Assembly (NCBI GenBank): GCA_965215265.1 | Contig: OZ244048.1 | Coordinates: 4,288,001-4,352,000 of the forward strand | Source of the DNA: Candidatus Poribacteria bacterium | GTDB taxonomy: Bacteria > Poribacteria > WGA-4E > WGA-3G | Direction: 5' to 3' | DNA length: 64,000 nt | Part shown: piece after piece, positions 1 through 64,000 of the stretch | Position numbering within the stretch: position 1 is the stretch's first letter | Layout: the number at the start of each line of letters is the position of its first letter | The notes under the pieces: model-generated | What the model was told of the DNA's origin: nothing | Database searches by the model: none | Seen by the model: only the letters and a program-made list of their open reading frames with translations | Translations under genes and position numbers: made by a program

Positions 1-123
1 CGCCTAAAAACAAGAAAATAGGCTAATAACATGGGCGGGCAATATCAGATGCCTTGGTCCGGAGGCAGAAATGCCAGCCGGCAGGTCAATTTTGTTCGCC
101 CGTTACTACTGAGGAACCGATAA

Positions 124-1191
124 TTGAAAAAAGAATACGCCCTTTTCGTATCAGGTACCGAAGGCTACCATACGTTCCGAATTCCTGCACTTGTTGTCTC
201 AAACCGGGGCACGATTTTGTCATTTTGTGAAGGTAGACGCACAGGTGGCGGCGATTCCGGCGATATAGATATCGTCCTAAAACGGAGTTTTGACAACGGA
301 GAGAGTTGGCAGCCGATGCAGGTCGCCGTCTCTACAGGAACCGATACGGACGGAAACCCTGCCCCAGTCGTAGACCGGAATACCGGCACCGTCTGGCTCC
401 TTTTTTGTAAGAATCTTGCCGACGGCGCAGAAGGAAAAATTGTCGCAGGGGAAGCACCCCGCACCGTCTGGGTAACCTCAAGCTTAGACGATGGTGAAAC
501 GTGGGCAGAGCCGAAAGAGATAACCGGCACGACTAAAGCCAATACATGGACATGGTACGCAACCGGGCCCTGCCACGGCATCCAACTGGCAAACGGCAGA
601 TTGGCCATCCCGTGCGACCATGTCGCTGGAAATGAGCGCGACTACGCTCAGTACGGCTATTCACACCTTATCGTCAGCGACGACAAGGGCCAGACGTGGC
701 ACATTGGCGGAAAAGCACAACCCGGTACCAATGAAGCTGTGGTTGTTGAAACCGTGAATAAGGAACTCTATTTCAACTGCCGCAACTACGTCCCGCCGAA
801 GCGGCGTGCGTACGCTTGGAGTACCGATGGCGGCGATACCTTTACCGAATTCGGTTACGCCGAAAATTTGATCGAACCGGTCTGTCAAGCCAGCATGGTA
901 CGCTATACTGATGGCCAGTCGCACGACAAAAACCGTATCCTGTTCTCTAATCCCGCTAGTCTTACGCGGGAGCGCATGACAATCCGCATGAGTTACGATG
1001 AATGCCGCAGTTGGAGTACAGGCAAAGTACTGCACGCGGGGCCCGCCGCCTATTCAGACCTCTGCATTACCTCTGACATGGATATCTGTTGTCTCTATGA
1101 GCGTGGCGAGACTCGGCCCTACGAGACGTTATCCTTCGCTAAGTTTAATTTGGCATGGCTAACAGATGGAACCGATGCATTGGCGATGTGA
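124..1191 (+). CDS. Exo-alpha-sialidase (GH33/BNR family)
   Basis: FRIP motif near the N-terminus, five Asp-boxes (SFDNGESW, SLDDGETW, SDDKGQTW, STDGGDTF, SYDECRSW) and a C-terminal AYSDL...LYE motif. Confidence 0.9.
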   Translation: MKKEYALFVSGTEGYHTFRIPALVVSNRGTILSFCEGRRTGGGDSGDIDIVLKRSFDNGESWQPMQVAVSTGTDTDGNPAPVVDRNTGTVWLLFCKNLADGAEGKIVAGEAPRTVWVTSSLDDGETWAEPKEITGTTKANTWTWYATGPCHGIQLANGRLAIPCDHVAGNERDYAQYGYSHLIVSDDKGQTWHIGGKAQPGTNEAVVVETVNKELYFNCRNYVPPKRRAYAWSTDGGDTFTEFGYAENLIEPVCQASMVRYTDGQSHDKNRILFSNPASLTRERMTIRMSYDECRSWSTGKVLHAGPAAYSDLCITSDMDICCLYERGETRPYETLSFAKFNLAWLTDGTDALAM

Positions 1192-1219
1192 TTTTGTAGA
1201 AGGCATCTCCCGAAAAACT

Positions 1220-1399
1220 TTCTTCCGTCTCAAACCCGATTATGTCAATGCCTACTACAACCGGGGAGTGGTGGAGGCACTCTTAGGGCGCACTAGGGCG
1301 GCGAAGCAAGATTATCAAACAGCACTGAGATTAGCAGAAAAAGCAGGTGATGCGAGTTTGAAAATAGACGTTGAGAAAGCACTCCGGCTCCTTGAATAA
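1220..1399 (+). pseudogene. C-terminal fragment of a TPR protein
   Basis: LKPDYVNAYYNRG...AKQDYQTALRL is one TPR unit; no plausible start or N-terminal part. Confidence 0.6.
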
Positions 1400-1435
1400 A
1401 AATCCGTAGTTCGGACAACAAGTGCACATCGGTCT

Positions 1436-2281
1436 CTACCGTAGATACTCCTCGCCGCGATGTGTCGCAATCCACGTTTTCAGGGGCACGTCCGCGTCCG
1501 TAGGTTGCCACCACCCTTTTATATCTACACCGTCCCCTAGCAGTTGGCGCCGGATCGGGTTGCACTTGGCGAGGAGCTCAGGCGGCATCAGGTTGTAATC
1601 CAAGCCGCGCAGCCAGCGATAACTATATCCCATGAACAGCACCTTCCGCGTGACATCGGAGAAGTTCCAGCCGCGTGAGTGCCAGAGCCGCCGGTCGAAG
1701 AGCACCGCCGTTCCACGTTTAACGAGCAGATCTATCGCGGCATCCGGATCTCCGTCCGGTTCACTTTGCGGCGGTCGGCTGTCAAGTTTATGGCTTCCGG
1801 GAACAATACGCATCGCCCCGTTATCTCTATCCGGTACATCGCTCAACCAGTAACTCACCTTAAGCGAGAGCCGGGGGTGTGGACGTTCCATCTCCGGCAC
1901 CGGTCTACCGCCGTCCTGATGCCAGTGTGCCGCTTTTCGGACGCGCGGTGTCTCCGGCGGTTCAGGCGGATACATGATGAGATGCGAAATGTAGAGTTGG
2001 ATGTTCCACCCCAAAATGTCCCACAGCAACGGGAATACCTTCTTATTGTCGAGCAATTCCAGAAAAATATCGTCTTCAACCACAGTGCAAAACTTTGAGA
2101 GGAGTTTATGTTTTTCGGTGCCGTTTTTCGCCCGCTCTTCCGCATCAATGCGATGCACGACTTCTTCGAGCTTGTCAAGCATGTCCGGTGCAAGGGCATC
2201 CTCTACAACAAGGTAGCCGGTATCGTTGAATGCCTTGAGTTGTTTTTCTGTGGCACAGTAGTTAAGCCAACTGGTGTCCAT
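1436..2281 (-). CDS. Phytanoyl-CoA dioxygenase (PhyH) family Fe(II)/2OG dioxygenase
   Basis: GYLVVEDAL, WHQD, GAMRIVPGSH and LWHSRG motifs. Confidence 0.9.
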   Translation of the reverse strand: MDTSWLNYCATEKQLKAFNDTGYLVVEDALAPDMLDKLEEVVHRIDAEERAKNGTEKHKLLSKFCTVVEDDIFLELLDNKKVFPLLWDILGWNIQLYISHLIMYPPEPPETPRVRKAAHWHQDGGRPVPEMERPHPRLSLKVSYWLSDVPDRDNGAMRIVPGSHKLDSRPPQSEPDGDPDAAIDLLVKRGTAVLFDRRLWHSRGWNFSDVTRKVLFMGYSYRWLRGLDYNLMPPELLAKCNPIRRQLLGDGVDIKGWWQPTDADVPLKTWIATHRGEEYLR

Positions 2282-2339
2282 AGTTGTTTCCTCCGAATGT
2301 GAGGTTCATGATTGGCTGTCTTCCTTAAAGGCACGTTCC

Positions 2340-3089
2340 CTATGGAGCCTTTAACTGCCCCCAGGTCATTGCCAGTTTCCGTTTGGCTTCGACAGCAAAA
2401 GAGATGCCTTCCATATCCTGCTGTATCTGTTTTTGCGTCAAGGCAATATTGAGAATACGCAGCTCATCAAGCACACCATCAAGCCATACGTTCTCATTAG
2501 CTTTCTTGCCGATCCAGACAGGGGCTTGATTCTCGTTAATATTCCCTTTTCGTTCAATTTTTCCGTCTTCTTCCCCATCCAGATAGACGCGAACTTCCGC
2601 ACCGTCGTAGACAAGAGCAAGATGGTGCCATGTGTCTAGTTTCATTGTTGACGCGCCTTGTGCAACGGCAGGGTCGCCGGGGGCAGTATAGACAAACCCA
2701 CGAATGGTCCCGCCCGGCGTATCAAACCCCCAGCCACTTTCAGCGACGGCACCTTTTCGGGCAATTGGCGGATGCCCTGCAGGGAAGGTAGCGGGTTTGA
2801 ACCACGCCTCAATCGTCATTTCATCGCCACCGGGCAATAGACTCTCGTGATGTGGAATTTCAATGAGACTGCTTGTGCCGTTAAAGATTAACCCGCCGCC
2901 GTTTTTACCATCCTCTGTCCATTCCGCATCGGTCAGCTCTCCATGATTTTCCATCGGGGACAGGTCTGTCGCTTCATCGCCGGCCTCTTCATCAAAGAGG
3001 TATAGCAGCACGGTGTTCTCTTCCAGTTCAGCCAAAGCGGTTGATGTGACACAGAGGATAAGCACCAGTATCGTTAAAATACGAGTCAT
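2340..3089 (-). CDS. Secreted LamG/concanavalin A-like domain protein
   Basis: Signal peptide; LYLFDE, TIEAW, WHHLALVYDG...VYLDG, GVLDELRI; C-terminal VEAKRKLAMTWGQLK tail. Confidence 0.85.
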   Translation of the reverse strand: MTRILTILVLILCVTSTALAELEENTVLLYLFDEEAGDEATDLSPMENHGELTDAEWTEDGKNGGGLIFNGTSSLIEIPHHESLLPGGDEMTIEAWFKPATFPAGHPPIARKGAVAESGWGFDTPGGTIRGFVYTAPGDPAVAQGASTMKLDTWHHLALVYDGAEVRVYLDGEEDGKIERKGNINENQAPVWIGKKANENVWLDGVLDELRILNIALTQKQIQQDMEGISFAVEAKRKLAMTWGQLKAP

Positions 3090-3114
3090 TTGGAATACCT
3101 CCTGTCTATAGATC

Positions 3115-3172
3115 GGCAGGGCAAGGTATTCTTGTCTCTCCTTTCAGGAGAGACAAGAATACCGAACCTGCC
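3115..3172. repeat. GGCAGG...CCTGCC long hairpin repeat (family B)
   Basis: GGTATTCTTGTCTCTCC-tttca-GGAGAGACAAGAATACC stem bounded by GGCAGG/CCTGCC; related copies near 33157, 34015, 52989, 57013, 61756 and 63478. Confidence 0.8.
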
Positions 3173-3288
3173 GAATTTTTAATCGTTATATTTTTCTGTG
3201 TCTACAGAAACCTTAGCGGTGGTTATATATTCGTGGAATTAGTTTCCAATCGTTTGAGTTGCTTTCGGAGTTTCGCGAGTTCGATTTC

Positions 3289-3378
3289 TTCGTATACTGG
3301 AGCCCCATCAACGTCTAGGTAATCATAACTCGTGTGAAAATATCGTCTGAGCCGTTCGATGCATTGACTCTAAGACGT
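3289..3378. repeat. Palindromic interspersed element (family A), single arm
   Basis: TTCGTATACTGGAGCCCCATCAACGT...AACTCGTGTGAAAATATCGTCTGAG matches the family A arm. Confidence 0.75.
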
Positions 3379-3997
3379 TCAATCGTGCGGCAGCTTCCTG
3401 CTCGGCTCGTGTTTGTAGCAGCACGTTTGTGCGCCGGTCGTAAATACCGATACCGTTATCAAGCGAGGCGAAATCTAACCCTAAGGTTACTGAGGACAAG
3501 AAGCCATCGGGGCGCGGTGAAATTTTAACGTACGCGCCAGGGACAAGTCGAAACCCGAGCAACGCCGATGGTAGATAACACCGATACGGGTCCGAGAGAA
3601 AGTATTCCTTCACTCCCATAGCGGCGTAGATTTTTTTCTTTCCGGCTAGGTCGTTTTCATAGGTGTTTTCGCTGGCGAATTCCATCACAAAGTCTGGCGG
3701 TTTGCCTTCCTCCCACACTTTGTATACCCGTCGCTCTTGCCGGCCAATGCCGAAGGCCACGAAAATATCGGGCAAAATAAATTTACGACGATCGTCCTTT
3801 TCATAAAACATCATCATATTACTCCAGATGTAGACATCAGGAGTGTCTGCGAAATGGGTTTCTAGGATATCTAACACCTTGATAATCTCTCTGAGATGTC
3901 GCTCGGTTTCAGCAATCGGGTTCCCGTCTGATTCAGGATAAACATCTGCTACATCTGGCGGGGTATATGGGATTTGGGAAACGTTTGCGTATGCCAT
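3323..3997 (-). CDS. Uma2 family putative endonuclease with interrupted C-terminus
   Basis: YPESDG.PIAET..H, PDIFVAFG, PPDFVMEFAS, YAAMGVKEYF; AAGGAG RBS before ATG 3997; original tail EIELAKLRKQLKRLE lies beyond a repeat insertion. Confidence 0.85.
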   Translation of the reverse strand: MAYANVSQIPYTPPDVADVYPESDGNPIAETERHLREIIKVLDILETHFADTPDVYIWSNMMMFYEKDDRRKFILPDIFVAFGIGRQERRVYKVWEEGKPPDFVMEFASENTYENDLAGKKKIYAAMGVKEYFLSDPYRCYLPSALLGFRLVPGAYVKISPRPDGFLSSVTLGLDFASLDNGIGIYDRRTNVLLQTRAEQEAAARLNVLESMHRTAQTIFSHEL

Positions 3998-4172
3998 GAT
4001 TGTATCTCCTTTAGGGACGTTGTCTCTTTTCACTCATCGATTCCTAAATACGTATAAACGCTGTTATGTTAAGTATATCTTCAAGTATCGCGAGTGTCAA
4101 GAAAAAAGAAGATACCATTTTCCGGCCTACAACTGGCTATGAAGCATGCGCATCAAAACTTAGTTCAATAAG

Positions 4173-5387
4173 TTATTCCTCTACCCGTTCAACAATGTCG
4201 CCGGTTTCTCTATCCCGGAAAATCCGTTTGATTCTGCCATCAGGCATCTGCTCGTTTTTGAGGAGCGTGTATCGTTCACCAACGTCGGTCTGTCTTTGTT
4301 GTGTATCGATAACGTCCGTAGACGCACGCCAATCTATGAGCTCGACGGGTTCCCACTGTTTCGACTTGGCGGATTTATAGCAGGCATCGATGATCGCGTT
4401 GACGACGTAACCGTCATAAAACGTCTCGAGAGGTTCTCTGCCGTCATCCATTGCATTGAACATATCTAGAAACATATCCCGGTATCCGAGTTCTGCGACT
4501 TCATCCCCGACCGGAAAGAGCCATCCGGTATCCGTCTCGGCTTTCTCTGCGACGTAACCACCTTGTCCGCTGGCGGTGAACATCTCAAACCCGGTTCGGA
4601 GCCAGTGATTGAGCCAGATAGTGCCTTCGCTGCCAGAGACTTCATCACGCAAATCCATGCCGCCGCGGAATGCCCAACCGACTTCAAATTGCCCCATCGC
4701 CCCACTCTCAAATCGGATAAGCGCTATACCGTGGTCTTCTGCATCGATCGGATGCACGAGAGTGTCTGCCCAGCACATCACCTCAAGCGGTCTGTTATGT
4801 TTTCCGACGAAGTTTCGGATAATCTCGATGCAGTGGCAGCCCATGTCCACGATGGCCCCGCCGCCTGCTTGTTCTAGATCCCAGAACCAATCGCTATGTG
4901 GGCCGGGGTGTGTTTCACGAGAGCGCACCCACAGAATTTTTCCGAGGGCCCCGTTACGCACAGATTCCAATGCTTTGAGGGTTTTGGGCGGGTAAACCAG
5001 ATCTTCGAGATAGCCGCCAAAGACTCCGGCGTTTTCTACAATATCCAACATCTCTTTCGCCTCAGCCGCGGTGCGTCCTAACGGTTTTGTGCAGAGAATC
5101 GCCTTTCCTACCGCTGCAGCGAGTTGCACCGCTTTCAGATGCAAATTATTAGGTAACCCAATGACTACTACATCTGTTTCAGAGTGGTTAATGGCTTCTG
5201 CGAGGTCTGTCGTTGCATTAGGGATGTGCCATTCTTCAGCAAAAGCGTTCGCACGTTCCCCACGGCGCGAGTAAACGACGTGGACGTGGTCTGCGCCACG
5301 TTGATTGTGGAGGGTCATCGTGTAGAACATTCCGATGAGGCCGGTGCCTAACATTGTAATTTTATGGATTTTCAATTCTTCTGGCAT
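4173..5387 (-). CDS. Gfo/Idh/MocA family oxidoreductase
   Basis: GTGLIG Rossmann motif, [17 protein letters not shown]. Confidence 0.9.
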
Positions 5388-5461
5388 AGATTTCTCCTTG
5401 GTCAGCAGAGATCAGGCACGCCTTTCGGGCGCGCCTACCTCGATTTGCATCTAACTGTGTC

Positions 5462-6592
5462 TTACTGCACCGTATACCCGGCAATCACACCCCAATCGTC
5501 AACTACCCAACAGTGGTCTTTGTCTATAGCAGAGACACCCTTGAAGGTGCTACCGCCGCCGCCTGCTTTTTGGGGATTCCATGTTTTGCCACCATCGGTA
5601 GTGTGCAAGACTACGTTGTAAGCACCAACAGCCCAACCTACCATCCCATCGACAAAAATAATATCGTGCAGATCGTCGTGAGAGTTCGTTGCCTGTTGGT
5701 TCCAAGTCTTACCCCCGTCGATGGTGTGTAGAATTAAACCTTCTTGCCCACAAATCCACCCTATATTTGCATCAAGGAAATGGATACCGAAGAGGTTATT
5801 ATCGAAACCTGGATCTTGTTTCTCCCAAGTTTCACCGCCATCGTTCGTCTGCAAGAGTGTTCCAAACGAGCCGATAATCCAGCCTGTGGTAGGAGAGACG
5901 AAGCGGATATTTTCGAGGTTGTTGCGTGTTTCGCCCACTCTTGCACGTTCTGAGCTTCCTACCCAGGTTTCACCGCCATCAGTAGTTTTGAGAATCGTAT
6001 TCTCAGAACCGGCGATGAAACCGACCTCGGCATTAAGCATCTGGATACCCATCAAGTTAGCCCGTATTCCGCGTGCACGTGGGTTTGCCGCCTGGCCGCT
6101 GGATTCACTCCGTGCCATTTTCCGTGCCCAGGTTTTCCCCCCATCCTCAGTCTTCAGAATAGTGCCTCTACCGCCTGTGATGAAGCCGGTCTTTTCGTCA
6201 ATAAAATAGATGTTGTAGAGATCTGCGGGGCCCCCTCTACCGAAACCGGGTGGCGGTCCGCCGCCTGTACCGGGTGCTCCGGCTCTTTGCCTTGCAGCCG
6301 GTGGGCTCATATCAACTTCCATTTTTTCCCAGGTTTTCCCGCCATCATTTGTTACGAGAATCAATCCGCCTTGCCCGACTACCAATCCGTTTTGGTTATT
6401 GGTAAAATGCACGTCTTGTAGCATGGCGTTAATGCCGTCCCCACGAATGATATCGTCTTCGCGGAGGACAGTCCAATCGGCACCTACGGTGGTGTATAGA
6501 AACAGGCATGCGATGCCGATGAGCATCCCTGGAATGTAAGAAGGGACCCGTCTTTTCGCAGACTGTGGCCGGCTGAGAATCGTCCTTACCAT
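5462..6592 (-). CDS. YCF48-related/BNR-repeat beta-propeller secreted protein
   Basis: Repeated G.G.IL.T.DGG(K/E)TW units and an N-terminal hydrophobic segment. Confidence 0.85.
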   Translation of the reverse strand: MVRTILSRPQSAKRRVPSYIPGMLIGIACLFLYTTVGADWTVLREDDIIRGDGINAMLQDVHFTNNQNGLVVGQGGLILVTNDGGKTWEKMEVDMSPPAARQRAGAPGTGGGPPPGFGRGGPADLYNIYFIDEKTGFITGGRGTILKTEDGGKTWARKMARSESSGQAANPRARGIRANLMGIQMLNAEVGFIAGSENTILKTTDGGETWVGSSERARVGETRNNLENIRFVSPTTGWIIGSFGTLLQTNDGGETWEKQDPGFDNNLFGIHFLDANIGWICGQEGLILHTIDGGKTWNQQATNSHDDLHDIIFVDGMVGWAVGAYNVVLHTTDGGKTWNPQKAGGGGSTFKGVSAIDKDHCWVVDDWGVIAGYTVQ

Positions 6593-6715
6593 GGTAATCT
6601 CCTTTTCAATTTCAATCGTGCGGCTTACAACCGCACTTGCTGTGCTCTTATACTAGCGCATTCTTTCACGCTATGAGGCAAGCCTTACTTAAAAAAAATA
6701 AGAAAAGGCTTGCTG

Positions 6716-8947
6716 CTAAGATGCCTGAAAAGCATCATAAATCTGACGCGCTTTATCTTCAACCTTTGCTAGATAATTTTGACAAATAAACCTCTGGTAA
6801 AGTTTGGTTAAATCTCCGCGTGCCTCACCGAATGCCTTGGCAAACCGTCGACACTCTGTTTTATCTGCTCCGGAGGCATAAGCCTTCGTCTTCGCGTCGG
6901 TGCCAGATTTCCGGACCTCAACAAATTTATCGCGAAACTGCAGATAAGTGCCATCGCCTACAAACTGGACATTTTCAAGTGTCGTGAAATCTAGGTTCGG
7001 CAGTGCATCTGTGAGGATCGCACGCGCGTCTGATAGGCTAATTTTACCGTCTCGCAAAGCGATGGCGATACCGAGATAAAACAGGTCGTTTTTGTCGCGT
7101 TTTGCTTCCCCATCACGTTTCGCGGCGCGGAGCTTTTCAGGATTAGGTTCAGATTCGTTGTAATAGGTGATATCCTCACGTACATCGCACGTAGCACTGA
7201 TTTGGTTTTCCGTGAAAACTGCATCGAGATAGTCGGACAAGGAAATGTTCGCTTGCTTACAGTGCGCACCAAGTGCTGTAACAAGCACCATCGCTTCCCC
7301 AGCCGATTTTTCACGCATCGCGAGCGCAGTCCGGCCACCCCGGCTTTGGATGAGCTCTTCGGGACCGGTGATCATTCCGCCGCTCTCTTCGCCTGCAAAA
7401 ATGAGTCGTGGCTGCACGCCCAATGAGATTTTCTCTCCGTAGACATCCTCTACAACAACGGGTGCATTGGGTGAATTGCCAAGTTTCGCCTCAATTTTTT
7501 TCATAATCGCCGCAATCTCTTTGAAGCCAACCGGCACATTAATCACATTAACGCGGTTTGCGGCTCCCCACTGGTCCCATGCGAGTGCAGAAGGTGTCGT
7601 CTTAATCATAAAACGCGGGTAATTCTGCCAAAGTCCTGCAGCTTTCAGTTGCTTCGCGTGAAAGTCCATCAACATGAGAAATGCCTGATTGGGCGTATAA
7701 ATCGTTAAAAGCCGTTCTTCATCGAGCATTAAGAAATCAACACCGAGCAGCTCCAGCGTTTTCGCACGAGCTGCCGCCTCTATTTGACATACGATGAGCC
7801 GGTCGCCATCCGGATCCGTCGCTTCAATGATTGTGCCAACCGGTTGTTGCTTAAGCTTTTCTTCATATTTCGCCGATTTAACCACATCAAGTATGCTAAA
7901 ATCACAGCCCAGGTCATAAAATTCCATGTCGCCTGTCTTTGGGTTCCTGTCAAGCTTCCCGATGCTATGATAGAGCGGATCCGCTTGGACGTGGAGCCAA
8001 TGGATGGAGTCAGCAATGCCCAATCGCTCAAAGATTGCACGCATCGGACGGTACATACATCCGCCAACGCAGTCTACAACGATGGACGGTTTCACCGCAC
8101 GAATGAGTTCGAGATTGGCTATAGTGGCTACGCCGGTTTTGAGGTAACCAACATAGAGCTGCACCCCATCGTGAAGTTCATCCAACCCATCTACATCAAT
8201 GTATTCATCAGTGACCGCGCTAAACGGGATTGAGTATCCCTCCGTTTCGGCAATTTTTAGAATTTCTTCAATCTTATTAACAAACTGCAGTGACTCTTCC
8301 GGCAAATATTGGCTACCCTGATTATTAAGATCCTTGGTAGCGTTTTTCGTACTAACAGAATGGCTTGACGTGACATGCTCACCCCCATCCAGATCAAGCA
8401 TGAAGATGAGAAACGATACCATCCAGATGGGCAAGGTACCGAAATCTTTAGGGACGTAAGTCCGAATTCCTTGTGCGGCTTGGATGCGCGCGATGAACTC
8501 CACATATTTCTCTGAATTATAGCGAACCTCGCGGCCCGCGATTTTTGAAATCGGTTTCCCCGCAGAATGCTCTTTCGCAACAAGGCTTTTCCCTAACGTT
8601 GCCAAAACAATCCCTACCTGATTAATCGGAAACCGGGTATCCCACGGGTATAGAATGTTTTGCTGTCCTCGAATACCGGCGGTTGATACTTGTGCTTCTT
8701 TCGCGTAGTTGCCAAACCATTCCCAGAGGTTCAACAGGTCAATCAATTTCTTATCAAGTTGAAACGCAAATGCCTCCGGCGTATCTTGTGGAAAATATGG
8801 AATTTTGAATTCTTGCGGCGTATTCTGTTCAACCACTGCGAAAAGTTGCTGTTCGGTGAGATCCCTTTTTTCTTTATAACGTTCATCGACTGTGATAACC
8901 ATCAATGCTCCATTTCGAGTGTAGAATTTTAATAAACATTTTATCAT
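6716..8947 (-). CDS. Phosphoglucomutase/phosphomannomutase-like alpha-D-phosphohexomutase (start uncertain)
   Basis: STAGIRG, TSSH phosphoserine loop, DPDGDR metal loop, VGFK, GEESGG, RKSGT. Confidence 0.8.
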   Translation of the reverse strand: MIKCLLKFYTRNGALMVITVDERYKEKRDLTEQQLFAVVEQNTPQEFKIPYFPQDTPEAFAFQLDKKLIDLLNLWEWFGNYAKEAQVSTAGIRGQQNILYPWDTRFPINQVGIVLATLGKSLVAKEHSAGKPISKIAGREVRYNSEKYVEFIARIQAAQGIRTYVPKDFGTLPIWMVSFLIFMLDLDGGEHVTSSHSVSTKNATKDLNNQGSQYLPEESLQFVNKIEEILKIAETEGYSIPFSAVTDEYIDVDGLDELHDGVQLYVGYLKTGVATIANLELIRAVKPSIVVDCVGGCMYRPMRAIFERLGIADSIHWLHVQADPLYHSIGKLDRNPKTGDMEFYDLGCDFSILDVVKSAKYEEKLKQQPVGTIIEATDPDGDRLIVCQIEAAARAKTLELLGVDFLMLDEERLLTIYTPNQAFLMLMDFHAKQLKAAGLWQNYPRFMIKTTPSALAWDQWGAANRVNVINVPVGFKEIAAIMKKIEAKLGNSPNAPVVVEDVYGEKISLGVQPRLIFAGEESGGMITGPEELIQSRGGRTALAMREKSAGEAMVLVTALGAHCKQANISLSDYLDAVFTENQISATCDVREDITYYNESEPNPEKLRAAKRDGEAKRDKNDLFYLGIAIALRDGKISLSDARAILTDALPNLDFTTLENVQFVGDGTYLQFRDKFVEVRKSGTDAKTKAYASGADKTECRRFAKAFGEARGDLTKLYQRFICQNYLAKVEDKARQIYDAFQAS

Positions 8948-9237
8948 AGTTTTACATTTTTTTGTGGAAAAATGTGGAATTCTGCAATAAACTCAATTTT
9001 CACGGAAAGTACAACTTAGGTATCGTGGAAAGTCAATAACAGTATGCCTTGTAAAAAAATACGCATGACATTTTCCCTTGATTCCTATGCAAAGCCGGTC
9101 TAGAGACAATAAAATTTGCTTGAAAAAAAAGGGGAAAACCTGTTTAATAATAGAAACAGGTCTAAAGGTGCGGTGTGGGCTTTAAAACGCCACCCTAGCA
9201 CCGTATTTAACAGAGTACATAGGAGACATAAAATCAG

Positions 9238-9699
9238 ATGGAAATAGAAAAAAGACTTGAAGAATTAGGCATAGAATTACCATCGCCCGCGGTCCCAGTA
9301 GCCAATTACGTTACAACCGTGCAAACAGGAAATCTTGTCTTTACGTCTGGGCACGGCCCCGGCCCCGGCGAGGGTAAAATCTATAAGAGCCAACTCGGCA
9401 CGGATGCAACAATTGAGGAAGGGTACGCCTCTGCACGCCAGGTGGCAATCGGCTTGTTGAGTACCCTCAAACATGCGTTAGGAGATTTAGACCGGGTTAA
9501 ACAGGTTGTTAAGGTTGTGGGATTCGTGAATTCTGCCCCGGATTTCACTGACCAGCCGGCTGTCGTTAACGGTGCATCAGACTTTTTCGTTGAGGTGTTC
9601 GGTGATAAAGGTAAACACGCCCGCTCAGCCGTAGGCATGGTGCAATTACCCGGTGGCATCCCGGTTGAAGTTGAAATGGTTGTTGAAATTGAGGATTAG
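9238..9699 (+). CDS. RidA/YjgF family protein
   Basis: ANYV...GNLVFTSGH, VVNGASD, GKHARSAVG..LP. Confidence 0.9.
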   Translation: MEIEKRLEELGIELPSPAVPVANYVTTVQTGNLVFTSGHGPGPGEGKIYKSQLGTDATIEEGYASARQVAIGLLSTLKHALGDLDRVKQVVKVVGFVNSAPDFTDQPAVVNGASDFFVEVFGDKGKHARSAVGMVQLPGGIPVEVEMVVEIED

Positions 9700-9738
9700 T
9701 TTCACCAACACGTTATTTGTGCATGAAAGAAGGTGACA

Positions 9739-10941
9739 ATGGCAATTCAAATTGTGAAGCCTCGGATTCGTGGGTTTATCTGTACCAACTCGCATCCGGT
9801 TGGCTGTGCGGTTAACGTCCAACACCAAATAGAACTGATTAAACGGAACGTTGCCCATAAACCGACAGAACCAAATGTTCTTGTCATCGGTGCTTCAACG
9901 GGGTACGGACTTGCTTCACGCATTGCATTGACGTGGGGATACGGTGCCAAAACGCTCGGACTCCTCTATGAGAGACCTGCAGATAGCCGGCGCACAGCGA
10001 CTGCGGGCTACTATAACACTGTTGCCTTTCATGAGCAGGCGAGACAAGACGGTTTCTTCGCAACGAGTCTCAACGGAGATGCATTTTCTGATGAGATGAA
10101 ACAGACAACTGTCAGCCACATCCGGGAGAACTTTGGCGAAATAGATGTGCTTGTCTACAGTATCGCCGCGCCGCGCCGCATTCACCCGCGTACTGGAGAA
10201 TCGCATCAGTCTGTCCTGAAGCCGATCGGTGAATCTTATACCGGGAAGACTATCGATCTGAACCGAGAGGTAATTGTTCCTGTGACGATTGAGCCTGCGA
10301 CTCAGACAGAAATTGCGGACACCGTGGCTGTCATGGGCGGCGAAGATCTGGAGATGTGGATGGCGGCTTTGGAAGCTGAAGGATTGCTTGCCCCAGAGGT
10401 AACCGTCGTCGCCTACACCTATATCGGCAGTGCTTTAACCTGGCCAATTTATCGGGATGGTACCATCGGCAAAGCGAAGGATGACCTGAAGGCACGCGTT
10501 GACGCACTTGACGAACGTTTGACAAAAATCCTGGGCGGGCACGCCTATATCTCCGTTAATAAAGCTGTGGTTACGCAGGCATCGGCAGCAATACCAGTTG
10601 TTCCTCTCTACATCAGCATCCTCTACGATATCATGAACACCAAGGGCATCAATGAGGCACCGATCGGGCAGATGCAACGGCTCTTCTCTGAGCACCTCGG
10701 CCCCGGGCTACAGCCACAACTTGATAGCGAACGTTATGTTCGATTGGATGATAGGGAATTGCAGGTAGATGTAACAAACCAGGTCACGGAACGCTGGGAA
10801 CAGATTGATACAAGCAATTTTCATGAACTCTCTGATTACACAGGTTTCAGAAGACGTTTTCGAAACCTATTCGGTTTTGAAGTTGAAGGTGTAAATTACG
10901 ATGAAACTGTAGAGACGGAATTAGCATTTTACAACAATTAA
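9739..10941 (+). CDS. fabV: Enoyl-ACP/trans-2-enoyl-CoA reductase FabV
   Basis: KPRIRGFICT..HP.GC, GASTGYGLASRI, YSIAAPRR, VMGGED, Y..GTIGKAK, VVTQAS.AIP. Confidence 0.9.
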   Translation: MAIQIVKPRIRGFICTNSHPVGCAVNVQHQIELIKRNVAHKPTEPNVLVIGASTGYGLASRIALTWGYGAKTLGLLYERPADSRRTATAGYYNTVAFHEQARQDGFFATSLNGDAFSDEMKQTTVSHIRENFGEIDVLVYSIAAPRRIHPRTGESHQSVLKPIGESYTGKTIDLNREVIVPVTIEPATQTEIADTVAVMGGEDLEMWMAALEAEGLLAPEVTVVAYTYIGSALTWPIYRDGTIGKAKDDLKARVDALDERLTKILGGHAYISVNKAVVTQASAAIPVVPLYISILYDIMNTKGINEAPIGQMQRLFSEHLGPGLQPQLDSERYVRLDDRELQVDVTNQVTERWEQIDTSNFHELSDYTGFRRRFRNLFGFEVEGVNYDETVETELAFYNN

Positions 10942-10962
10942 GCAATAGAGGAACACAAACTT

Positions 10963-11691
10963 ATGACACAACCGATTCAAGTTACCGTTTGGAATGAATT
11001 TCGGCATGAGAAAACGAACGAGACGATTCGCGGTATTTACCCCAAGGGCATTCATGCCGCTATCGCCGATGGACTCAACGCCCCGGGCGGTTTTGAAGTG
11101 CGAACCGCAACTTTGGACGAACCCGAACACGGCTTAACAGACGATGTGTTAGGGAACACCGATGTACTGATATGGTGGGGACATGCTGCCCACGGCGCTG
11201 TTGAAGATGCCATCGCTGACAAAGTCCGCGGACGGGTGCTGGATGGAATGGGGCTTATTGTTTTACATTCCGCTCACTACTCTAAGCCATTTACCCGATT
11301 GATGGGCACTTCATGTAGCCTCAAATGGCGCGAAGCAGCGGAAAAAGAACGGCTCTGGGTGATTGAGCATGGACACCCTATTGTAGAAGGACTCGGCGAA
11401 TATTTTGAGATTGAACACGCTGAGATGTACGGAGAACCGTTTGATGTACCCGAACCGGATACCTTAGTTTTCATCAGTTGGTTCCCCGGCGGCGAGGTCT
11501 TCCGGAGCGGTTGTTGCTACTATCGCGGTAGGGGCAAAATCTTCTATTTCCGCCCCGGGCACGAAACTTATCCAATCTATTATGATGAGAACGTGCGGCA
11601 GGTCATTGCGAATGCGGCGAAGTGGGCGGCACCCGGCAATGCACCAACACCTATTTTTGGAAATGCACAACCCTTGGAACCCCTTTCTTAG
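10963..11691 (+). CDS. thuA: ThuA-like trehalose utilization protein
   Basis: [45 protein letters not shown]. Confidence 0.85.
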
Positions 11692-11765
11692 CAGTGTTGC
11701 TGATTGCGTTCAAATGGACAGGCCACTGTGCCTGTCCAAATCCTTAACGGGAACCTTATAGAAAG

Positions 11766-13262
11766 ATGAAAGCCGAAGAAACACAGACGCATAATCAGGC
11801 CTCGAAAAAAAATGAGATTCCGCCTGTCAGTAGCCCCCTACGCTGAGCCCTAGTTTATGAGGAAAATCATTGCACTTGCCGCGGTGTTCGGCCCCGCCGC
11901 GATTGTTGCATCCGTGAGCATCGGTACCGGTGAGACAATCGTTGTTGTCCGTGCCGGGGCTTGGGCGGGGTACGGCTTGCTCTGGCTTGTACTGCTGAGT
12001 TATGTCGTTAAAGGGGTTTTTGTGACGTATCTGCTTGGCCGCTATACCGCAGTGAGCGGCGAGTACATCGGGAACAGGCTTGTCAAACTGCCCGGTCCGA
12101 GAGGTTGGTTGCTGATTGCTATTGTCCTCTTAGAGGTGATAGGTGCACCGTTAGCCTGGGTGCCAATTGCGAAACCGTACGGCGCACTGCTGCACTTTTT
12201 GTTTAAAGACGGCTTCTCTACCGCTATTTCGCAGCCCATCTGGGAGAACCTTATAACTTCGGCGTTCATTAGTTTCGCGCTTCTCTTCGGATTAAGGCTC
12301 TCATTTGATAAGCTGGAAAAACAGCAGCTAATCATTTGTGGTATTCTCGTCGTTGGAACAATTATCGGCACATTGATGGTACGTCCAGATTTTGGAAAGG
12401 CGATCGTTGGAAGTTTCAGTTTTGCTCATCTGACTGACTTCCCGGAATGGACACCGACCGACACAGTCAAAAACCCACTGCTCACAATGGCGACAACGTT
12501 CGGTTATGTTGGCGGCTCAGTGACGGGTTATGTGGTTTACGCAAATTGGGTCAGCCTTCACCGATGGGGAATGACATCACACCAAAATATTGATGCCATC
12601 CGCCGCCACGCCGCCGGACGAGATAAAATCGACTACCTCCCTAACAAATCTGAACAAGTCAACGGGTTGCGTCAAATCCTTGCCCCTTTGCGGTGGGATA
12701 TTGGTATGGGTGCAGTCGTTTGTTCATTGTAACAGCGGCATTCATGATATCTGGTGCCGCCGTCTTATATCCACCCAAAAACTCATTTGAAGGGTGGAGT
12801 TTACTCACAGATAAGGCAAGCATCTGGAAGAACATTCACCCAACGCTGGTTTGGGTTTACTATATTTGCATCATTATGGCGCTATGGGGTACGCTGCAGG
12901 CACTCCCCGAAATTTACGCGTGCGTTATCCAAGAATTCTTTCAGGCAGTCTGGCTGGAACGAAAATTTGGGTACGACACAATCCGGCGATGGATCTGTCT
13001 CTATATTTTCCTTACCACGATGGTAATCATCTGGTTGAACATTCCGTTCGACATTTTAACGCAAATCGTTGGGTTTATTTTAGCAAATTTTTCCATTGCT
13101 TTAATGATGCTTGCTGTACTGTATCTAAACTTCAAACTTCCAACTGCCTATCGTACGCGGCCGTTCATGCTCGTCGGTTCCCTAATTCCCTCTGTCGTTC
13201 TCATCGTCTTTGCAGGCAGTAGTGCTTGGGGCCTATTCATCAAGTTCTTTGCTGGAAATTAA
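11766..13262 (+). pseudogene. Nramp/YcsG-like transporter, frameshifted
   Basis: FGPAAIVASVSIGTGE and multi-TM sequence split over ORFs 11857-12732 and 12693-13262; the upstream ATG at 11766 also hits an early TGA. Confidence 0.75.
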
Positions 13263-13377
13263 GGTTGACACCTTTTAAATAAAAATATAGAATTCCCTTA
13301 GCACGCACGATGCAGAGTCGTGTTAACGAAATCTTTTTAGTTAGCAAATCATCAAAATTTGCAAAGGAGATGGAACC

Positions 13378-14100
13378 ATGGCAAACATTAAAGAGAGACT
13401 TAATCAACTGCAGCAAGACGGGTTTCTTGTGATTGAAGGCGCGTTGTCGCCGGAAGAAACGGAACAAATTCGGCAGCGGGTTAACTATGCACGTGAAATG
13501 CAATGGGAAGAGGGTTTAAACGCTGTCGGCAATATGTGGTTTGATAGTCTATTGGATCGGGAACCTGATACTTATGCTCCACTTGTTGGACATCCAAGCG
13601 TTCGCCCCTATCTTGAAGGATTGATGGGTAAACAGTGTCAACTCCGTAGTCTACGGGCACACATTAACCCGGGGCCCTATCTCCAAGAGTGGCACATGGA
13701 TTTCTACGGCTATTGGCACGAAAAACGGTATGCTGACGAACATCCGTTTGCGATGGCTCCGGTGGGGATTAATACCACCTTCTATTTTCAAAACAACGAC
13801 CCCGGTGAAGGACATCTTAAGTTTATCAAAGGCGGGCATCTTAACGAACCACCGCATCTGTATCCGTTAAATCGACCGAAATTCGAGGCATGGTGTGAGG
13901 CACAAGAGCATGTAATCCTGTACCCGAAAGCAGGAGACTGTGTTGTATTCATCAATCACATTCCGCACCAAGGTGCCAAAGAACGCGACGATATGGAACG
14001 GAGCAATGTGGTATGTCACTATCAGGTGACACCGATGTATGAAGGGGTTTGGCATGTCTCGCGCCCGCGTGGGTATCAAGGGACCTTCCCATTTGCTTAG
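13378..14100 (+). CDS. PhyH family dioxygenase
   Basis: DGFLVIEGALS, WHMD, KGGH, GDCVVF..HIPHQG. Confidence 0.85.
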   Translation: MANIKERLNQLQQDGFLVIEGALSPEETEQIRQRVNYAREMQWEEGLNAVGNMWFDSLLDREPDTYAPLVGHPSVRPYLEGLMGKQCQLRSLRAHINPGPYLQEWHMDFYGYWHEKRYADEHPFAMAPVGINTTFYFQNNDPGEGHLKFIKGGHLNEPPHLYPLNRPKFEAWCEAQEHVILYPKAGDCVVFINHIPHQGAKERDDMERSNVVCHYQVTPMYEGVWHVSRPRGYQGTFPFA

Positions 14101-14301
14101 AGCGCTTCACAAACCGTTTCTTGTTTCCCTTTCATTGGGCAGAGGATGCTCTGCCCTTGGACACCATGTTAGACGAATCTCTTAATGATGATATTCCTCA
14201 CTCGCAGCGTTAATCTCACCGGTTCGCGCTTAACTACATGTTACACGGATATTACAAAGATTCGCATAACCATTAGTAAACTAAAGTCAGGGAGAATACT
14301 C

Positions 14302-15097
14302 ATGCGCGATGTTATCCGGTTTGTATGTCCTATGTATTTATTGACAGTCAGTTTCCAAATTCCCAGCACAGCGAAAGAATTAAAAGGTTTAGTCGTTTAC
14401 TTCGCATTTGAAGAGAGCAGCGGTCAAACCGTCGCAGACCTATCTGGAAACCGGAATGATGGCAAACTAGAAGGTGACATCTCGTGGGGTGATGGGAAAT
14501 TCGGGCGTGCCGTCAATTTTGGTGGGAAGGATGGCATCATTCGCGTGGAGCATTCCGACTCGTTTGAATTTACCGATGGAATTACGATTGCAGCATGGGT
14601 TCGCCCTACATTGAAGGCTGGTCCCGGCACATGGCAGCTGATCGCAGCTAAGGGGCCGGATGTGGACGAATTTTTTGAGATACTCCTCCATCCGGATGGG
14701 TTGGAAATTGTCAGGAGGACGTTCGGTTCCAGCACAAAGTCCTCGCAATATCGTCAAAGATAAGTGGCAACACGTTGCGGTTTCGTTTCAATCAAGGGAT
14801 TTTTGGACTGTCTATCTCGACGGTGAAGTTCTGATCTATTACCCAAAGACCAATGACAAATTGATACCGATTGAGTCTCCTTTATTGCTGGGTGTTGAAG
14901 AGCCTCTCAATTTGAACCGTTACTACAACGGTGACATGGACGACTTTGCTCTCTTTAGCCATGGGCTTTCCAATACCGAAATCAAAGAAATTCAGGGCGG
15001 TATCCAATAAATTTTGGCTGTTGAACCGGCTGCGAAATTATCGACAATGTGGGGTTTTCTTAAACAGAGATATACTGCTCGCGATGTGTCAAATTGA
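14302..15097 (+). pseudogene. LamG domain protein with a frameshift and a premature stop
   Basis: Frameshift near 14700; TAA at 15008 is followed in frame by ILAVEPAAKLSTMWGFLK, the family C-terminal motif. Confidence 0.8.
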
Positions 15098-15167
15098 CGA
15101 ATCGCCTAGAAGTGTGCCAATTTGGCAGAGCACGCACTCGGATATCCCTCATTTCATGCGATTCTTG

Positions 15168-15184
15168 TTGGCACAGATATTGCA
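15168..15184 (+). promoter_or_regulatory. Sigma-54 (-24/-12) promoter upstream of dnaK
   Basis: TTGGCACAGATATTGCA has GG and GC 12 bp apart and matches TGGCAC-N5-TTGC. Confidence 0.7.
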
Positions 15185-15291
15185 CAATACTTGTACGGTT
15201 TTCGCTGTGAGTGAACGACCGAGCATCGGGAACCACAATCTTTAATCGCATAGTATGAAAAAAAAATAATTGACAAGAAAGGATATTTGAA

Positions 15292-17208
15292 ATGAGCAAA
15301 GTCATTGGAATTGATTTAGGAACAACTAATTCATGTGTTGCTGTTTTAGAGAGCGGCGACGCGAAGGTTCTCGAAAACACGGAAGGGAACCGCACGACAC
15401 CCTCAGTCGTCGCTTTTACCAAGGAAGGAGAACGGCCAGTCGGACAAGTCGCCAAGAGACAAGCCATCACCAATCCTAAAAATACGATTTTTTCCATAAA
15501 ACGGTTCATGGGGCGAAAATACAACGAGATCGGCGATGATGCTTCACGCGTGCCTTATGAATTAAAAAGCGATAAAGATGGGGATGTCGCAGTAAACATT
15601 GAGGGTAAAGATTATTCACCACCTGAAATTTCAGCGATGGTTTTGCGAAAAATGAAAGAGACTGCCGAGGTGTACCTCGGTGAAGAAGTTACGCAAGCCG
15701 TTATCACGGTGCCTGCCTACTTTAATGACTCACAACGGCAAGCAACGGCAGATGCAGGCAAAATCGCCGGGTTAGAAGTCCAGCGGATTATCAATGAGCC
15801 TACGGCTGCATCGCTTGCTTACGGATTACAGAATGAAGGCGACCGGAAAATTGCTGTCTATGACTTAGGCGGCGGCACCTTTGATATCTCTATCCTAGAA
15901 ATTGGCGACGGAGTCTTTGAGGTGAAAAGCACAAATGGGGATACCCATCTCGGCGGTGATGACTTTGACCAGGCAGTTATTGACTGGATGGCGCAAGAAT
16001 TTCTGAGTAGTGAAGGCATAGATCTTCGCAATGATGGCATGGCGTTACAGCGTTTGAAAGATGCAGCTGAGACGGCTAAATGTGAACTCTCAAGTACGCT
16101 ACAGACTGAAATCAACTTGCCGTTTATTACAGTTGATGCGAGCGGCCCAAAACACCTCAATTTGACGCTCACCCGTTCAAAATTAGAGCAGATTACAGAC
16201 GAGCTCGTCGAACGTTCACTTAAGCCATGCCGGCAAGCACTCTCTGATGCAGAAATGAACCCATCGGATATTGACGAAGTTATCCTCGTTGGTGGACAGA
16301 CGCGGATGCCTAAAGTACAGGAAGCTGTCCAACAGCTCTTCGGGAAAGAGCCACATAAAGGGGTCAACCCGGACGAGGTCGTCGCTGTGGGCGCTGCAAT
16401 TCAAGGAGGGGTCCTGGCCGGAGACGAGGAAGTCAAGGATATTCTGTTGCTGGATGTAACCCCTCTTTCACTCGGTATTGAGACGTTGGGTGGCATATTC
16501 ACGCGGCTGATTGAGAAGAATACCACCATCCCTACAAAAAAATCGCAGACGTTCACTACAGCTGAAGACAACCAGTCAGCTGTCGACGTGCATGTGCTCC
16601 AAGGCGAACGGGAGCAATCCGTTTACAACAAGACTATCGGCCGGTTTCGATTAAGCGAGCTGCCACCTGCCCCTAGAGGCATGCCGCAGATTGAGGTAAC
16701 ATTTGATATTGATGCGAACGGTATCCTCAATGTCTCCGCCAAGGATACCGCAACCGGTAAAGAACAGAAGATTACGATTACTGCCTCCTCCGGGCTGACG
16801 GATGCCGAGATCGAGCAGATGGTAAAAGATGCTGAAGTGCATGCGGAAGAGGATAAACAGAAAAAAGAAGAAGTCGAAACCCGCAACCGGGCCGATTCTC
16901 TGGTTTATGAAACCGAGAAAAACCTGAAGGAATTCGAGGATAAGGTAGACGACGCAACCAAGGAAAAAGTAAACAGTGCTGTCGCGCGCGTGAAGCAAGC
17001 ATTGGAAGCAAAGAATCTGGAGGAAATCAAATCTGCAAGTGATGCACTCACCCAAGTCTGGCACGAGGCATCGGCGCAGCTTTACCAACAAACAGCTGGA
17101 GCTGATCCGAACGCAGCTCCCGGAGAACCCACCTCTTCTGAACCAGTAGATAGCGAGGTTGTTGACGCTGAGTACGAAGTCGTTGACGAGGATAAAGACA
17201 AGAAGTAA
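15292..17208 (+). CDS. dnaK: Chaperone DnaK (Hsp70)
   Basis: [32 protein letters not shown]; full length, 638 aa. Confidence 0.99.
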
Positions 17209-17319
17209 CGCGTTTCTCTCCTTTCCGATCTCTGCAAAATTGTGCAAACTAAGTTATAGTGAGAACGTTTAGTCTGTTGTGCTCTCATGAAGACTCTATT
17301 ATATCGGAGGTCTCTCCAA

Positions 17320-17670
17320 TCGCTTATAGCGATTGGACTTTAGAATCGGTAGTACCAGCGTTTCAACTAGAAAAGGTTGACACCGCGGGTCTCTTTTCTG
17401 AAGTAGAGCCGGTGGCACCAAGTGCTTTTCTCGCGACGACTTTGGCGAGAAAAGCACCGCTAGCTATTGCTATCGGAACAGAGAAAGCACACTCGGAACT
17501 TATTGTCGCTGATATTCTCATTGAACTCCTTGAATATAATCGTGAGAGCCTCAGTTTTTTTGAGGGATTGACTTCAGCGTAGATGCCGAAAACGGTTTGG
17601 TGGGTGTGTGCGATTTTTTAGTGAGTCTGTCGCCAAACCAATTTTATCTCGAGGCACCTATCATCATCGA
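17320..17670 (+). pseudogene. Degenerate restriction-endonuclease-like hypothetical protein
   Basis: AYSDWTL...GTEKA.SELIV..IL continues in another frame as FSVDAENGL.G.CDFLVSLSP.Q.YLEAP; no start, truncated. Confidence 0.55.
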
Positions 17671-17738
17671 CAGCTTATGTAGCACCATATTGTCTATTTG
17701 CTTCAAGAGTTATAAGATTCAATTGACGACATTTCTCA

Positions 17739-18149
17739 TCATTTTCTCTGCGCCGGGCCGCCGGTAGCCCCTAACTTAAAAAACTGGCCTGAGTTGAAAT
17801 AATAGATTATTCTTCGGGTTTCACCGGATGAAATCCAGACGGAGGTGAGCTTGCTCTTGGGCACTCTTTCTTCTGCCAAGAGTTCACTGTCACCATCAAA
17901 CAGATATAAAAAACCTACCGTATCTGCTCTACCCACTTCAATCTCAAGTGTGAGTGTCCCAACCTCTTCAAACGCCCTTGTGTCAATCACAACGACAGTG
18001 TAATCTTGGTAGCCAACCGTTGGTGTCCAAAAAATGTCTAATACTTCTTGAAAAGGTTGTTCACTGCTGAGGACAACATTGCCCACCCCGGGGAATTTAT
18101 CTTCCAAAGATACCTTTTTTAGAAAAAAAGCTAAAGATTTTTTGCCCAC
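17739..18149 (-). pseudogene. Fragment of a hypothetical protein
   Basis: 136-aa open frame with natural composition but no clear start; lies between two other fragments. Confidence 0.35.
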
Positions 18150-18458
18150 GTGGTTGAGGATGTCACGAAGGTGCAGCTCATCGAGATATTGCGTCGGATG
18201 CTGGCATAATTACCGGTAAATGAACGCCAGATACTCACGCTGAAATTTTTTCATGATTTGAGCGGCGTAGTGGTTGCACGGGAAATGAACATGTCGGAGG
18301 GGCGCGTGAGTCAACTCACCGGCAGTGCGTTGGCCCGCTTGAAAAGAGGTATCCTTCGTGAACTTAAGGAAAAACAGGTGGAACGGCAATTGGCTGTCGC
18401 CGGGACTGATTCGGAAACTGATTTTGGTTATAAAGAAGTTTACATAAACTCTCTATGA
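18150..18458 (+). pseudogene. Sigma-70 region 4 (FliA-like) C-terminal fragment
   Basis: LPVNERQILTLKFFHDLSGVVVAREMNMSEGRVSQL..SALARLK; in-frame TAA upstream, N-terminus missing. Confidence 0.7.
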
Positions 18459-18577
18459 ATGCTTATACGGAGGTATACTGTCATGAGAAACTCTGTTTTG
18501 CGGATTGCCCAGGTAACGCTGCTCACGGTGGTGTTGGTTTTTGGAACACTGCAACATCACCCTTTTAAGGAGGGATT

Positions 18578-20059
18578 ATGCTACGCACACTAATACGTCA
18601 AGAGTTGCTCGTGCATCTGATGAGCGCGCGATTCTTCGCCGCTGTCGTCATTACCTTGCTGCTAGTCGTCGCCAATACGTTTGTGTTGCTCGGCGCGTAT
18701 GAAGAGAGGTTCGCTAACTATAGCGAGCAAGAACGGGTGATGCGCGAGAAGATCTCCGCTGCACCCACCTATTCGTCCTTAAGGTTGGCAGTGGAACGTT
18801 TCCCTAACCCCTTGAGTCTCTTTAGTGTAGGACTCGACACACGGTTCGGGAGTTCTGTTGATATCCATCATAGGATGGTGCCGTCCCTGCTTGAGAAGGG
18901 CACACCACTCAGTTCAAAGAACCCATATTTGAACCTCTTCATGCACATCGATCTGATGTTCATCTTCCAAGTTGTGTTGAGTCTCCTTGCGCTGCTCTTC
19001 GCTTATGATGCGATTGCCGGCGATTCGGAGGCCGGCACCTTGCGTCTGGTACTCTCGCATCCAGTTGGGCGCGGTGCCCTGCTGTTTGCCAAATATCTCG
19101 CCGCCATGGTCTGTCTACTCCTGCCGCTGCTGATGAGCTTCCTGTTTGTCCTCATTCAGTGCCTCCTTGTCACTTCGATGCAGCTCGGCCCGTCGGAATT
19201 TATCCGCATCGGTGGCATCTTTTTGACAACAATCATTTACCTATCCGGGTTTTACCTGATTGGGCTGCTGATTTCTACCGTGACACGCCGTGCTGCGACT
19301 GCGCTCATCCTCTGTATGTTTATATGGGTGGGTTTAGTCCTCGTCTATCCTAACTGGAGCCGGTTTGCTATTGATCCGGTCGGCAATATGCACGCTCGCC
19401 GCAGCTCTGCCTACCAACAGATTGGCCAGATTTTGGAAGAGGAAGTCCGCGAGGAACGGCAATTCCTCGCCAGCAGTCCGCTGAAAGGCGAGCCTTCGCG
19501 CTTTAATGTCAATTTTTCGGAATCTCAGGGGAGCTCTGATGGTCATGGTCCGGATCGGGTTATCGGCAAATTGGCAGATGCCGACGACCCCTTAGTGCCG
19601 CATCTGCAACAATATCATGCGTTCATGAGTAAGGTTCAAACCCGTCTTGCGGAAAGGGCAGGCTTAGTCAAGCAGCAGTTGGGGGCAGAAACCGCGCTAC
19701 GGCAAGCGAGATGGGATGAACGGCTCATGAAGTTGAGTCCGGCGAGTCTCTATACGTTTGCAACTATGGCTTGGGCAGGTACGGATGTGGACGGGATGTT
19801 GGATTATATTCAAGCCACTCGGCGATATCGGCAGACCCTCATCGTCTATCTTCAAGATAAAGGAGCGTTCGGCAGTTTACAATGGTTTGCGACCAATGCT
19901 GGGCCGGTGGACTGGTCCGATTTGCCGCAATTCCGATTTCGTCCAGGCCCAGTGGGTGTGTACGCACAGCGGGCACTGCCGACACTATTTTTATTGTCTG
20001 TTATGAATCTCGGCGTGTTCATGGCGACATTTCTCATTTTTGTTAGGATGGAAGTGTAG
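18578..20059 (+). CDS. ABC-2 type exporter permease
   Basis: IRQEL..HL.S.RF, YDAIAGDSEAGTLRLVLSHPVGR..L..AKY; multiple TMs. Confidence 0.85.
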   Translation: MLRTLIRQELLVHLMSARFFAAVVITLLLVVANTFVLLGAYEERFANYSEQERVMREKISAAPTYSSLRLAVERFPNPLSLFSVGLDTRFGSSVDIHHRMVPSLLEKGTPLSSKNPYLNLFMHIDLMFIFQVVLSLLALLFAYDAIAGDSEAGTLRLVLSHPVGRGALLFAKYLAAMVCLLLPLLMSFLFVLIQCLLVTSMQLGPSEFIRIGGIFLTTIIYLSGFYLIGLLISTVTRRAATALILCMFIWVGLVLVYPNWSRFAIDPVGNMHARRSSAYQQIGQILEEEVREERQFLASSPLKGEPSRFNVNFSESQGSSDGHGPDRVIGKLADADDPLVPHLQQYHAFMSKVQTRLAERAGLVKQQLGAETALRQARWDERLMKLSPASLYTFATMAWAGTDVDGMLDYIQATRRYRQTLIVYLQDKGAFGSLQWFATNAGPVDWSDLPQFRFRPGPVGVYAQRALPTLFLLSVMNLGVFMATFLIFVRMEV

Positions 20060-20130
20060 TTCCAACAGAACCCGGTGCATGATTAAGTATAAGGAACCCA
20101 GTGCATCATAATGTAAAAGGAAGCTAGTCC

Positions 20131-21642
20131 ATGATTAAAAATATTATCCTCCGTGAATTTTTCGACCATTTAAACAGTCTGAGGTTTGCGTTAACCACGC
20201 TCATCCTAGTAGCTCTGATGGTAACCAACGCTATGGTACATCTACGGATGCACCCGGCACAGGTCCAGCGTTATTCCAAAAATGCCACGGTTGCCCGTAA
20301 CGAGGTAAAGTCTCGGACGCAACTGTATCTCCTGCTGCAAAAAGGCCCTGGCGATTTTTACAAACGCCCCTCGCCCCTCCGCTTCATAGCGGATGGTGGA
20401 GATGCACTGCTGCCGGGCCGGATTGGGAACCCTGGTTCTTGGAACGTGTTTGCAGTGGGTGGGACTGTCAAAAGCGTGTGGTGGCTGCAATATCCGAATG
20501 TGAACATGGGTGCGATAAACAATCTGCGCCCGACGGCAATTGTGATAGATTGGGTGTTTATCATCACCTATCTCCTCTCCTTCCTCCCGATTCTCTTTAC
20601 GTTTGACGCGCTGTCGGGCGAGCGTGAACGAGGAACGCTGCGCCTCTGCCTTGCAAACCCTATTTCGCGCCACGCACTCTTACTCGGCAAATTCATCGGA
20701 GCCCTCCTCGCCGTGCTGATTCCGTTCTATTTCGGCGTGTTGCTCAATTTAGCGATTCTTTCTACGGATGCATCGACTCAGCTTGATGCGGCGGTATGGG
20801 TTCGGTTGGGGTTTATTGTGTTGATTGCATCCTGCTACGCTGGCATCTTCAGCGCTGTGGGACTTATCGTCTCCGCCATCACTAGTGAGAGTCGCTTAGC
20901 GCTGGTACTGCTGTTGTTAATCTGGGTCATGACAGTAGTGTTTATGCCATCAACGCTCGGCACCCTCGCGGCGAAATGGATGGTGCCCGTCCAAACGCGA
21001 TATCAACTTAACAAGGCAAAAAAGGCAGCCATCAATCAGCTCAAAACCGATTACCAGAAGGAAATGGCGCAGCGGTTTGAAAAACGTTCGAGATCGAATA
21101 ACCTCTTCAGCAACCTCCTCACCCTGTCGCCAAAGCAGGCGGAAGCAGCGTCGAAGGCAGCTTTGGAGAAGGTTGACGATGCAGATCTCCCCCTGAAGGC
21201 GGCATTCGTGATGAAAGATGTGGAGATCAGGGAAAAACTGGAACGCGAGCATCTCGCATCTCTGCATGCCCAGGTCTTACGCACGAGAGCCATCACGCGG
21301 TTGTCGCCCGCTGCCATTGTCCAATATACCCTAGAATCTATGGCGGGCACCGGCTTTAACCGCCACTTGCATTTTATTGACAGTGTAAGGCTTCATGTCC
21401 GACAATTCCGGGAATTCATTGAGACACGAGATCGTGCAGATCCAACGAGTCTTCATCTCCTCGGCATTCCGAGAGGCATGTCAGAAAAACCAGTACCACC
21501 GAGAGCTATCCCAATTTTTGATGGTAAGATGACCTTCCGGGAGACGCTGAATACCGCTATGGGCGATATGTTGTTGCTCGTAGTATTGCTCGGAGTGTTC
21601 TTGTTAGGAGCATTCCTCGTCTTCGTCCGATCAGAAGTTTGA
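20131..21642 (+). CDS. ABC-2 type exporter permease (paralog)
   Basis: FDALSGERERGTLRLCLANPISR..LLLGKF; C-terminus FVRSEV parallels FVRMEV of the neighbour. Confidence 0.85.
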   Translation: MIKNIILREFFDHLNSLRFALTTLILVALMVTNAMVHLRMHPAQVQRYSKNATVARNEVKSRTQLYLLLQKGPGDFYKRPSPLRFIADGGDALLPGRIGNPGSWNVFAVGGTVKSVWWLQYPNVNMGAINNLRPTAIVIDWVFIITYLLSFLPILFTFDALSGERERGTLRLCLANPISRHALLLGKFIGALLAVLIPFYFGVLLNLAILSTDASTQLDAAVWVRLGFIVLIASCYAGIFSAVGLIVSAITSESRLALVLLLLIWVMTVVFMPSTLGTLAAKWMVPVQTRYQLNKAKKAAINQLKTDYQKEMAQRFEKRSRSNNLFSNLLTLSPKQAEAASKAALEKVDDADLPLKAAFVMKDVEIREKLEREHLASLHAQVLRTRAITRLSPAAIVQYTLESMAGTGFNRHLHFIDSVRLHVRQFREFIETRDRADPTSLHLLGIPRGMSEKPVPPRAIPIFDGKMTFRETLNTAMGDMLLLVVLLGVFLLGAFLVFVRSEV

Positions 21643-21695
21643 TTTGAGTCGTTGCAATGACGCTGTTTTCGATAAAAACGCCATAGGGCATGCAA

Positions 21696-21782
21696 TTATG
21701 AATCTAAACATAAACGGCTCTGACGAGATGTACACAGTGATTAACAAAACATCAGGCGTTGTGGGGCTACAGTATACAAAAA
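21696..21782. repeat. Family A element, partial
   Basis: TATGAATCTAAACAT...CTCTGACGAGATGTACAC...GGGGCTACAGTATACAAAAA. Confidence 0.75.
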
Positions 21783-21800
21783 ATTGAAAGGAGAAATAGT

Positions 21801-23495
21801 ATGTTGAACAAAATACGTCGCCATAACAGAGAGATGCGATTCGGGCATCTCGCCCTTTTTACGTTCGTGATGTGTTGGGCTCTAGTCAGTCCGACCGCCG
21901 CCAAAACCATTGAAGATATCATTCCGGCAGATACCTTTTTCTACTTGGAGTTACAACACTTAGCCGCGTGCCGTGAAGCAATTGAGAGCTCGACTAGCTG
22001 GGAGTACGCAGCTGAACTTATTGCCGCGAATCCGAAATGGTCGCCCATCAACCAAATGCTGCAAATGGTGCCGATATTTACCGGCACTGACATTCCAGGG
22101 CTGCTTGACACGCTCCTCGGAGACCGAGTCGGGCTCACCGTTTCTGCAGCAGAAGAAGGGCTGCTGATTGGGCTCGTCATCCAGAATGCCGGCAAAGCAT
22201 CTACCGCCGAACAGACTTTCGCCACCCTCACCGAAACGCTTACCAGCATGGGCACCAACGTCAACGTGGAGAAAGGCACCTATCGGGACATCGCGTATCA
22301 TACAGCACAACTGGGCGGGCAGCAACTCACTTACGGGAGCCTGAGCACGGACCTCTTTATTGCGGGACTGAACCCGGCGAGTTTCAAGAAACTCATAGAT
22401 GTTTACCATGCCGAGACCGCGTCAATTGCAACAAGCGACGCGTATCGTTCTGTTGTTGAAAAGGCTGAGGAGAGTGAAGTTTTAGCGTTTATCGATGTCA
22501 CAGTCGGTGGACCCTATCTGCAACTCCTGCTACCGCCTGTTATTGGTAGGGAACTTGCTGCCTTCCGCACGTTAGGATACACATGGCACCTGTTGCAGCC
22601 CGGGCACGGGCACCGCCTATACGGACACCTTAACCTTGAGCAGGAAGATGCACTGATTCCGCGTTTACGAGCGGAAAAAGTCATGCAAACCACGCGGGGC
22701 CTCGCCGGCAACGAGGAATTTTTCCTTGCACTGCCGCAGGAGCATGCAGCTCTGTTATGGCAAGCTATTCTGAATGCGCTGCCTCCCTCGGAAAACAGCA
22801 ACTTTCTGTTCCCACCGAAAGCGGTGCTGCAAGCTGCGCTTGCAGGGGAGCTGACCTGCAACGCTGACCTTACCAACATCACGCAGTACCTGTTGGGCTT
22901 CGCAACAAACCAGCGCAGTACAGCCGGGGTAATAAACGCGGTCGGCTTTGACTTTAAAGAACACAGCGTAGGCTTCCTCTTCAAACCCGATACGCCCGAA
23001 ACATCGCAGACAGTGTTCCAAGGAATTTTGGAAAAATGTGCTGTCGCATCGCGCCGTCAAGTAGATTATAAAGGGATCGTCTACAACGTTGTAGATATCC
23101 CCGGCTCGTTCTATTCCGGCAAAGTCAACGACCTTTTTTTGTTGGCATTTTCGGAGCAGCAGTTCCAGACAATGGTAGACAATCTGTTAGCAGGACCGTC
23201 TCCGGATGGCTTGCAGCAGCGGTTTGCGGCGTTCTCAGCACTGCCTGCTGCCTACCTCCAACTCGACTTTGGTGAATTGATCGGTGCGCTTGCAGCGACA
23301 AACCCGCAACTATCTCCGGAGATGATAGCGTTCTTGAAGCAGATGGGACCGCTGCTCGCTGCTCTTGCTGTCCAAGAAGAGACATTCTCACTGCATATTG
23401 CCCATGAGCCGGAGGAGACAGGGAGTGAAGCTATGGCGAAGTTGGCACCTTTCGTTTTCTTCATGTTTACTGAGGATAAAGCAGCTGAGCAGTAA
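21801..23495 (+). CDS. Secreted hypothetical protein, DUF3352-like
   Basis: AGGAG RBS, signal peptide, IPADTFFY start and repeated YRDIAY/YKGIVY strands typical of DUF3352-like proteins. Confidence 0.55.
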   Translation: MLNKIRRHNREMRFGHLALFTFVMCWALVSPTAAKTIEDIIPADTFFYLELQHLAACREAIESSTSWEYAAELIAANPKWSPINQMLQMVPIFTGTDIPGLLDTLLGDRVGLTVSAAEEGLLIGLVIQNAGKASTAEQTFATLTETLTSMGTNVNVEKGTYRDIAYHTAQLGGQQLTYGSLSTDLFIAGLNPASFKKLIDVYHAETASIATSDAYRSVVEKAEESEVLAFIDVTVGGPYLQLLLPPVIGRELAAFRTLGYTWHLLQPGHGHRLYGHLNLEQEDALIPRLRAEKVMQTTRGLAGNEEFFLALPQEHAALLWQAILNALPPSENSNFLFPPKAVLQAALAGELTCNADLTNITQYLLGFATNQRSTAGVINAVGFDFKEHSVGFLFKPDTPETSQTVFQGILEKCAVASRRQVDYKGIVYNVVDIPGSFYSGKVNDLFLLAFSEQQFQTMVDNLLAGPSPDGLQQRFAAFSALPAAYLQLDFGELIGALAATNPQLSPEMIAFLKQMGPLLAALAVQEETFSLHIAHEPEETGSEAMAKLAPFVFFMFTEDKAAEQ

Positions 23496-23496
23496 T

Positions 23497-23593
23497 ATCA
23501 AATGTTTAGATTCATTACCTAGAAAGCTGTTTGATTCCTATAGATACGTTCTGCAGCTTTACCATCAAATGTTTAGATTCATTACCTAGAAAG
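23497..23593. CRISPR. Single-spacer repeat-spacer-repeat unit in a family A element core
   Basis: ATCAAATGTTTAGATTCATTACCTAGAAAG at 23497-23526 and 23564-23593 (identical, period 67); family A arm follows to ~23660. Confidence 0.6.
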
Positions 23594-24153
23594 GCTCCGA
23601 CGAGATTTTCACGGTAATTAACTGAACATAGAGCAGTATAGGGCTTAAATATACAAAAAAATGATCCAGCTAGACCCTGCCGCTGCAACGTAGTTTCAAG
23701 AGCAAGGCTCGCATGAGAACGTGCTTTGGCCGGTGGCATCGCTAAACCTGTTTTATGCGTTCTTCTTTAGCATCTCTCTCATCCCATTTTTGAAGAGCGA
23801 GACGAAGTAACTCAAAGCGTAAAAAAAGATGGAACTTTTTGGTAGTACGGACAGTACAGGTTTGTAACATTTAAAGCAACTTTTTCTGAATTTTAAATCA
23901 GAAAATCGGGTATAATAGTTACAAGGAACTGGAAAAGCTCCATACTTTTAAACCCTTGTTAGAGGATAATAAACCTAAAAACCGTTTGTTTCACTGTCGT
24001 TTATCAGCATTTTTGCCATAACCCTCTGTGTATCGCTAACTTGTAACTATAAAGTTTAAAAGTGATGTCAACTCGCGCATTGAGGCGAGCCGGACCAGTA
24101 ATCAGGCAGTATTTATCTTGTGTATCTCAACACACCCGATAAGGAAGGAAAAA

Positions 24154-24891
24154 ATGTTAGAAACTCGCGACCTAACCAAAGTCTACAACGAATCTGTCTT
24201 AGCCGTGAATGCACTCAACCTCACCGTCAACGACGGTGAAATCTACGTCGTCCTCGGTGCCAACGGGGCCGGTAAAAGCACCACAATCTCTATGTTGCTG
24301 AACTTTATTGAACCCACGAGTGGCACCGCACTCATTGACGATATTGACATTCCCAAGTTTCCATTGGAGGCGAAGAAATACCTCGCCTACGTCTCCGAGA
24401 ACGTCGAACTCTACCGGAACTTTACCGCCCGGCAGAACCTCTCCTTTTTTGCCAAGCTCGGCGGACGCAAGAAGGTCTCTAACGCAGAATTGGACGAAAC
24501 CCTCGGCCGCGTCGGATTACCAACGGAAGCGTTTACCCGCCGCGTTAAGACATTCTCCAAAGGGATGCGCCAGCGTCTCGGCATCGCGATTGCAATCATG
24601 AAAAATGCCAAAGCGGTGCTGTTGGACGAACCGACTTCTGGCCTGGATCCGAAAGGCGGTGCGGATTTCCTCAATCTGCTCCGGGAACTACGCGAAGAAG
24701 GCAAAGCGATCTTCATGTCCACCCACGACATCTTCCGCGCCAAAGAGATTGCCGACAAAATCGGTATCCTCGTCGAAGGCAACTTGGAGCGCGAATTGAC
24801 ACGAGAAGAGGTGGAACAAGAGAACCTTGAAGCGTTATACCTCCGCTATGTCGCAGGCTATGAACCGGGAGAGGAAGAGATGGTATCATGA
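24154..24891 (+). CDS. ABC transporter ATP-binding protein
   Basis: GANGAGKST Walker A, FSKGMRQR signature, LLDEPTSGLD Walker B, H-loop. Confidence 0.95.
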   Translation: MLETRDLTKVYNESVLAVNALNLTVNDGEIYVVLGANGAGKSTTISMLLNFIEPTSGTALIDDIDIPKFPLEAKKYLAYVSENVELYRNFTARQNLSFFAKLGGRKKVSNAELDETLGRVGLPTEAFTRRVKTFSKGMRQRLGIAIAIMKNAKAVLLDEPTSGLDPKGGADFLNLLRELREEGKAIFMSTHDIFRAKEIADKIGILVEGNLERELTREEVEQENLEALYLRYVAGYEPGEEEMVS

Positions 24892-27176
24892 AACATAGAC
24901 TCGCTTTGCTGCTATGTCTCTGGATTCCGGTGCTCGTCGTCACAGGTCTGATACTACCACTGATAGCTCAGGAACGAGAAGAGGCGTTACAGATTCAGTT
25001 TCCTGAAGAGATAACTTCCGCGAAGACGAAAGACGCTCAGAACCGTGAAATTGCCATCGGCGGTGCACGTCTTGAGATGGAATTAGCTTCCAATCTGATG
25101 AAAAAGAAGCAGATCGAGCTGCAGAACCTGCAAGCGATGATGGCGGAACAGAATAACATCGTTACCGTCGCGGAAGTGAATCAGGCAGAGGAAGAATATA
25201 AACGTGCCGTCGCCGAATATGAGAAGGCGAAACTTAACCTGCAGCAGGTGGAACTCGATTCGCTCAAGGATGCATGGCACATCACCGTCGAAAGTACCCG
25301 CCTCTATGAATCCCGAGACGGCAGGGAACTCTTTTCTATTCGCTTACGAAACAGCTCCGCACCGGTCAAACTCACAGAGAGCTCCAAGGTGCTGGGGCAA
25401 GACGTTATCATCAGCGCCCAGATTGACGACATCTTTGTCTCCATTAAGGAAAAGGAAAATTTTGGTGGTGCGGGTGCCATTATCGCCGAACCTTACGAAC
25501 AAAGGATTCCGATGCTTAAGGAAGGCGAGAGCGTCGCCCTGGAATTTGAACTGATTAAGGAGGATATACGGAGTGTGGTTGTCGAATTAACTTATCTGGA
25601 TACGATTGAAGAGCGCAACATCCACCTCAAACAAGAAGAACCGTATATTTCTGTCGTGTCTGCACGCCGTTATAAACAAGGAGAGCAGCGGCGTTTGGAA
25701 GTTGTGCTGACTTATGGCGCGGTTGTTAGCGGTGAATCGGATGCCACGGGTACAAGTGAGCAGAGCGCGGCACAAGAGATTAATAACGTCTATGTCTCCA
25801 TAAAAGACGATACCAACGCTATCATCGGCTACCCCTACGAGCAACGGATTCCGACACTCAAGGATGGGCAGGCGAAAGTGCTGGACTTTGAACTGCGGAG
25901 AAATGTAGACAGCCTCACCGTCAGCCTACGCTACCTTGACAAGGAATCACTGTATAAAATTCACCTGGAGGAGGATACGCGGCACATCTCCATTCTGAGC
26001 GCGAAGAAATTCCGGGTTGAGAATCAGATGATGGTGACGATTGTGTTGAAGAATACATCTACAACCGAGGCGATGTCAGAAAATGCGTCGCAGGAGGAAA
26101 TCGCCGCAGCCAACGAAATTCAGTCTATTTATGTCTCGTTATTAGATGTGACGGATGACACAAATATCGTCAAACCGTACGAGGCAAAAATCCCTGTGCT
26201 GGGTTACAATGAGACGGTGGAACTGACGTTTCAACTCCAAAAGGATGTGGAGAGCCTCAAAGTCTCGCTCAAATATCCTGAATTGGCGGAGCCGGATACA
26301 CGCCTCATCTATCTTCAAAAGGAGTCTGCACTTGATGTGGTGAACGTGAGTTCGTTGCGGTTTTCGCAGGAGGGCAACCTCGGCAGCAGCGTCACGTATG
26401 ATTTGACCCTCGATCGGTTGGCAGAAACCGAGAACACGTTTCAATTGCGCGTGATTAACTTGCTCAACCGCCTCTCTTTTGAATTTCAAGACCCGGTAAC
26501 AGAGACACGGCAATCCCAAGTCAAGTTTACACAAGAGCAGTCGAAGCGCGACCTTTCGTTGGTGGTGTATCTCCCGGAAGAATTGGATGCCTCCTATCTT
26601 GACAGCACGTTGGAATTCTACGTGGCGGTGCTTGACGAGGCAGAGGCCACCGACCTGGGCGGCATAAATAACCGGCTAGACTTGCCGGCGGCACGGATTG
26701 CCAACATCCAAGGCGGTGTTGAGCGATTTGAACTGATTCCAAAAGGCGTGCCGGAGATTGAGCTCTTTGTGCCGAATGCCTTCCAAACCATCAAAATCGG
26801 CGATGTTGTCAATATGACAGCCACGCTAAGGAACATCGGCACCCGCGACCTGGTTGACATCCGCATGCGGGTGGATGTCAACACCGATTGGGACTACACC
26901 GTCACGCCAGAACTCGTAGCATCGCTGCAGCGCAACGAGGAGACAGAGATAGAACTGACGTTGATTCTGCCACCAGATGTGGGTGTCGGCGAATACGAGG
27001 CGAAAGTGAACGCCGAAGGCACCGTCGATAACCGAAAATTTGAGGCACGCGACAGGTCTATTACCGTGAAGGTGGAATCTAAAACCCAGGTCTCTATCAC
27101 CACGATTCTGTTTGGTGTCTTAATTCTGCTCGTCATCGGGATTGCTATTGTGACGATACGGATTAGTCGGCGATAG
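24888..27176 (+). CDS. Large exported, C-terminally membrane-anchored protein with three internal repeats and a NEW3/CARDB-like domain
   Basis: Signal peptide, coiled coil, three I..(I/V)(F/Y)VS...PYE..IP.L...L.F.L repeats, LRNIGT..L motif and a C-terminal TM. Confidence 0.7.
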   Translation: MKHRLALLLCLWIPVLVVTGLILPLIAQEREEALQIQFPEEITSAKTKDAQNREIAIGGARLEMELASNLMKKKQIELQNLQAMMAEQNNIVTVAEVNQAEEEYKRAVAEYEKAKLNLQQVELDSLKDAWHITVESTRLYESRDGRELFSIRLRNSSAPVKLTESSKVLGQDVIISAQIDDIFVSIKEKENFGGAGAIIAEPYEQRIPMLKEGESVALEFELIKEDIRSVVVELTYLDTIEERNIHLKQEEPYISVVSARRYKQGEQRRLEVVLTYGAVVSGESDATGTSEQSAAQEINNVYVSIKDDTNAIIGYPYEQRIPTLKDGQAKVLDFELRRNVDSLTVSLRYLDKESLYKIHLEEDTRHISILSAKKFRVENQMMVTIVLKNTSTTEAMSENASQEEIAAANEIQSIYVSLLDVTDDTNIVKPYEAKIPVLGYNETVELTFQLQKDVESLKVSLKYPELAEPDTRLIYLQKESALDVVNVSSLRFSQEGNLGSSVTYDLTLDRLAETENTFQLRVINLLNRLSFEFQDPVTETRQSQVKFTQEQSKRDLSLVVYLPEELDASYLDSTLEFYVAVLDEAEATDLGGINNRLDLPAARIANIQGGVERFELIPKGVPEIELFVPNAFQTIKIGDVVNMTATLRNIGTRDLVDIRMRVDVNTDWDYTVTPELVASLQRNEETEIELTLILPPDVGVGEYEAKVNAEGTVDNRKFEARDRSITVKVESKTQVSITTILFGVLILLVIGIAIVTIRISRR

Positions 27177-27188
27177 GAGTTTTTTTCG

Positions 27189-28592
27189 ATGATGAAGCAT
27201 TGCATAAGAGAGAGAAGGTGGCAAAGGTGCCGATTCATTTTGTGCCTCCTGATAATGGTAAGTATTGTAACACCCCTCTCGGCACAGCGGCTGATGTCCC
27301 TCACCCCGGCACGTGCGATGGAATTGGCGTTGCAAAATAACGAGGTTGTCAAAAAAGCGGAAAAGGTGGTAGAGAAAGCGAACGCTAACCTGCGTCTATC
27401 TAAAGCGGTATACTTGCCCCAGGTCGGACTCACGGGGGAATATCAACGGCAAAAGGAGGGAGAGATTGACGAACGGGACTACCTATCACGTGCGGAGTTG
27501 AGCGTGCTGCTGGCACAATTTGGTGCGGTGCCGGACGGGCTAGATGCAGCACAAGAAGCGGTCCGCAAGGCAGAGATTGCGCACGAACGTGCAAAAAAGG
27601 ATGTCGTTTCGGCGCTGCGTAACCTCTGGCATGATATCATCTTGACACAAGAAGAAATACGCCAACGCCGCGCCATCGAGGTGGAACTAGAGGAAAAACT
27701 GCAAGCTACTCAAATCAAGCATGAGAAAAAACGGATCCTTTTCTTGAGTCGCCTCAATACGGAATTGGAGCTGTCAGAACAGCAGCTCGCCCTGAACGAA
27801 CTTCAGCGGCGGCTGGATGTTGACATCGCCGAGCTCATCCGCCTCACCGGGCTTGACCCGCTGGCACAAGTGGTCCTCTCGCAGCCACTCCCGGCAGACG
27901 ACATCACGCTGGAAGTCGCCGTTGAACTGGCGCTGGGAAACAACCTCGATTTGCGCGAGTTAGAAGGCGATATCGTCCGTCAAGAACGATTGGTGGCCGA
28001 AACGCTGTGGACACGTTTTCCGGAACTGTCCGCTGAGGCACGCTACAAGGACTTACGCGTCTTGTTAGAACAACAGCCCGGGCAGCGCACGTGGGACGCA
28101 ACGGCACGCTACAATCCGGTGCTATTAGACCGGGAACGAGATGTGCCAAGCCTGTTTGAACGAACGCCGCGCGCACAAGACGGGTGGGCGGTCCGCTTCA
28201 ACCTGAACATCCCGCTCTTTGATGGCAACCAGACAGCTAACCTCCGAACCGCCGAACTCGCTGAGCTAGAGCGGATGCAGTTGGAATATACCGAAAAACG
28301 AAAACAGCTTCGCGTGGCAGTTCGCCGCGATTATCGTGCCGTGGCGAACGCGCAAGAACGGATAGAGATTGAGCAGAAACGGGTGCAAATTTTCGAGCAG
28401 CGCCTCCGGGCGATTGAACGCGTGCTGGATGAAGTCACGGTGGAATTGCCCAATTATCGCGGATTGACATTTGACGACGCATTTCAGGCGCAAGCCCAAT
28501 TCACAGAGGCACAGCGCGTCTTTTATCAGGCACGCCGGGACCACGCCAAAGCAAAAGAGAAACTCCGGCAAACCCTGCAATGGATAGAGTAA
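27189..28592 (+). CDS. TolC family outer-membrane efflux protein
   Basis: Two ELAL.NN...(Y/F)P.(V/L) half-repeats, FNLNIPLFDG, long helices. Confidence 0.85.
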   Translation: MMKHCIRERRWQRCRFILCLLIMVSIVTPLSAQRLMSLTPARAMELALQNNEVVKKAEKVVEKANANLRLSKAVYLPQVGLTGEYQRQKEGEIDERDYLSRAELSVLLAQFGAVPDGLDAAQEAVRKAEIAHERAKKDVVSALRNLWHDIILTQEEIRQRRAIEVELEEKLQATQIKHEKKRILFLSRLNTELELSEQQLALNELQRRLDVDIAELIRLTGLDPLAQVVLSQPLPADDITLEVAVELALGNNLDLRELEGDIVRQERLVAETLWTRFPELSAEARYKDLRVLLEQQPGQRTWDATARYNPVLLDRERDVPSLFERTPRAQDGWAVRFNLNIPLFDGNQTANLRTAELAELERMQLEYTEKRKQLRVAVRRDYRAVANAQERIEIEQKRVQIFEQRLRAIERVLDEVTVELPNYRGLTFDDAFQAQAQFTEAQRVFYQARRDHAKAKEKLRQTLQWIE

Positions 28593-28652
28593 TTTTGTCG
28601 ATGAAAGCGAGCAGGTTTCGTTGGCGTGAATGCACTCGAGCATATCTCGTTC

Positions 28653-28884
28653 TTTCGTCTACAGGAGCCCGTAACAAGGCTGCTGCAATGTTAATAACTT
28701 TACAAATCTCGTCTGAGCCTTTTTATGTTATGATTTTTAAAGACATTACCTAGAGCGGCTCCGACGAGATTTACACACGAATACTCACGACATCAGCGGT
28801 GACGGTATGGAGATATACGAAAAACGAGATTTACATACGAGCCCTCAAAAGCATAGACGTTGACGGTATGGAGATATACGAAAA
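28653..28884. repeat. Family A element plus an extra tandem arm
   Basis: TTTCGTCTAC...AAATCTCGTCTGAG-core-CTCCGACGAGATTTACAC...GAGATATACGAAAA, then a second arm ending at 28884. Confidence 0.85.
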
Positions 28885-29165
28885 CCTTTTACTCGCCCCC
28901 CACTGGGACAAGAAAACCGAACCCCGCCACCCTCAACTTCGTATTGACCTAAAGGTTTACGAGAGTTGGATGTTGGTAGTACTCGTACCATTGCACTGCA
29001 GACTTCATATACTAGATTGATACCAGAGTTTACGATGCCTAATGTCGTCGTAGGTGATAAAATCTTTCGTTCTTTTGGAGGGGGTGTACCGACGGCCGCA
29101 CCCGCTAGTGATTTTTTTACTGTTCAGGGGATTGTTCATGCTGCTGAGCATAGACAATTCTTTCT

Positions 29166-29348
29166 TTGTACTTATACGAGTTGATGTTGGATAAAAAAAA
29201 CTTTCATCTTGAGTCTGATTCTGGTGTTATCCTCGCCACTGGCGTTTTGTATCCTCAAGGCAATGTGCAAATCTTATGGCGGATTGATATCGGATACACC
29301 GCAGAGCAGTATTCGTCACTGTGTCTGGTTTTAGATCTGATTCTGTGA
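29166..29348 (+). CDS. Small hypothetical protein, possibly phage-like
   Basis: DSGVILATGVLYPQGNVQILW resembles small phage proteins (from recall only); low-GC island. Confidence 0.35.
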   Translation: MYLYELMLDKKNFHLESDSGVILATGVLYPQGNVQILWRIDIGYTAEQYSSLCLVLDLIL

Positions 29349-29391
29349 TGAAAGGTTGATTATATTCTTTTAGTTGTGCTATAATATCTAC

Positions 29392-29481
29392 GCTTTCTGA
29401 GTGAAACACAACTGGCAGGCATTGGTATCTTTCATTGTTTTACCGGAGGCTTTGAGAGGTGGTATCGGTGCCTGCTTTTTT
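29392..29481 (+). ncRNA. Candidate small RNA 1
   Basis: TTGATT-18-TATAAT promoter with extended TG (29356-29385); stem 29415-29429/29461-29475 with GU pairs, then a T6 run. Confidence 0.5.
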
Positions 29482-29525
29482 AGACGATTCTCCAGTCTTT
29501 TTGTTTCTTAGTTTATGCATCAAGG

Positions 29526-29574
29526 ACAGCGATGTATCTACTGCCCGTAACCACAGATACATCGCTGTTTTTTT
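29526..29574 (+). terminator. Intrinsic terminator-like hairpin
   Basis: Perfect 14-bp stem ACAGCGATGTATCT/AGATACATCGCTGT followed by a T run. Confidence 0.7.
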
Positions 29575-29611
29575 GTTGATACTCATAAAAAAAATGTGCT
29601 ATAATGTAATA

Positions 29612-29721
29612 TACACACACTGAATGTTCAGAGGTTGCTGACTTTGTTCATTCGCTTTTAGTGTGTGTGGTCTTTTGCCTTTTGGCTGTGCATTCCCACC
29701 TTTTATGCACAGCCTTTTTTT
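29612..29721 (+). ncRNA. Candidate small RNA 2
   Basis: TTGATA-18-TATAAT promoter with TGTG (29576-29605); 5' stem 29612-29624/29657-29669; terminator GGCTGTGCAT/ATGCACAGCC plus T7. Confidence 0.55.
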
Positions 29722-30388
29722 ATTTGCTCTCGCTTGAAGCTTCAGCAAACAACGTTGGTTCGCCCAAACCGACGTGGTCACACCAGGGAAGGGTTAACTC
29801 GGCAATAAAAATTGTGAGTATCTCTGTACCTTTAGGTATATTGGCTTCAATATACATTCCATTATGCTCAGGGCGTAATTCTTCCGATTCGTATATTATT
29901 TTCTTATCGGAATATATTGAAATTCTCACTCTACCGGTACAATTTTGCGCTGTGATGGCGAAATATGCACCGAAGCGGCTCGCTTCTATTTCTGAAATAT
30001 CGTACTTTAGCCCACTGGTTGCATGTACATATATCCAGTGTTCCCAGATTAACATTTCAGGAAATTTTATGAAATCAGGAGGTTGTTCTGTTCGTGTGCC
30101 ATCTGGTCTTTGCTCCCACACACCTGCAATCCAGCCATCCCATTCTGTAAAATCATTGATAGGGATTAAAGAATTTGAATCCTTGTGTGTAAGCGTAAGG
30201 AGTATATTATCTTGTGGTTCTGGTTCCTCGGCAGGTGGTTCTGGTTCCTCGGCAGGTGGTTCTGGTATTTCTTCGGCAGATGTCACCACTACATACCTCA
30301 CCGCTTGATTTCCCCCACAGGATGTGAGAGAAACACACAACACTGCGATAAGCAGCAAGTTCAGAATTATTACACTTTTTTTCTTCAT
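29720..30388 (-). CDS. Lipoprotein with a Pro/Glu linker and an NPCBM/NEW2-like domain
   Basis: AAGGAG RBS, MKKK signal with LTSC lipobox, EPPAEEP tandem repeats, HATS.LKYDI...F.A...G.V.I.IY.D.K..YES; TTGACA-17-TAGCAT promoter upstream. Confidence 0.75.
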   Translation of the reverse strand: MKKKSVIILNLLLIAVLCVSLTSCGGNQAVRYVVVTSAEEIPEPPAEEPEPPAEEPEPQDNILLTLTHKDSNSLIPINDFTEWDGWIAGVWEQRPDGTRTEQPPDFIKFPEMLIWEHWIYVHATSGLKYDISEIEASRFGAYFAITAQNCTGRVRISIYSDKKIIYESEELRPEHNGMYIEANIPKGTEILTIFIAELTLPWCDHVGLGEPTLFAEASSESK

Positions 30389-30525
30389 AAAGAACTCCTT
30401 ATTTTTTTTATATGCTAACAAAATTGTATCTGCTTGTCAATTAAAAAGACTCGCTTTTTACTTGATTTTACTACACATTTGGTGACTTAAAATTCCAGTT
30501 GTGTTAATTAAGTACTTAAAGCCAC

Positions 30526-30691
30526 GTTTCGATTCCAAATTGGTGCGATTAAAAGCAAACTAACCACCACGGTGTGGGTATCGCTTTAGAATCTTATTTC
30601 GATTCCAAATTGGTGCGATTACAAGCTTTCCAGATTGTTATTGTTGGCTCTGTTTCGTCAAGTTTCGATTCCAAATTGGTGCGATTAAAAG
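30526..30691 (-). CRISPR. Orphan CRISPR array B (type I-B-like 30-bp repeat, 3 repeats)
   Basis: GTTTCGATTCCAAATTGGTGCGATTAAAAG at 30526, 30596 (2 mismatches) and 30662; spacers of 40 and 36 bp; the minus strand ends in ATCGAAAC. Confidence 0.9.
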
Positions 30692-30730
30692 TTTGCTGAC
30701 GCAACCAGAGGCGCGCGGAGGTTGAAGCAC

Positions 30731-31408
30731 TCACTTTTGATGTTTTATAGAGTAACAAATTCGACAAGGGTCATAGTCCTTCTCGGCTTTGTCGAGTAAG
30801 ATTGCAAACTTCTCGGTAGCATACTTCCGCAGAAAATCACAATCATAGGTATGATACTTTTCGCCTGTCCGCGTGATATAGACAACTGGTTCCGGTGGTG
30901 GCTTACGCCATAAAAGAAAAACAGACACACAAGAAATAAGAAAAGCAAGCGCAAAAGCCAACGCAATCCGTTTCCACCAGCGCACAGCTTTCCGTCCTCG
31001 CAGTAAATTAACCTCACTTTGTTCAAATATAGGCTTCCAGTTTTCAACACTTTGTTCAAAAGTTTCCCTATTGATTAACGCAAACCAGTTGTTATACTTA
31101 TTCTCGCAAAACTCCCAATGCTGGGGATCCGTGCCGACGGCGAGAACACCATACCGTGTGTTAGTAGCACTCATATAACTTTTCAACTGTGCTCTCGCTT
31201 GTGCTAGTGGGATGGGGAGGGGTAATTTCTTGCACTCCGCAATCGCGACAAAGTATCCTTTTTCATCTTTGATGGGCTGATGGAGAACAACATCCGCGAT
31301 GCCGTGTTGCGTGCCGAACGAGACGTCACACTGCTGTGCTATTGAAAATTGCGGGAATTTTTTAGTGAAATAGGTTTTGACTGCCTGTTCAACTATGGGT
31401 TCTTGCAT
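30731..31408 (-). CDS. HsdR N-terminal-like PD-(D/E)XK nuclease with a TM helix and a C-terminal Zn-binding (Ada-like) domain
   Basis: ADVV...AECK...QLKSY motif; TM WWKRIALAFALAFLISCVSVFLLW; VYITRTGEKYH..DC...PC.IC. Confidence 0.75.
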   Translation of the reverse strand: MQEPIVEQAVKTYFTKKFPQFSIAQQCDVSFGTQHGIADVVLHQPIKDEKGYFVAIAECKKLPLPIPLAQARAQLKSYMSATNTRYGVLAVGTDPQHWEFCENKYNNWFALINRETFEQSVENWKPIFEQSEVNLLRGRKAVRWWKRIALAFALAFLISCVSVFLLWRKPPPEPVVYITRTGEKYHTYDCDFLRKYATEKFAILLDKAEKDYDPCRICYSIKHQK

Positions 31409-31417
31409 TGTCCCTAC

Positions 31418-31777
31418 CTAACCTGCCAAGCGAGGGGCTTTGAAGGGTTTTTTTTATGTTTCATGCTATAATGTATTTAAATTTCTAACCTGCCAAGCGA
31501 GGGGCTTTGAAGGGTGTTCGCCCGTACAACAGGCTACTGTAAAGGTAAAGGCTAACCTGCCAAGCGAGGGGCTTTGAAGGCTCGCTGAAGAGAGTGGCAA
31601 TGTTCCGATGAGCAAACTAACCTGCCAAGCGAGGGGCTTTGAAGGTGTGTGGCAGGGGCATCAAGGGGCTCCTGTTGGCTATACTAACCTGCCAAGCGAG
31701 GGGCTTTGAAGGTCCCCATCTCCCAAGCCCGCCAGACAATCTGTTTTCCTAACCTGCCAAGCGAGGGGCTTTGAAGG
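31418..31777. CRISPR. Orphan CRISPR array A (29-bp repeat, 6 identical repeats, 5 spacers)
   Basis: CTAACCTGCCAAGCGAGGGGCTTTGAAGG at 31418, 31485, 31552, 31617, 31684 and 31749; unique spacers of 38, 38, 36, 38 and 36 bp. Confidence 0.93.
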
Positions 31778-31799
31778 GCTATCTAAAACTGAGATATAT

Positions 31800-31829
31800 A
31801 GTATACCACATCCTTATACAGCTTGTCAA
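31800..31829 (-). promoter_or_regulatory. Sigma-70 promoter/leader firing into array A
   Basis: Minus strand TTGACA-18-TATACT with TGTG extended -10, in an AT-rich flank. Confidence 0.65.
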
Positions 31830-32151
31830 GTTAATTTTTATTTTTTTTACATTGCTGTCGATCTCCTGTTAGGTCTATTTCCTAGGAGGTCGATGACCTT
31901 TGATACGGTAAAGGGTTATCCGTTGTTTTCTGTCAAAATGGCAAGGAACTTGGGGCACAATATCCTCGTTTCACGGCGACCGACAGCAGTTTGTAAACCG
32001 CACGCTATGGCACCGGGCTTGTCTATAGTAGAGTTGCGGCTAGATTCGGGAAGCACCGGATATCCTCAAGTACTTGCTCATCATCCCAAATTTTGTATTA
32101 AATTCACGTTAATTGATGCCAGAGTTTGTAGGGACGAGATTACCTCTCCGA

Positions 32152-33090
32152 TTAGTAACCGAGTAGCGCGATACCTTCCCGATAAGTTTGCGCGGAATGT
32201 TGTAAGGAGGCGAGTTCATCGTTCGTCAATTCAATTTCAACAATCTGCTCCACGCCGCTTGCACCGAGTTTAATAGGCACGCCGATGTACAGATCATCAA
32301 TTCCGAATTGTCCAGTGAGATGTGCCGAACACGGCAGCAAGCGTTTCTTATCCAAAATAATTGCTTCCGCCATCTGTGCTAGTGAGGCCCCTGCGGCATA
32401 ATATCCACTCGTCTTCAGCAGATTAACGATTTCAGCACCGCCATCGCGGGTGCGCTGTGCCATTGCCTCAATACGTTCTTCTGCTATTAACTGAGGAATC
32501 GGAATCCCATTAACGGTCGTATAACGCGGTAACGGTACCATCGTGTCGCCGTGCCCGCCTAGCACAAGAGCGTGGATATCTTCCACGGATACGCCCAATT
32601 CCAACGAGATAAAATAGCGGAACCGTGCTGAGTCCAGCACGCCTGCCTGCCCCACAACCCGATGCGATGGGAAACCGGAAACTTTCCATGCGTGATACGT
32701 CATGATATCTAACGGATTCGTTAGCATCATAATGATGCAATCGGGTGAGTGCTTAACGACGTTTTCAGTGACGCTACCAACGATATTAGCATTGGTTTGT
32801 AACAGATCTTCGCGTGTCATTCCCGGCTTACGTGGGGAGCCGGATGTTATAATGACTAAATCAGAATCTGCGGTTTCGGCGTAATCCAGGCTGCCATCAA
32901 TTGCGGCATCAAACAGCTCTACAGGGGACATCTGCGCCATGTCCAGGGCTTTGCCTTGTGGAACTCCATCAACGATGTCGATCATAACAACATCTGCGAG
33001 TTGTTTTTGCGCGATGAGGAACGCCGCAGTCGCGCCGACGTTGCCTGCTCCAATCACACTAATTTTCTTTCTTGCCACGTTTTCCTCCAT
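32152..33090 (-). CDS. mdh: Malate dehydrogenase (LDH-like)
   Basis: GAGNVG, QGKALD, PRKPGMTREDL, GVLDSARF, GGHGD, RTRDGGAEIV. Confidence 0.95.
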   Translation of the reverse strand: MEENVARKKISVIGAGNVGATAAFLIAQKQLADVVMIDIVDGVPQGKALDMAQMSPVELFDAAIDGSLDYAETADSDLVIITSGSPRKPGMTREDLLQTNANIVGSVTENVVKHSPDCIIMMLTNPLDIMTYHAWKVSGFPSHRVVGQAGVLDSARFRYFISLELGVSVEDIHALVLGGHGDTMVPLPRYTTVNGIPIPQLIAEERIEAMAQRTRDGGAEIVNLLKTSGYYAAGASLAQMAEAIILDKKRLLPCSAHLTGQFGIDDLYIGVPIKLGASGVEQIVEIELTNDELASLQHSAQTYREGIALLGY

Positions 33091-33096
33091 TTCAGA

Positions 33097-33216
33097 TTTT
33101 TCGTATACTGTAGTACCATCAAAAATGATGTACTACAACTCCCGTGTAAATCTTGTGGCAGGTTAGGTATTCTTGTCTCTCTTTTCAGGAGAGACAAGAT
33201 AACCTTATACCTGCCA
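33097..33216. repeat. Family A arm fused to a family B hairpin
   Basis: TTTTCGTATAC...GTGTAAATCT followed within a few bases by TGGCAGGTTAGGTATTCTTGTCTCTC...GAGAGACAAGA...CCTGCCA. Confidence 0.8.
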
Positions 33217-33503
33217 TCTATAGATCAGAGACTTCTTATGTTTAGTTTTTAGATTCAAAAGATGCTTGTAGTTCACGTATCAGTTCGCGGGCACTCTTAT
33301 TCGGTTCGTCATCAAGTTTCCGCCATAAATTTTGACTTACTGTTCCCAGTCTCTATTCCAAACTTATTAATCAGATATCCAAAATGTTCCTTTCGTGAAA
33401 GTGAACGAAGCTTTAAAAAATCGCATCCCCTCAGCTGTTGCAGAGAGTTCGCGAATTCTATCGTTCTTGAATAGACTCACAGCAGTGTTAAAATCCAACA
33501 TTC

Positions 33504-34005
33504 TCAATGACTTTCCGTCGGATATCGGGTCGTCCAACCATTTACATTGCTAAAGGTAGCTACGGTTTGGAGTCGGCACTTCTTACTTATCTCCTTTCCG
33601 TACAACAAAACGAAATCTGTTTTTAATCCACCTTTTCTATTATCCTGAAGAATCGATCCAGCAGAATATGCACTCGGATAACATCCAATATATGAAAGCC
33701 CCGTAGCCGCTTCCAATTCATGAAGGTTTTGCCAATGACAAGCAGATCTTGTATTAAAGACGATTGCCAAAAACCCATTTTTTTCTAAGACGCGGGCACA
33801 CTGGTAGAAGATCACCGCTAACTTTTTGTTATAAGCTTGGATATCTTTGCCACGTGCCTTCGCATTTAAAACAACAAGCTCGTCTGCGTAGTTGGAATTA
33901 AGCGATAATATGCTGTTCCACATCTCACTAAGCTCCAAATACGGAATCCTGTCTCCGTGAGGCGGATCTGTTAAAATAACTTTGATTGAGCCTGTTGGAA
34001 TCTCC
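33504..34005 (-). pseudogene. C-terminal fragment of an adenine-specific DNA methyltransferase
   Basis: IPTGSIKVILTDPPHGDRIPYLELSEMW...RVLEKNG.L...FN; N-terminus cut off at a family B repeat (34015-34069). Confidence 0.7.
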
Positions 34006-34086
34006 GCAGTGGGTGGCAGGTAAAAGGTAATCTTCTCTCATGGACAGAGAAAGAATACCTATCCTGCCACTTTTTTCCCTCCTTGG

Positions 34087-35331
34087 CTAAAAGCTTTCGA
34101 TAATCGCGCTACCAAATTCGGATGTGCGGACCTTCGTCGCATCTTCCATGAGCCGTTCCAAATCATACGTCACCCGTTTTTGAAGGATGGTTTTCTCAAG
34201 GCCAGCGATAATAAGGTTGGCGGCTTCTTGCCACCCTATATGCTCAAGCATCATCACTGCAGAAAGAATGAGAGAACTCGGATTGACTACATCTTGATCT
34301 GCGTATTTGGGTGCGGTGCCGTGTGTCGCTTCAAATAGTGCCACTTCGTCATTCAAGTTCCCGCCAGGTGCCATGCCGATTCCTCCAACTTGTGCAGCAG
34401 CGGCATCAGACAGATAGTCCCCGTTCAGGTTAGGTGTAACGATGACATCGTATTCGTCGGTACGCGTCAAAATCTGCTGCAACATGCTATCAGCGATACG
34501 GTCATTGATGACAATTTTGCCGTCTGGAACTTTTCCATCAAAATTGCTATAGAGTTCATCTTCCGTGATGGTTTTGTCTGCAAATTCTTCTTTGGCGAGC
34601 TCGTATCCCCAGGTGCAGAAGGCACCTTCGGTGAATTTCATGATGTTGCCTTTGTGGACAAAGGTGACGCTCCGACGGTTGTGTTCAATTGCATATTGGA
34701 TGGCCATACGTGCAAGGCGTTTCGTACCAAAGATGCTAATCGGTTTCACACCGACTCCAGAGTCTTCACGGACAGCCACACCCATTTCAGTGCTGAGCAA
34801 TTCAATAAACTTTTTGGCTTCAGGTGTTCCTTGTTCCCATTCAATGCCTGCATAAACGTCCTCAGTATTCTCTCGAAATATGACGACATCCATCTTTTCA
34901 GGATGAGTGACAGGTGCTGGTACGCCTCGGAAATATCGGACGGGCCGGACGCATGCGTAAAGTTCAAGCACTTGGCGCAAGGTTACGTTTAGGCTGCGAA
35001 ATCCACCACCAACGGGTGTTGTCAAAGGTCCTTTCAAAGCGACGCGAAAATATTGAATTGCGTCGAAAGTATCTTGTGGCAGCCACTCGTTGTACTTCTC
35101 TATAGCGTTTTCGCCGGCGTAGACATCAAACCAGACGATCTGTTTTTCGCCACCATAAGCGTTTTGGATGGCGGCATCAACAACACGACGGGTAGTTTTC
35201 ATGATGTCTCTACCGATGCCGTCGCCTTCAATGACAGGAATAATCGGTTTGTGTGGGACAATCCGCTGTCCGTTGTCAATTTCAATTCTTTTGCCTTTTG
35301 TAGGGACTCTTAATTGCTCCAGTTCAATCAC
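34087..35331 (-). CDS. icd: Isocitrate dehydrogenase (NADP, homodimeric)
   Basis: [60 protein letters not shown]. Confidence 0.97.
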
Positions 35332-35539
35332 GGGTGTTCCTCTCTAATATTCTGCTTCAAACTATGGGTGTGATGTTTCGCCGTTAAGCCTGGCGAGCGA
35401 TTTGAATCAAAGTTGTCTTTCTCATCCTGGCGAATAAGAGTATATCTACTTTTTCGTATATCTCCGTACCATCAACGTCTATGTTTTGACAACTCGTGTG
35501 TAAATCTCGTCGGAGATTCCTTAGGTTATGATTCCTCAA

Positions 35540-37096
35540 TTAACCAAACGCGTTAGCTCCTGCCAAGCGGTTGTGTAGGTTAACCACCTCGTTCGTGATA
35601 GTCATATCATCGGTAGCTGCGGGAATGATGTCCGGGTGTGGTGGTATGACCGGTCTGATAATTTTCAGTTGGAGTTGTTCGCGCGCGTCCATCATCCAGC
35701 CAAAACCGCGGAAGATATAGGTAAGTAAGGTCCGGTCAGTTTCATAGATGTCTAATCCCTCTTGTACTGTCCATCCCCCGAAGTCCGTATTAGGCGTGAC
35801 TCGGAGCGGCGGGTCGTTTTCTCTTCCGGGACGAATGATGCCTTGAATGAAAGCGAGCTGGTAAATTCGCTGCATAATCCCTAACCGTTTTTTCTGTCTG
35901 TCGCTGAGTTGGATATCACCGTTATCAATTGCTTCAAGGAGGGGATTCAGATAGATAGCTGGCCTCGGGTCTTGTTGGATTTCATCTGCGCGTCCAGCTG
36001 CGGCGATTTCAGGGTGCCCAAAGGTTGGAAGTGCAACGAGCATCCGTGCCTGAATCGCTTCATCCAATTGAGCAGGATTTAGCGATTCGAGTTGATTCAT
36101 AAATGCAGTCATATCATGAATCGCGCCGAAATGCCTATCTCCATCAAGCGTCATCTGTGAAGCAACGAAGAAATCAGAGACAGCACCGGTATGCAAAGTA
36201 GCAAGGTAGCGTGCGACAACGTTGGATCCGGCGGAGCCGTGGTGTGTCTGTATGATACCCATTCGCTCTAAAATCTTTGCTTCAACAGGATTTGCCTCTC
36301 TTCCTAAGAGGAGACTGTAGGAAGTCTGAAAGGCAGTCTTGCCATTTTTTTGGTGTGCAACGATAAGGTCATTTGCACGCATTGCTAGCACTTGTGGATG
36401 TAGAGCGGGGTTGCTCCGGAGTTGGTGTCGCATGTAGACAGAGACTGTCCCCAAGGCGACATTTTCCATGTGTGTTCCAATAAGTTCAAAAAGCAGCGCA
36501 CCGGAGGTTCTTGTTCCGTTGATTCCTCTCTGCTGGGGGGCACTGAGTTTACGGAGGGTTGAGAAGTGTTGGATGACTGTTTCAGGACCGGCTTCTGGAA
36601 AGGCTTTTACGAATTCAGCAACTTGATTGATGAGTCGCTGTTTACCGTTGACACTATCTCTGCGAATGTCAGTAAACCTATAAAATTTCTTATCTATTAA
36701 TTCTGATAAAATGGATTCTTCATCTACATCGTTAGCAGTCTTTTCAGGTTTTTTGCCGAAGAGCCCCGCAAAAATGACAAACGCTGGACTGAGCTGGTTG
36801 GCGACGATCTCACTTTCCAAAACAGTCCCGCGAATCGTAAAACTACGGATATTCAGCGTGATTTCTGCGTCACCGCACTTAACGGCTGCCTTGTGCAAGG
36901 CAGGATTCGCAAAAACGGTTGTGGATTGTGGCATTGAACTGAAACTAGTCAGCACTGCTGCAATCTGTTCCTCGCCTAATTCTGTCGCTCTGTTCAGGGA
37001 CTCTGTAACGGGGGTGTACGCTGAAGCTTCAGGTAACTCGGACAGGATTTTTCTCACCGTGGTTACCTTTTTCGCCTCTAAGTTCTTATTCAACAT
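35540..37096 (-). CDS. Divergent citrate synthase/citryl-CoA lyase-fold protein
   Basis: THHG..GS...AR, G.RHFGA, TFGHP, DPR, PNTDF, R.FGW...REQ...IIRP; lies upstream of icd and mdh. Confidence 0.7.
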   Translation of the reverse strand: MLNKNLEAKKVTTVRKILSELPEASAYTPVTESLNRATELGEEQIAAVLTSFSSMPQSTTVFANPALHKAAVKCGDAEITLNIRSFTIRGTVLESEIVANQLSPAFVIFAGLFGKKPEKTANDVDEESILSELIDKKFYRFTDIRRDSVNGKQRLINQVAEFVKAFPEAGPETVIQHFSTLRKLSAPQQRGINGTRTSGALLFELIGTHMENVALGTVSVYMRHQLRSNPALHPQVLAMRANDLIVAHQKNGKTAFQTSYSLLLGREANPVEAKILERMGIIQTHHGSAGSNVVARYLATLHTGAVSDFFVASQMTLDGDRHFGAIHDMTAFMNQLESLNPAQLDEAIQARMLVALPTFGHPEIAAAGRADEIQQDPRPAIYLNPLLEAIDNGDIQLSDRQKKRLGIMQRIYQLAFIQGIIRPGRENDPPLRVTPNTDFGGWTVQEGLDIYETDRTLLTYIFRGFGWMMDAREQLQLKIIRPVIPPHPDIIPAATDDMTITNEVVNLHNRLAGANAFG

Positions 37097-37539
37097 GGAA
37101 TCTCCTTCATTGAAAATTTGGTTAGTCCGAATCTATACAAGGACTTTTCTCTGGTGTGCGTGTGCAGTGTGCCTACGGCGCGTGAGGTTCTGATATTCCG
37201 TGTTAAGAAAGTTTGCAGACTTACCATTATTAATGCTTAAATATTTTAACAAAAATTAAATCGAAAGTCAACATAAAAGTTTTTAGTAAGTGAGTTATTT
37301 GTGCAACTAAAATCTGCGATGTGTCTTGTCCACAGTCGCATCCTTGTTTTTTTTCGCGCCTTTCGATATTGAAATTGAAAATTTATTTGCAGAAATTGGA
37401 AATTTGTAGTATCATTTTAAAGAAGGATATTTGATTAAAGGTACTGCGTTTGTCCTTAGGACAGCCCTCTACCCATATCAGAGGTGAGTTGTACGGTGCC
37501 TAGTATTTATTTTTTTGAGATTGATAAGGAGTTAGCAAT

Positions 37540-37824
37540 ATGCGCAATGAAGCATTAGGAATGGTTGAAACCCGCGGACTGATTGGGGCAATTGAAGCCG
37601 CTGACACAATGGTAAAAGCCGCCAACGTGAAATTGATTGGCAAGGAACAGGTAGGTGGTGGTTTTGTCACCGTCATGGTTCGTGGGGATGTCGGGGCGGT
37701 GCAAGCTGCTACAGAAGCAGGCGCGGAAGCGGCAAAATCGGTCGGTGAATTGGTGTCGGTCCATGTCATCCCCCGCCCGCATTCAGATGTGGAAACCATT
37801 CTCGGTGGCACTTCGGAGGAGTAA
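37540..37824 (+). CDS. BMC-H shell protein (EutM/PduA family)
   Basis: ALGMVETRG...[28 protein letters not shown]. Confidence 0.95.
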
Positions 37825-37956
37825 TTTGAATCGGGCAAGCTTCGGATGCCTCTTGATGCAATGCTGCATGGGTGAAATTTTCGTCAGAGGCTTCTGAGGC
37901 TCCACGCCGGATGAAAACAGAAAAAAAACGCTTCTACCGGAATTTTGGAGGGTTGA

Positions 37957-39396
37957 ATGACACAAATTGACGAGAAACAGATTGAAGAAATTGTTTCACA
38001 AATCTTAACGACGCTGCAACAAGATGGAACTCTCCCTACGGAATCTGGAACACCAAAAAGTGTTAGCACTGCGAGTTCTTCTTCACGCTCGGGGGTCTTC
38101 GCAACGGTAGATGAGGCTATTTCTGCTGCGAAAGAAGCACAAGCAGCCTTAGTCGCGCTTGGATTCGCTAAACGCCGAGAACTGATTGAGGCGATTAAAC
38201 AGGCATCGCTTGACAATGCAAGCCGACTTGCAGAATTTGCCGTACAAGAGACAAAAATGGGCAATCCCCAACACAAAGTGATGAAAAATGAAGGGGCTGT
38301 CACACTATCACCAGGGGTTGAGGATTTGCAATCAGAGGCCGTAACTGGCGATGCGGGGACGCTCTTGATTGAGTACGTCCCGTTCGGGGTTATTAATTCT
38401 ATTACACCCACGACAAATCCTACTTCGACAGTGATTAACCACGCCATTATCATGCTCGCAGCAGGCAACGCCGTTGTGTTTAGCCCGCACCCCAATGCAC
38501 GCGAATGCACCGAAGAGACGATGCATGTTATCAATGAAGCCATTGTGAAAACTGGCGGACCTGCAAATCTATTGACTTCCGTTGTTAATGCCAATCTGCG
38601 AACAGCTAAACAGATTATGGAGCATCATGATATTGCTATGCTCGTCGCAACCGGGGGTCAGAGCGTTGTCAGGGCGGCATTATCAAGCGGGAAGAAGGCG
38701 ATCGCGGCAGGCCCGGGCAATCCACCTGCGATTATTGACGAAACCGCCGACGTTCCGCAAGCCGCCAAGCACGTTATTGCTGGCACCAGTTTTGACAACA
38801 ACCTACTTTGCATTGGCGAAAAAGCACTTTTTGTGATTGAATCGGTAGCGAATGAAACGGTTCGAGAATTAACACGGAACGGTGGGCACCTTCTGGGCGC
38901 GAGTCAACTTGAAGCATTGGAAGCCGTTGTTAACGTGAATGGGGAAGCAAACAAGGAATACATTGGCAAAGACGCAAAGCAGATTCTAGATGCAGCGGGT
39001 ATTACGGCACCTACCCAGACTGTTGCTGTTGTGGTGGAAGTTCCTGCCGACCATGGGTTTGTGCTTAATGAGTACTTGATGCCAATTTTACCGGTGGTTC
39101 GATGCCGGGATTTTGGCGAAGCGCTCAAGGGTGCTGTTACAGCAGAAGGAGGACGGCGGCATACTGCCGTACTCCATACTAACAACACTGAACGTATCAC
39201 ACAGTTTGCAAAGGCGACAGATTGTAACGTTGTCGTTATCAATGCCCCTTCTTACGCCTGTTGTGGGCTGGAAGGCGAAGGATTTTTGGCTATGACTATC
39301 GCCGGACCCACAGGCGAAGGATTTACTCGACCGCGCACCTTTACACGCCAGAGACGGCTAACGCTTGCAAATAATTTGTCGGTACATACATTGTAA
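37957..39396 (+). CDS. BMC-associated CoA-acylating aldehyde dehydrogenase (EutE/PduP family)
   Basis: N-terminal encapsulation-peptide-like helix IEEIVSQIL; PTTNPT, GPGNPP, SFDNNLLCIGEK, TIAGPTGEG.T. Confidence 0.9.
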   Translation: MTQIDEKQIEEIVSQILTTLQQDGTLPTESGTPKSVSTASSSSRSGVFATVDEAISAAKEAQAALVALGFAKRRELIEAIKQASLDNASRLAEFAVQETKMGNPQHKVMKNEGAVTLSPGVEDLQSEAVTGDAGTLLIEYVPFGVINSITPTTNPTSTVINHAIIMLAAGNAVVFSPHPNARECTEETMHVINEAIVKTGGPANLLTSVVNANLRTAKQIMEHHDIAMLVATGGQSVVRAALSSGKKAIAAGPGNPPAIIDETADVPQAAKHVIAGTSFDNNLLCIGEKALFVIESVANETVRELTRNGGHLLGASQLEALEAVVNVNGEANKEYIGKDAKQILDAAGITAPTQTVAVVVEVPADHGFVLNEYLMPILPVVRCRDFGEALKGAVTAEGGRRHTAVLHTNNTERITQFAKATDCNVVVINAPSYACCGLEGEGFLAMTIAGPTGEGFTRPRTFTRQRRLTLANNLSVHTL

Positions 39397-39426
39397 AAAC
39401 AGAACCACATCTTCCACTATATTACC

Positions 39427-39454
39427 GTAGGGTGAGTCTTGTATCTTGCCCTAC
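39427..39454. repeat. GTAG-type REP-like palindrome
   Basis: GTAGGG...CCCTAC; similar at ~44143-44176, with half sites at 31409, 32128 and 39490. Confidence 0.55.
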
Positions 39455-39515
39455 GTCCTACACTTACTGTGACGTAAATCCATTGAATTGTCCCTACCTT
39501 CTTTTACGAGACTAA

Positions 39516-41552
<2,037 letters not shown>

Positions 41553-41651
41553 CCTGCTGTCAGTTGTCTATATCTGTCTATCATGCTCATATCCTATTTT
41601 TCATCAGGCTGAATCTTCACATTACCGCACCGCGCTTGTAGAGGAAAGTTG

Positions 41652-42032
41652 ATGACATTAACAAAAGAATCAATTACAGACATCCTTTTAGAAAAATCTG
41701 ACTATCTTGTCTCAGCGTATCATATTAGGCGGATTGGCTTATTCGGCTCTTATGCCAAAGGCGTATCTACTGAATTTAGTGACGTTGATATCATTGTTGA
41801 ATTTGAAAAACCGTTAGGTTTTAAGTTCATGGAACTCGCCGACTATCTTGAAGAGCTCCTTGGGAAACCGGTGGATCGTCTCACCGAGGGTGCGCTTCAA
41901 GCTATTCGATATCCACACATTGCTCAATCAATTAGGGAGAGTATCATCTATGTCGAAAAGAACGAACCATGTACGATGCGTATGATGAGTGGGAGACATA
42001 TGTGGTGTGGTAGTAGCGGTGGTAATTATTAA
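41652..42032 (+). CDS. Minimal nucleotidyltransferase (MNT antitoxin); HEPN partner apparently lost
   Basis: GLFGSYAKG...SDVDIIVEF...LEELLG.PVD; an overlapping ATG-TCG-AAA-AGA (MSKR) start is followed by unrelated sequence. Confidence 0.75.
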   Translation: MTLTKESITDILLEKSDYLVSAYHIRRIGLFGSYAKGVSTEFSDVDIIVEFEKPLGFKFMELADYLEELLGKPVDRLTEGALQAIRYPHIAQSIRESIIYVEKNEPCTMRMMSGRHMWCGSSGGNY

Positions 42033-42768
42033 GAAATCCGCTCCTGCCGACTTTTAGAAACTATCCACCTCTCAGTTTCCTAAGGAACAATTTATTTCTA
42101 TAACTTGTTCCATTATTTCTCGTTAAATCGGCAGAGCTCTGCCGATTTAACGCAATTTTCTGAAACGGGCACGAAGACGGATACTAATATGAAAGCTAAA
42201 AATCTCTCTGAGCGTATTTCTAACTGCTTTTTTGACTGGTTAGCGTTTCTTGTGGAGTTTTTTATTTCTATATTTTGAGTTGAGGTCTCCGCATTGGTGC
42301 GCGGTTGCGTTTAAAAGGATACATTTTTTCAGGATTAAATCTCCTATTAGCGTTCTATTCCACTTATGGTTTAGTTAAATGAGGGTGTTTCATAACCAGC
42401 GGTTGGAAAATGTTAGGTTAATCCATGAATTAAAATCGCCAATTTGCTGAATTTCTCCCCATACATTTTCTTTTCCTCCGGCCCCCACCGGAGGATTCTT
42501 TTTTAATTTCCCCTTGTCTCCACTTGATATAACTTCCCCTAAACAGATCGTCCGATCTTCATTTCTGCTTGTCGCTTGCAAACGTATCTTGCGAAACCCG
42601 CACAATTTTGATAAATTCTCGTGCCTCACTGAGAATTTTGCCAACTCCTTCCAGATATCCCTAATATTTTTTCAATTTTTCTGAAGAAAAGCAGAAATTT
42701 TCTGCACTTTTCTGAACCTTTTATCGATAATCCGCCCTCTTGTTATCAAATTCAATCGGATTATCGAG

Positions 42769-43290
42769 ATGCATGACGATACAGGAACGCTACGAAGCGA
42801 TGAAGAATTGATTCAACAACTGCAAGCTGGAGATACGAACGTTCTCGGTGAACTGATGAACTGTTACAATCCACAGATATGGGGCATGATTCTCAGCCAA
42901 TCGCGGCGATACAACCGCGAGGATGCAGAAGAGATTCTCCAAAATACGTGGATTGCGGTGTGGAAATACATCGGCAGCTTGCGTGAAGTGAGCAACTTCA
43001 GACCGTGGTTGTAGAAAATTGCCGCCAACGAGTGTACGCGGTATTACAAGACTGCATACCACTCCAAAAGATTGCGGCAGCGTCACACGAATGGACAAGT
43101 CGCGGCAGTGTTTGAGGTAGTCCAAGAGATGGCATCTATTTACGTAGAGGGTGGTTGAGTTGTGAACACAAGGATTTACGGCAACTGAGACGGCAAAGGC
43201 ACGGTGAAGTCTTGGCGTGCTAAGATACGGAAGGAGTGCCGCGCACGTTTGGGTGTGTCGCGTCCCTGAAAAACCAGAAATGCTGCGATT
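42769..43290 (+). pseudogene. ECF sigma factor, disrupted
   Basis: SDEELI..LQAGD...L...Y, DAEEILQ.TW..VW..I.SL.E...FRPWL*KIAAN with an in-frame TAG at 43012. Confidence 0.8.
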
Positions 43291-43344
43291 CAACCTATTT
43301 ATTGTTGTTTACTTTTATTTTTCTTGACAACTGTTTAAGGAGGA

Positions 43345-43837
43345 ATGTATAATGTTTTCACGGTTTTAATTGTTTTGCTAATAGCGTCTCTACTTCTTGG
43401 GGTAGCTGCTCCTACACAACCTGCAGATGCACAAGCACAAGGATGGGGCGAGGCCGGCAAGTGGCTATGGAGAGGCATAAAGTGGATTGGTGCTGTCATC
43501 GCGGCTAAGGAAATTGAAGATGCTTGGGATGGTGACGATGGCTGTTACGATTCTTGTAGTTGCTGGTTATGCGTCAGATGCTTTTATTTCGGAGACGAGT
43601 GACGATAGCTGTTACGATTCTTGTAGTTGTAGTCCGTCTAGCCCCTGTCATTCAGGATGTGATTGTGAGGAGTCTTATTCCTACACTTGTAATGATTGCG
43701 GTTATAACTGGTCAGGAACGGACTACGATGAATATATGGAGGTTTCTGGTAATCATTCTTGTACTGAAAGTGATTATTCAGATTGGTGCACTTTCTGCGA
43801 GGAAGAGCATTATAACTGTGGTGGGTATGGATGGTGA
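43345..43837 (+). pseudogene. Secreted Cys/acid-rich small protein frameshifted by a 67-bp insertion
   Basis: AGGAGG RBS and signal peptide; deleting 67 bp joins the two frames into one 141-aa ORF. Confidence 0.75.
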
Positions 43838-43840
43838 TCT

Positions 43841-44137
43841 ATGAGATGGTCTTTAACTCTGATTCTTGCTATAGTCTTTGTAATTGGTTTTCTTTTAAGC
43901 CAGTTCACCGATCGTTTTTTTGACAAGTCTATGAGATGGTCTTCAAGATCAAGCCTGATTCTGGCTATACTCTATGTAATTGGTTTTCTTTTAGTCCGGT
44001 TCACCGATCTTTCTTTGTATTGGTTTATTCTACTTGGACTCGTTTGTGCCGGAATAGATATACTGCTAGGTTGGAAACAGGAACACCGGAAGAAGCCCTT
44101 TGACAAGATTCAGCGTGGAGACTTGGATCGTCTCTAA
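43841..44137 (+). CDS. Small membrane protein with an internal duplication
   Basis: Two MRWS..LILAI..VIGFLL..FTD units plus a third TM. Confidence 0.6.
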   Translation: MRWSLTLILAIVFVIGFLLSQFTDRFFDKSMRWSSRSSLILAILYVIGFLLVRFTDLSLYWFILLGLVCAGIDILLGWKQEHRKKPFDKIQRGDLDRL

Positions 44138-44471
44138 TCTATAGTAGGGGACAGGTTCCAAAAACCTGTCCCTACCGGCACGCTCACATGTCCGCCAATT
44201 GACAAGCCTGTCTATAACTGATAACACGGAGATTTTATTATGTTTACACGCAAACAATTTGTCGCATTAAGTTGTGGTTTCCTACTTCTCGGGAGTGTTG
44301 CACTCTATTTATATCAACAGAATACTCCGGTCCCCGAACCTATTAAGGTTTAAAAAGTCACAAAGCCAACTCAAAGGGCAGCAACCTCTGTGAGAGCACC
44401 CATCCCTGAACACAATGCAGTATCGGAAGACATCAGTGGATTTCCATATCCGCCCCTTTTGGAGTTCTTTT

Positions 44472-44747
44472 ATGAATCGGGTTCCTATTGTGTATTTTGT
44501 AGGTTTTTTTGCGGGTGTGTTTGGTGCTATTACTCGTCAACTTACCAATCACTGGTCCGCTTTTCTTATTTGGGTTTTCCTGGGTTTAGTGATATCGTAT
44601 CTGTTTAATAAGGATGTATTCAGGCTACTCCCACATAACCCTAAACCTGCCCCTAGACCTGCCCGAGGGGCTTATGCGGAATATCTGGCACGCAAACAGG
44701 AGAAGAAAAAGTTGAAAGCGTTGAACCGGCAGCAGAAGAAAAGATGA
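44472..44747 (+). CDS. Small membrane protein with a basic tail
   Basis: GGAG RBS, two TMs, Lys/Arg-rich C-terminus. Confidence 0.5.
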   Translation: MNRVPIVYFVGFFAGVFGAITRQLTNHWSAFLIWVFLGLVISYLFNKDVFRLLPHNPKPAPRPARGAYAEYLARKQEKKKLKALNRQQKKR

Positions 44748-44925
44748 AGACGGGTTTGCAAAATATCGGTGACATCTTCGGAGAACCGAGCGCCCTATTC
44801 ATGCGTCTGACATCGGCTTCTTGGTAGCGTCAGCATCTTAACTTTATCAAATTTCCAAGTGAGGAGTTCGCTACCCAAGAGTTGCAGCATCTCTTTGATA
44901 TACCCCAAAAGTAAAGAGATACCTA

Positions 44926-45153
44926 TTTTTGTATACTAGAGCCCCACAACGGCTGATGCATTGTTAATCACTGTGTACATCTCGTCAGAGCCTTTCTAGG
45001 TTATGAATCATAGCATAGAAACGGTAGAGAAACAGCCTGGTTCGTCCAACTTAAGTCTCTTTCTAGGTTATGAATCATAGCATAGAAACCCTCCTACGAG
45101 ATTTATGCAAGGGTTATCAAAACATCAATCAGTATTGGGCTTCAGTATACAAA
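44926..45153. repeat. Complete family A element carrying a spacer-like insert
   Basis: Both arms present; the central core is duplicated around 36 bp. Confidence 0.85.
44992..45089. CRISPR. Single-spacer repeat-spacer-repeat unit
   Basis: CTTTCTAGGTTATGAATCATAGCATAGAAAC (31 bp) identical at 44992-45022 and 45059-45089; 36-bp insert at 45023-45058. Confidence 0.65.
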
Positions 45154-45767
45154 CAGTCATCACTGTACTACAATTATAAAGATTTTTATATGAAAACTCT
45201 TCAGAATCAGGCGTTTATTAGCACTCCAATCCTAAATTTCATGCTACATCCGTTCCTTATAGAGGTTTCTACCACCACCAAAACGCCCACCCCCACTTTT
45301 TGCGCGCAGGAGGAAGCCTCCGCCACTGCTAAATGTGCCAAAAATACAGTAATCCGGCGAGGATACCTAAAATCATGAGTTTCCACCATTCAGAATTCAT
45401 TTTGTTCGCCTTTATAGTAGAATAGAAACCTGCCAGTAACTGGTCGTGCACCAAGTCCTAATCGATCCACTTTTTACTTATTCTTTCGACCTCTTTTGTG
45501 AATTTTACCATCAATATAATACATGGATACGCTCTAATGCTGCAGTGCGATGCCAACTTCCCGCGCGTTGCCTCGGGAGAAATTTAAAGACTATACATAC
45601 CGAAGGCCGCTCCTTATCTTTCATCCCATTAGCAACCCGGCTATTAGTAGAAATAGGCATGCACCCAGGGGCGATGTAAAGGAACTGCAGATGTGTTTCA
45701 TCATTTTCATCGCTGTATTGTAAGGGCGGATGGTTTCATCCGCCCACATGAACTTATAGAAAAGAAA

Positions 45768-46661
45768 TTAGGCGTGCCGGGGCCCCATCGCATAAGCCGG
45801 CTTTTCACCGAATTGCTCAATGAGCCAGCCGCGTAACGGGACATCCTCTTCTGTGGGTACATAACGGCCGTTGTTTCTCACGGCAGCACCGAGCAGCTGC
45901 CTCCGAATCGCGTCGCAACGTTCATAAAGCGGTTCAACCGTCATTTCGTCTTTCGGCCGGATCCATCGATATCCGTAGCCGTAAAAGAGTGCCTTTCGAG
46001 TTAACTGGGAGTGGTTGGGGCTGCGCGAGTGCCAGAGTCGTCTGTCAAACAGGACGGCGGTGCCGGGTTCTACACAGACCGGCATTGCATCTTCAGGGAC
46101 AGCCGTGGCGGTTCCCTCGCGTGGGTCCCGGCTAATCTCGGACTCCGGTACTGGCATATCCGAGAGGTGGCTCCCAGGGCGTATATAGAAATTGCCACGC
46201 CCGGGTTCGGAGACATCTGTGAGGAAATATGCTACCTTCAAGGAGATACGCGGGCGCGGATTGGTTTCCAGCTCAATGTTAAGGCGGCCGCTGTCTTGGT
46301 GCCATTCTAACCATCCTTCACTCTCTTTGGCATCTGCGGCTGCGGGCGGTTTGACATGCATATGCGCGTGGTAGAGATAGATATTCCATCCCAAAATCCC
46401 CCAGACTTTGGGCAACGTTGTCGGCAGGTCTACCAGATCTAGAAGCGCGTCGTCTGCTCCTAAAAAATCTGACCAGCCCCAAGGGTTACCGGGCTTGGCT
46501 CTGCCTGTGGCGATTGCTTTATGGTGAAGGGTATCCACGGCTCGCGTTAGCGCTTCTACCTTTTCTGGGGATAGCGCGTTCGGCACGTACAGGTAACCTT
46601 GTTCTTCAAAATGGGTCTGTTCTTCTTCTGTGAGTAAGTGCTCAAGGCATTCTCCGTTCAT
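45768..46661 (-). CDS. PhyH family dioxygenase
   Basis: WHQD, RPGSH, LFDRRLWHSR; clear paralog of 1436-2281. Confidence 0.9.
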   Translation of the reverse strand: MNGECLEHLLTEEEQTHFEEQGYLYVPNALSPEKVEALTRAVDTLHHKAIATGRAKPGNPWGWSDFLGADDALLDLVDLPTTLPKVWGILGWNIYLYHAHMHVKPPAAADAKESEGWLEWHQDSGRLNIELETNPRPRISLKVAYFLTDVSEPGRGNFYIRPGSHLSDMPVPESEISRDPREGTATAVPEDAMPVCVEPGTAVLFDRRLWHSRSPNHSQLTRKALFYGYGYRWIRPKDEMTVEPLYERCDAIRRQLLGAAVRNNGRYVPTEEDVPLRGWLIEQFGEKPAYAMGPRHA

Positions 46662-46720
46662 GGTAAATTCTCCTGAGTCGCGGTGTGCGTATGCACGCCG
46701 CGCTGAAAAGATATTGTGTG

Positions 46721-47584
46721 TTATCGCACAAAACGTGCGAGAAATTCACGAGAGCGGCGGAGTCCATCTGACTCTGATTCCCACGTTCGCCAGTAGCGAT
46801 AATCTTCGAGTTCAACACTGACGATGCCATCGAATTCCTCGTCCTCTAAGCGTTGCACGACTTTCAGCCAGTCAACAACGCCATCACCGGGGATGGTATA
46901 GCGCCACCATTCTTCACCGAATCCGCGTGCGCTGCCGAAGCTTGGGCCCAAATTGCCGTGGAGATAGAGTGCTTCTTCGTCGAAGACGGTGTCCTTTCCA
47001 TGGACGTGTTTCACATAAGGTGCAAATTCGTTAAGGGTGCGTAGGTAATCAATCCCGATTCGGACTAGATGAGACGGGTCGTAGTTGAGCCCCAATCCTG
47101 GTGAGGTGCATTCAGCGAACATCGCGCGCCACATTTCGGGTGTGCAGCCGAGTGCCGGATAGGTGGGAGGAGGGCCGGGCCAACCTTCCACAGCGATAGT
47201 GACACCGTTTTCGGCAGCGAACTCAGCGATCGGCGGGATAGTTTCCTTCCAAATATCAAAATTTTTGGCACGACCGAGGCTGGCATCCTCCGGTACAAAA
47301 ACGCAAAACATAATCCGAACGTCGTTTTCTGCAGCAGCTTGGATGGCGTTTTTGGCAGCAGCAGCACCGGATCTCTGTTTAGACTTTTTAACGCTGAGGA
47401 GGTCACTAACCCCTGGTAAATCCGCTGTACCGATGACGAGCCCTGCATCTCTCGCGGTTTTGACAATTTCCGGAGTGACTGCTCCAATATCAACGGCTTC
47501 AAATCCGTTATCCGTGCACCACTGGCAGAAATCGGCAAAGGGTAATTGGCGAGCTGTACCGGGGATGCGTAATCCAATTTTCAT
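46721..47584 (-). CDS. Sugar phosphate isomerase/epimerase (xylose isomerase-like TIM barrel)
   Basis: AVEGWP, NYDPSH, HVHGKD, PGDG.VDW, SVELED. Confidence 0.9.
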   Translation of the reverse strand: MKIGLRIPGTARQLPFADFCQWCTDNGFEAVDIGAVTPEIVKTARDAGLVIGTADLPGVSDLLSVKKSKQRSGAAAAKNAIQAAAENDVRIMFCVFVPEDASLGRAKNFDIWKETIPPIAEFAAENGVTIAVEGWPGPPPTYPALGCTPEMWRAMFAECTSPGLGLNYDPSHLVRIGIDYLRTLNEFAPYVKHVHGKDTVFDEEALYLHGNLGPSFGSARGFGEEWWRYTIPGDGVVDWLKVVQRLEDEEFDGIVSVELEDYRYWRTWESESDGLRRSREFLARFVR

Positions 47585-47596
47585 AATTTTTCCTTT

Positions 47597-48817
47597 CTAA
47601 AATCCCATCAACCCGCAGCAGCGGCGGCAGACCGGCATTGGCCCATCATTACTAACGGACTGTCGGAATTTAATTGCCTTCTGGTTATTCCACATATCCA
47701 GAACCTTATCAGTTTTGATATTGCCGATGGTGTAGTCGTGGTAGTCGCGACAGAGACTCACGTCCCCGTTACTGTCAATCTCCATCGTCATGTAGATGCT
47801 GACACATTGGTTGTACCCAAAAGTCTGCTTATGGTCAGTATAGTATCGCTGGATTTCCCCGCGCGAGTTTAACCTCGGCATCATAATAGGCGGGCACCGT
47901 CGCTGCTTTTCGGCGAGGTTTTCCATCTCCTTAAACCTATCCAGAATGACCCCGTGGTCAAAGTCTTTCCAGGTGCCAATCCATCCATAGTGCGTTTGCG
48001 GTTTGAATCCGAACCGGCTTTCAAAATCCTCTGTGTGTTCTTGTGCAGACTGGGAGTCAATCCACCATGTCAAATAAAAGATCTGCGCGTCGGCATATTG
48101 ACTCGTGAACTTGTAGAGGTCAACCACGACATCAATGTTGTACATCGTAACGCAGCTGAGCGGTATGATGTATGGAAAAGCGAGGTTACGGCGTTGCTTC
48201 TCTGCACTCAGGGTTTCCAATGCAGCTTTGACATCCTTAAAGTTGTCGTACTTAGGCGACACGCCTGGACGTTGCGTGTTATGAATTTCCTCGTTAGGTC
48301 CGTCAACACTGAGGTAAATAATCTTGCAGGTTTCCAAGATATCGTCAGCGCGTTTGGCAATGTTGGTAGCGTTGCTAACAAGAGAGATGGGCATACCCTT
48401 CTCTTTGATATAGTGCATTAATTCAATCAGGCCGGGGTACAGCATCGGTTCGCCGCCCCAGATGTACCAGACAGGTGCCCATCCAGCATCCACAATCTGA
48501 TCGACGAGGTGCTTATAGGTTTCGACGGGGACTTCGCGCTGTTTGAGTTCTTTAAGCGAATGCCCCAACAGGTACCCGTTATCTCCCCATTGTCCGCAGG
48601 AATGGCAACGTAAATTACACATATCTGTAATGCGGAGGCTTACCAGTTGAAGTGGGTCGCCTTTGCCATGCTTTGCACGTAGCGGGTGCCGCAAGTTGAA
48701 ACTCTCTTTTGCCAATTGGTATCGAATCAATTTACGCGAGGTGTCCCAGTCCTCCGATATAGCAGTCGCAAGCTGGTTGACGAGAAACCGGGACGAAATT
48801 CGACTTCGTAGTGCCAT
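47597..48817 (-). CDS. Radical SAM protein with a SPASM/twitch domain
   Basis: CNLRCHSC, GGEP, C-terminal C...IDSNGDVSLC...GNI...CRRCC. Confidence 0.9.
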   Translation of the reverse strand: MALRSRISSRFLVNQLATAISEDWDTSRKLIRYQLAKESFNLRHPLRAKHGKGDPLQLVSLRITDMCNLRCHSCGQWGDNGYLLGHSLKELKQREVPVETYKHLVDQIVDAGWAPVWYIWGGEPMLYPGLIELMHYIKEKGMPISLVSNATNIAKRADDILETCKIIYLSVDGPNEEIHNTQRPGVSPKYDNFKDVKAALETLSAEKQRRNLAFPYIIPLSCVTMYNIDVVVDLYKFTSQYADAQIFYLTWWIDSQSAQEHTEDFESRFGFKPQTHYGWIGTWKDFDHGVILDRFKEMENLAEKQRRCPPIMMPRLNSRGEIQRYYTDHKQTFGYNQCVSIYMTMEIDSNGDVSLCRDYHDYTIGNIKTDKVLDMWNNQKAIKFRQSVSNDGPMPVCRRCCGLMGF

Positions 48818-48845
48818 CTATTCTCCTTTCTTTTCTATTGTGCGG

Positions 48846-49259
48846 CTAAGCATTGTCCTCAGGCTTAATAAGTATCAGGGCTGCCGAGTTCATGCAGTAG
48901 CGTTTACCCGTAGGTGAGGGACCGTCGTTAAAGACGTGCCCGAGGTGTGCATCGCAGCGACTACAGAGGACTTCGGTGCGCGGCATGAAAAAGAGGCTTA
49001 AGTCTCTTTTGGTTTCAATGCTTTCGGGCGAAACGGCTTCCCAAAAGCTGGGCCAGCCGGTTCCCGAATCGTACTTTGTATCTGAAGTAAAGAGCGGATT
49101 TCCACAACAAATGCAGTGGTAAGTCCCGTTTTCTTTACAATTATGGTACTTGCCTGTGAAGGCGCGTTCTGTCCCTTTCTTACGGGTTACTTTGTATTCC
49201 TCAGAAGTGAGTTGTTGTTGCCATTCCTCATCGGATTTAATGATTTTTTCTGCTACCAT
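48846..49259 (-). CDS. msrB: Peptide-methionine (R)-S-oxide reductase
   Basis: GTERAFTG, KYDSGTGWPSF, HLGHVF.DGP, RYCMNS. Confidence 0.95.
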   Translation of the reverse strand: MVAEKIIKSDEEWQQQLTSEEYKVTRKKGTERAFTGKYHNCKENGTYHCICCGNPLFTSDTKYDSGTGWPSFWEAVSPESIETKRDLSLFFMPRTEVLCSRCDAHLGHVFNDGPSPTGKRYCMNSAALILIKPEDNA

Positions 49260-49383
49260 TTTTCGCTCCTCTGACGAACCTGTCGCGTTCGGCCACCGGC
49301 TCCTCATTTTATCAATGCGAATACTATACCAAATTTTGCTAAAAAAGACAAGTGTGATTTTAAGTTGACATAATCTATATTAG

Positions 49384-49757
49384 TTTCGTCTACTGCAGCA
49401 CAACGAAGGCAGTTGTAATGCTAAACCCTAGCACAAATCTCGTCGGAGGGTTCCGATGCTACGAATCTAAACAGAAAAAACCTCCGACGAGATTTACATC
49501 GAAGTCAACAAAAACATAAACTTTTATCGTACTGAAATATACGAAAACACAAATCTCGTTCTTTCGTCTATAGGAGCCCAATAAAGGCTGCTGCTTTTTC
49601 GTATACAGGAGCCCAATGCCAGTTGCCGCTATATTAAATCCTTTACAAATCTCGCCGGAGCCTTCTTATGCTATGAATCTAAACACCAGGCGGCTCCGAC
49701 GAGATTTACACAGTGATTAACAATACATCAGCCTTTATCGGGCTGCAGTAGACGAAC
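49384..49757. repeat. Cluster of family A elements (two full copies and fragments)
   Basis: AAATCTCGTCGGAG-33 bp-CTCCGACGAGATTTAC cores at ~49436-49498 and ~49647-49710. Confidence 0.85.
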
Positions 49758-50190
49758 ATTCTTGTTCACTCCTTCAGGATGCCTTGTTCTGTTAATCGTG
49801 AAATCAGTGCCGCTTGTGTCCCTGTCCCTTTCGTTGAATTGCAAGCAGCACAAAGCAGTTGCAGGTTCTCTATATGGTTAGTGCCCCCTTTGCTTTGGGG
49901 TGTGATATAGTCTACCGTCAAGTTTCGATAATGGAACGGATATTGACATCCATTGCATTTGCCTTGCTGCCTACCAAATAACTCGGGTTTGTGCGTTTGG
50001 TATCTGGGTAAATGCCGCTGCATCTCTATCTCCTCAGCGGTGTTCGTCCGTTCCGGTGCATCTTTGCGAACAATCACATCTGTCAACGGATTGAATAAAT
50101 TAGCGGCTTGGTTGACCTCATCCGACAGTCGTAGTTTTGTGATGTCCTCCGCATCGGGCGATATGTCTATGCCAACCCATTTCCGATGTA

Positions 50191-50351
50191 TTTGTATATT
50201 TCAGTACATTAACGCCTGATGCTTTGTCAATCACTGTATAAATCTCGCCAGAGGTTATCTATGCTATGATTCAAAACATCGGAACCCTCCGACGAGATTT
50301 GAAAAGGATTTAACATTGCAGCAGCCTTTGTGGTGCTGCAGTATACGAAAA
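50191..50351. mobile_element. Family A element inside the methyltransferase gene
   Basis: TTTGTATA...GTATACGAAAA ends, 33-bp core. Confidence 0.8.
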
Positions 50352-51100
50352 ACCATATCGCCTTCATTTGAGGACGCTTTGATGATGCGTTCTAAGAGCG
50401 CGAGGGGCTTCTGCGTCGGATAGCCAGTGTCTTCTTTGCCCTTTACAGGCGGCGTGTCAAGAAACAAGTCCCCGGCGACAACCCCCGGCATCGCAGATAA
50501 ATACTTCTTCCATTGCGGTCTGCCGATTTTACCTTTGGGCCAGTGCAGCAGTCCCGCGGCATCAAGAACTTCACATTTTGCCAGTGGGTCGAGCGCTTCA
50601 TAATTATCTGGCAACAGTGTCTGTGCAGAAGCCGGAAATTTCTTGCGAGCCGGGGGTGCCCATGCCCGACCCGGCGGCGGTTCAATGCCTTTCAAGGGCA
50701 GATACGCTTTGCTGCTGCCTGCTTTTCCACCCGAGAGATCCGCTGTGCCGTATTTACCATGTTTGTCCCGACCGCGAAACGACTTCTGTATATATTCATC
50801 GGCATAAGGAGAATATTGTTGATTCCAAGTTGCCCCCTTGGACTTGATATAGTAGAGAATTCGGTCGGTGTTTACCGCGTAGCGTTTCGCCAACGATTTC
50901 GTCGAGGTCCGCTTCCAAATCACCTCATTCCGAAAGTGATTACTTCCGAACAGCGAGTCCATCACGGCTTTTAGATAATGGCTGGCGGTCGCATCGCAGT
51001 GCAGATATATGCTACCTGTCGGCTTCAAAATACGGTGCATCTCAAACAATCTCACCGCCATGGCTGTCAGGTATATCTTCATCGACGTGTCAAATACGTT

Positions 51101-51261
51101 TTTTGTATACTGGAGCCCAATAAAGGCTGCTGCAATGGACACCCTAGCACAAAACTCGTCGGAGGGTTCTGATGTTTTGATTCATAGCATAGAAAACCTC
51201 CGACGAGATTTACACACGTATTATCACGACATAGGCGGTGATGGTACGGAGATATACGAAA
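51101..51261. mobile_element. Family A element inside the methyltransferase gene
   Basis: Removing it restores the frame QASD-NVFDTSMK. Confidence 0.85.
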
Positions 51262-51545
51262 ATCGGATGCCTGAATCATCTGATACAGTTCCTCGTGTTG
51301 GGCAGCGATCTGTCCGTGCCATTCGTCTTTGATGTCCTCGTCTGTCCAGATGTCTTTGAATGCCGCGCCCTCTGCTGGAGAGCCTATCGGTGCTTTCCAC
51401 TGTTTGCCCGATTTAAACGGCGGATCCAGATAAATCAGGTCTATCGTGCCTGAATCCATACCTCGCATAATGTCAAGATTGTCAGCAATAAAAAGCGTTC
51501 TATTCTCAAAGTTCATCGTGTACTCTGTCTAAAATAATACGGTTT

Positions 51546-52745
51546 CTATTTTTTCTTAACCGTCCCGAGAACTCGACACGTCGTTGCAGAAAGAATTTCA
51601 TATTCCACATCGCCCCACACAATCTTGCGTTGGAAGACGGCATACACTGCGTTAATCCCAGCGAGAAAAATTGAAAATGGGGTAGCATAAGAAGTGATGC
51701 GAATGGTATCCTGCATCTTCGGCATTTGGCGTAGCCAGTGCGGCAAATTCAAGCAGAAAATGCGGTAGCTGAATGCCTCCAGAAAAGGGACAAACACAAG
51801 GGGCAGAAGCCCTTTCTGAGAGAATAGAAACGGAAGCGCTCCGAAAACCAGTAGGGCCTTCGGGAGAAATATAACCAGACTCCCCAGCCATTGGATCCAA
51901 AGCCCCATGTGAAACGTCATAATCATCTGTCGGTTTGTGAATTCAACAATCTGGTTCCAACTCCGGTTTGCCGTGCGGGTGACGGCAACACAGTCTGGGA
52001 CAAAATGAACTTTCAGCTTAACGTCTCTGACGGCCCGGGTCGTGTTGAGATCCTCAATCGTTGCGTGCTTCCACCGTTTCAGAAGTTGAGATTTCTCTAG
52101 GAATTCACGACGGAAGGCGTTAGAGCCGCCCCATACCATTGAAAACCGGTGATCCCCTTGTAAACCCATCTGGAAATTTACCCAGATGGCTTCAACAAGG
52201 GAGGCGCAGTTCCACGTCTGTGGGAAATAGAAGCGCCCGCCCACGGTTGCCCCGATTTTTGTGTCCTGCAGCGGTGTGACGAGCAGCGTTAGCCAATCTT
52301 CGCGTATAGCTACATCTGCGTCAACAAAGGCGATGACTTCAACATCATCCGATAAGTTTTCTATGACCGTCAGGAGGTTCTGCACCTTTTGCGACCTGCG
52401 GAGTTTATTGTCAATAATGTTTGGTGCCAACACGACGTGAATATTCGGTGAGGTTTCCGCGAGTTTTTGCAGATGTGGATAGGAGACATCGTACCCAGTG
52501 TGCTCTTTTTGGTGTGTGACAAAGAAAATGTCGTATTCACCCGCGTAATCTTGCTGTAGGAGCCCCTTGACATGTTCGGCGGTGTTATCGTCCCATCCGT
52601 AGTGGGGTGCGATAATAGCCGCTTTTGGCGTATAAACCGGCCAGACCTTTTTTCGTTCACGACGCGAATACACAAACGAGTGGCTAAGCATTAACAGTTG
52701 GATAAGGAGAAAAAAATAAGTGGTTGCAATAATGTATATATGCAT
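51546..52745 (-). CDS. GT2 glycosyltransferase, HpnI/ceramide glucosyltransferase-like
   Basis: N-terminal TM, LLQQDY, KVQNL, FVDAD, WGGS, TIEDL, RQ; C-terminal TMs and IVWG..Y. Confidence 0.8.
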   Translation of the reverse strand: MHIYIIATTYFFLLIQLLMLSHSFVYSRRERKKVWPVYTPKAAIIAPHYGWDDNTAEHVKGLLQQDYAGEYDIFFVTHQKEHTGYDVSYPHLQKLAETSPNIHVVLAPNIIDNKLRRSQKVQNLLTVIENLSDDVEVIAFVDADVAIREDWLTLLVTPLQDTKIGATVGGRFYFPQTWNCASLVEAIWVNFQMGLQGDHRFSMVWGGSNAFRREFLEKSQLLKRWKHATIEDLNTTRAVRDVKLKVHFVPDCVAVTRTANRSWNQIVEFTNRQMIMTFHMGLWIQWLGSLVIFLPKALLVFGALPFLFSQKGLLPLVFVPFLEAFSYRIFCLNLPHWLRQMPKMQDTIRITSYATPFSIFLAGINAVYAVFQRKIVWGDVEYEILSATTCRVLGTVKKK

Positions 52746-52746
52746 G

Positions 52747-52979
52747 TTTTCGTATACAGGAGCCCCATCATGTTTATGTTTTGTTAACTCCGATGTACAT
52801 CTCGTTTTTTTGTATATCTCCGTACGATCAACGTTTATGTAATAATAACTCGTGTGTAAATCTCGTCGGAGATGACTTAGGGAATGTCTCTAAAAATCAA
52901 AACATCAAAAGGCTCAGCCGAGATGTACATAGGATTTAGCAATAGCTACGCCTTGAGAGGGCTCCAATAGACGAAAAAG
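52747..52979. repeat. Family A arm plus a full element (41-bp core)
   Basis: The full element is a near-identical inverted copy of 54940-55112. Confidence 0.85.
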
Positions 52980-53034
52980 CGTTGATGGTTAAGAATTGTC
53001 CCTGCTGGCAGGGACAATTCTTAACGGAGAGATA

Positions 53035-54912
53035 CTAAAAATCTGAAGAACGAAGTCTTTCAAGAGTGGTTTTCAATTTCGGAATCAAGGGGGCATCGAG
53101 CAAAAAAACGACATGAGGTTCATGCCCAAGGCGCGCGTAGAACCGTGCTGATGTGTTTATTTCTGAACTGGCATCGTCAGACGTTGTTTTCAACGGTGCT
53201 TCCGTGCTGCCAATTTGCAGCGTATAGGTTTGCTGATTCCTTAATCCAACGGTAATCTGTATCTGTGGTGAATTGAAACCGGTTGTCGCAGCATCCGGGA
53301 CAACCGGTAAAAATTCCTCAACTTTCAAATCATCAAGTTCATAGATAATGGCGTTTACTTCGGCATTGTTCGCGTCTGCACGCACAGGCGAGATGAGCCG
53401 CCAATTGGTAGCGAGACGTTGGCATATCAACGAAACATCCTCATATTTTAACTCAAGCCGATTCACATCGTCAATACTGAAGTCGAGAATCTGTTTATTC
53501 CGTAACCATGCAACACCTGTTGCGATTTTGTCTATGAGTGCACGGTTGACAAGGGAAATTTGGACTGTATCGTGCGATTTGACATAGACAGTCTCGCCTT
53601 GGTATCTACCGATAAGTAGCACTGCAGAAGCTTCTTCACCGCGTTGTGTGAAGGAAACCCGTATGCGTGGCGTATCTAAGCCGTATGATGCCAAATTTTT
53701 AACAGGATTGTCGAAAAATTCAACCGCTTTAAGAGAATCTACTCCAAAAAGCAGTTCATCAACGGCGGTTGCATCTGCCTTTATTTGGCTAGACGAATTT
53801 CCGGGTTCCCTCGTTAATAGCCATGTGTCATCATAGTTTTTGACAGAGACAATTTTTTCCATTCCATGTGCCGTAGTTGTACTTTGTAATTGAATCTCAA
53901 ATCGAATTGTGTCAGTGCGTTGAAAGTCTAGGATGCGCTTGTCACGCAAGTCAAAAGCAGTTTTATTGAGTTGCGCGTAGATGTTATCAACAACGGTATA
54001 TACCGAATTTTGATGGATAGGTTTTACATACCGCAGCTGATTTTTATTTCCGGGAACGGGTGAACCGATCTGGAGCCCGAACGTGCCCTCTCTGGCTTTG
54101 AGTATAACCGATAATTGAGGCGGCTGCAACCCATATTTTTCTTTAAGGGTGTATTTCCAATTCTGTCCGTTTATAGTATCATCAGCCTCAAACGTCGAGA
54201 TCTGAAGTGAACTGAGGGCAGAGAAAATTGTCTCAATCTCTTGTATATCTGCTTTTGCAGAAAATGGATGTGTCATTGTCCAAGTATTTCCCGTTTTTTC
54301 ACACCGGAGCGCTTCTGCATTATCATTGACTACCCTTAGTTCCGAAACTGCCTTCGGATTAAATTTCACGGCGGTTTTATCACGGAGATCGGCCGGTGCC
54401 TTCGTCAGATCATCAAGTGCACTAGATTCAATTAGGAAGATGTGAGATTCGGATTTTTCTTTGCAATAGACAGAAAAGTTAATCGCCTTTTTCCCAATGA
54501 GGAAGGTTTTGGGCGAAACTGTCAAGTCTGTCCAGAGGGAAGCTGTGATATTGGGTATATCCAGACCATACTGTTCGAGTTCCTTAACTTCAAGGGTTTG
54601 CTTGATGCGTTTGTTGAGGAAGTTATCCAGCAGCTCGTTAACTTTTTGGTCATCTGCGTCAGCAGGAACGGGTTGGGTCAATTGCCATGCTCCTTCTGTA
54701 TTTTTTGTTAATGTTAACGGCTGATAGGAAGCCTCATCTGCAAATGAGAGACGAATCTGCTGAACGTTTTGCTGCGGTAAGCTGTATACCTGATGAAGTC
54801 GAAGTTTTTCGTCTTCGGCTGCCTTATCCTCTTGTTGCTGAAAAAAAAGGAAATAGGCACCGGCGACGGCGGCTAACAGCACGATAATGATAAACGTAGT
54901 GCGGAAGTTCAT
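53035..54912 (-). CDS. DUF4340 domain protein
   Basis: N-terminal TM; repeated W.L..P....AD, YGL..P and DLRDK units. Confidence 0.85.
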   Translation of the reverse strand: MNFRTTFIIIVLLAAVAGAYFLFFQQQEDKAAEDEKLRLHQVYSLPQQNVQQIRLSFADEASYQPLTLTKNTEGAWQLTQPVPADADDQKVNELLDNFLNKRIKQTLEVKELEQYGLDIPNITASLWTDLTVSPKTFLIGKKAINFSVYCKEKSESHIFLIESSALDDLTKAPADLRDKTAVKFNPKAVSELRVVNDNAEALRCEKTGNTWTMTHPFSAKADIQEIETIFSALSSLQISTFEADDTINGQNWKYTLKEKYGLQPPQLSVILKAREGTFGLQIGSPVPGNKNQLRYVKPIHQNSVYTVVDNIYAQLNKTAFDLRDKRILDFQRTDTIRFEIQLQSTTTAHGMEKIVSVKNYDDTWLLTREPGNSSSQIKADATAVDELLFGVDSLKAVEFFDNPVKNLASYGLDTPRIRVSFTQRGEEASAVLLIGRYQGETVYVKSHDTVQISLVNRALIDKIATGVAWLRNKQILDFSIDDVNRLELKYEDVSLICQRLATNWRLISPVRADANNAEVNAIIYELDDLKVEEFLPVVPDAATTGFNSPQIQITVGLRNQQTYTLQIGSTEAPLKTTSDDASSEINTSARFYARLGHEPHVVFLLDAPLIPKLKTTLERLRSSDF

Positions 54913-54939
54913 TTTTTTAGTATAGTGCAGCGCGTCAAC

Positions 54940-55112
54940 TTTTTCGTCTATTGGAGCCCTATCAAGGCGTAGCTATTGCTAAATCCTGTGTACATCTCGG
55001 CTGAGCCTTTTGATGTTTTGATTTTTAGAGACATTCCCTAAGTCATCTCCGACGAGATTTACACACGAGTTATCATTACATAGACGTTGATGGTACGGAG
55101 ATATACGAAAAA
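54940..55112. repeat. Family A element (41-bp core)
   Basis: Inverted near-identical copy of ~52807-52979. Confidence 0.85.
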
Positions 55113-55252
55113 CCTTTGTGGTGCCGCAGTATACGAAAGCCTCCATTTGTCTACCGATTCGGTTAGGTAAGTTTGGGCAATATTTCTCTGAGCGTTATGC
55201 TTCAAAGACTACTGGACTTATAGTTCTGTTTATATTTTGGTTTGCAAATGGC

Positions 55253-56908
55253 TCAGCTGCGGCGTTGCCACCAAACAACAAGTCCTGCAATAAATATGAT
55301 TAAGGGAATCAAAAATACCGCGAGTATCTGCACCAAAACGGCCTCTTGTGCCAGCATTGGGCGGAGTGCCAGTTTTTGAAAATCAATTGGACTGATAGCA
55401 ATGAGGTCTTCCTCTAATGTAAGCCAATTGATGACTGCTAGGAACAGAGTGTGGTTTTCAGGTCTTAGAATGCCGATTTGAGGGTAATTTGAAGCAAAGT
55501 CTGAGTCTCCAAAGACAACGATTCGCGGAAGACGATCTTTACCCCAATTCGGATGCCAATCTTTTTGCTCAGCCCCCCCCGCTTTTTTCTCTTCAACGGC
55601 GGCTGCAATCGACACCGGCGGGGGCGTATCGATGCCGGGGTTGTAAGATGGATTTGTGACGACGTTTCTATCAAATTCGGCTTCACCCCAACTGACTCCT
55701 GTTTCTCCAACTGTTTTTGCCAAGGATTTAACACTGAGCCTTACTGGAATGTCTTCGATAGGCGTAACAGAACGTGTACCGCGAAACGGAATCAGTGTGC
55801 CTTGGAGCGCTCGTGTAATTTCATGTTGTTCAAAGTCGGGCAAGATCATAGTAGCACCATAGATGGAAAGGCGGGCCTGGTCTATCACCAAGTCATTTCC
55901 TACCTCAATGCCCCACTTCTGCATGAATTGAATGAGTTCTCTATTTGATGATGTTGCTGGTTCAAAAAGCAAAAGTAATTTTCCATCTCGGGCGAGGTAT
56001 TCAGTGAGCAGGTTTATTTCAACTTGCGTTAAAGCGGTTTTTGGTGCTGCAATGACAAGTACCGCGCAATCTGCAGGGATGCTCGGCTGCAAAAGTGAAG
56101 AGAAGGATAAAACAGCATAATTCTGATTTTCTAACGCCTCTTTCGCGCCACTATACCCTAACGGTGTGAGGTCGTCAATACTCCGTTCTTCATGGCCAGT
56201 GAGGAAATAGATTTTTTTCGTTTCATTCCGGATGAGTTTAAGCAGCGCATTTGTGAATTTCTGTTCGTCTACGGAGGTTACCTTTTCAATTCGGTTCGTT
56301 CCAATGTTTGTTTTTGCAGGTATAGAGGCATTGTTGACAGTTTGCAGGGTTGCAACACTTTCAAAAACGATTGTTCCGTCTCTAACATCATATTTATCAG
56401 CAAGTAGGTTGTCAATATAGGGATTTACAAACGAAACGGTTAGGAATTCGTTCTCGCGTTCATAGAGTGTCAACATGTCTTTGGCGCGTTCAAATTCGAG
56501 TGGACTGTTGGCACTGCCAGTGAAAAATGCTGTTGCATGAATAGGACTGTTGAGAGATTTAAGGACGTTTTTCGTCTGTTCTGACAGCGTATGAAGTTGA
56601 TGCTGGGTTAAATCTTTCCTTTTATCAAACCTTTGTGCGACAATCACATTGATGAAAATGGCGATACCGATAACACCGATGATACTTATCGCGACATTTG
56701 CACCGTAGCGTGCTTGGCGACTGACAAAGAAGCTAGCAAACTCGTTAAATCGTAAGCGTGCAAAAATCGCTAGGGCAGTTAGACAAATGAGAAGGCAGAG
56801 CCAAGCAGCAAGCGTCGCACCGAGTAAAAAACTCGCAATCGCAGTGAAACCGAAAATTAAAGCGATAAGCCCAAGGAGCGGGCCTGCCATGTTCTTACTT
56901 TTTGGCAT
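55253..56908 (-). CDS. GldG-like ABC transporter auxiliary component
   Basis: DLT....TLSEQT, IYFLTGHEER, GKLLLL, VVFGDSDF, NWL; C-terminal TM with WWQRR. Confidence 0.85.
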   Translation of the reverse strand: MPKSKNMAGPLLGLIALIFGFTAIASFLLGATLAAWLCLLICLTALAIFARLRFNEFASFFVSRQARYGANVAISIIGVIGIAIFINVIVAQRFDKRKDLTQHQLHTLSEQTKNVLKSLNSPIHATAFFTGSANSPLEFERAKDMLTLYERENEFLTVSFVNPYIDNLLADKYDVRDGTIVFESVATLQTVNNASIPAKTNIGTNRIEKVTSVDEQKFTNALLKLIRNETKKIYFLTGHEERSIDDLTPLGYSGAKEALENQNYAVLSFSSLLQPSIPADCAVLVIAAPKTALTQVEINLLTEYLARDGKLLLLFEPATSSNRELIQFMQKWGIEVGNDLVIDQARLSIYGATMILPDFEQHEITRALQGTLIPFRGTRSVTPIEDIPVRLSVKSLAKTVGETGVSWGEAEFDRNVVTNPSYNPGIDTPPPVSIAAAVEEKKAGGAEQKDWHPNWGKDRLPRIVVFGDSDFASNYPQIGILRPENHTLFLAVINWLTLEEDLIAISPIDFQKLALRPMLAQEAVLVQILAVFLIPLIIFIAGLVVWWQRRS

Positions 56909-56953
56909 CTTTCTATATCTCTGGACCATCATCGCGTTTGTTTTGATGGCTCG

Positions 56954-57148
56954 TTTTTTCGTATATCTCCGTACCATAAACGCTTATGCTTTGATAGCTC
57001 GTGTGTAAATCTTGGCAGGTTCGGTATTCTTTGTCTGTCCATGAGACAAGATAACCTTTTACCTGCCACCCACTGGGCAAGGTGAATTCCCTTTGCACAG
57101 GATTTAACATAGCAGCAACTGGCATCGGGCTCCTGTAGACAAAAAAAA
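56954..57148. repeat. Composite family A element with a nested family B hairpin
   Basis: Near-identical in arms and nested hairpin to 63369-63628. Confidence 0.85.
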
Positions 57149-57167
57149 TCATTCACTATTTGTTCAA

Positions 57168-57893
57168 TTAACGCCATTTAGATGATTCAATTGACTTAAA
57201 AGTTGCGAATAGGCAAACGCTTGTAAAACTGCCATAGTAGACAACATCTTTGAGAACGATAACACCGCGTGCAAAATCGTAATAGTGCTCCGGCAAAGAT
57301 AGATAACTTAAGAATTTTCCGATGGCACCGGCGTGGGTTGAGAGGGCACCGATGACCCACAGCGTTATAAGCAGTCCGAAACTAGTTAGTGCCGCAACGA
57401 GTTGATTTTTGCTCATGGATGACATTAACACGCCTAACGCTAGAAAGGCAGAACCGATCAGGAGCAGACCTAAGTATCCACTGAGGAGTGTGCCGATATC
57501 CATGGGACCGAAACGGCGGGCAAGAAACGGAAAGAACAACGTCAATATAATCATTATGAGCAGCAGCGTCCAACTCGCTAGGAATTTTCCCAAGACGACT
57601 TGTCCATCGGTAATAGGTGAGGTTAGGAGAAGTTCAATTGTGCCAGATTTCCGCTCTTCGGCGAACAGTTTCATCGTTAAGACCGGTGTAAAAAAGAGTA
57701 GAATGACTGCCATATTTCCGAAGAGGGTATTCATAACAGCTATTCCGGAGCCGCCGTTTGTTGCTGCGGAGAGTAGGGCGATAGAAAATAGGAACCCTGA
57801 AATTGCTGTGAAGACAAAGCAGACAAAATAGGCGATAGGTGAAACAAAATAGGTATAGAGCTCTTTTGCACAAACAGCAATAATGTTTTTCAT
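57168..57893 (-). CDS. GldF-like ABC permease
   Basis: KEL..YF.SP.AY, TMKLFAEERKSGTIELLLTSP, VLGKFLA. Confidence 0.9.
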   Translation of the reverse strand: MKNIIAVCAKELYTYFVSPIAYFVCFVFTAISGFLFSIALLSAATNGGSGIAVMNTLFGNMAVILLFFTPVLTMKLFAEERKSGTIELLLTSPITDGQVVLGKFLASWTLLLIMIILTLFFPFLARRFGPMDIGTLLSGYLGLLLIGSAFLALGVLMSSMSKNQLVAALTSFGLLITLWVIGALSTHAGAIGKFLSYLSLPEHYYDFARGVIVLKDVVYYGSFTSVCLFATFKSIESSKWR

Positions 57894-57902
57894 TTTTTTA
57901 GT

Positions 57903-58063
57903 TTTTTGTATGCAGGTGCCCGATGCCAGTTGCTGCAATGTTAAATCTTGTGTACATCTCGTCGGAGCCGCTTTATGTTTAGAATCGTAGCATAAGAAGC
58001 TCTGAGGAGATGTACATCGGAGTTAACAAAACATAAACATGATGGGGTTCCTGTAGACAAAAA
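57903..58063. repeat. Family A element
   Basis: TTTTTGTATG...ACATCTCGTCGGAG-core-CTCTGAGGAGATGTAC...GTAGACAAAAA. Confidence 0.8.
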
Positions 58064-58067
58064 ATCA

Positions 58068-58775
58068 TTATGCAAACTGCCTTTGGACTTTTCCGACAAA
58101 GAAAGGTCCGAGGGATTCAATGTATTTCGTTGTCTGTTCCGTCTGGCGCATGTCTTGGATAAGGCGTGACAGTGGATATAATTCTGGTCCGACTAACCCG
58201 ATAACGAATTCATTATCGTTGGTATCTAAGCCGAAGCATGCCAAGCGGATGTCACTGGCATATCCACCTGCGGCGTAATTGCGTCCGAGCATGGCGTGTT
58301 CGGCTAAAATTCGTCCGCGCTCACGTGGATCTAGGCGATAGAATTCAGGTTTGCGCCGCAACGGGTACCAAATCGCCCATGGAAATTGTGGGTTTAGAGC
58401 ATTTTGCCGCGGTTTGTTGATGAGCCACTGCTCCAGGTCCGGTTCTCGCCCGGTTGCATAGGTTCTGCCAATCATCGTCATTTCTGGACGATATGAAAGT
58501 GCTAAGAAGTTTGTGGATGCTAAAATCTCACGCACCTTTTTTAAGAGTTTTGTCGGCTCTTCTGCAATAAAGAGGATGCCGATCCCGGTTGGATGGTTCA
58601 AATCTTCGTATAAAACGGCGTTCAAACCGCTTGCCTCAAGTGGTTTAACGACATTCTCTGGTTTTGGACAGTCTTCAAAGACATGGAGTTGGAAAAACAG
58701 TCGCCGGTCAATAACCTGTGGTTTCCCGTCAATTGGGGTGCCGGCTTCTCGAATGTCCAGCGGTTCTGGCCTCAT
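58068..58775 (-). CDS. Chlorite dismutase/coproheme decarboxylase family heme protein
   Basis: WYPLRRK..FY.L...ER..IL.EH...G, FGLD..DNEFV, MR.TEQT..Y...GPFFVG. Confidence 0.8.
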   Translation of the reverse strand: MRPEPLDIREAGTPIDGKPQVIDRRLFFQLHVFEDCPKPENVVKPLEASGLNAVLYEDLNHPTGIGILFIAEEPTKLLKKVREILASTNFLALSYRPEMTMIGRTYATGREPDLEQWLINKPRQNALNPQFPWAIWYPLRRKPEFYRLDPRERGRILAEHAMLGRNYAAGGYASDIRLACFGLDTNDNEFVIGLVGPELYPLSRLIQDMRQTEQTTKYIESLGPFFVGKVQRQFA

Positions 58776-58899
58776 AGTTCTTTCTTTTTCAGTATGCATC
58801 TTTTTTGTGTTGCAAGTGGAATTCGCCTTTACAATCGGGTTCAGAAGGTTGAAACAGATGGCAACCCACTGGGAATACCTTATGCCTGCCACCACAGGT

Positions 58900-60462
58900 C
58901 TAATCTTTGTGTGTATAAGAGTCGCGAATCCACTCTTCTAACACCGTGTCGGGATTTTCGACGACTGTTTTTGGAAAATTAAAAGTTGATTGCCCAGTAT
59001 TCTGCTTAATGAGATTCAAGCCGTGCTGATAACTCTCTAGAATTTCATCACAAACTTTCTGGACATCTTGTTCTTGTGCAATTGCACGTTCGTAAATAAG
59101 TGCGGTTGCTTCGTCATCAAACCGGATCTGTAAGTTATGCTCACTGTAGAACTGTGCTTCGTAACGACGTACATGTTCTCGCATGAGGGTTTTTCGGTTA
59201 TAGTCTGTGTCTCCAATTATCCGCTTGAGTTCGGCCGCGGGTTTATCAACGACGGTATCGGTGACAACAAATTCCGTGACTCCGGTGGAGGGTAGTTCAA
59301 ATTTGTAGTCCCGCAAAACCTTCTCACAGACAGTCATTAACGCGCGTGCCCCAGTTTTCTGTTCGATGGCTTTTTCGGCAATGTGGTGCAATCCGTTATC
59401 TGCGAAAAGGACGTTGATACCATAAGCGCGGAAGGCGTTTTCATACTGCCGAATAATAGAGCCTTCGGCGTGTTTCAAAATATGAAAAAGGTCATCGACT
59501 GCGAGCTCGCGACACACAACATGTACGGGGACTCTTCCGATAAATTCAGGTTCGAACCCGTAGTCAATGAAATCCTTCGGTGTTACGTCATCCAAATAAC
59601 GGGCTGCATCATCAGCTTGGCTTACGACGTTTGCATTGAATCCGATTCTACTCTCATGCATCCGTTTCTTGATAATTTTCTCCATGCCGGTGAATGCTCC
59701 GCTGATAATAAACAGAATGTGGCGTGTATTAATAACCTCTTTTTCCACTTTCCCTCGTTTCTGAAATTCCATTGCTGCCTGCATTTGAGAGGCGACATCG
59801 TTGCCACTATGCAAATCAACTTCAGTTTCTTCCATCAATTTCAGCAGACCAATCTGCACGCCGCGGCCGCTTACGTCACGGCCAATAATGTTGGGCGGTG
59901 TTGCGATTTTATCTGCCTCATCCAGGTAGATAATCCCGTATTGTGCCAATTCGAGGTTATCCTCGGCTTGTGCGACGAGTTCTCGAATTAAGTCGTCTAC
60001 GTTTGCCCCGACGTACCCCGTTTCACTGAATCGGGTTGCATCCGCTTTAACAAAGGGGACGCCGATGAGCTTCGCGATGTGGCGTATGAGGTAGGTTTTA
60101 CCAACTCCTGTTGGACCGAGCATGACAATGTTCTGTTTAGAGTAGTCAGCATCGGCGGCTTCCGGATTCTCGTGACACTCCCTGACATGGTTGTAGTGGT
60201 CACATACGGCAATGGCGAGTGCCTTTTTCGCTTCATCCTGTTTGATCACGTACCGGTCCAAGTACTTCTTAATCTCCTTCGGCTTAAGGTCGAATTTCAG
60301 ATCGAAGTTTTTTTTCGGTGAGGGAATGTCTTCTTCTGGTGGTTCAGGTGTAGTTTGTGTTGCGGTTGCATTAATCAAGCGGACGCTGCCCCCGTATTTC
60401 TGATTCACGAAGTCTTGGAATTCTTTTTCAATCTCTTCTGGGGTTGGTATTTTGTTGCTCAT
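58900..60462 (-). CDS. clpX: ClpX-like AAA+ ATPase
   Basis: YVI.QD.AKKAL, GPTGVGKT, ADAT.FSE.GYVG, YLDEADKI, RDVSG.GVQ, PEFIGR, TGARAL; no N-terminal Zn finger. Confidence 0.85.
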   Translation of the reverse strand: MSNKIPTPEEIEKEFQDFVNQKYGGSVRLINATATQTTPEPPEEDIPSPKKNFDLKFDLKPKEIKKYLDRYVIKQDEAKKALAIAVCDHYNHVRECHENPEAADADYSKQNIVMLGPTGVGKTYLIRHIAKLIGVPFVKADATRFSETGYVGANVDDLIRELVAQAEDNLELAQYGIIYLDEADKIATPPNIIGRDVSGRGVQIGLLKLMEETEVDLHSGNDVASQMQAAMEFQKRGKVEKEVINTRHILFIISGAFTGMEKIIKKRMHESRIGFNANVVSQADDAARYLDDVTPKDFIDYGFEPEFIGRVPVHVVCRELAVDDLFHILKHAEGSIIRQYENAFRAYGINVLFADNGLHHIAEKAIEQKTGARALMTVCEKVLRDYKFELPSTGVTEFVVTDTVVDKPAAELKRIIGDTDYNRKTLMREHVRRYEAQFYSEHNLQIRFDDEATALIYERAIAQEQDVQKVCDEILESYQHGLNLIKQNTGQSTFNFPKTVVENPDTVLEEWIRDSYTHKD

Positions 60463-60474
60463 CCATCCATCCTA

Positions 60475-60630
60475 TTTTTAGTATATCTCCGTACCATCAA
60501 GGGTTAGGTTTTGTAAAGTCCTGTGTAAATCTCGTCGGAGGCACCTTAGGCATAGCATAAGATGGCTCCGAGGAGATTTGTGAAGGTTTTAATATAGCAG
60601 CAGCCTTTATGGGGCTGCAGCAGACGAAAA
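60475..60630. repeat. Family A element (25-bp core) overlapping a stop codon
   Basis: TTTTAGTATATCTCCGTACC...AAATCTCGTCGGAG...CTCCGAGGAGATTTG...GCAGACGAAAA. Confidence 0.8.
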
Positions 60631-61644
60631 TTCACTGCGAACGATTTCAGTACCAGTTACCATGGCTTTCAGTTTTGCGGCAGCTGCCCAACGTGCTGTT
60701 TGGCTAAATCCACAGTCGGGCGTAATAGCGAGTTTCTCAGGTCGTACGTGGTTTAGTGCTTTGCGGAGCAGTGCTGCGACATCTTCTGGTGTTTCTATGT
60801 AATAGTTTTTGACATCGATAAGTCCCGCGGCGAGTTCCTTATCATTGGGGAAATCGCTCCAGAGCTCAATTTCTGCCATTTCTCGGTTTGCAAATTCGAG
60901 GGCGAGCTGATCGAAATTGGCATCAAGGATATGGGGAAATAGTGGACGATACGAGCGCTTTCCGACTGCCCTACCTCGATAATTGCCGAAACAGATATGC
61001 AGTCCAATTTTAGCGGAAACGCCTTTAAGGGTGTGGTTAAACAGTTTCACGAACTCTTGGGGCCGGTCAGGATAAACGGCGTAAGAAGGTTCGTCTAATT
61101 GGATGAATTCTGCCCCTACTGCCACAAGGTTTCTGAGTTCAGCATTAATAATATTGGCGCATGCGTAAGCCACCTCCAGACGTTCTTTGTAGATGCCACC
61201 AGTCTGAATCCTTCCGGAGAGGGTAAAAGGGCCAGGGCATGTCACTTTGATGGGTTTAGTCGCTTCGGTTTTCGCGAATTCAAATTCGGAAAGAATACCC
61301 AATCCATCGGGTGCGGCAAGTGGGACGGTAGGGTTCCATTTACCGCGCTGATCGTGTCCGTCCGGACCTTGTGTTCTGGGGGCTGGCAGCGGCTCTAAGC
61401 CGATGAGGCGTTCATAGAACCCAAGCACGAAATCTTGCCGGCGCATTTCGCCTTCTGTAATAACGTCGATGCCCGCACGTTCTTGATCCGTGATTGCAAT
61501 GCGTACTGCATCGTTGAAGGTTTCGTCAATATCTGTTTCGCCGAGTTCACCGCGGCCGATTGCTTCCAATGTTACACAAAGCCAACTGGGTGGAGCGTAA
61601 CTACCAATCGTACTCGTGGGTATTAAAATATCCTTGTCTTTCAT
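60607..61644 (-). CDS. Cobalamin-independent methionine synthase II family protein
   Basis: IGSY, TEGEMRR, GPFTL, IQLDEP, HICFGN, LEFA, PDCGF. Confidence 0.85.
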   Translation of the reverse strand: MKDKDILIPTSTIGSYAPPSWLCVTLEAIGRGELGETDIDETFNDAVRIAITDQERAGIDVITEGEMRRQDFVLGFYERLIGLEPLPAPRTQGPDGHDQRGKWNPTVPLAAPDGLGILSEFEFAKTEATKPIKVTCPGPFTLSGRIQTGGIYKERLEVAYACANIINAELRNLVAVGAEFIQLDEPSYAVYPDRPQEFVKLFNHTLKGVSAKIGLHICFGNYRGRAVGKRSYRPLFPHILDANFDQLALEFANREMAEIELWSDFPNDKELAAGLIDVKNYYIETPEDVAALLRKALNHVRPEKLAITPDCGFSQTARWAAAAKLKAMVTGTEIVRSEFSSAAAP

Positions 61645-61807
61645 AAGCCTTCTTTTAGTATATTTCAGCACATCAACGGAGATATACAAAATCTATTTTT
61701 CGCGTGCTTGCAATCTTCAGGTGTAGCCGTATCGTATATGCGTTTGGCTACTCTTGACGGGTAAGGTATTGACCTCAGGTCAATACCTTTTCCCGTCAAT
61801 CTACGAT

Positions 61808-63361
61808 CTAACTTTTGATATTTGCATAAAAGAACGGGGGCATTGTCAGCGCTACTACATCGTCTACACCGGCGGAGATTTCGCGTGCGATAGCTAACGC
61901 ATCGTCAAGATTTTTCGCCCAGTCGACACCTAATCTTTGTGCGACACGGGGCTCCTTCGGCCCCACCAAAATAATCTTTGACAGATATTTGAGTGGGTAG
62001 GTTGCCCAATACCAGACGGTGAAGGGATGGAATCCGTGGTGTGCAAAACGGTTCCGATAGCAATCGATTAAGTATTCGTCAGTGGCATATTTTTCCTGAA
62101 ATTTCTGCTGCATCTCAAAGGGTTCGGTTGTTTCGCTTAGGACTTCCTCATAAAACTGCTTGTAGGCAACGTGATATTCTTCATGAAATACTTCATAAGT
62201 GGGGTTCATGATAATGACGGTGCCACCCCTTTTGATAAGTGGTTTGTTATAGAACCAGTTGAAAACGTAGCCTAAAATATCGCTCACGACAAGCACAGGA
62301 TTAATTCGGGCATCAACGGCGTAAGGGCTCATATCAGGCAGTCCGAAAACAAGTGTACTAAACTGGCGTGGAATGTCTATTGCAAGTTGTTCTTTCATTA
62401 ACGCCAAGGTATTTGGATGAACTTCGTCAATGTCCCCTGCGTTTAGCTGCATCGGTTCATAATCTGTCTGTACACTTTTGAGGATTTGATAGCGCAATGC
62501 TTCGGGTAAAAGGGCTAAGGTTGCCGGGGTGAAGGCTTTCAGTAACCGCTCAGCGAAGTTGCACTGACTGTTCGGTTTGCCGACGTATCGGAGATGAAAA
62601 GGATAGAGTGCGCCGTTCATTGCTGCTTCAAGGACAAAGATTGGTGTCTCTTTCTGGATGAGGCGGCTCATCCTCTCTATACAAGCGTGCATGTGTGAGC
62701 CGTCAGGTTGCATCACGTGCGGGCTATCCGCGGTCATCTGCGGGGAGTGATGTGGGGCGATGGATTTGTAAGTACCGAGCCCGACGGCGACGGATTTGTG
62801 GCCCCCGTTGAGCGGAATTTGAATCATATCGACATAGATGGCTAGATCGCTTTCCAGAACGGCTTTATCCGTTTCGACGATTTCGTCTTCTTCGGTTTCC
62901 CCCACTTGGACTATGTGTTCAACATCTTCAGCATCAAAGTTTCGGAGTTGTTGCGGATAGAACTCGTCCATAATGTTTTTGCCGAGCATGTCAGCCAATT
63001 CGTGTTGCTTCATCTTGCGGTGCAGGGCAACAGCACACATCAGTTGGATGTTCTTTTTTTCAACCCCATAGGCGTACAACATTTTAAGGAGTGTCTCAAT
63101 CATAATTTGACGCATGTCAGGTTTCTTCGTTGCTGGGAACGGTTGACAGTTATCGTCAAATAGGATGAGTACCTTTGAATTGCCGTTCACGAGTGCGCGC
63201 AATGGTGGCATCCCGAGTGGGTTTTCAAAGGCACGCTGTGTGTGTTCACTCAGCGCGGCACGCTTAATGCCGGGCATTGGAGGTTTGGCGTAATATACTT
63301 CCGACGAGTCGGGCAACTTCGCGTTGACAAGATGGTTTCCGAAATAGGTGAAGTATTTCAT
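61808..63361 (-). CDS. Lactate racemase (LarA/DUF2088) domain protein
   Basis: A.ENPLG.PPL..L, FDD...P, A.ALHRKM...EL, NFDAED, GGHKS. Confidence 0.75.
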   Translation of the reverse strand: MKYFTYFGNHLVNAKLPDSSEVYYAKPPMPGIKRAALSEHTQRAFENPLGMPPLRALVNGNSKVLILFDDNCQPFPATKKPDMRQIMIETLLKMLYAYGVEKKNIQLMCAVALHRKMKQHELADMLGKNIMDEFYPQQLRNFDAEDVEHIVQVGETEEDEIVETDKAVLESDLAIYVDMIQIPLNGGHKSVAVGLGTYKSIAPHHSPQMTADSPHVMQPDGSHMHACIERMSRLIQKETPIFVLEAAMNGALYPFHLRYVGKPNSQCNFAERLLKAFTPATLALLPEALRYQILKSVQTDYEPMQLNAGDIDEVHPNTLALMKEQLAIDIPRQFSTLVFGLPDMSPYAVDARINPVLVVSDILGYVFNWFYNKPLIKRGGTVIIMNPTYEVFHEEYHVAYKQFYEEVLSETTEPFEMQQKFQEKYATDEYLIDCYRNRFAHHGFHPFTVWYWATYPLKYLSKIILVGPKEPRVAQRLGVDWAKNLDDALAIAREISAGVDDVVALTMPPFFYANIKS

Positions 63362-63368
63362 TCAGCGA

Positions 63369-63628
63369 TTTAGTATATCTCCGTACCATAAACGCTTATG
63401 CTTTGATAGCTCGTGTGTAAATCTCGCCGGAGGTTTCCGATGTTTAGATTCATAGCATCAAAAGTCTCCTACGAGAAAGGAATTGTCCCTGCAAGTGGCA
63501 GGATAGGTATCTTTGTCTGTCCATGAGACAAGATAACCTTTTACCTGCCACCCACTGGGCAGGGTGAATTCCCTTTGCACAGGATTTAACATAGCAGCAA
63601 CTGGCATCGGACTCCTGTAGACAAAAAA
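63369..63628. repeat. Composite family A element with a nested family B hairpin
   Basis: Arm, 33-bp core, then family B sequence inside the second arm. Confidence 0.85.
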
Positions 63629-63821
63629 TCATTTCAAATTTTAATTTATTTTAGCATAGTTTTTGGAATATTGCAAGTTTTTTCTCGGAAAAAACGGAGC
63701 ATGTCCGTATCAAGTAGGCTCTTTTTTTATATTGTTTGAATCACGGATAGACGTGGGATTTTGGGATTGGTAGGATAATAGGTTGTTTGGTGTCTGATAA
63801 ATTAGAGTCTGGAGATGTGGC

Positions 63822-63986
63822 TTTTTTGGCTACAGGAGCCCGATGCCAGTTGCTGCTATGTTAAATCCTGTGTACATCTCGTCGGAGACTTTTGATGCTA
63901 TGAATCTAAACATCGGAAAACTCCGGCGAGATTTACACACGAGCTATCAAAGCATAAGCGTTTATGGTACGGAGATATACTAAAAA
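63822..63986. repeat. Family A element, uninterrupted inverted copy of 63369-63628
   Basis: Reverse complement matches 63369-63628 apart from the nested hairpin. Confidence 0.85.
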
Positions 63987-64000
63987 TGTTACAAAAATGA

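What the first reader, a model, noticed from the sequence alone, without database searches (positions are those of the whole stretch)
44926..45153. Dispersed palindromic repeat whose centre has captured a CRISPR-like spacer
Seen: most family A copies have a single 33-bp core between AAATCTCGTCGGAG and CTCCGACGAGATTT (e.g. ~49449, 49661, 50254, 51165, 63433, 63888). In this copy the inner 31 bp (CTTTCTAGGTTATGAATCATAGCATAGAAAC) is perfectly duplicated around a unique 36-bp insert. The core begins CTTTC and ends GAAAC. Established: Cas1-Cas2 integration duplicates a repeat around a fixed-length spacer, and many type I/III repeats end in GAAAC/GAAAG. Inference: the element is a leader-repeat-inverted-leader unit accepted by the adaptation machinery. 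That would make it a mobile or dispersed seed for single-spacer mini-arrays, an architecture I do not recognise as described.
Basis: partly seen in the sequence, partly recalled or inferred. Interest (0 to 1): 0.9.

Follow-up and report, generated by a model that had tools for sequence, protein, structure and literature searches.

The report
Stray CRISPR spacer inside a MITE
A small palindromic mobile element has had its 31-base centre duplicated around a 36-base piece of the cell's own DNA, which is the footprint of the resident CRISPR spacer-inserting enzyme acting at the wrong place, one of about fifteen such stray insertions in this genome.

Summary
Window 44992-45022 and 45059-45089 are identical 31-nt copies around a unique 36-nt insert, at the centre of a 228-bp hairpin element.

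The best explanation is off-target ("neo-CRISPR") spacer integration by the resident type I-B Cas4-Cas1-Cas2 module.
- The canonical arrays have 30-nt repeats and 36-37-nt spacers, the same geometry as this unit.
- A genome-wide scan finds a sharp excess of solitary repeat-spacer-repeat units with that geometry. There are 15 clean ones, and their repeats are unrelated to each other.
- Four of the 15 lie in cores of this MITE family and two more in its arms.
- The insert here matches 36/36 a chromosomal gene 590 kb away, so it is not adjacent DNA.
- One other unit has a precise empty site in a same-genus genome. For this unit, one short contig from another strain lacks exactly 67 bp.
- Site flanks mimic the canonical leader-repeat (AGC|CTTT) and repeat-end (GAAAC|) junctions.

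The idea of a dedicated mobile "leader-repeat-inverted-leader" seed is not: filled copies are unique, and non-MITE sites are hit too. The process is known from E. coli experiments (Nivala 2018). A natural genome with this many events, and a MITE as the hot spot, is new.

The parts
44926..45153 (.). MITE-like palindromic element (family A copy) that hosts the unit. It is an insertion relative to homologous flanks in a relative.
   Evidence: Inverted arms of 94 nt, 72% complementary. Hairpin fold with z -6.5. About 300 terminal-motif hits genome-wide. In G004 the two flanks are contiguous at two loci.
44977..44990 (+). Left terminal motif of the core region (ACATCTCGTCAGAG). Its last bases, GAG, plus the next base C form a mimic of the canonical leader end (AGC|).
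44992..45022 (+). R1, the leader-proximal copy of the duplicated 31-nt MITE core (pseudo-repeat).
45023..45058 (+). 36-nt captured spacer. It is identical to genome 3743468-3743503, inside a conserved 1117-aa ORF. The 5' flank in the source is CTC.
   Evidence: The same sequence lies in orthologous genes of 8 of 8 fetched relatives' loci.
45059..45089 (+). R2, the second copy of the core, followed by C and then CTCCTACGAG.
45091..45104 (-). Right terminal motif (AAATCTCGTAGGAG on the minus strand). It provides the |CCTCC flank of the spacer-side junction.
23497..23593 (-). Second solitary unit in the window, in a half copy of the same element family: R 30 nt, spacer 37 nt. Read on the minus strand it is GGAGC|CTTTCTAGG...
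31418..31777 (-). Array A4: six copies of a 29-nt repeat found only in this genome, with five spacers of 36-38 nt. It is a probable grown-up neo-CRISPR array.
   Evidence: The repeat is in 0 of 30 relatives. One spacer matches the own chromosome 37/38.
31778..32008 (-). Copy of the last 233 nt of the main array's leader, with its promoter-like TTGACA/TATACT, abutting array A4.
   Evidence: 94.85% identity over 233 nt. Sequence.
30526..30691 (-). Leaderless mini-array with three copies of the canonical 30-nt A1 repeat and two spacers.
43532..43629 (+). Low-confidence unit (R 31 nt with 1 mismatch, insert 36 nt). It may instead be a degenerate coding tandem repeat.

Best explanation
The unit is the product of one non-canonical (off-target) spacer integration by the genome's own type I-B adaptation module (Cas4-Cas1b-Cas2), into the central loop of a MITE-like palindrome.

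The proposed mechanism is as follows. Cas1-Cas2, carrying a 36-37-nt prespacer cut from the cell's own chromosome, attacked the top strand at GAGC|C, which mimics the canonical leader end ATAGC|C. It attacked the bottom strand about 30 nt away at GAAAC|CCTCC, which mimics the canonical repeat end CGAAAC|. Gap repair then duplicated the 30-31 nt in between.

The MITE core is a preferred landing pad because its GGAG...CTCC stem places two good half-sites (consensus AG[G/C]|[G/C]TT) at the integrase's ruler distance. The resulting single-spacer unit is probably inert for interference.

Shown directly: the geometry, the genome-wide class of units, the source of the spacer, the resident cas genes, an empty site for one unit, and the junction motif. 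Inferred: that Cas1b-Cas2 did it, the order of the two attacks, and the inertness of the unit.
For: (1) Resident machinery and geometry. cas6, csm1-5, cas8b1/cst1, cas7, cas5, cas3, cas4, cas1b and cas2 lie directly upstream of array A1. A1 has 170 repeats of 30 nt, with spacers of 36 nt (65 cases), 37 (39) and 38 (33). A2 has 28 repeats of 30 nt with spacer mode 36. The unit is 31+36, or equally 30+37.

(2) A class, not a one-off. Among 89 isolated direct-repeat pairs with periods 40-120, 25 have period 65-68. With repeat length 27-32 there are 16 pairs in those 4 periods against 14 in the other 77 periods, Poisson P 1.5e-16. The 15 clean units have unrelated repeats. There is no comparable peak at the 36-nt-repeat geometry of the second cas1/array A3.

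(3) Hot spot. 4 of the 15 units lie in family-A cores, which make up 0.085% of the genome: P 7e-10, or 1e-6 with a generous 0.54%. Two more lie in the same 31-nt segment of the element's arms. Removing R+S restores normal core lengths of 33, 34 and 38.

(4) Spacer source. There is a 36/36 match at genome 3743468, about 590 kb away, inside a conserved gene. The 5' flanks of the available protospacers are CTC, CCC, CCC and CCG.

(5) Empty sites. Unit 4725427 has a single 30-nt homologue and no insert in same-genus G001, with conserved flanks. For this unit, run X8 has a 112-nt contig that skips exactly 67 bases (44991 to 45059) with 0 other letters. Runs X5 and X9 carry the filled form.

(6) Junction motif. 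The 30 symmetrised half-sites give A(-3) 19/30, G(-2) 17/30, G/C(-1) 25/30 | G(+1) 18/30, T(+2) 17/30, T(+3) 16/30. CC follows the repeat in 10 of 15 units, P 1.5e-6. The canonical junctions are gatagc|CTTTTA and |GTTTCG; ours are cagagc|CTTTCT and aggagg|GTTTCT.

(7) Self-derived spacers. These are 4 of 20 at neo sites against 0 of 195 in A1+A2, Fisher P 5.6e-5. That fits units which do not feed interference.

(8) Precedent. Off-target Cas1-Cas2 integration creating new repeat-spacer-repeat units is described for E. coli (passages). A ruler for 30-bp duplication is described for a type I-B system (abstract).
Against: - No enzyme activity was tested.
- The X8 'empty' joint rests on one contig of depth 5.85. 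It has only 29 letters on its shorter side and was laid at likeness 88. The tool itself warns that such joints can come from repeats or other organisms.
- For five other units, the intergenic DNA of five relatives could not be aligned, so there is no empty site for them.
- No PAM could be derived for the canonical arrays. There were no protospacers in phages or plasmids, so the CTC/CCN flank cannot be compared with a known PAM. CTC also differs from the CCN of the other three.
- No shared mid-repeat motif, of the kind required in Haloarcula I-B, is visible in the off-target repeats.
- The orientation of several units was chosen partly by the motif that is then counted. The symmetrised count avoids this.
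- Filled copies of the element were not found in 111 other genomes of the family by an exact-motif pattern.
Confidence: 0.87

Rival explanations
1. It is a functional single-spacer mini-array carried and spread by the mobile element. The core would serve as a true repeat processed by Cas6, giving a crRNA used for defence, regulation or conflict between elements.
For: The core shares CTTT...GAAAC ends with the resident repeat. Mini-arrays with the canonical repeat are dispersed in this genome, some with leader fragments. The element family is a recurrent host: 4 of 15 units in cores and 2 in arms.
Against: - Every filled copy has a different spacer and is single-copy, so there is no spread after filling.
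- Nine of the 15 units are outside the family and have unrelated repeats.
- The spacer is a perfect copy of the cell's own conserved gene.
- There is no leader or enriched promoter signal.
- The core matches no Rfam CRISPR repeat family, whereas the A1 repeat weakly does.
- Self-derived spacers are over-represented at such sites.
Confidence: 0.06
2. It is a non-CRISPR rearrangement. Candidates are replication slippage, a partial tandem duplication, or repair of a break in the hairpin loop with capture of a stray 36-nt fragment.
For: Long palindromes are fragile, and the break would lie in the loop. The captured DNA is chromosomal.
Against: - A tandem duplication gives a repeat at least as long as its period, not 31 within 67.
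- The insert comes from 590 kb away, not from adjacent DNA.
- The same 30-31 + 36-37 geometry recurs at 15 unrelated sites and equals the resident array geometry.
- The junctions share a motif that matches the canonical junctions.
Confidence: 0.04
3. It is the target-site duplication of another integrase or transposase, for example a casposase or the second (Cas4/Cas1-fusion-like) Cas1, or of a tiny mobile element.
For: A second cas1 exists beside array A3.
Against: - The inserts are all different, so there is no common mobile element.
- The duplication is 30-31 nt, not the 36-37 nt expected from A3's repeat. No peak is seen at that geometry.
- Casposon duplications are about 14-15 bp (recalled, not from a call).
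Confidence: 0.02
4. It is an assembly artefact in a repeat-rich region.
For: The genome is rich in near-identical palindromic repeats.
Against: Contigs of independent runs cross the R1-spacer and spacer-R2 junctions: X5 records 6 and 7, and X9 record 29 covering 44992-45088.
Confidence: 0.01

Closest known systems
Neo-CRISPR loci from non-canonical (off-target) Cas1-Cas2 spacer integration (Nivala, Shipman and Church 2018, Nat Microbiol 3:310). The paper is not held; I know it from citing passages.
   Same: A spacer-sized insert is flanked by a duplication of non-CRISPR host DNA whose length equals the resident repeat. Spacers can be self-derived. Such units can seed new arrays.
   Different: That work used E. 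coli type I-E with over-produced Cas1-Cas2, and natural cases were called only 'circumstantial evidence in two other species'. Here the system is natural, with a type I-B module that includes Cas4. There are 15 clean events in one genome, a palindromic MITE is the recurrent landing pad, and a five-spacer array sits next to a copied leader.
Canonical CRISPR array of the resident type I-B / III-A locus (array A1)
   Same: 30-nt repeat plus 36-37-nt spacer geometry. The repeat ends are CTTT...GAAAC. AGC precedes the first repeat.
   Different: The unit has one spacer only, and its repeat is the MITE core (no Rfam CRISPR-DR match). It has no AT-rich promoter-bearing leader, and its spacer is a perfect self match, which 0 of 195 canonical spacers are.
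Mini-arrays and solitary repeat units carried by viruses and other mobile elements (Medvedeva 2019, Faure 2019; recalled, not read here)
   Same: A mobile element carries a repeat-spacer-repeat unit with one or few spacers.
   Different: Those use the host's canonical repeat so that host Cas proteins can process them, and they target competitors. Here the repeat is the element's own core and the spacer comes from a host gene.
Ruler-based repeat duplication in Haloarcula hispanica type I-B (PMC4872114; abstract read)
   Same: A 30-bp duplication that starts at the leader-repeat junction, with 29-33-bp variants when the ruler is disturbed. Here the repeats are 28-32 nt, with mode 30-31.
   Different: [quoted passage not shown] No shared mid-repeat motif is seen in the 15 off-target repeats. 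Junction bases carry the signal instead.
Small dispersed repeats nested in minitransposons of cyanobacteria (Elhai 2008; recalled, not read here)
   Same: Short sequences are found inserted in the centres of MITE-like palindromes.
   Different: Those inserts are themselves repeated families of 21-27 nt without long target duplications. Here the inserts are unique 36-37-mers with 30-nt duplications.

Membership tests
Off-target (neo-CRISPR) Cas1-Cas2 integration product | The duplicated target length equals the resident repeat length. | tested here: met
   The duplication is 31 nt (or 30). Resident A1 and A2 repeats are 30 nt.
Off-target (neo-CRISPR) Cas1-Cas2 integration product | The insert length falls within the resident spacer length distribution. 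| tested here: met
   The insert is 36 nt (36-38 with boundary ambiguity). A1 mode is 36, then 37 and 38; A2 mode is 36.
Off-target (neo-CRISPR) Cas1-Cas2 integration product | cas1 and cas2 are present in the genome. | tested here: met
   Cas1b E 5.7e-136, Cas2 E 1.5e-14 and Cas4 E 4.2e-26, next to A1.
Off-target (neo-CRISPR) Cas1-Cas2 integration product | The duplicated sequence is ordinary local DNA that exists as a single copy in an unfilled state. | tested here: inconclusive
   For this unit, the evidence is the family's modal 33-nt single cores and one X8 contig that skips exactly 67 bases, which is below the tool's bridging criterion. For unit 4725427 there is a clean orthologous empty site in G001.
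Off-target (neo-CRISPR) Cas1-Cas2 integration product | The insert derives from elsewhere (a protospacer), not from adjacent DNA. | tested here: met
   36/36 match at genome 3743468, about 590 kb away.
Off-target (neo-CRISPR) Cas1-Cas2 integration product | The resident integrase catalyses integration at this site. | not testable with these tools
   This needs an in vitro or in vivo integration assay.
Canonical CRISPR array | The repeat belongs to the family processed by the resident Cas6, or to a known CRISPR repeat family. | tested here: not met
   No Rfam match at E up to 1 in window 44500-45500. The repeat is similar to the A1 repeat only at its ends.
Canonical CRISPR array | A leader with a promoter is adjacent to the first repeat. 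| tested here: not met
   No copy of the A1 leader is here (one search lists all copies). Promoter-like sites are not enriched, and none lies upstream of R1. Only the AGC| junction bases match.
Canonical CRISPR array | Several spacers are acquired in series. | tested here: not met
   There is one spacer only.
MITE (host element, family A) | Terminal inverted repeats, small size, no coding capacity and many copies. | tested here: met
   Arms of 94 nt in a 228-bp element. There are 299 + 276 motif hits genome-wide.
MITE (host element, family A) | Insertion polymorphism or a target-site duplication, and a partner transposase. | tested here: inconclusive
   The flanks are contiguous at two G004 loci, which shows an insertion. 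No clear target-site duplication could be read, and no transposase was sought.
Casposon | A casposase gene, terminal inverted repeats of the element and a target duplication of about 14-15 bp. | tested here: not met
   The insert is 36 nt with no gene, and the duplication is 30-31 nt. Both cas1 genes sit beside arrays.

The most novel reading that the evidence does not exclude
The palindromic element family is more than an accidental target. Its core and arm segments present leader-end and repeat-end mimics (AGC|...AAC|CCT) at the integrase's ruler distance. Each transposition would therefore plant an integration-competent pseudo-repeat.

On this reading the genome is a natural nursery of CRISPR arrays. 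It shows single-spacer units, two adjacent units (genome 3283207 and 3283305), and a five-spacer array with a genome-specific repeat beside a copied leader (window 31418-32008). That would be repeat birth caught at successive stages.

Alternatively, the units could act as harmless sinks for self-derived prespacers.
Probability: 0.2. Interest if true: 0.85.

Novelty: new member of a known kind. Interest (0 to 1): 0.6.

Why it matters
How new CRISPR arrays and new repeat families arise is an open question. The one experimental answer, off-target integration, comes from an over-expression system in E. coli, and natural evidence was described as circumstantial.

This genome offers a natural data set:
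- about fifteen single-spacer events with base-level junctions;
- a measurable half-site preference of a type I-B integrase;
- a mobile palindrome as the recurrent target;
- an excess of self-derived spacers at these sites;
- a probable next stage, where a copied leader has founded an array with a new repeat.

It also carries a practical warning. Array finders and spacer-host linkage studies can pick up such units, and their spacers need not come from invaders.

Tried and rejected
PAM of the canonical system. Megablast of the whole A1 array found nothing in the phage or plasmid collections. A search of 111 family genomes returned only array-to-array matches, because relatives share the repeat. 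No PAM could therefore be derived.

Origin of other MITE-unit spacers. The spacers of units 2322504 and 4311497 have no exact match in viral contigs. The 2322504 spacer has no match in 30 relatives. Twelve of the 15 clean spacers have no match in the own genome at E up to 0.01.

Empty sites. For units 4616764, 2522976, 2628602, 3283207/3283305 and 4569546, five relatives gave no alignable intergenic DNA.

Filled copies elsewhere. An exact-motif pattern found no filled copy in 111 family genomes. It matched two G004 places, which I did not analyse further. The pattern also misses our own copy, whose motifs carry mismatches.

RNA. No RNA holder was listed among the sequencing runs, so expression is untested.

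Run X6. Its state at the unit could not be decided from the listed records.

Rfam found nothing in window 44500-45500.

Protein families. The source gene (1117 aa) has no Pfam or NCBIfam hit.

Rejected readings:
- Cyanobacterial small dispersed repeats, because the inserts here are unique.
- Slippage, because the repeat is shorter than the period and the insert comes from a distant site.

The Nivala paper is not held. Supplements were not consulted.

Full report
OBSERVATION

The sequence is as described. Window 44992-45022 and 45059-45089 are identical 31-mers (CTTTC...GAAAC) separated by a 36-nt insert. None of 100 shuffles gave two matches. The unit is the centre of a 228-bp imperfect palindrome with 94-nt arms, 72% complementary. 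It folds as one hairpin with z -6.5.

The flanking motif AAATCTCGTCGGAG occurs 24 times in the window at up to 2 mismatches, against 0.38 expected. In the 4.83-Mb single-contig genome it gives 299 forward and 276 reverse hits. Of these, 136 forward hits have a reverse partner within 400 nt. The inner distances cluster at 25 (11 cases), 33 (28), 40 (37) and 41 (18). Five pairs lie at 97-106.

Of those five, three contain an internal duplication around an insert:
- ours (inner distance 100);
- genome 2322488 (R 31, insert 37);
- genome 926387 (R 29, insert 36).

The other two hold a different nested repeat with no duplication. Subtracting R+S from the three gives 33, 34 and 38, which are normal core lengths.

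THE RESIDENT CRISPR SYSTEMS

The genome has two cas1 genes.

The first (522674-523519) closes a composite locus: cas6, csm1-5 and a csx1-like gene (type III-A), then cas8b1/cst1, cas7/cst2, cas5, cas3, cas4, cas1b and cas2 (type I-B). It is followed by a leader with a TTGACA-17-TATACT promoter-like site and by array A1. A1 has 170 repeats of the 30-nt sequence CTTTTAATCGCACCAATTTGGAATCGAAAC. Its spacers are 36 nt (65 cases), 37 (39), 38 (33) and 35 (15), with range 33-40. The only degenerate A1 repeat is the last one, so the leader is on the cas side.

Array A2 has 28 repeats of 30 nt with spacer mode 36. Its upstream sequence also ends in ATAGC.

Array A3, beside the second, Cas4/Cas1-fusion-like cas1, has 36-nt repeats and 35-43-nt spacers.

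The unit in the finding (31+36, or equally 30+37, because the source DNA also has C on both sides) therefore has exactly the A1/A2 geometry.

A GENOME-WIDE CLASS

I scanned the genome for isolated direct-repeat pairs at every period from 40 to 120, allowing single mismatches. Of 89 pairs, 25 have period 65-68. Restricting to repeat lengths 27-32 leaves 16 pairs in those four periods against 14 in the other 77 periods, Poisson P 1.5e-16. An exact-match version of the scan gives the same peak.

I dropped protein-coding leucine-rich-repeat tandems, which also have period 66, and the canonical arrays. That leaves 15 clean units with exact repeats of 28-32 nt and inserts of 34-39 nt, mostly 36-37:

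555347, 926414, 1680511, 2322504, 2364330, 2522976, 2628602, 3283207, 3283305, 3416224, 4311497, 4332992 (ours), 4569546, 4616764, 4725427.

Five further units are weaker: 445078, 3265837, 4190756, 2606135 and 4331532. The last may be a coding repeat.

The 15 repeats are unrelated to each other and to the canonical repeats. Most units are intergenic. No peak exists at the A3 geometry.

HOT SPOT

Four of the 15 units (ours, 2322504, 926414 and 4311497, the last being window 23497-23593) lie in family-A cores. These cores make up 4098 bp, or 0.085% of the genome. The binomial P is 7e-10, or 1e-6 if every motif hit is credited with 45 bp. Two more units (555347, 1680511) hit the same 31-nt segment of the element's arms.

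JUNCTIONS

I treated each unit as two half-sites, which avoids choosing an orientation. The 30 half-sites give a consensus of A at -3 (19/30), G at -2 (17/30), G or C at -1 (25/30) | G at +1 (18/30), T at +2 (17/30), T at +3 (16/30).

The canonical junctions are gatagc|CTTTTA on the leader side and |GTTTCG on the bottom strand of the spacer side. Ours are cagagc|CTTTCT and aggagg|GTTTCT.

CC follows the repeat in 10 of 15 units, where about 2 would be expected (P 1.5e-6). For that count I chose the orientation partly by this feature. No shared mid-repeat motif is visible. This differs from Haloarcula type I-B (abstract).

THE SPACER

The 36-mer matches genome 3743468-3743503 perfectly. That site lies inside a 1117-aa ORF with no Pfam or NCBIfam hit. 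The ORF is conserved: 8 of 8 loci fetched from relatives carry the same stretch with 1-6 mismatches inside conserved coding sequence. Also, 120 of 200 candidate stretches in genome contigs encode a relative. Of the 80 kept, most are titled Candidatus Poribacteria MAGs and a few are titled uncultured bacterium. The spacer is therefore self-derived.

The 5' flanks of the available protospacers are CTC (ours), CCC (3283305), CCC (3265837) and CCG (an A4 spacer). This is suggestive of a C-rich PAM, but it cannot be checked against the canonical arrays.

Near-full-length self matches outside arrays occur in 4 of 20 neo-site spacers (15 units plus 5 A4 spacers). They occur in 0 of 195 A1+A2 spacers and 0 of 64 A3 spacers, Fisher P 5.6e-5. 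That fits units which escape selection against autoimmunity.

EMPTY STATES

Unit 4725427 has a clean orthologous empty site. In same-genus G001, one 30-nt homologue (25/30 identical) aligns to both R1 and R2. The 36-nt insert is absent and both flanks are conserved.

For our unit, contigs of runs X5 and X9 cross the R-spacer junctions, so the filled state is real and present in more than one data set. Run X8, whose right flank differs at 11 of 689 places, holds a 112-nt contig that joins 44991 to 45059. It skips exactly 67 bases, with no other differences. It also overlaps the contig of the unique right flank by 30 letters. The shorter side has only 29 letters and the likeness threshold was 88, so by the tool's own caution this is a hint and not proof.

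The host element itself is an insertion. Its flanks are contiguous at two loci of G004.

RELATED FEATURES IN THE WINDOW

At window 31418-31777 (minus strand), six copies of a 29-nt repeat with five spacers of 36-38 nt abut a 233-nt copy, 94.85% identical, of the A1 leader. That repeat occurs in 0 of 30 relatives, whereas the A1 repeat is widespread in the family. One of its spacers matches the own chromosome 37/38. The simplest reading is that a copied leader recruited the integrase to whatever 29-30 nt lay next to it and founded a new array.

A leaderless mini-array of three A1 repeats lies at window 30526-30691.

COMPARISON WITH WHAT IS KNOWN

Off-target Cas1-Cas2 integration that creates new repeat-spacer-repeat units was reported for E. 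coli over-producing Cas1-Cas2 (Nivala et al. 2018). I could not read that paper. Citing passages say that it spawns novel arrays, that natural evidence was circumstantial in two other species, that rarer off-target events were detected, and that it may generate CRISPR loci de novo.

A search for papers joining miniature inverted-repeat elements with Cas1 spacer integration returned 36 papers holding three of the four terms. None of the 10 listed contains the MITE term. A search on Poribacteria, CRISPR and spacer listed nothing on this.

The unit meets the defining features of an off-target integration product, apart from the untestable enzymology. It fails the features of a canonical array: a known repeat family, a leader and serial spacers.

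VERDICT

However, the element is a favoured accidental target and not a demonstrated mobile seed.

The mechanism is known. What is new is the natural scale, the type I-B half-site preference, the MITE hot spot and the probable leader-founded array. These make the genome a useful natural data set for the question of how CRISPR arrays are born.

Noticed in passing
L004:8242-10050 (minus), genome about 620241-622050, next to array A2 at genome 622351-624177: A 602-aa ORF matches the RNA-guided endonuclease IscB (NF040563, E 3.4e-115) and weakly Cas9d. It lies about 300 bp from a 28-repeat CRISPR array with 30-nt repeats. This looks like a CRISPR-associated IscB whose array shares geometry and the leader end (ATAGC) with the type I-B array.
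   Followed up: partly
window 31418-32008 (minus strand): Array A4 has six copies of a genome-specific 29-nt repeat and five spacers. It lies directly between a 233-nt copy of the main array's leader and the start of ORF 30731-31408, which has a weak HSDR_N_2 match. It looks like an array founded by a copied leader.
   Followed up: partly
window 30526-30691 (minus strand); also genome 23953, 2273093, 3923450, 4751058: Dispersed mini-arrays of two to four canonical A1 repeats. Two of them (genome 24053-24114 and 4751219-4751292) have fragments of the A1 leader.
   Followed up: partly
genome 530608 (array A1) and 623045 (array A2): The two arrays share one spacer (36 of 37 identical). This is consistent with one adaptation module feeding both arrays.
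   Followed up: no
genome 3283207-3283402: Two solitary units with different 30- and 31-nt repeats lie 2 bp apart, the first preceded by TTAGC. That makes two successive off-target integrations side by side.
   Followed up: partly
genome-wide, e.g. 1038255, 3835621, 4232168; window 49500-49640: Direct repeats with period 61 and variable lengths (10 isolated pairs) come from tandemly arranged arm modules of the same palindromic element family. The element is modular and often nested.
   Followed up: no
L025:1223-4576 (genome 3741722-3745075): The source of the spacer is a 1117-aa protein with no Pfam or NCBIfam match. It is conserved across the lineage, often in two paralogues per genome.
   Followed up: partly
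L003:4192-4905: The Csm2 ORF of the type III-A module appears fused to, or read through from, a cold-shock (CspA-like) domain: residues about 49-111 match Csp and 153-234 match Csm2. The ORF start was not checked.
   Followed up: no
genome 268198-268287: A truncated half copy of this very element, 99% identical over the left arm and the first 23 nt of the core, lies elsewhere in the genome.
   Followed up: partly
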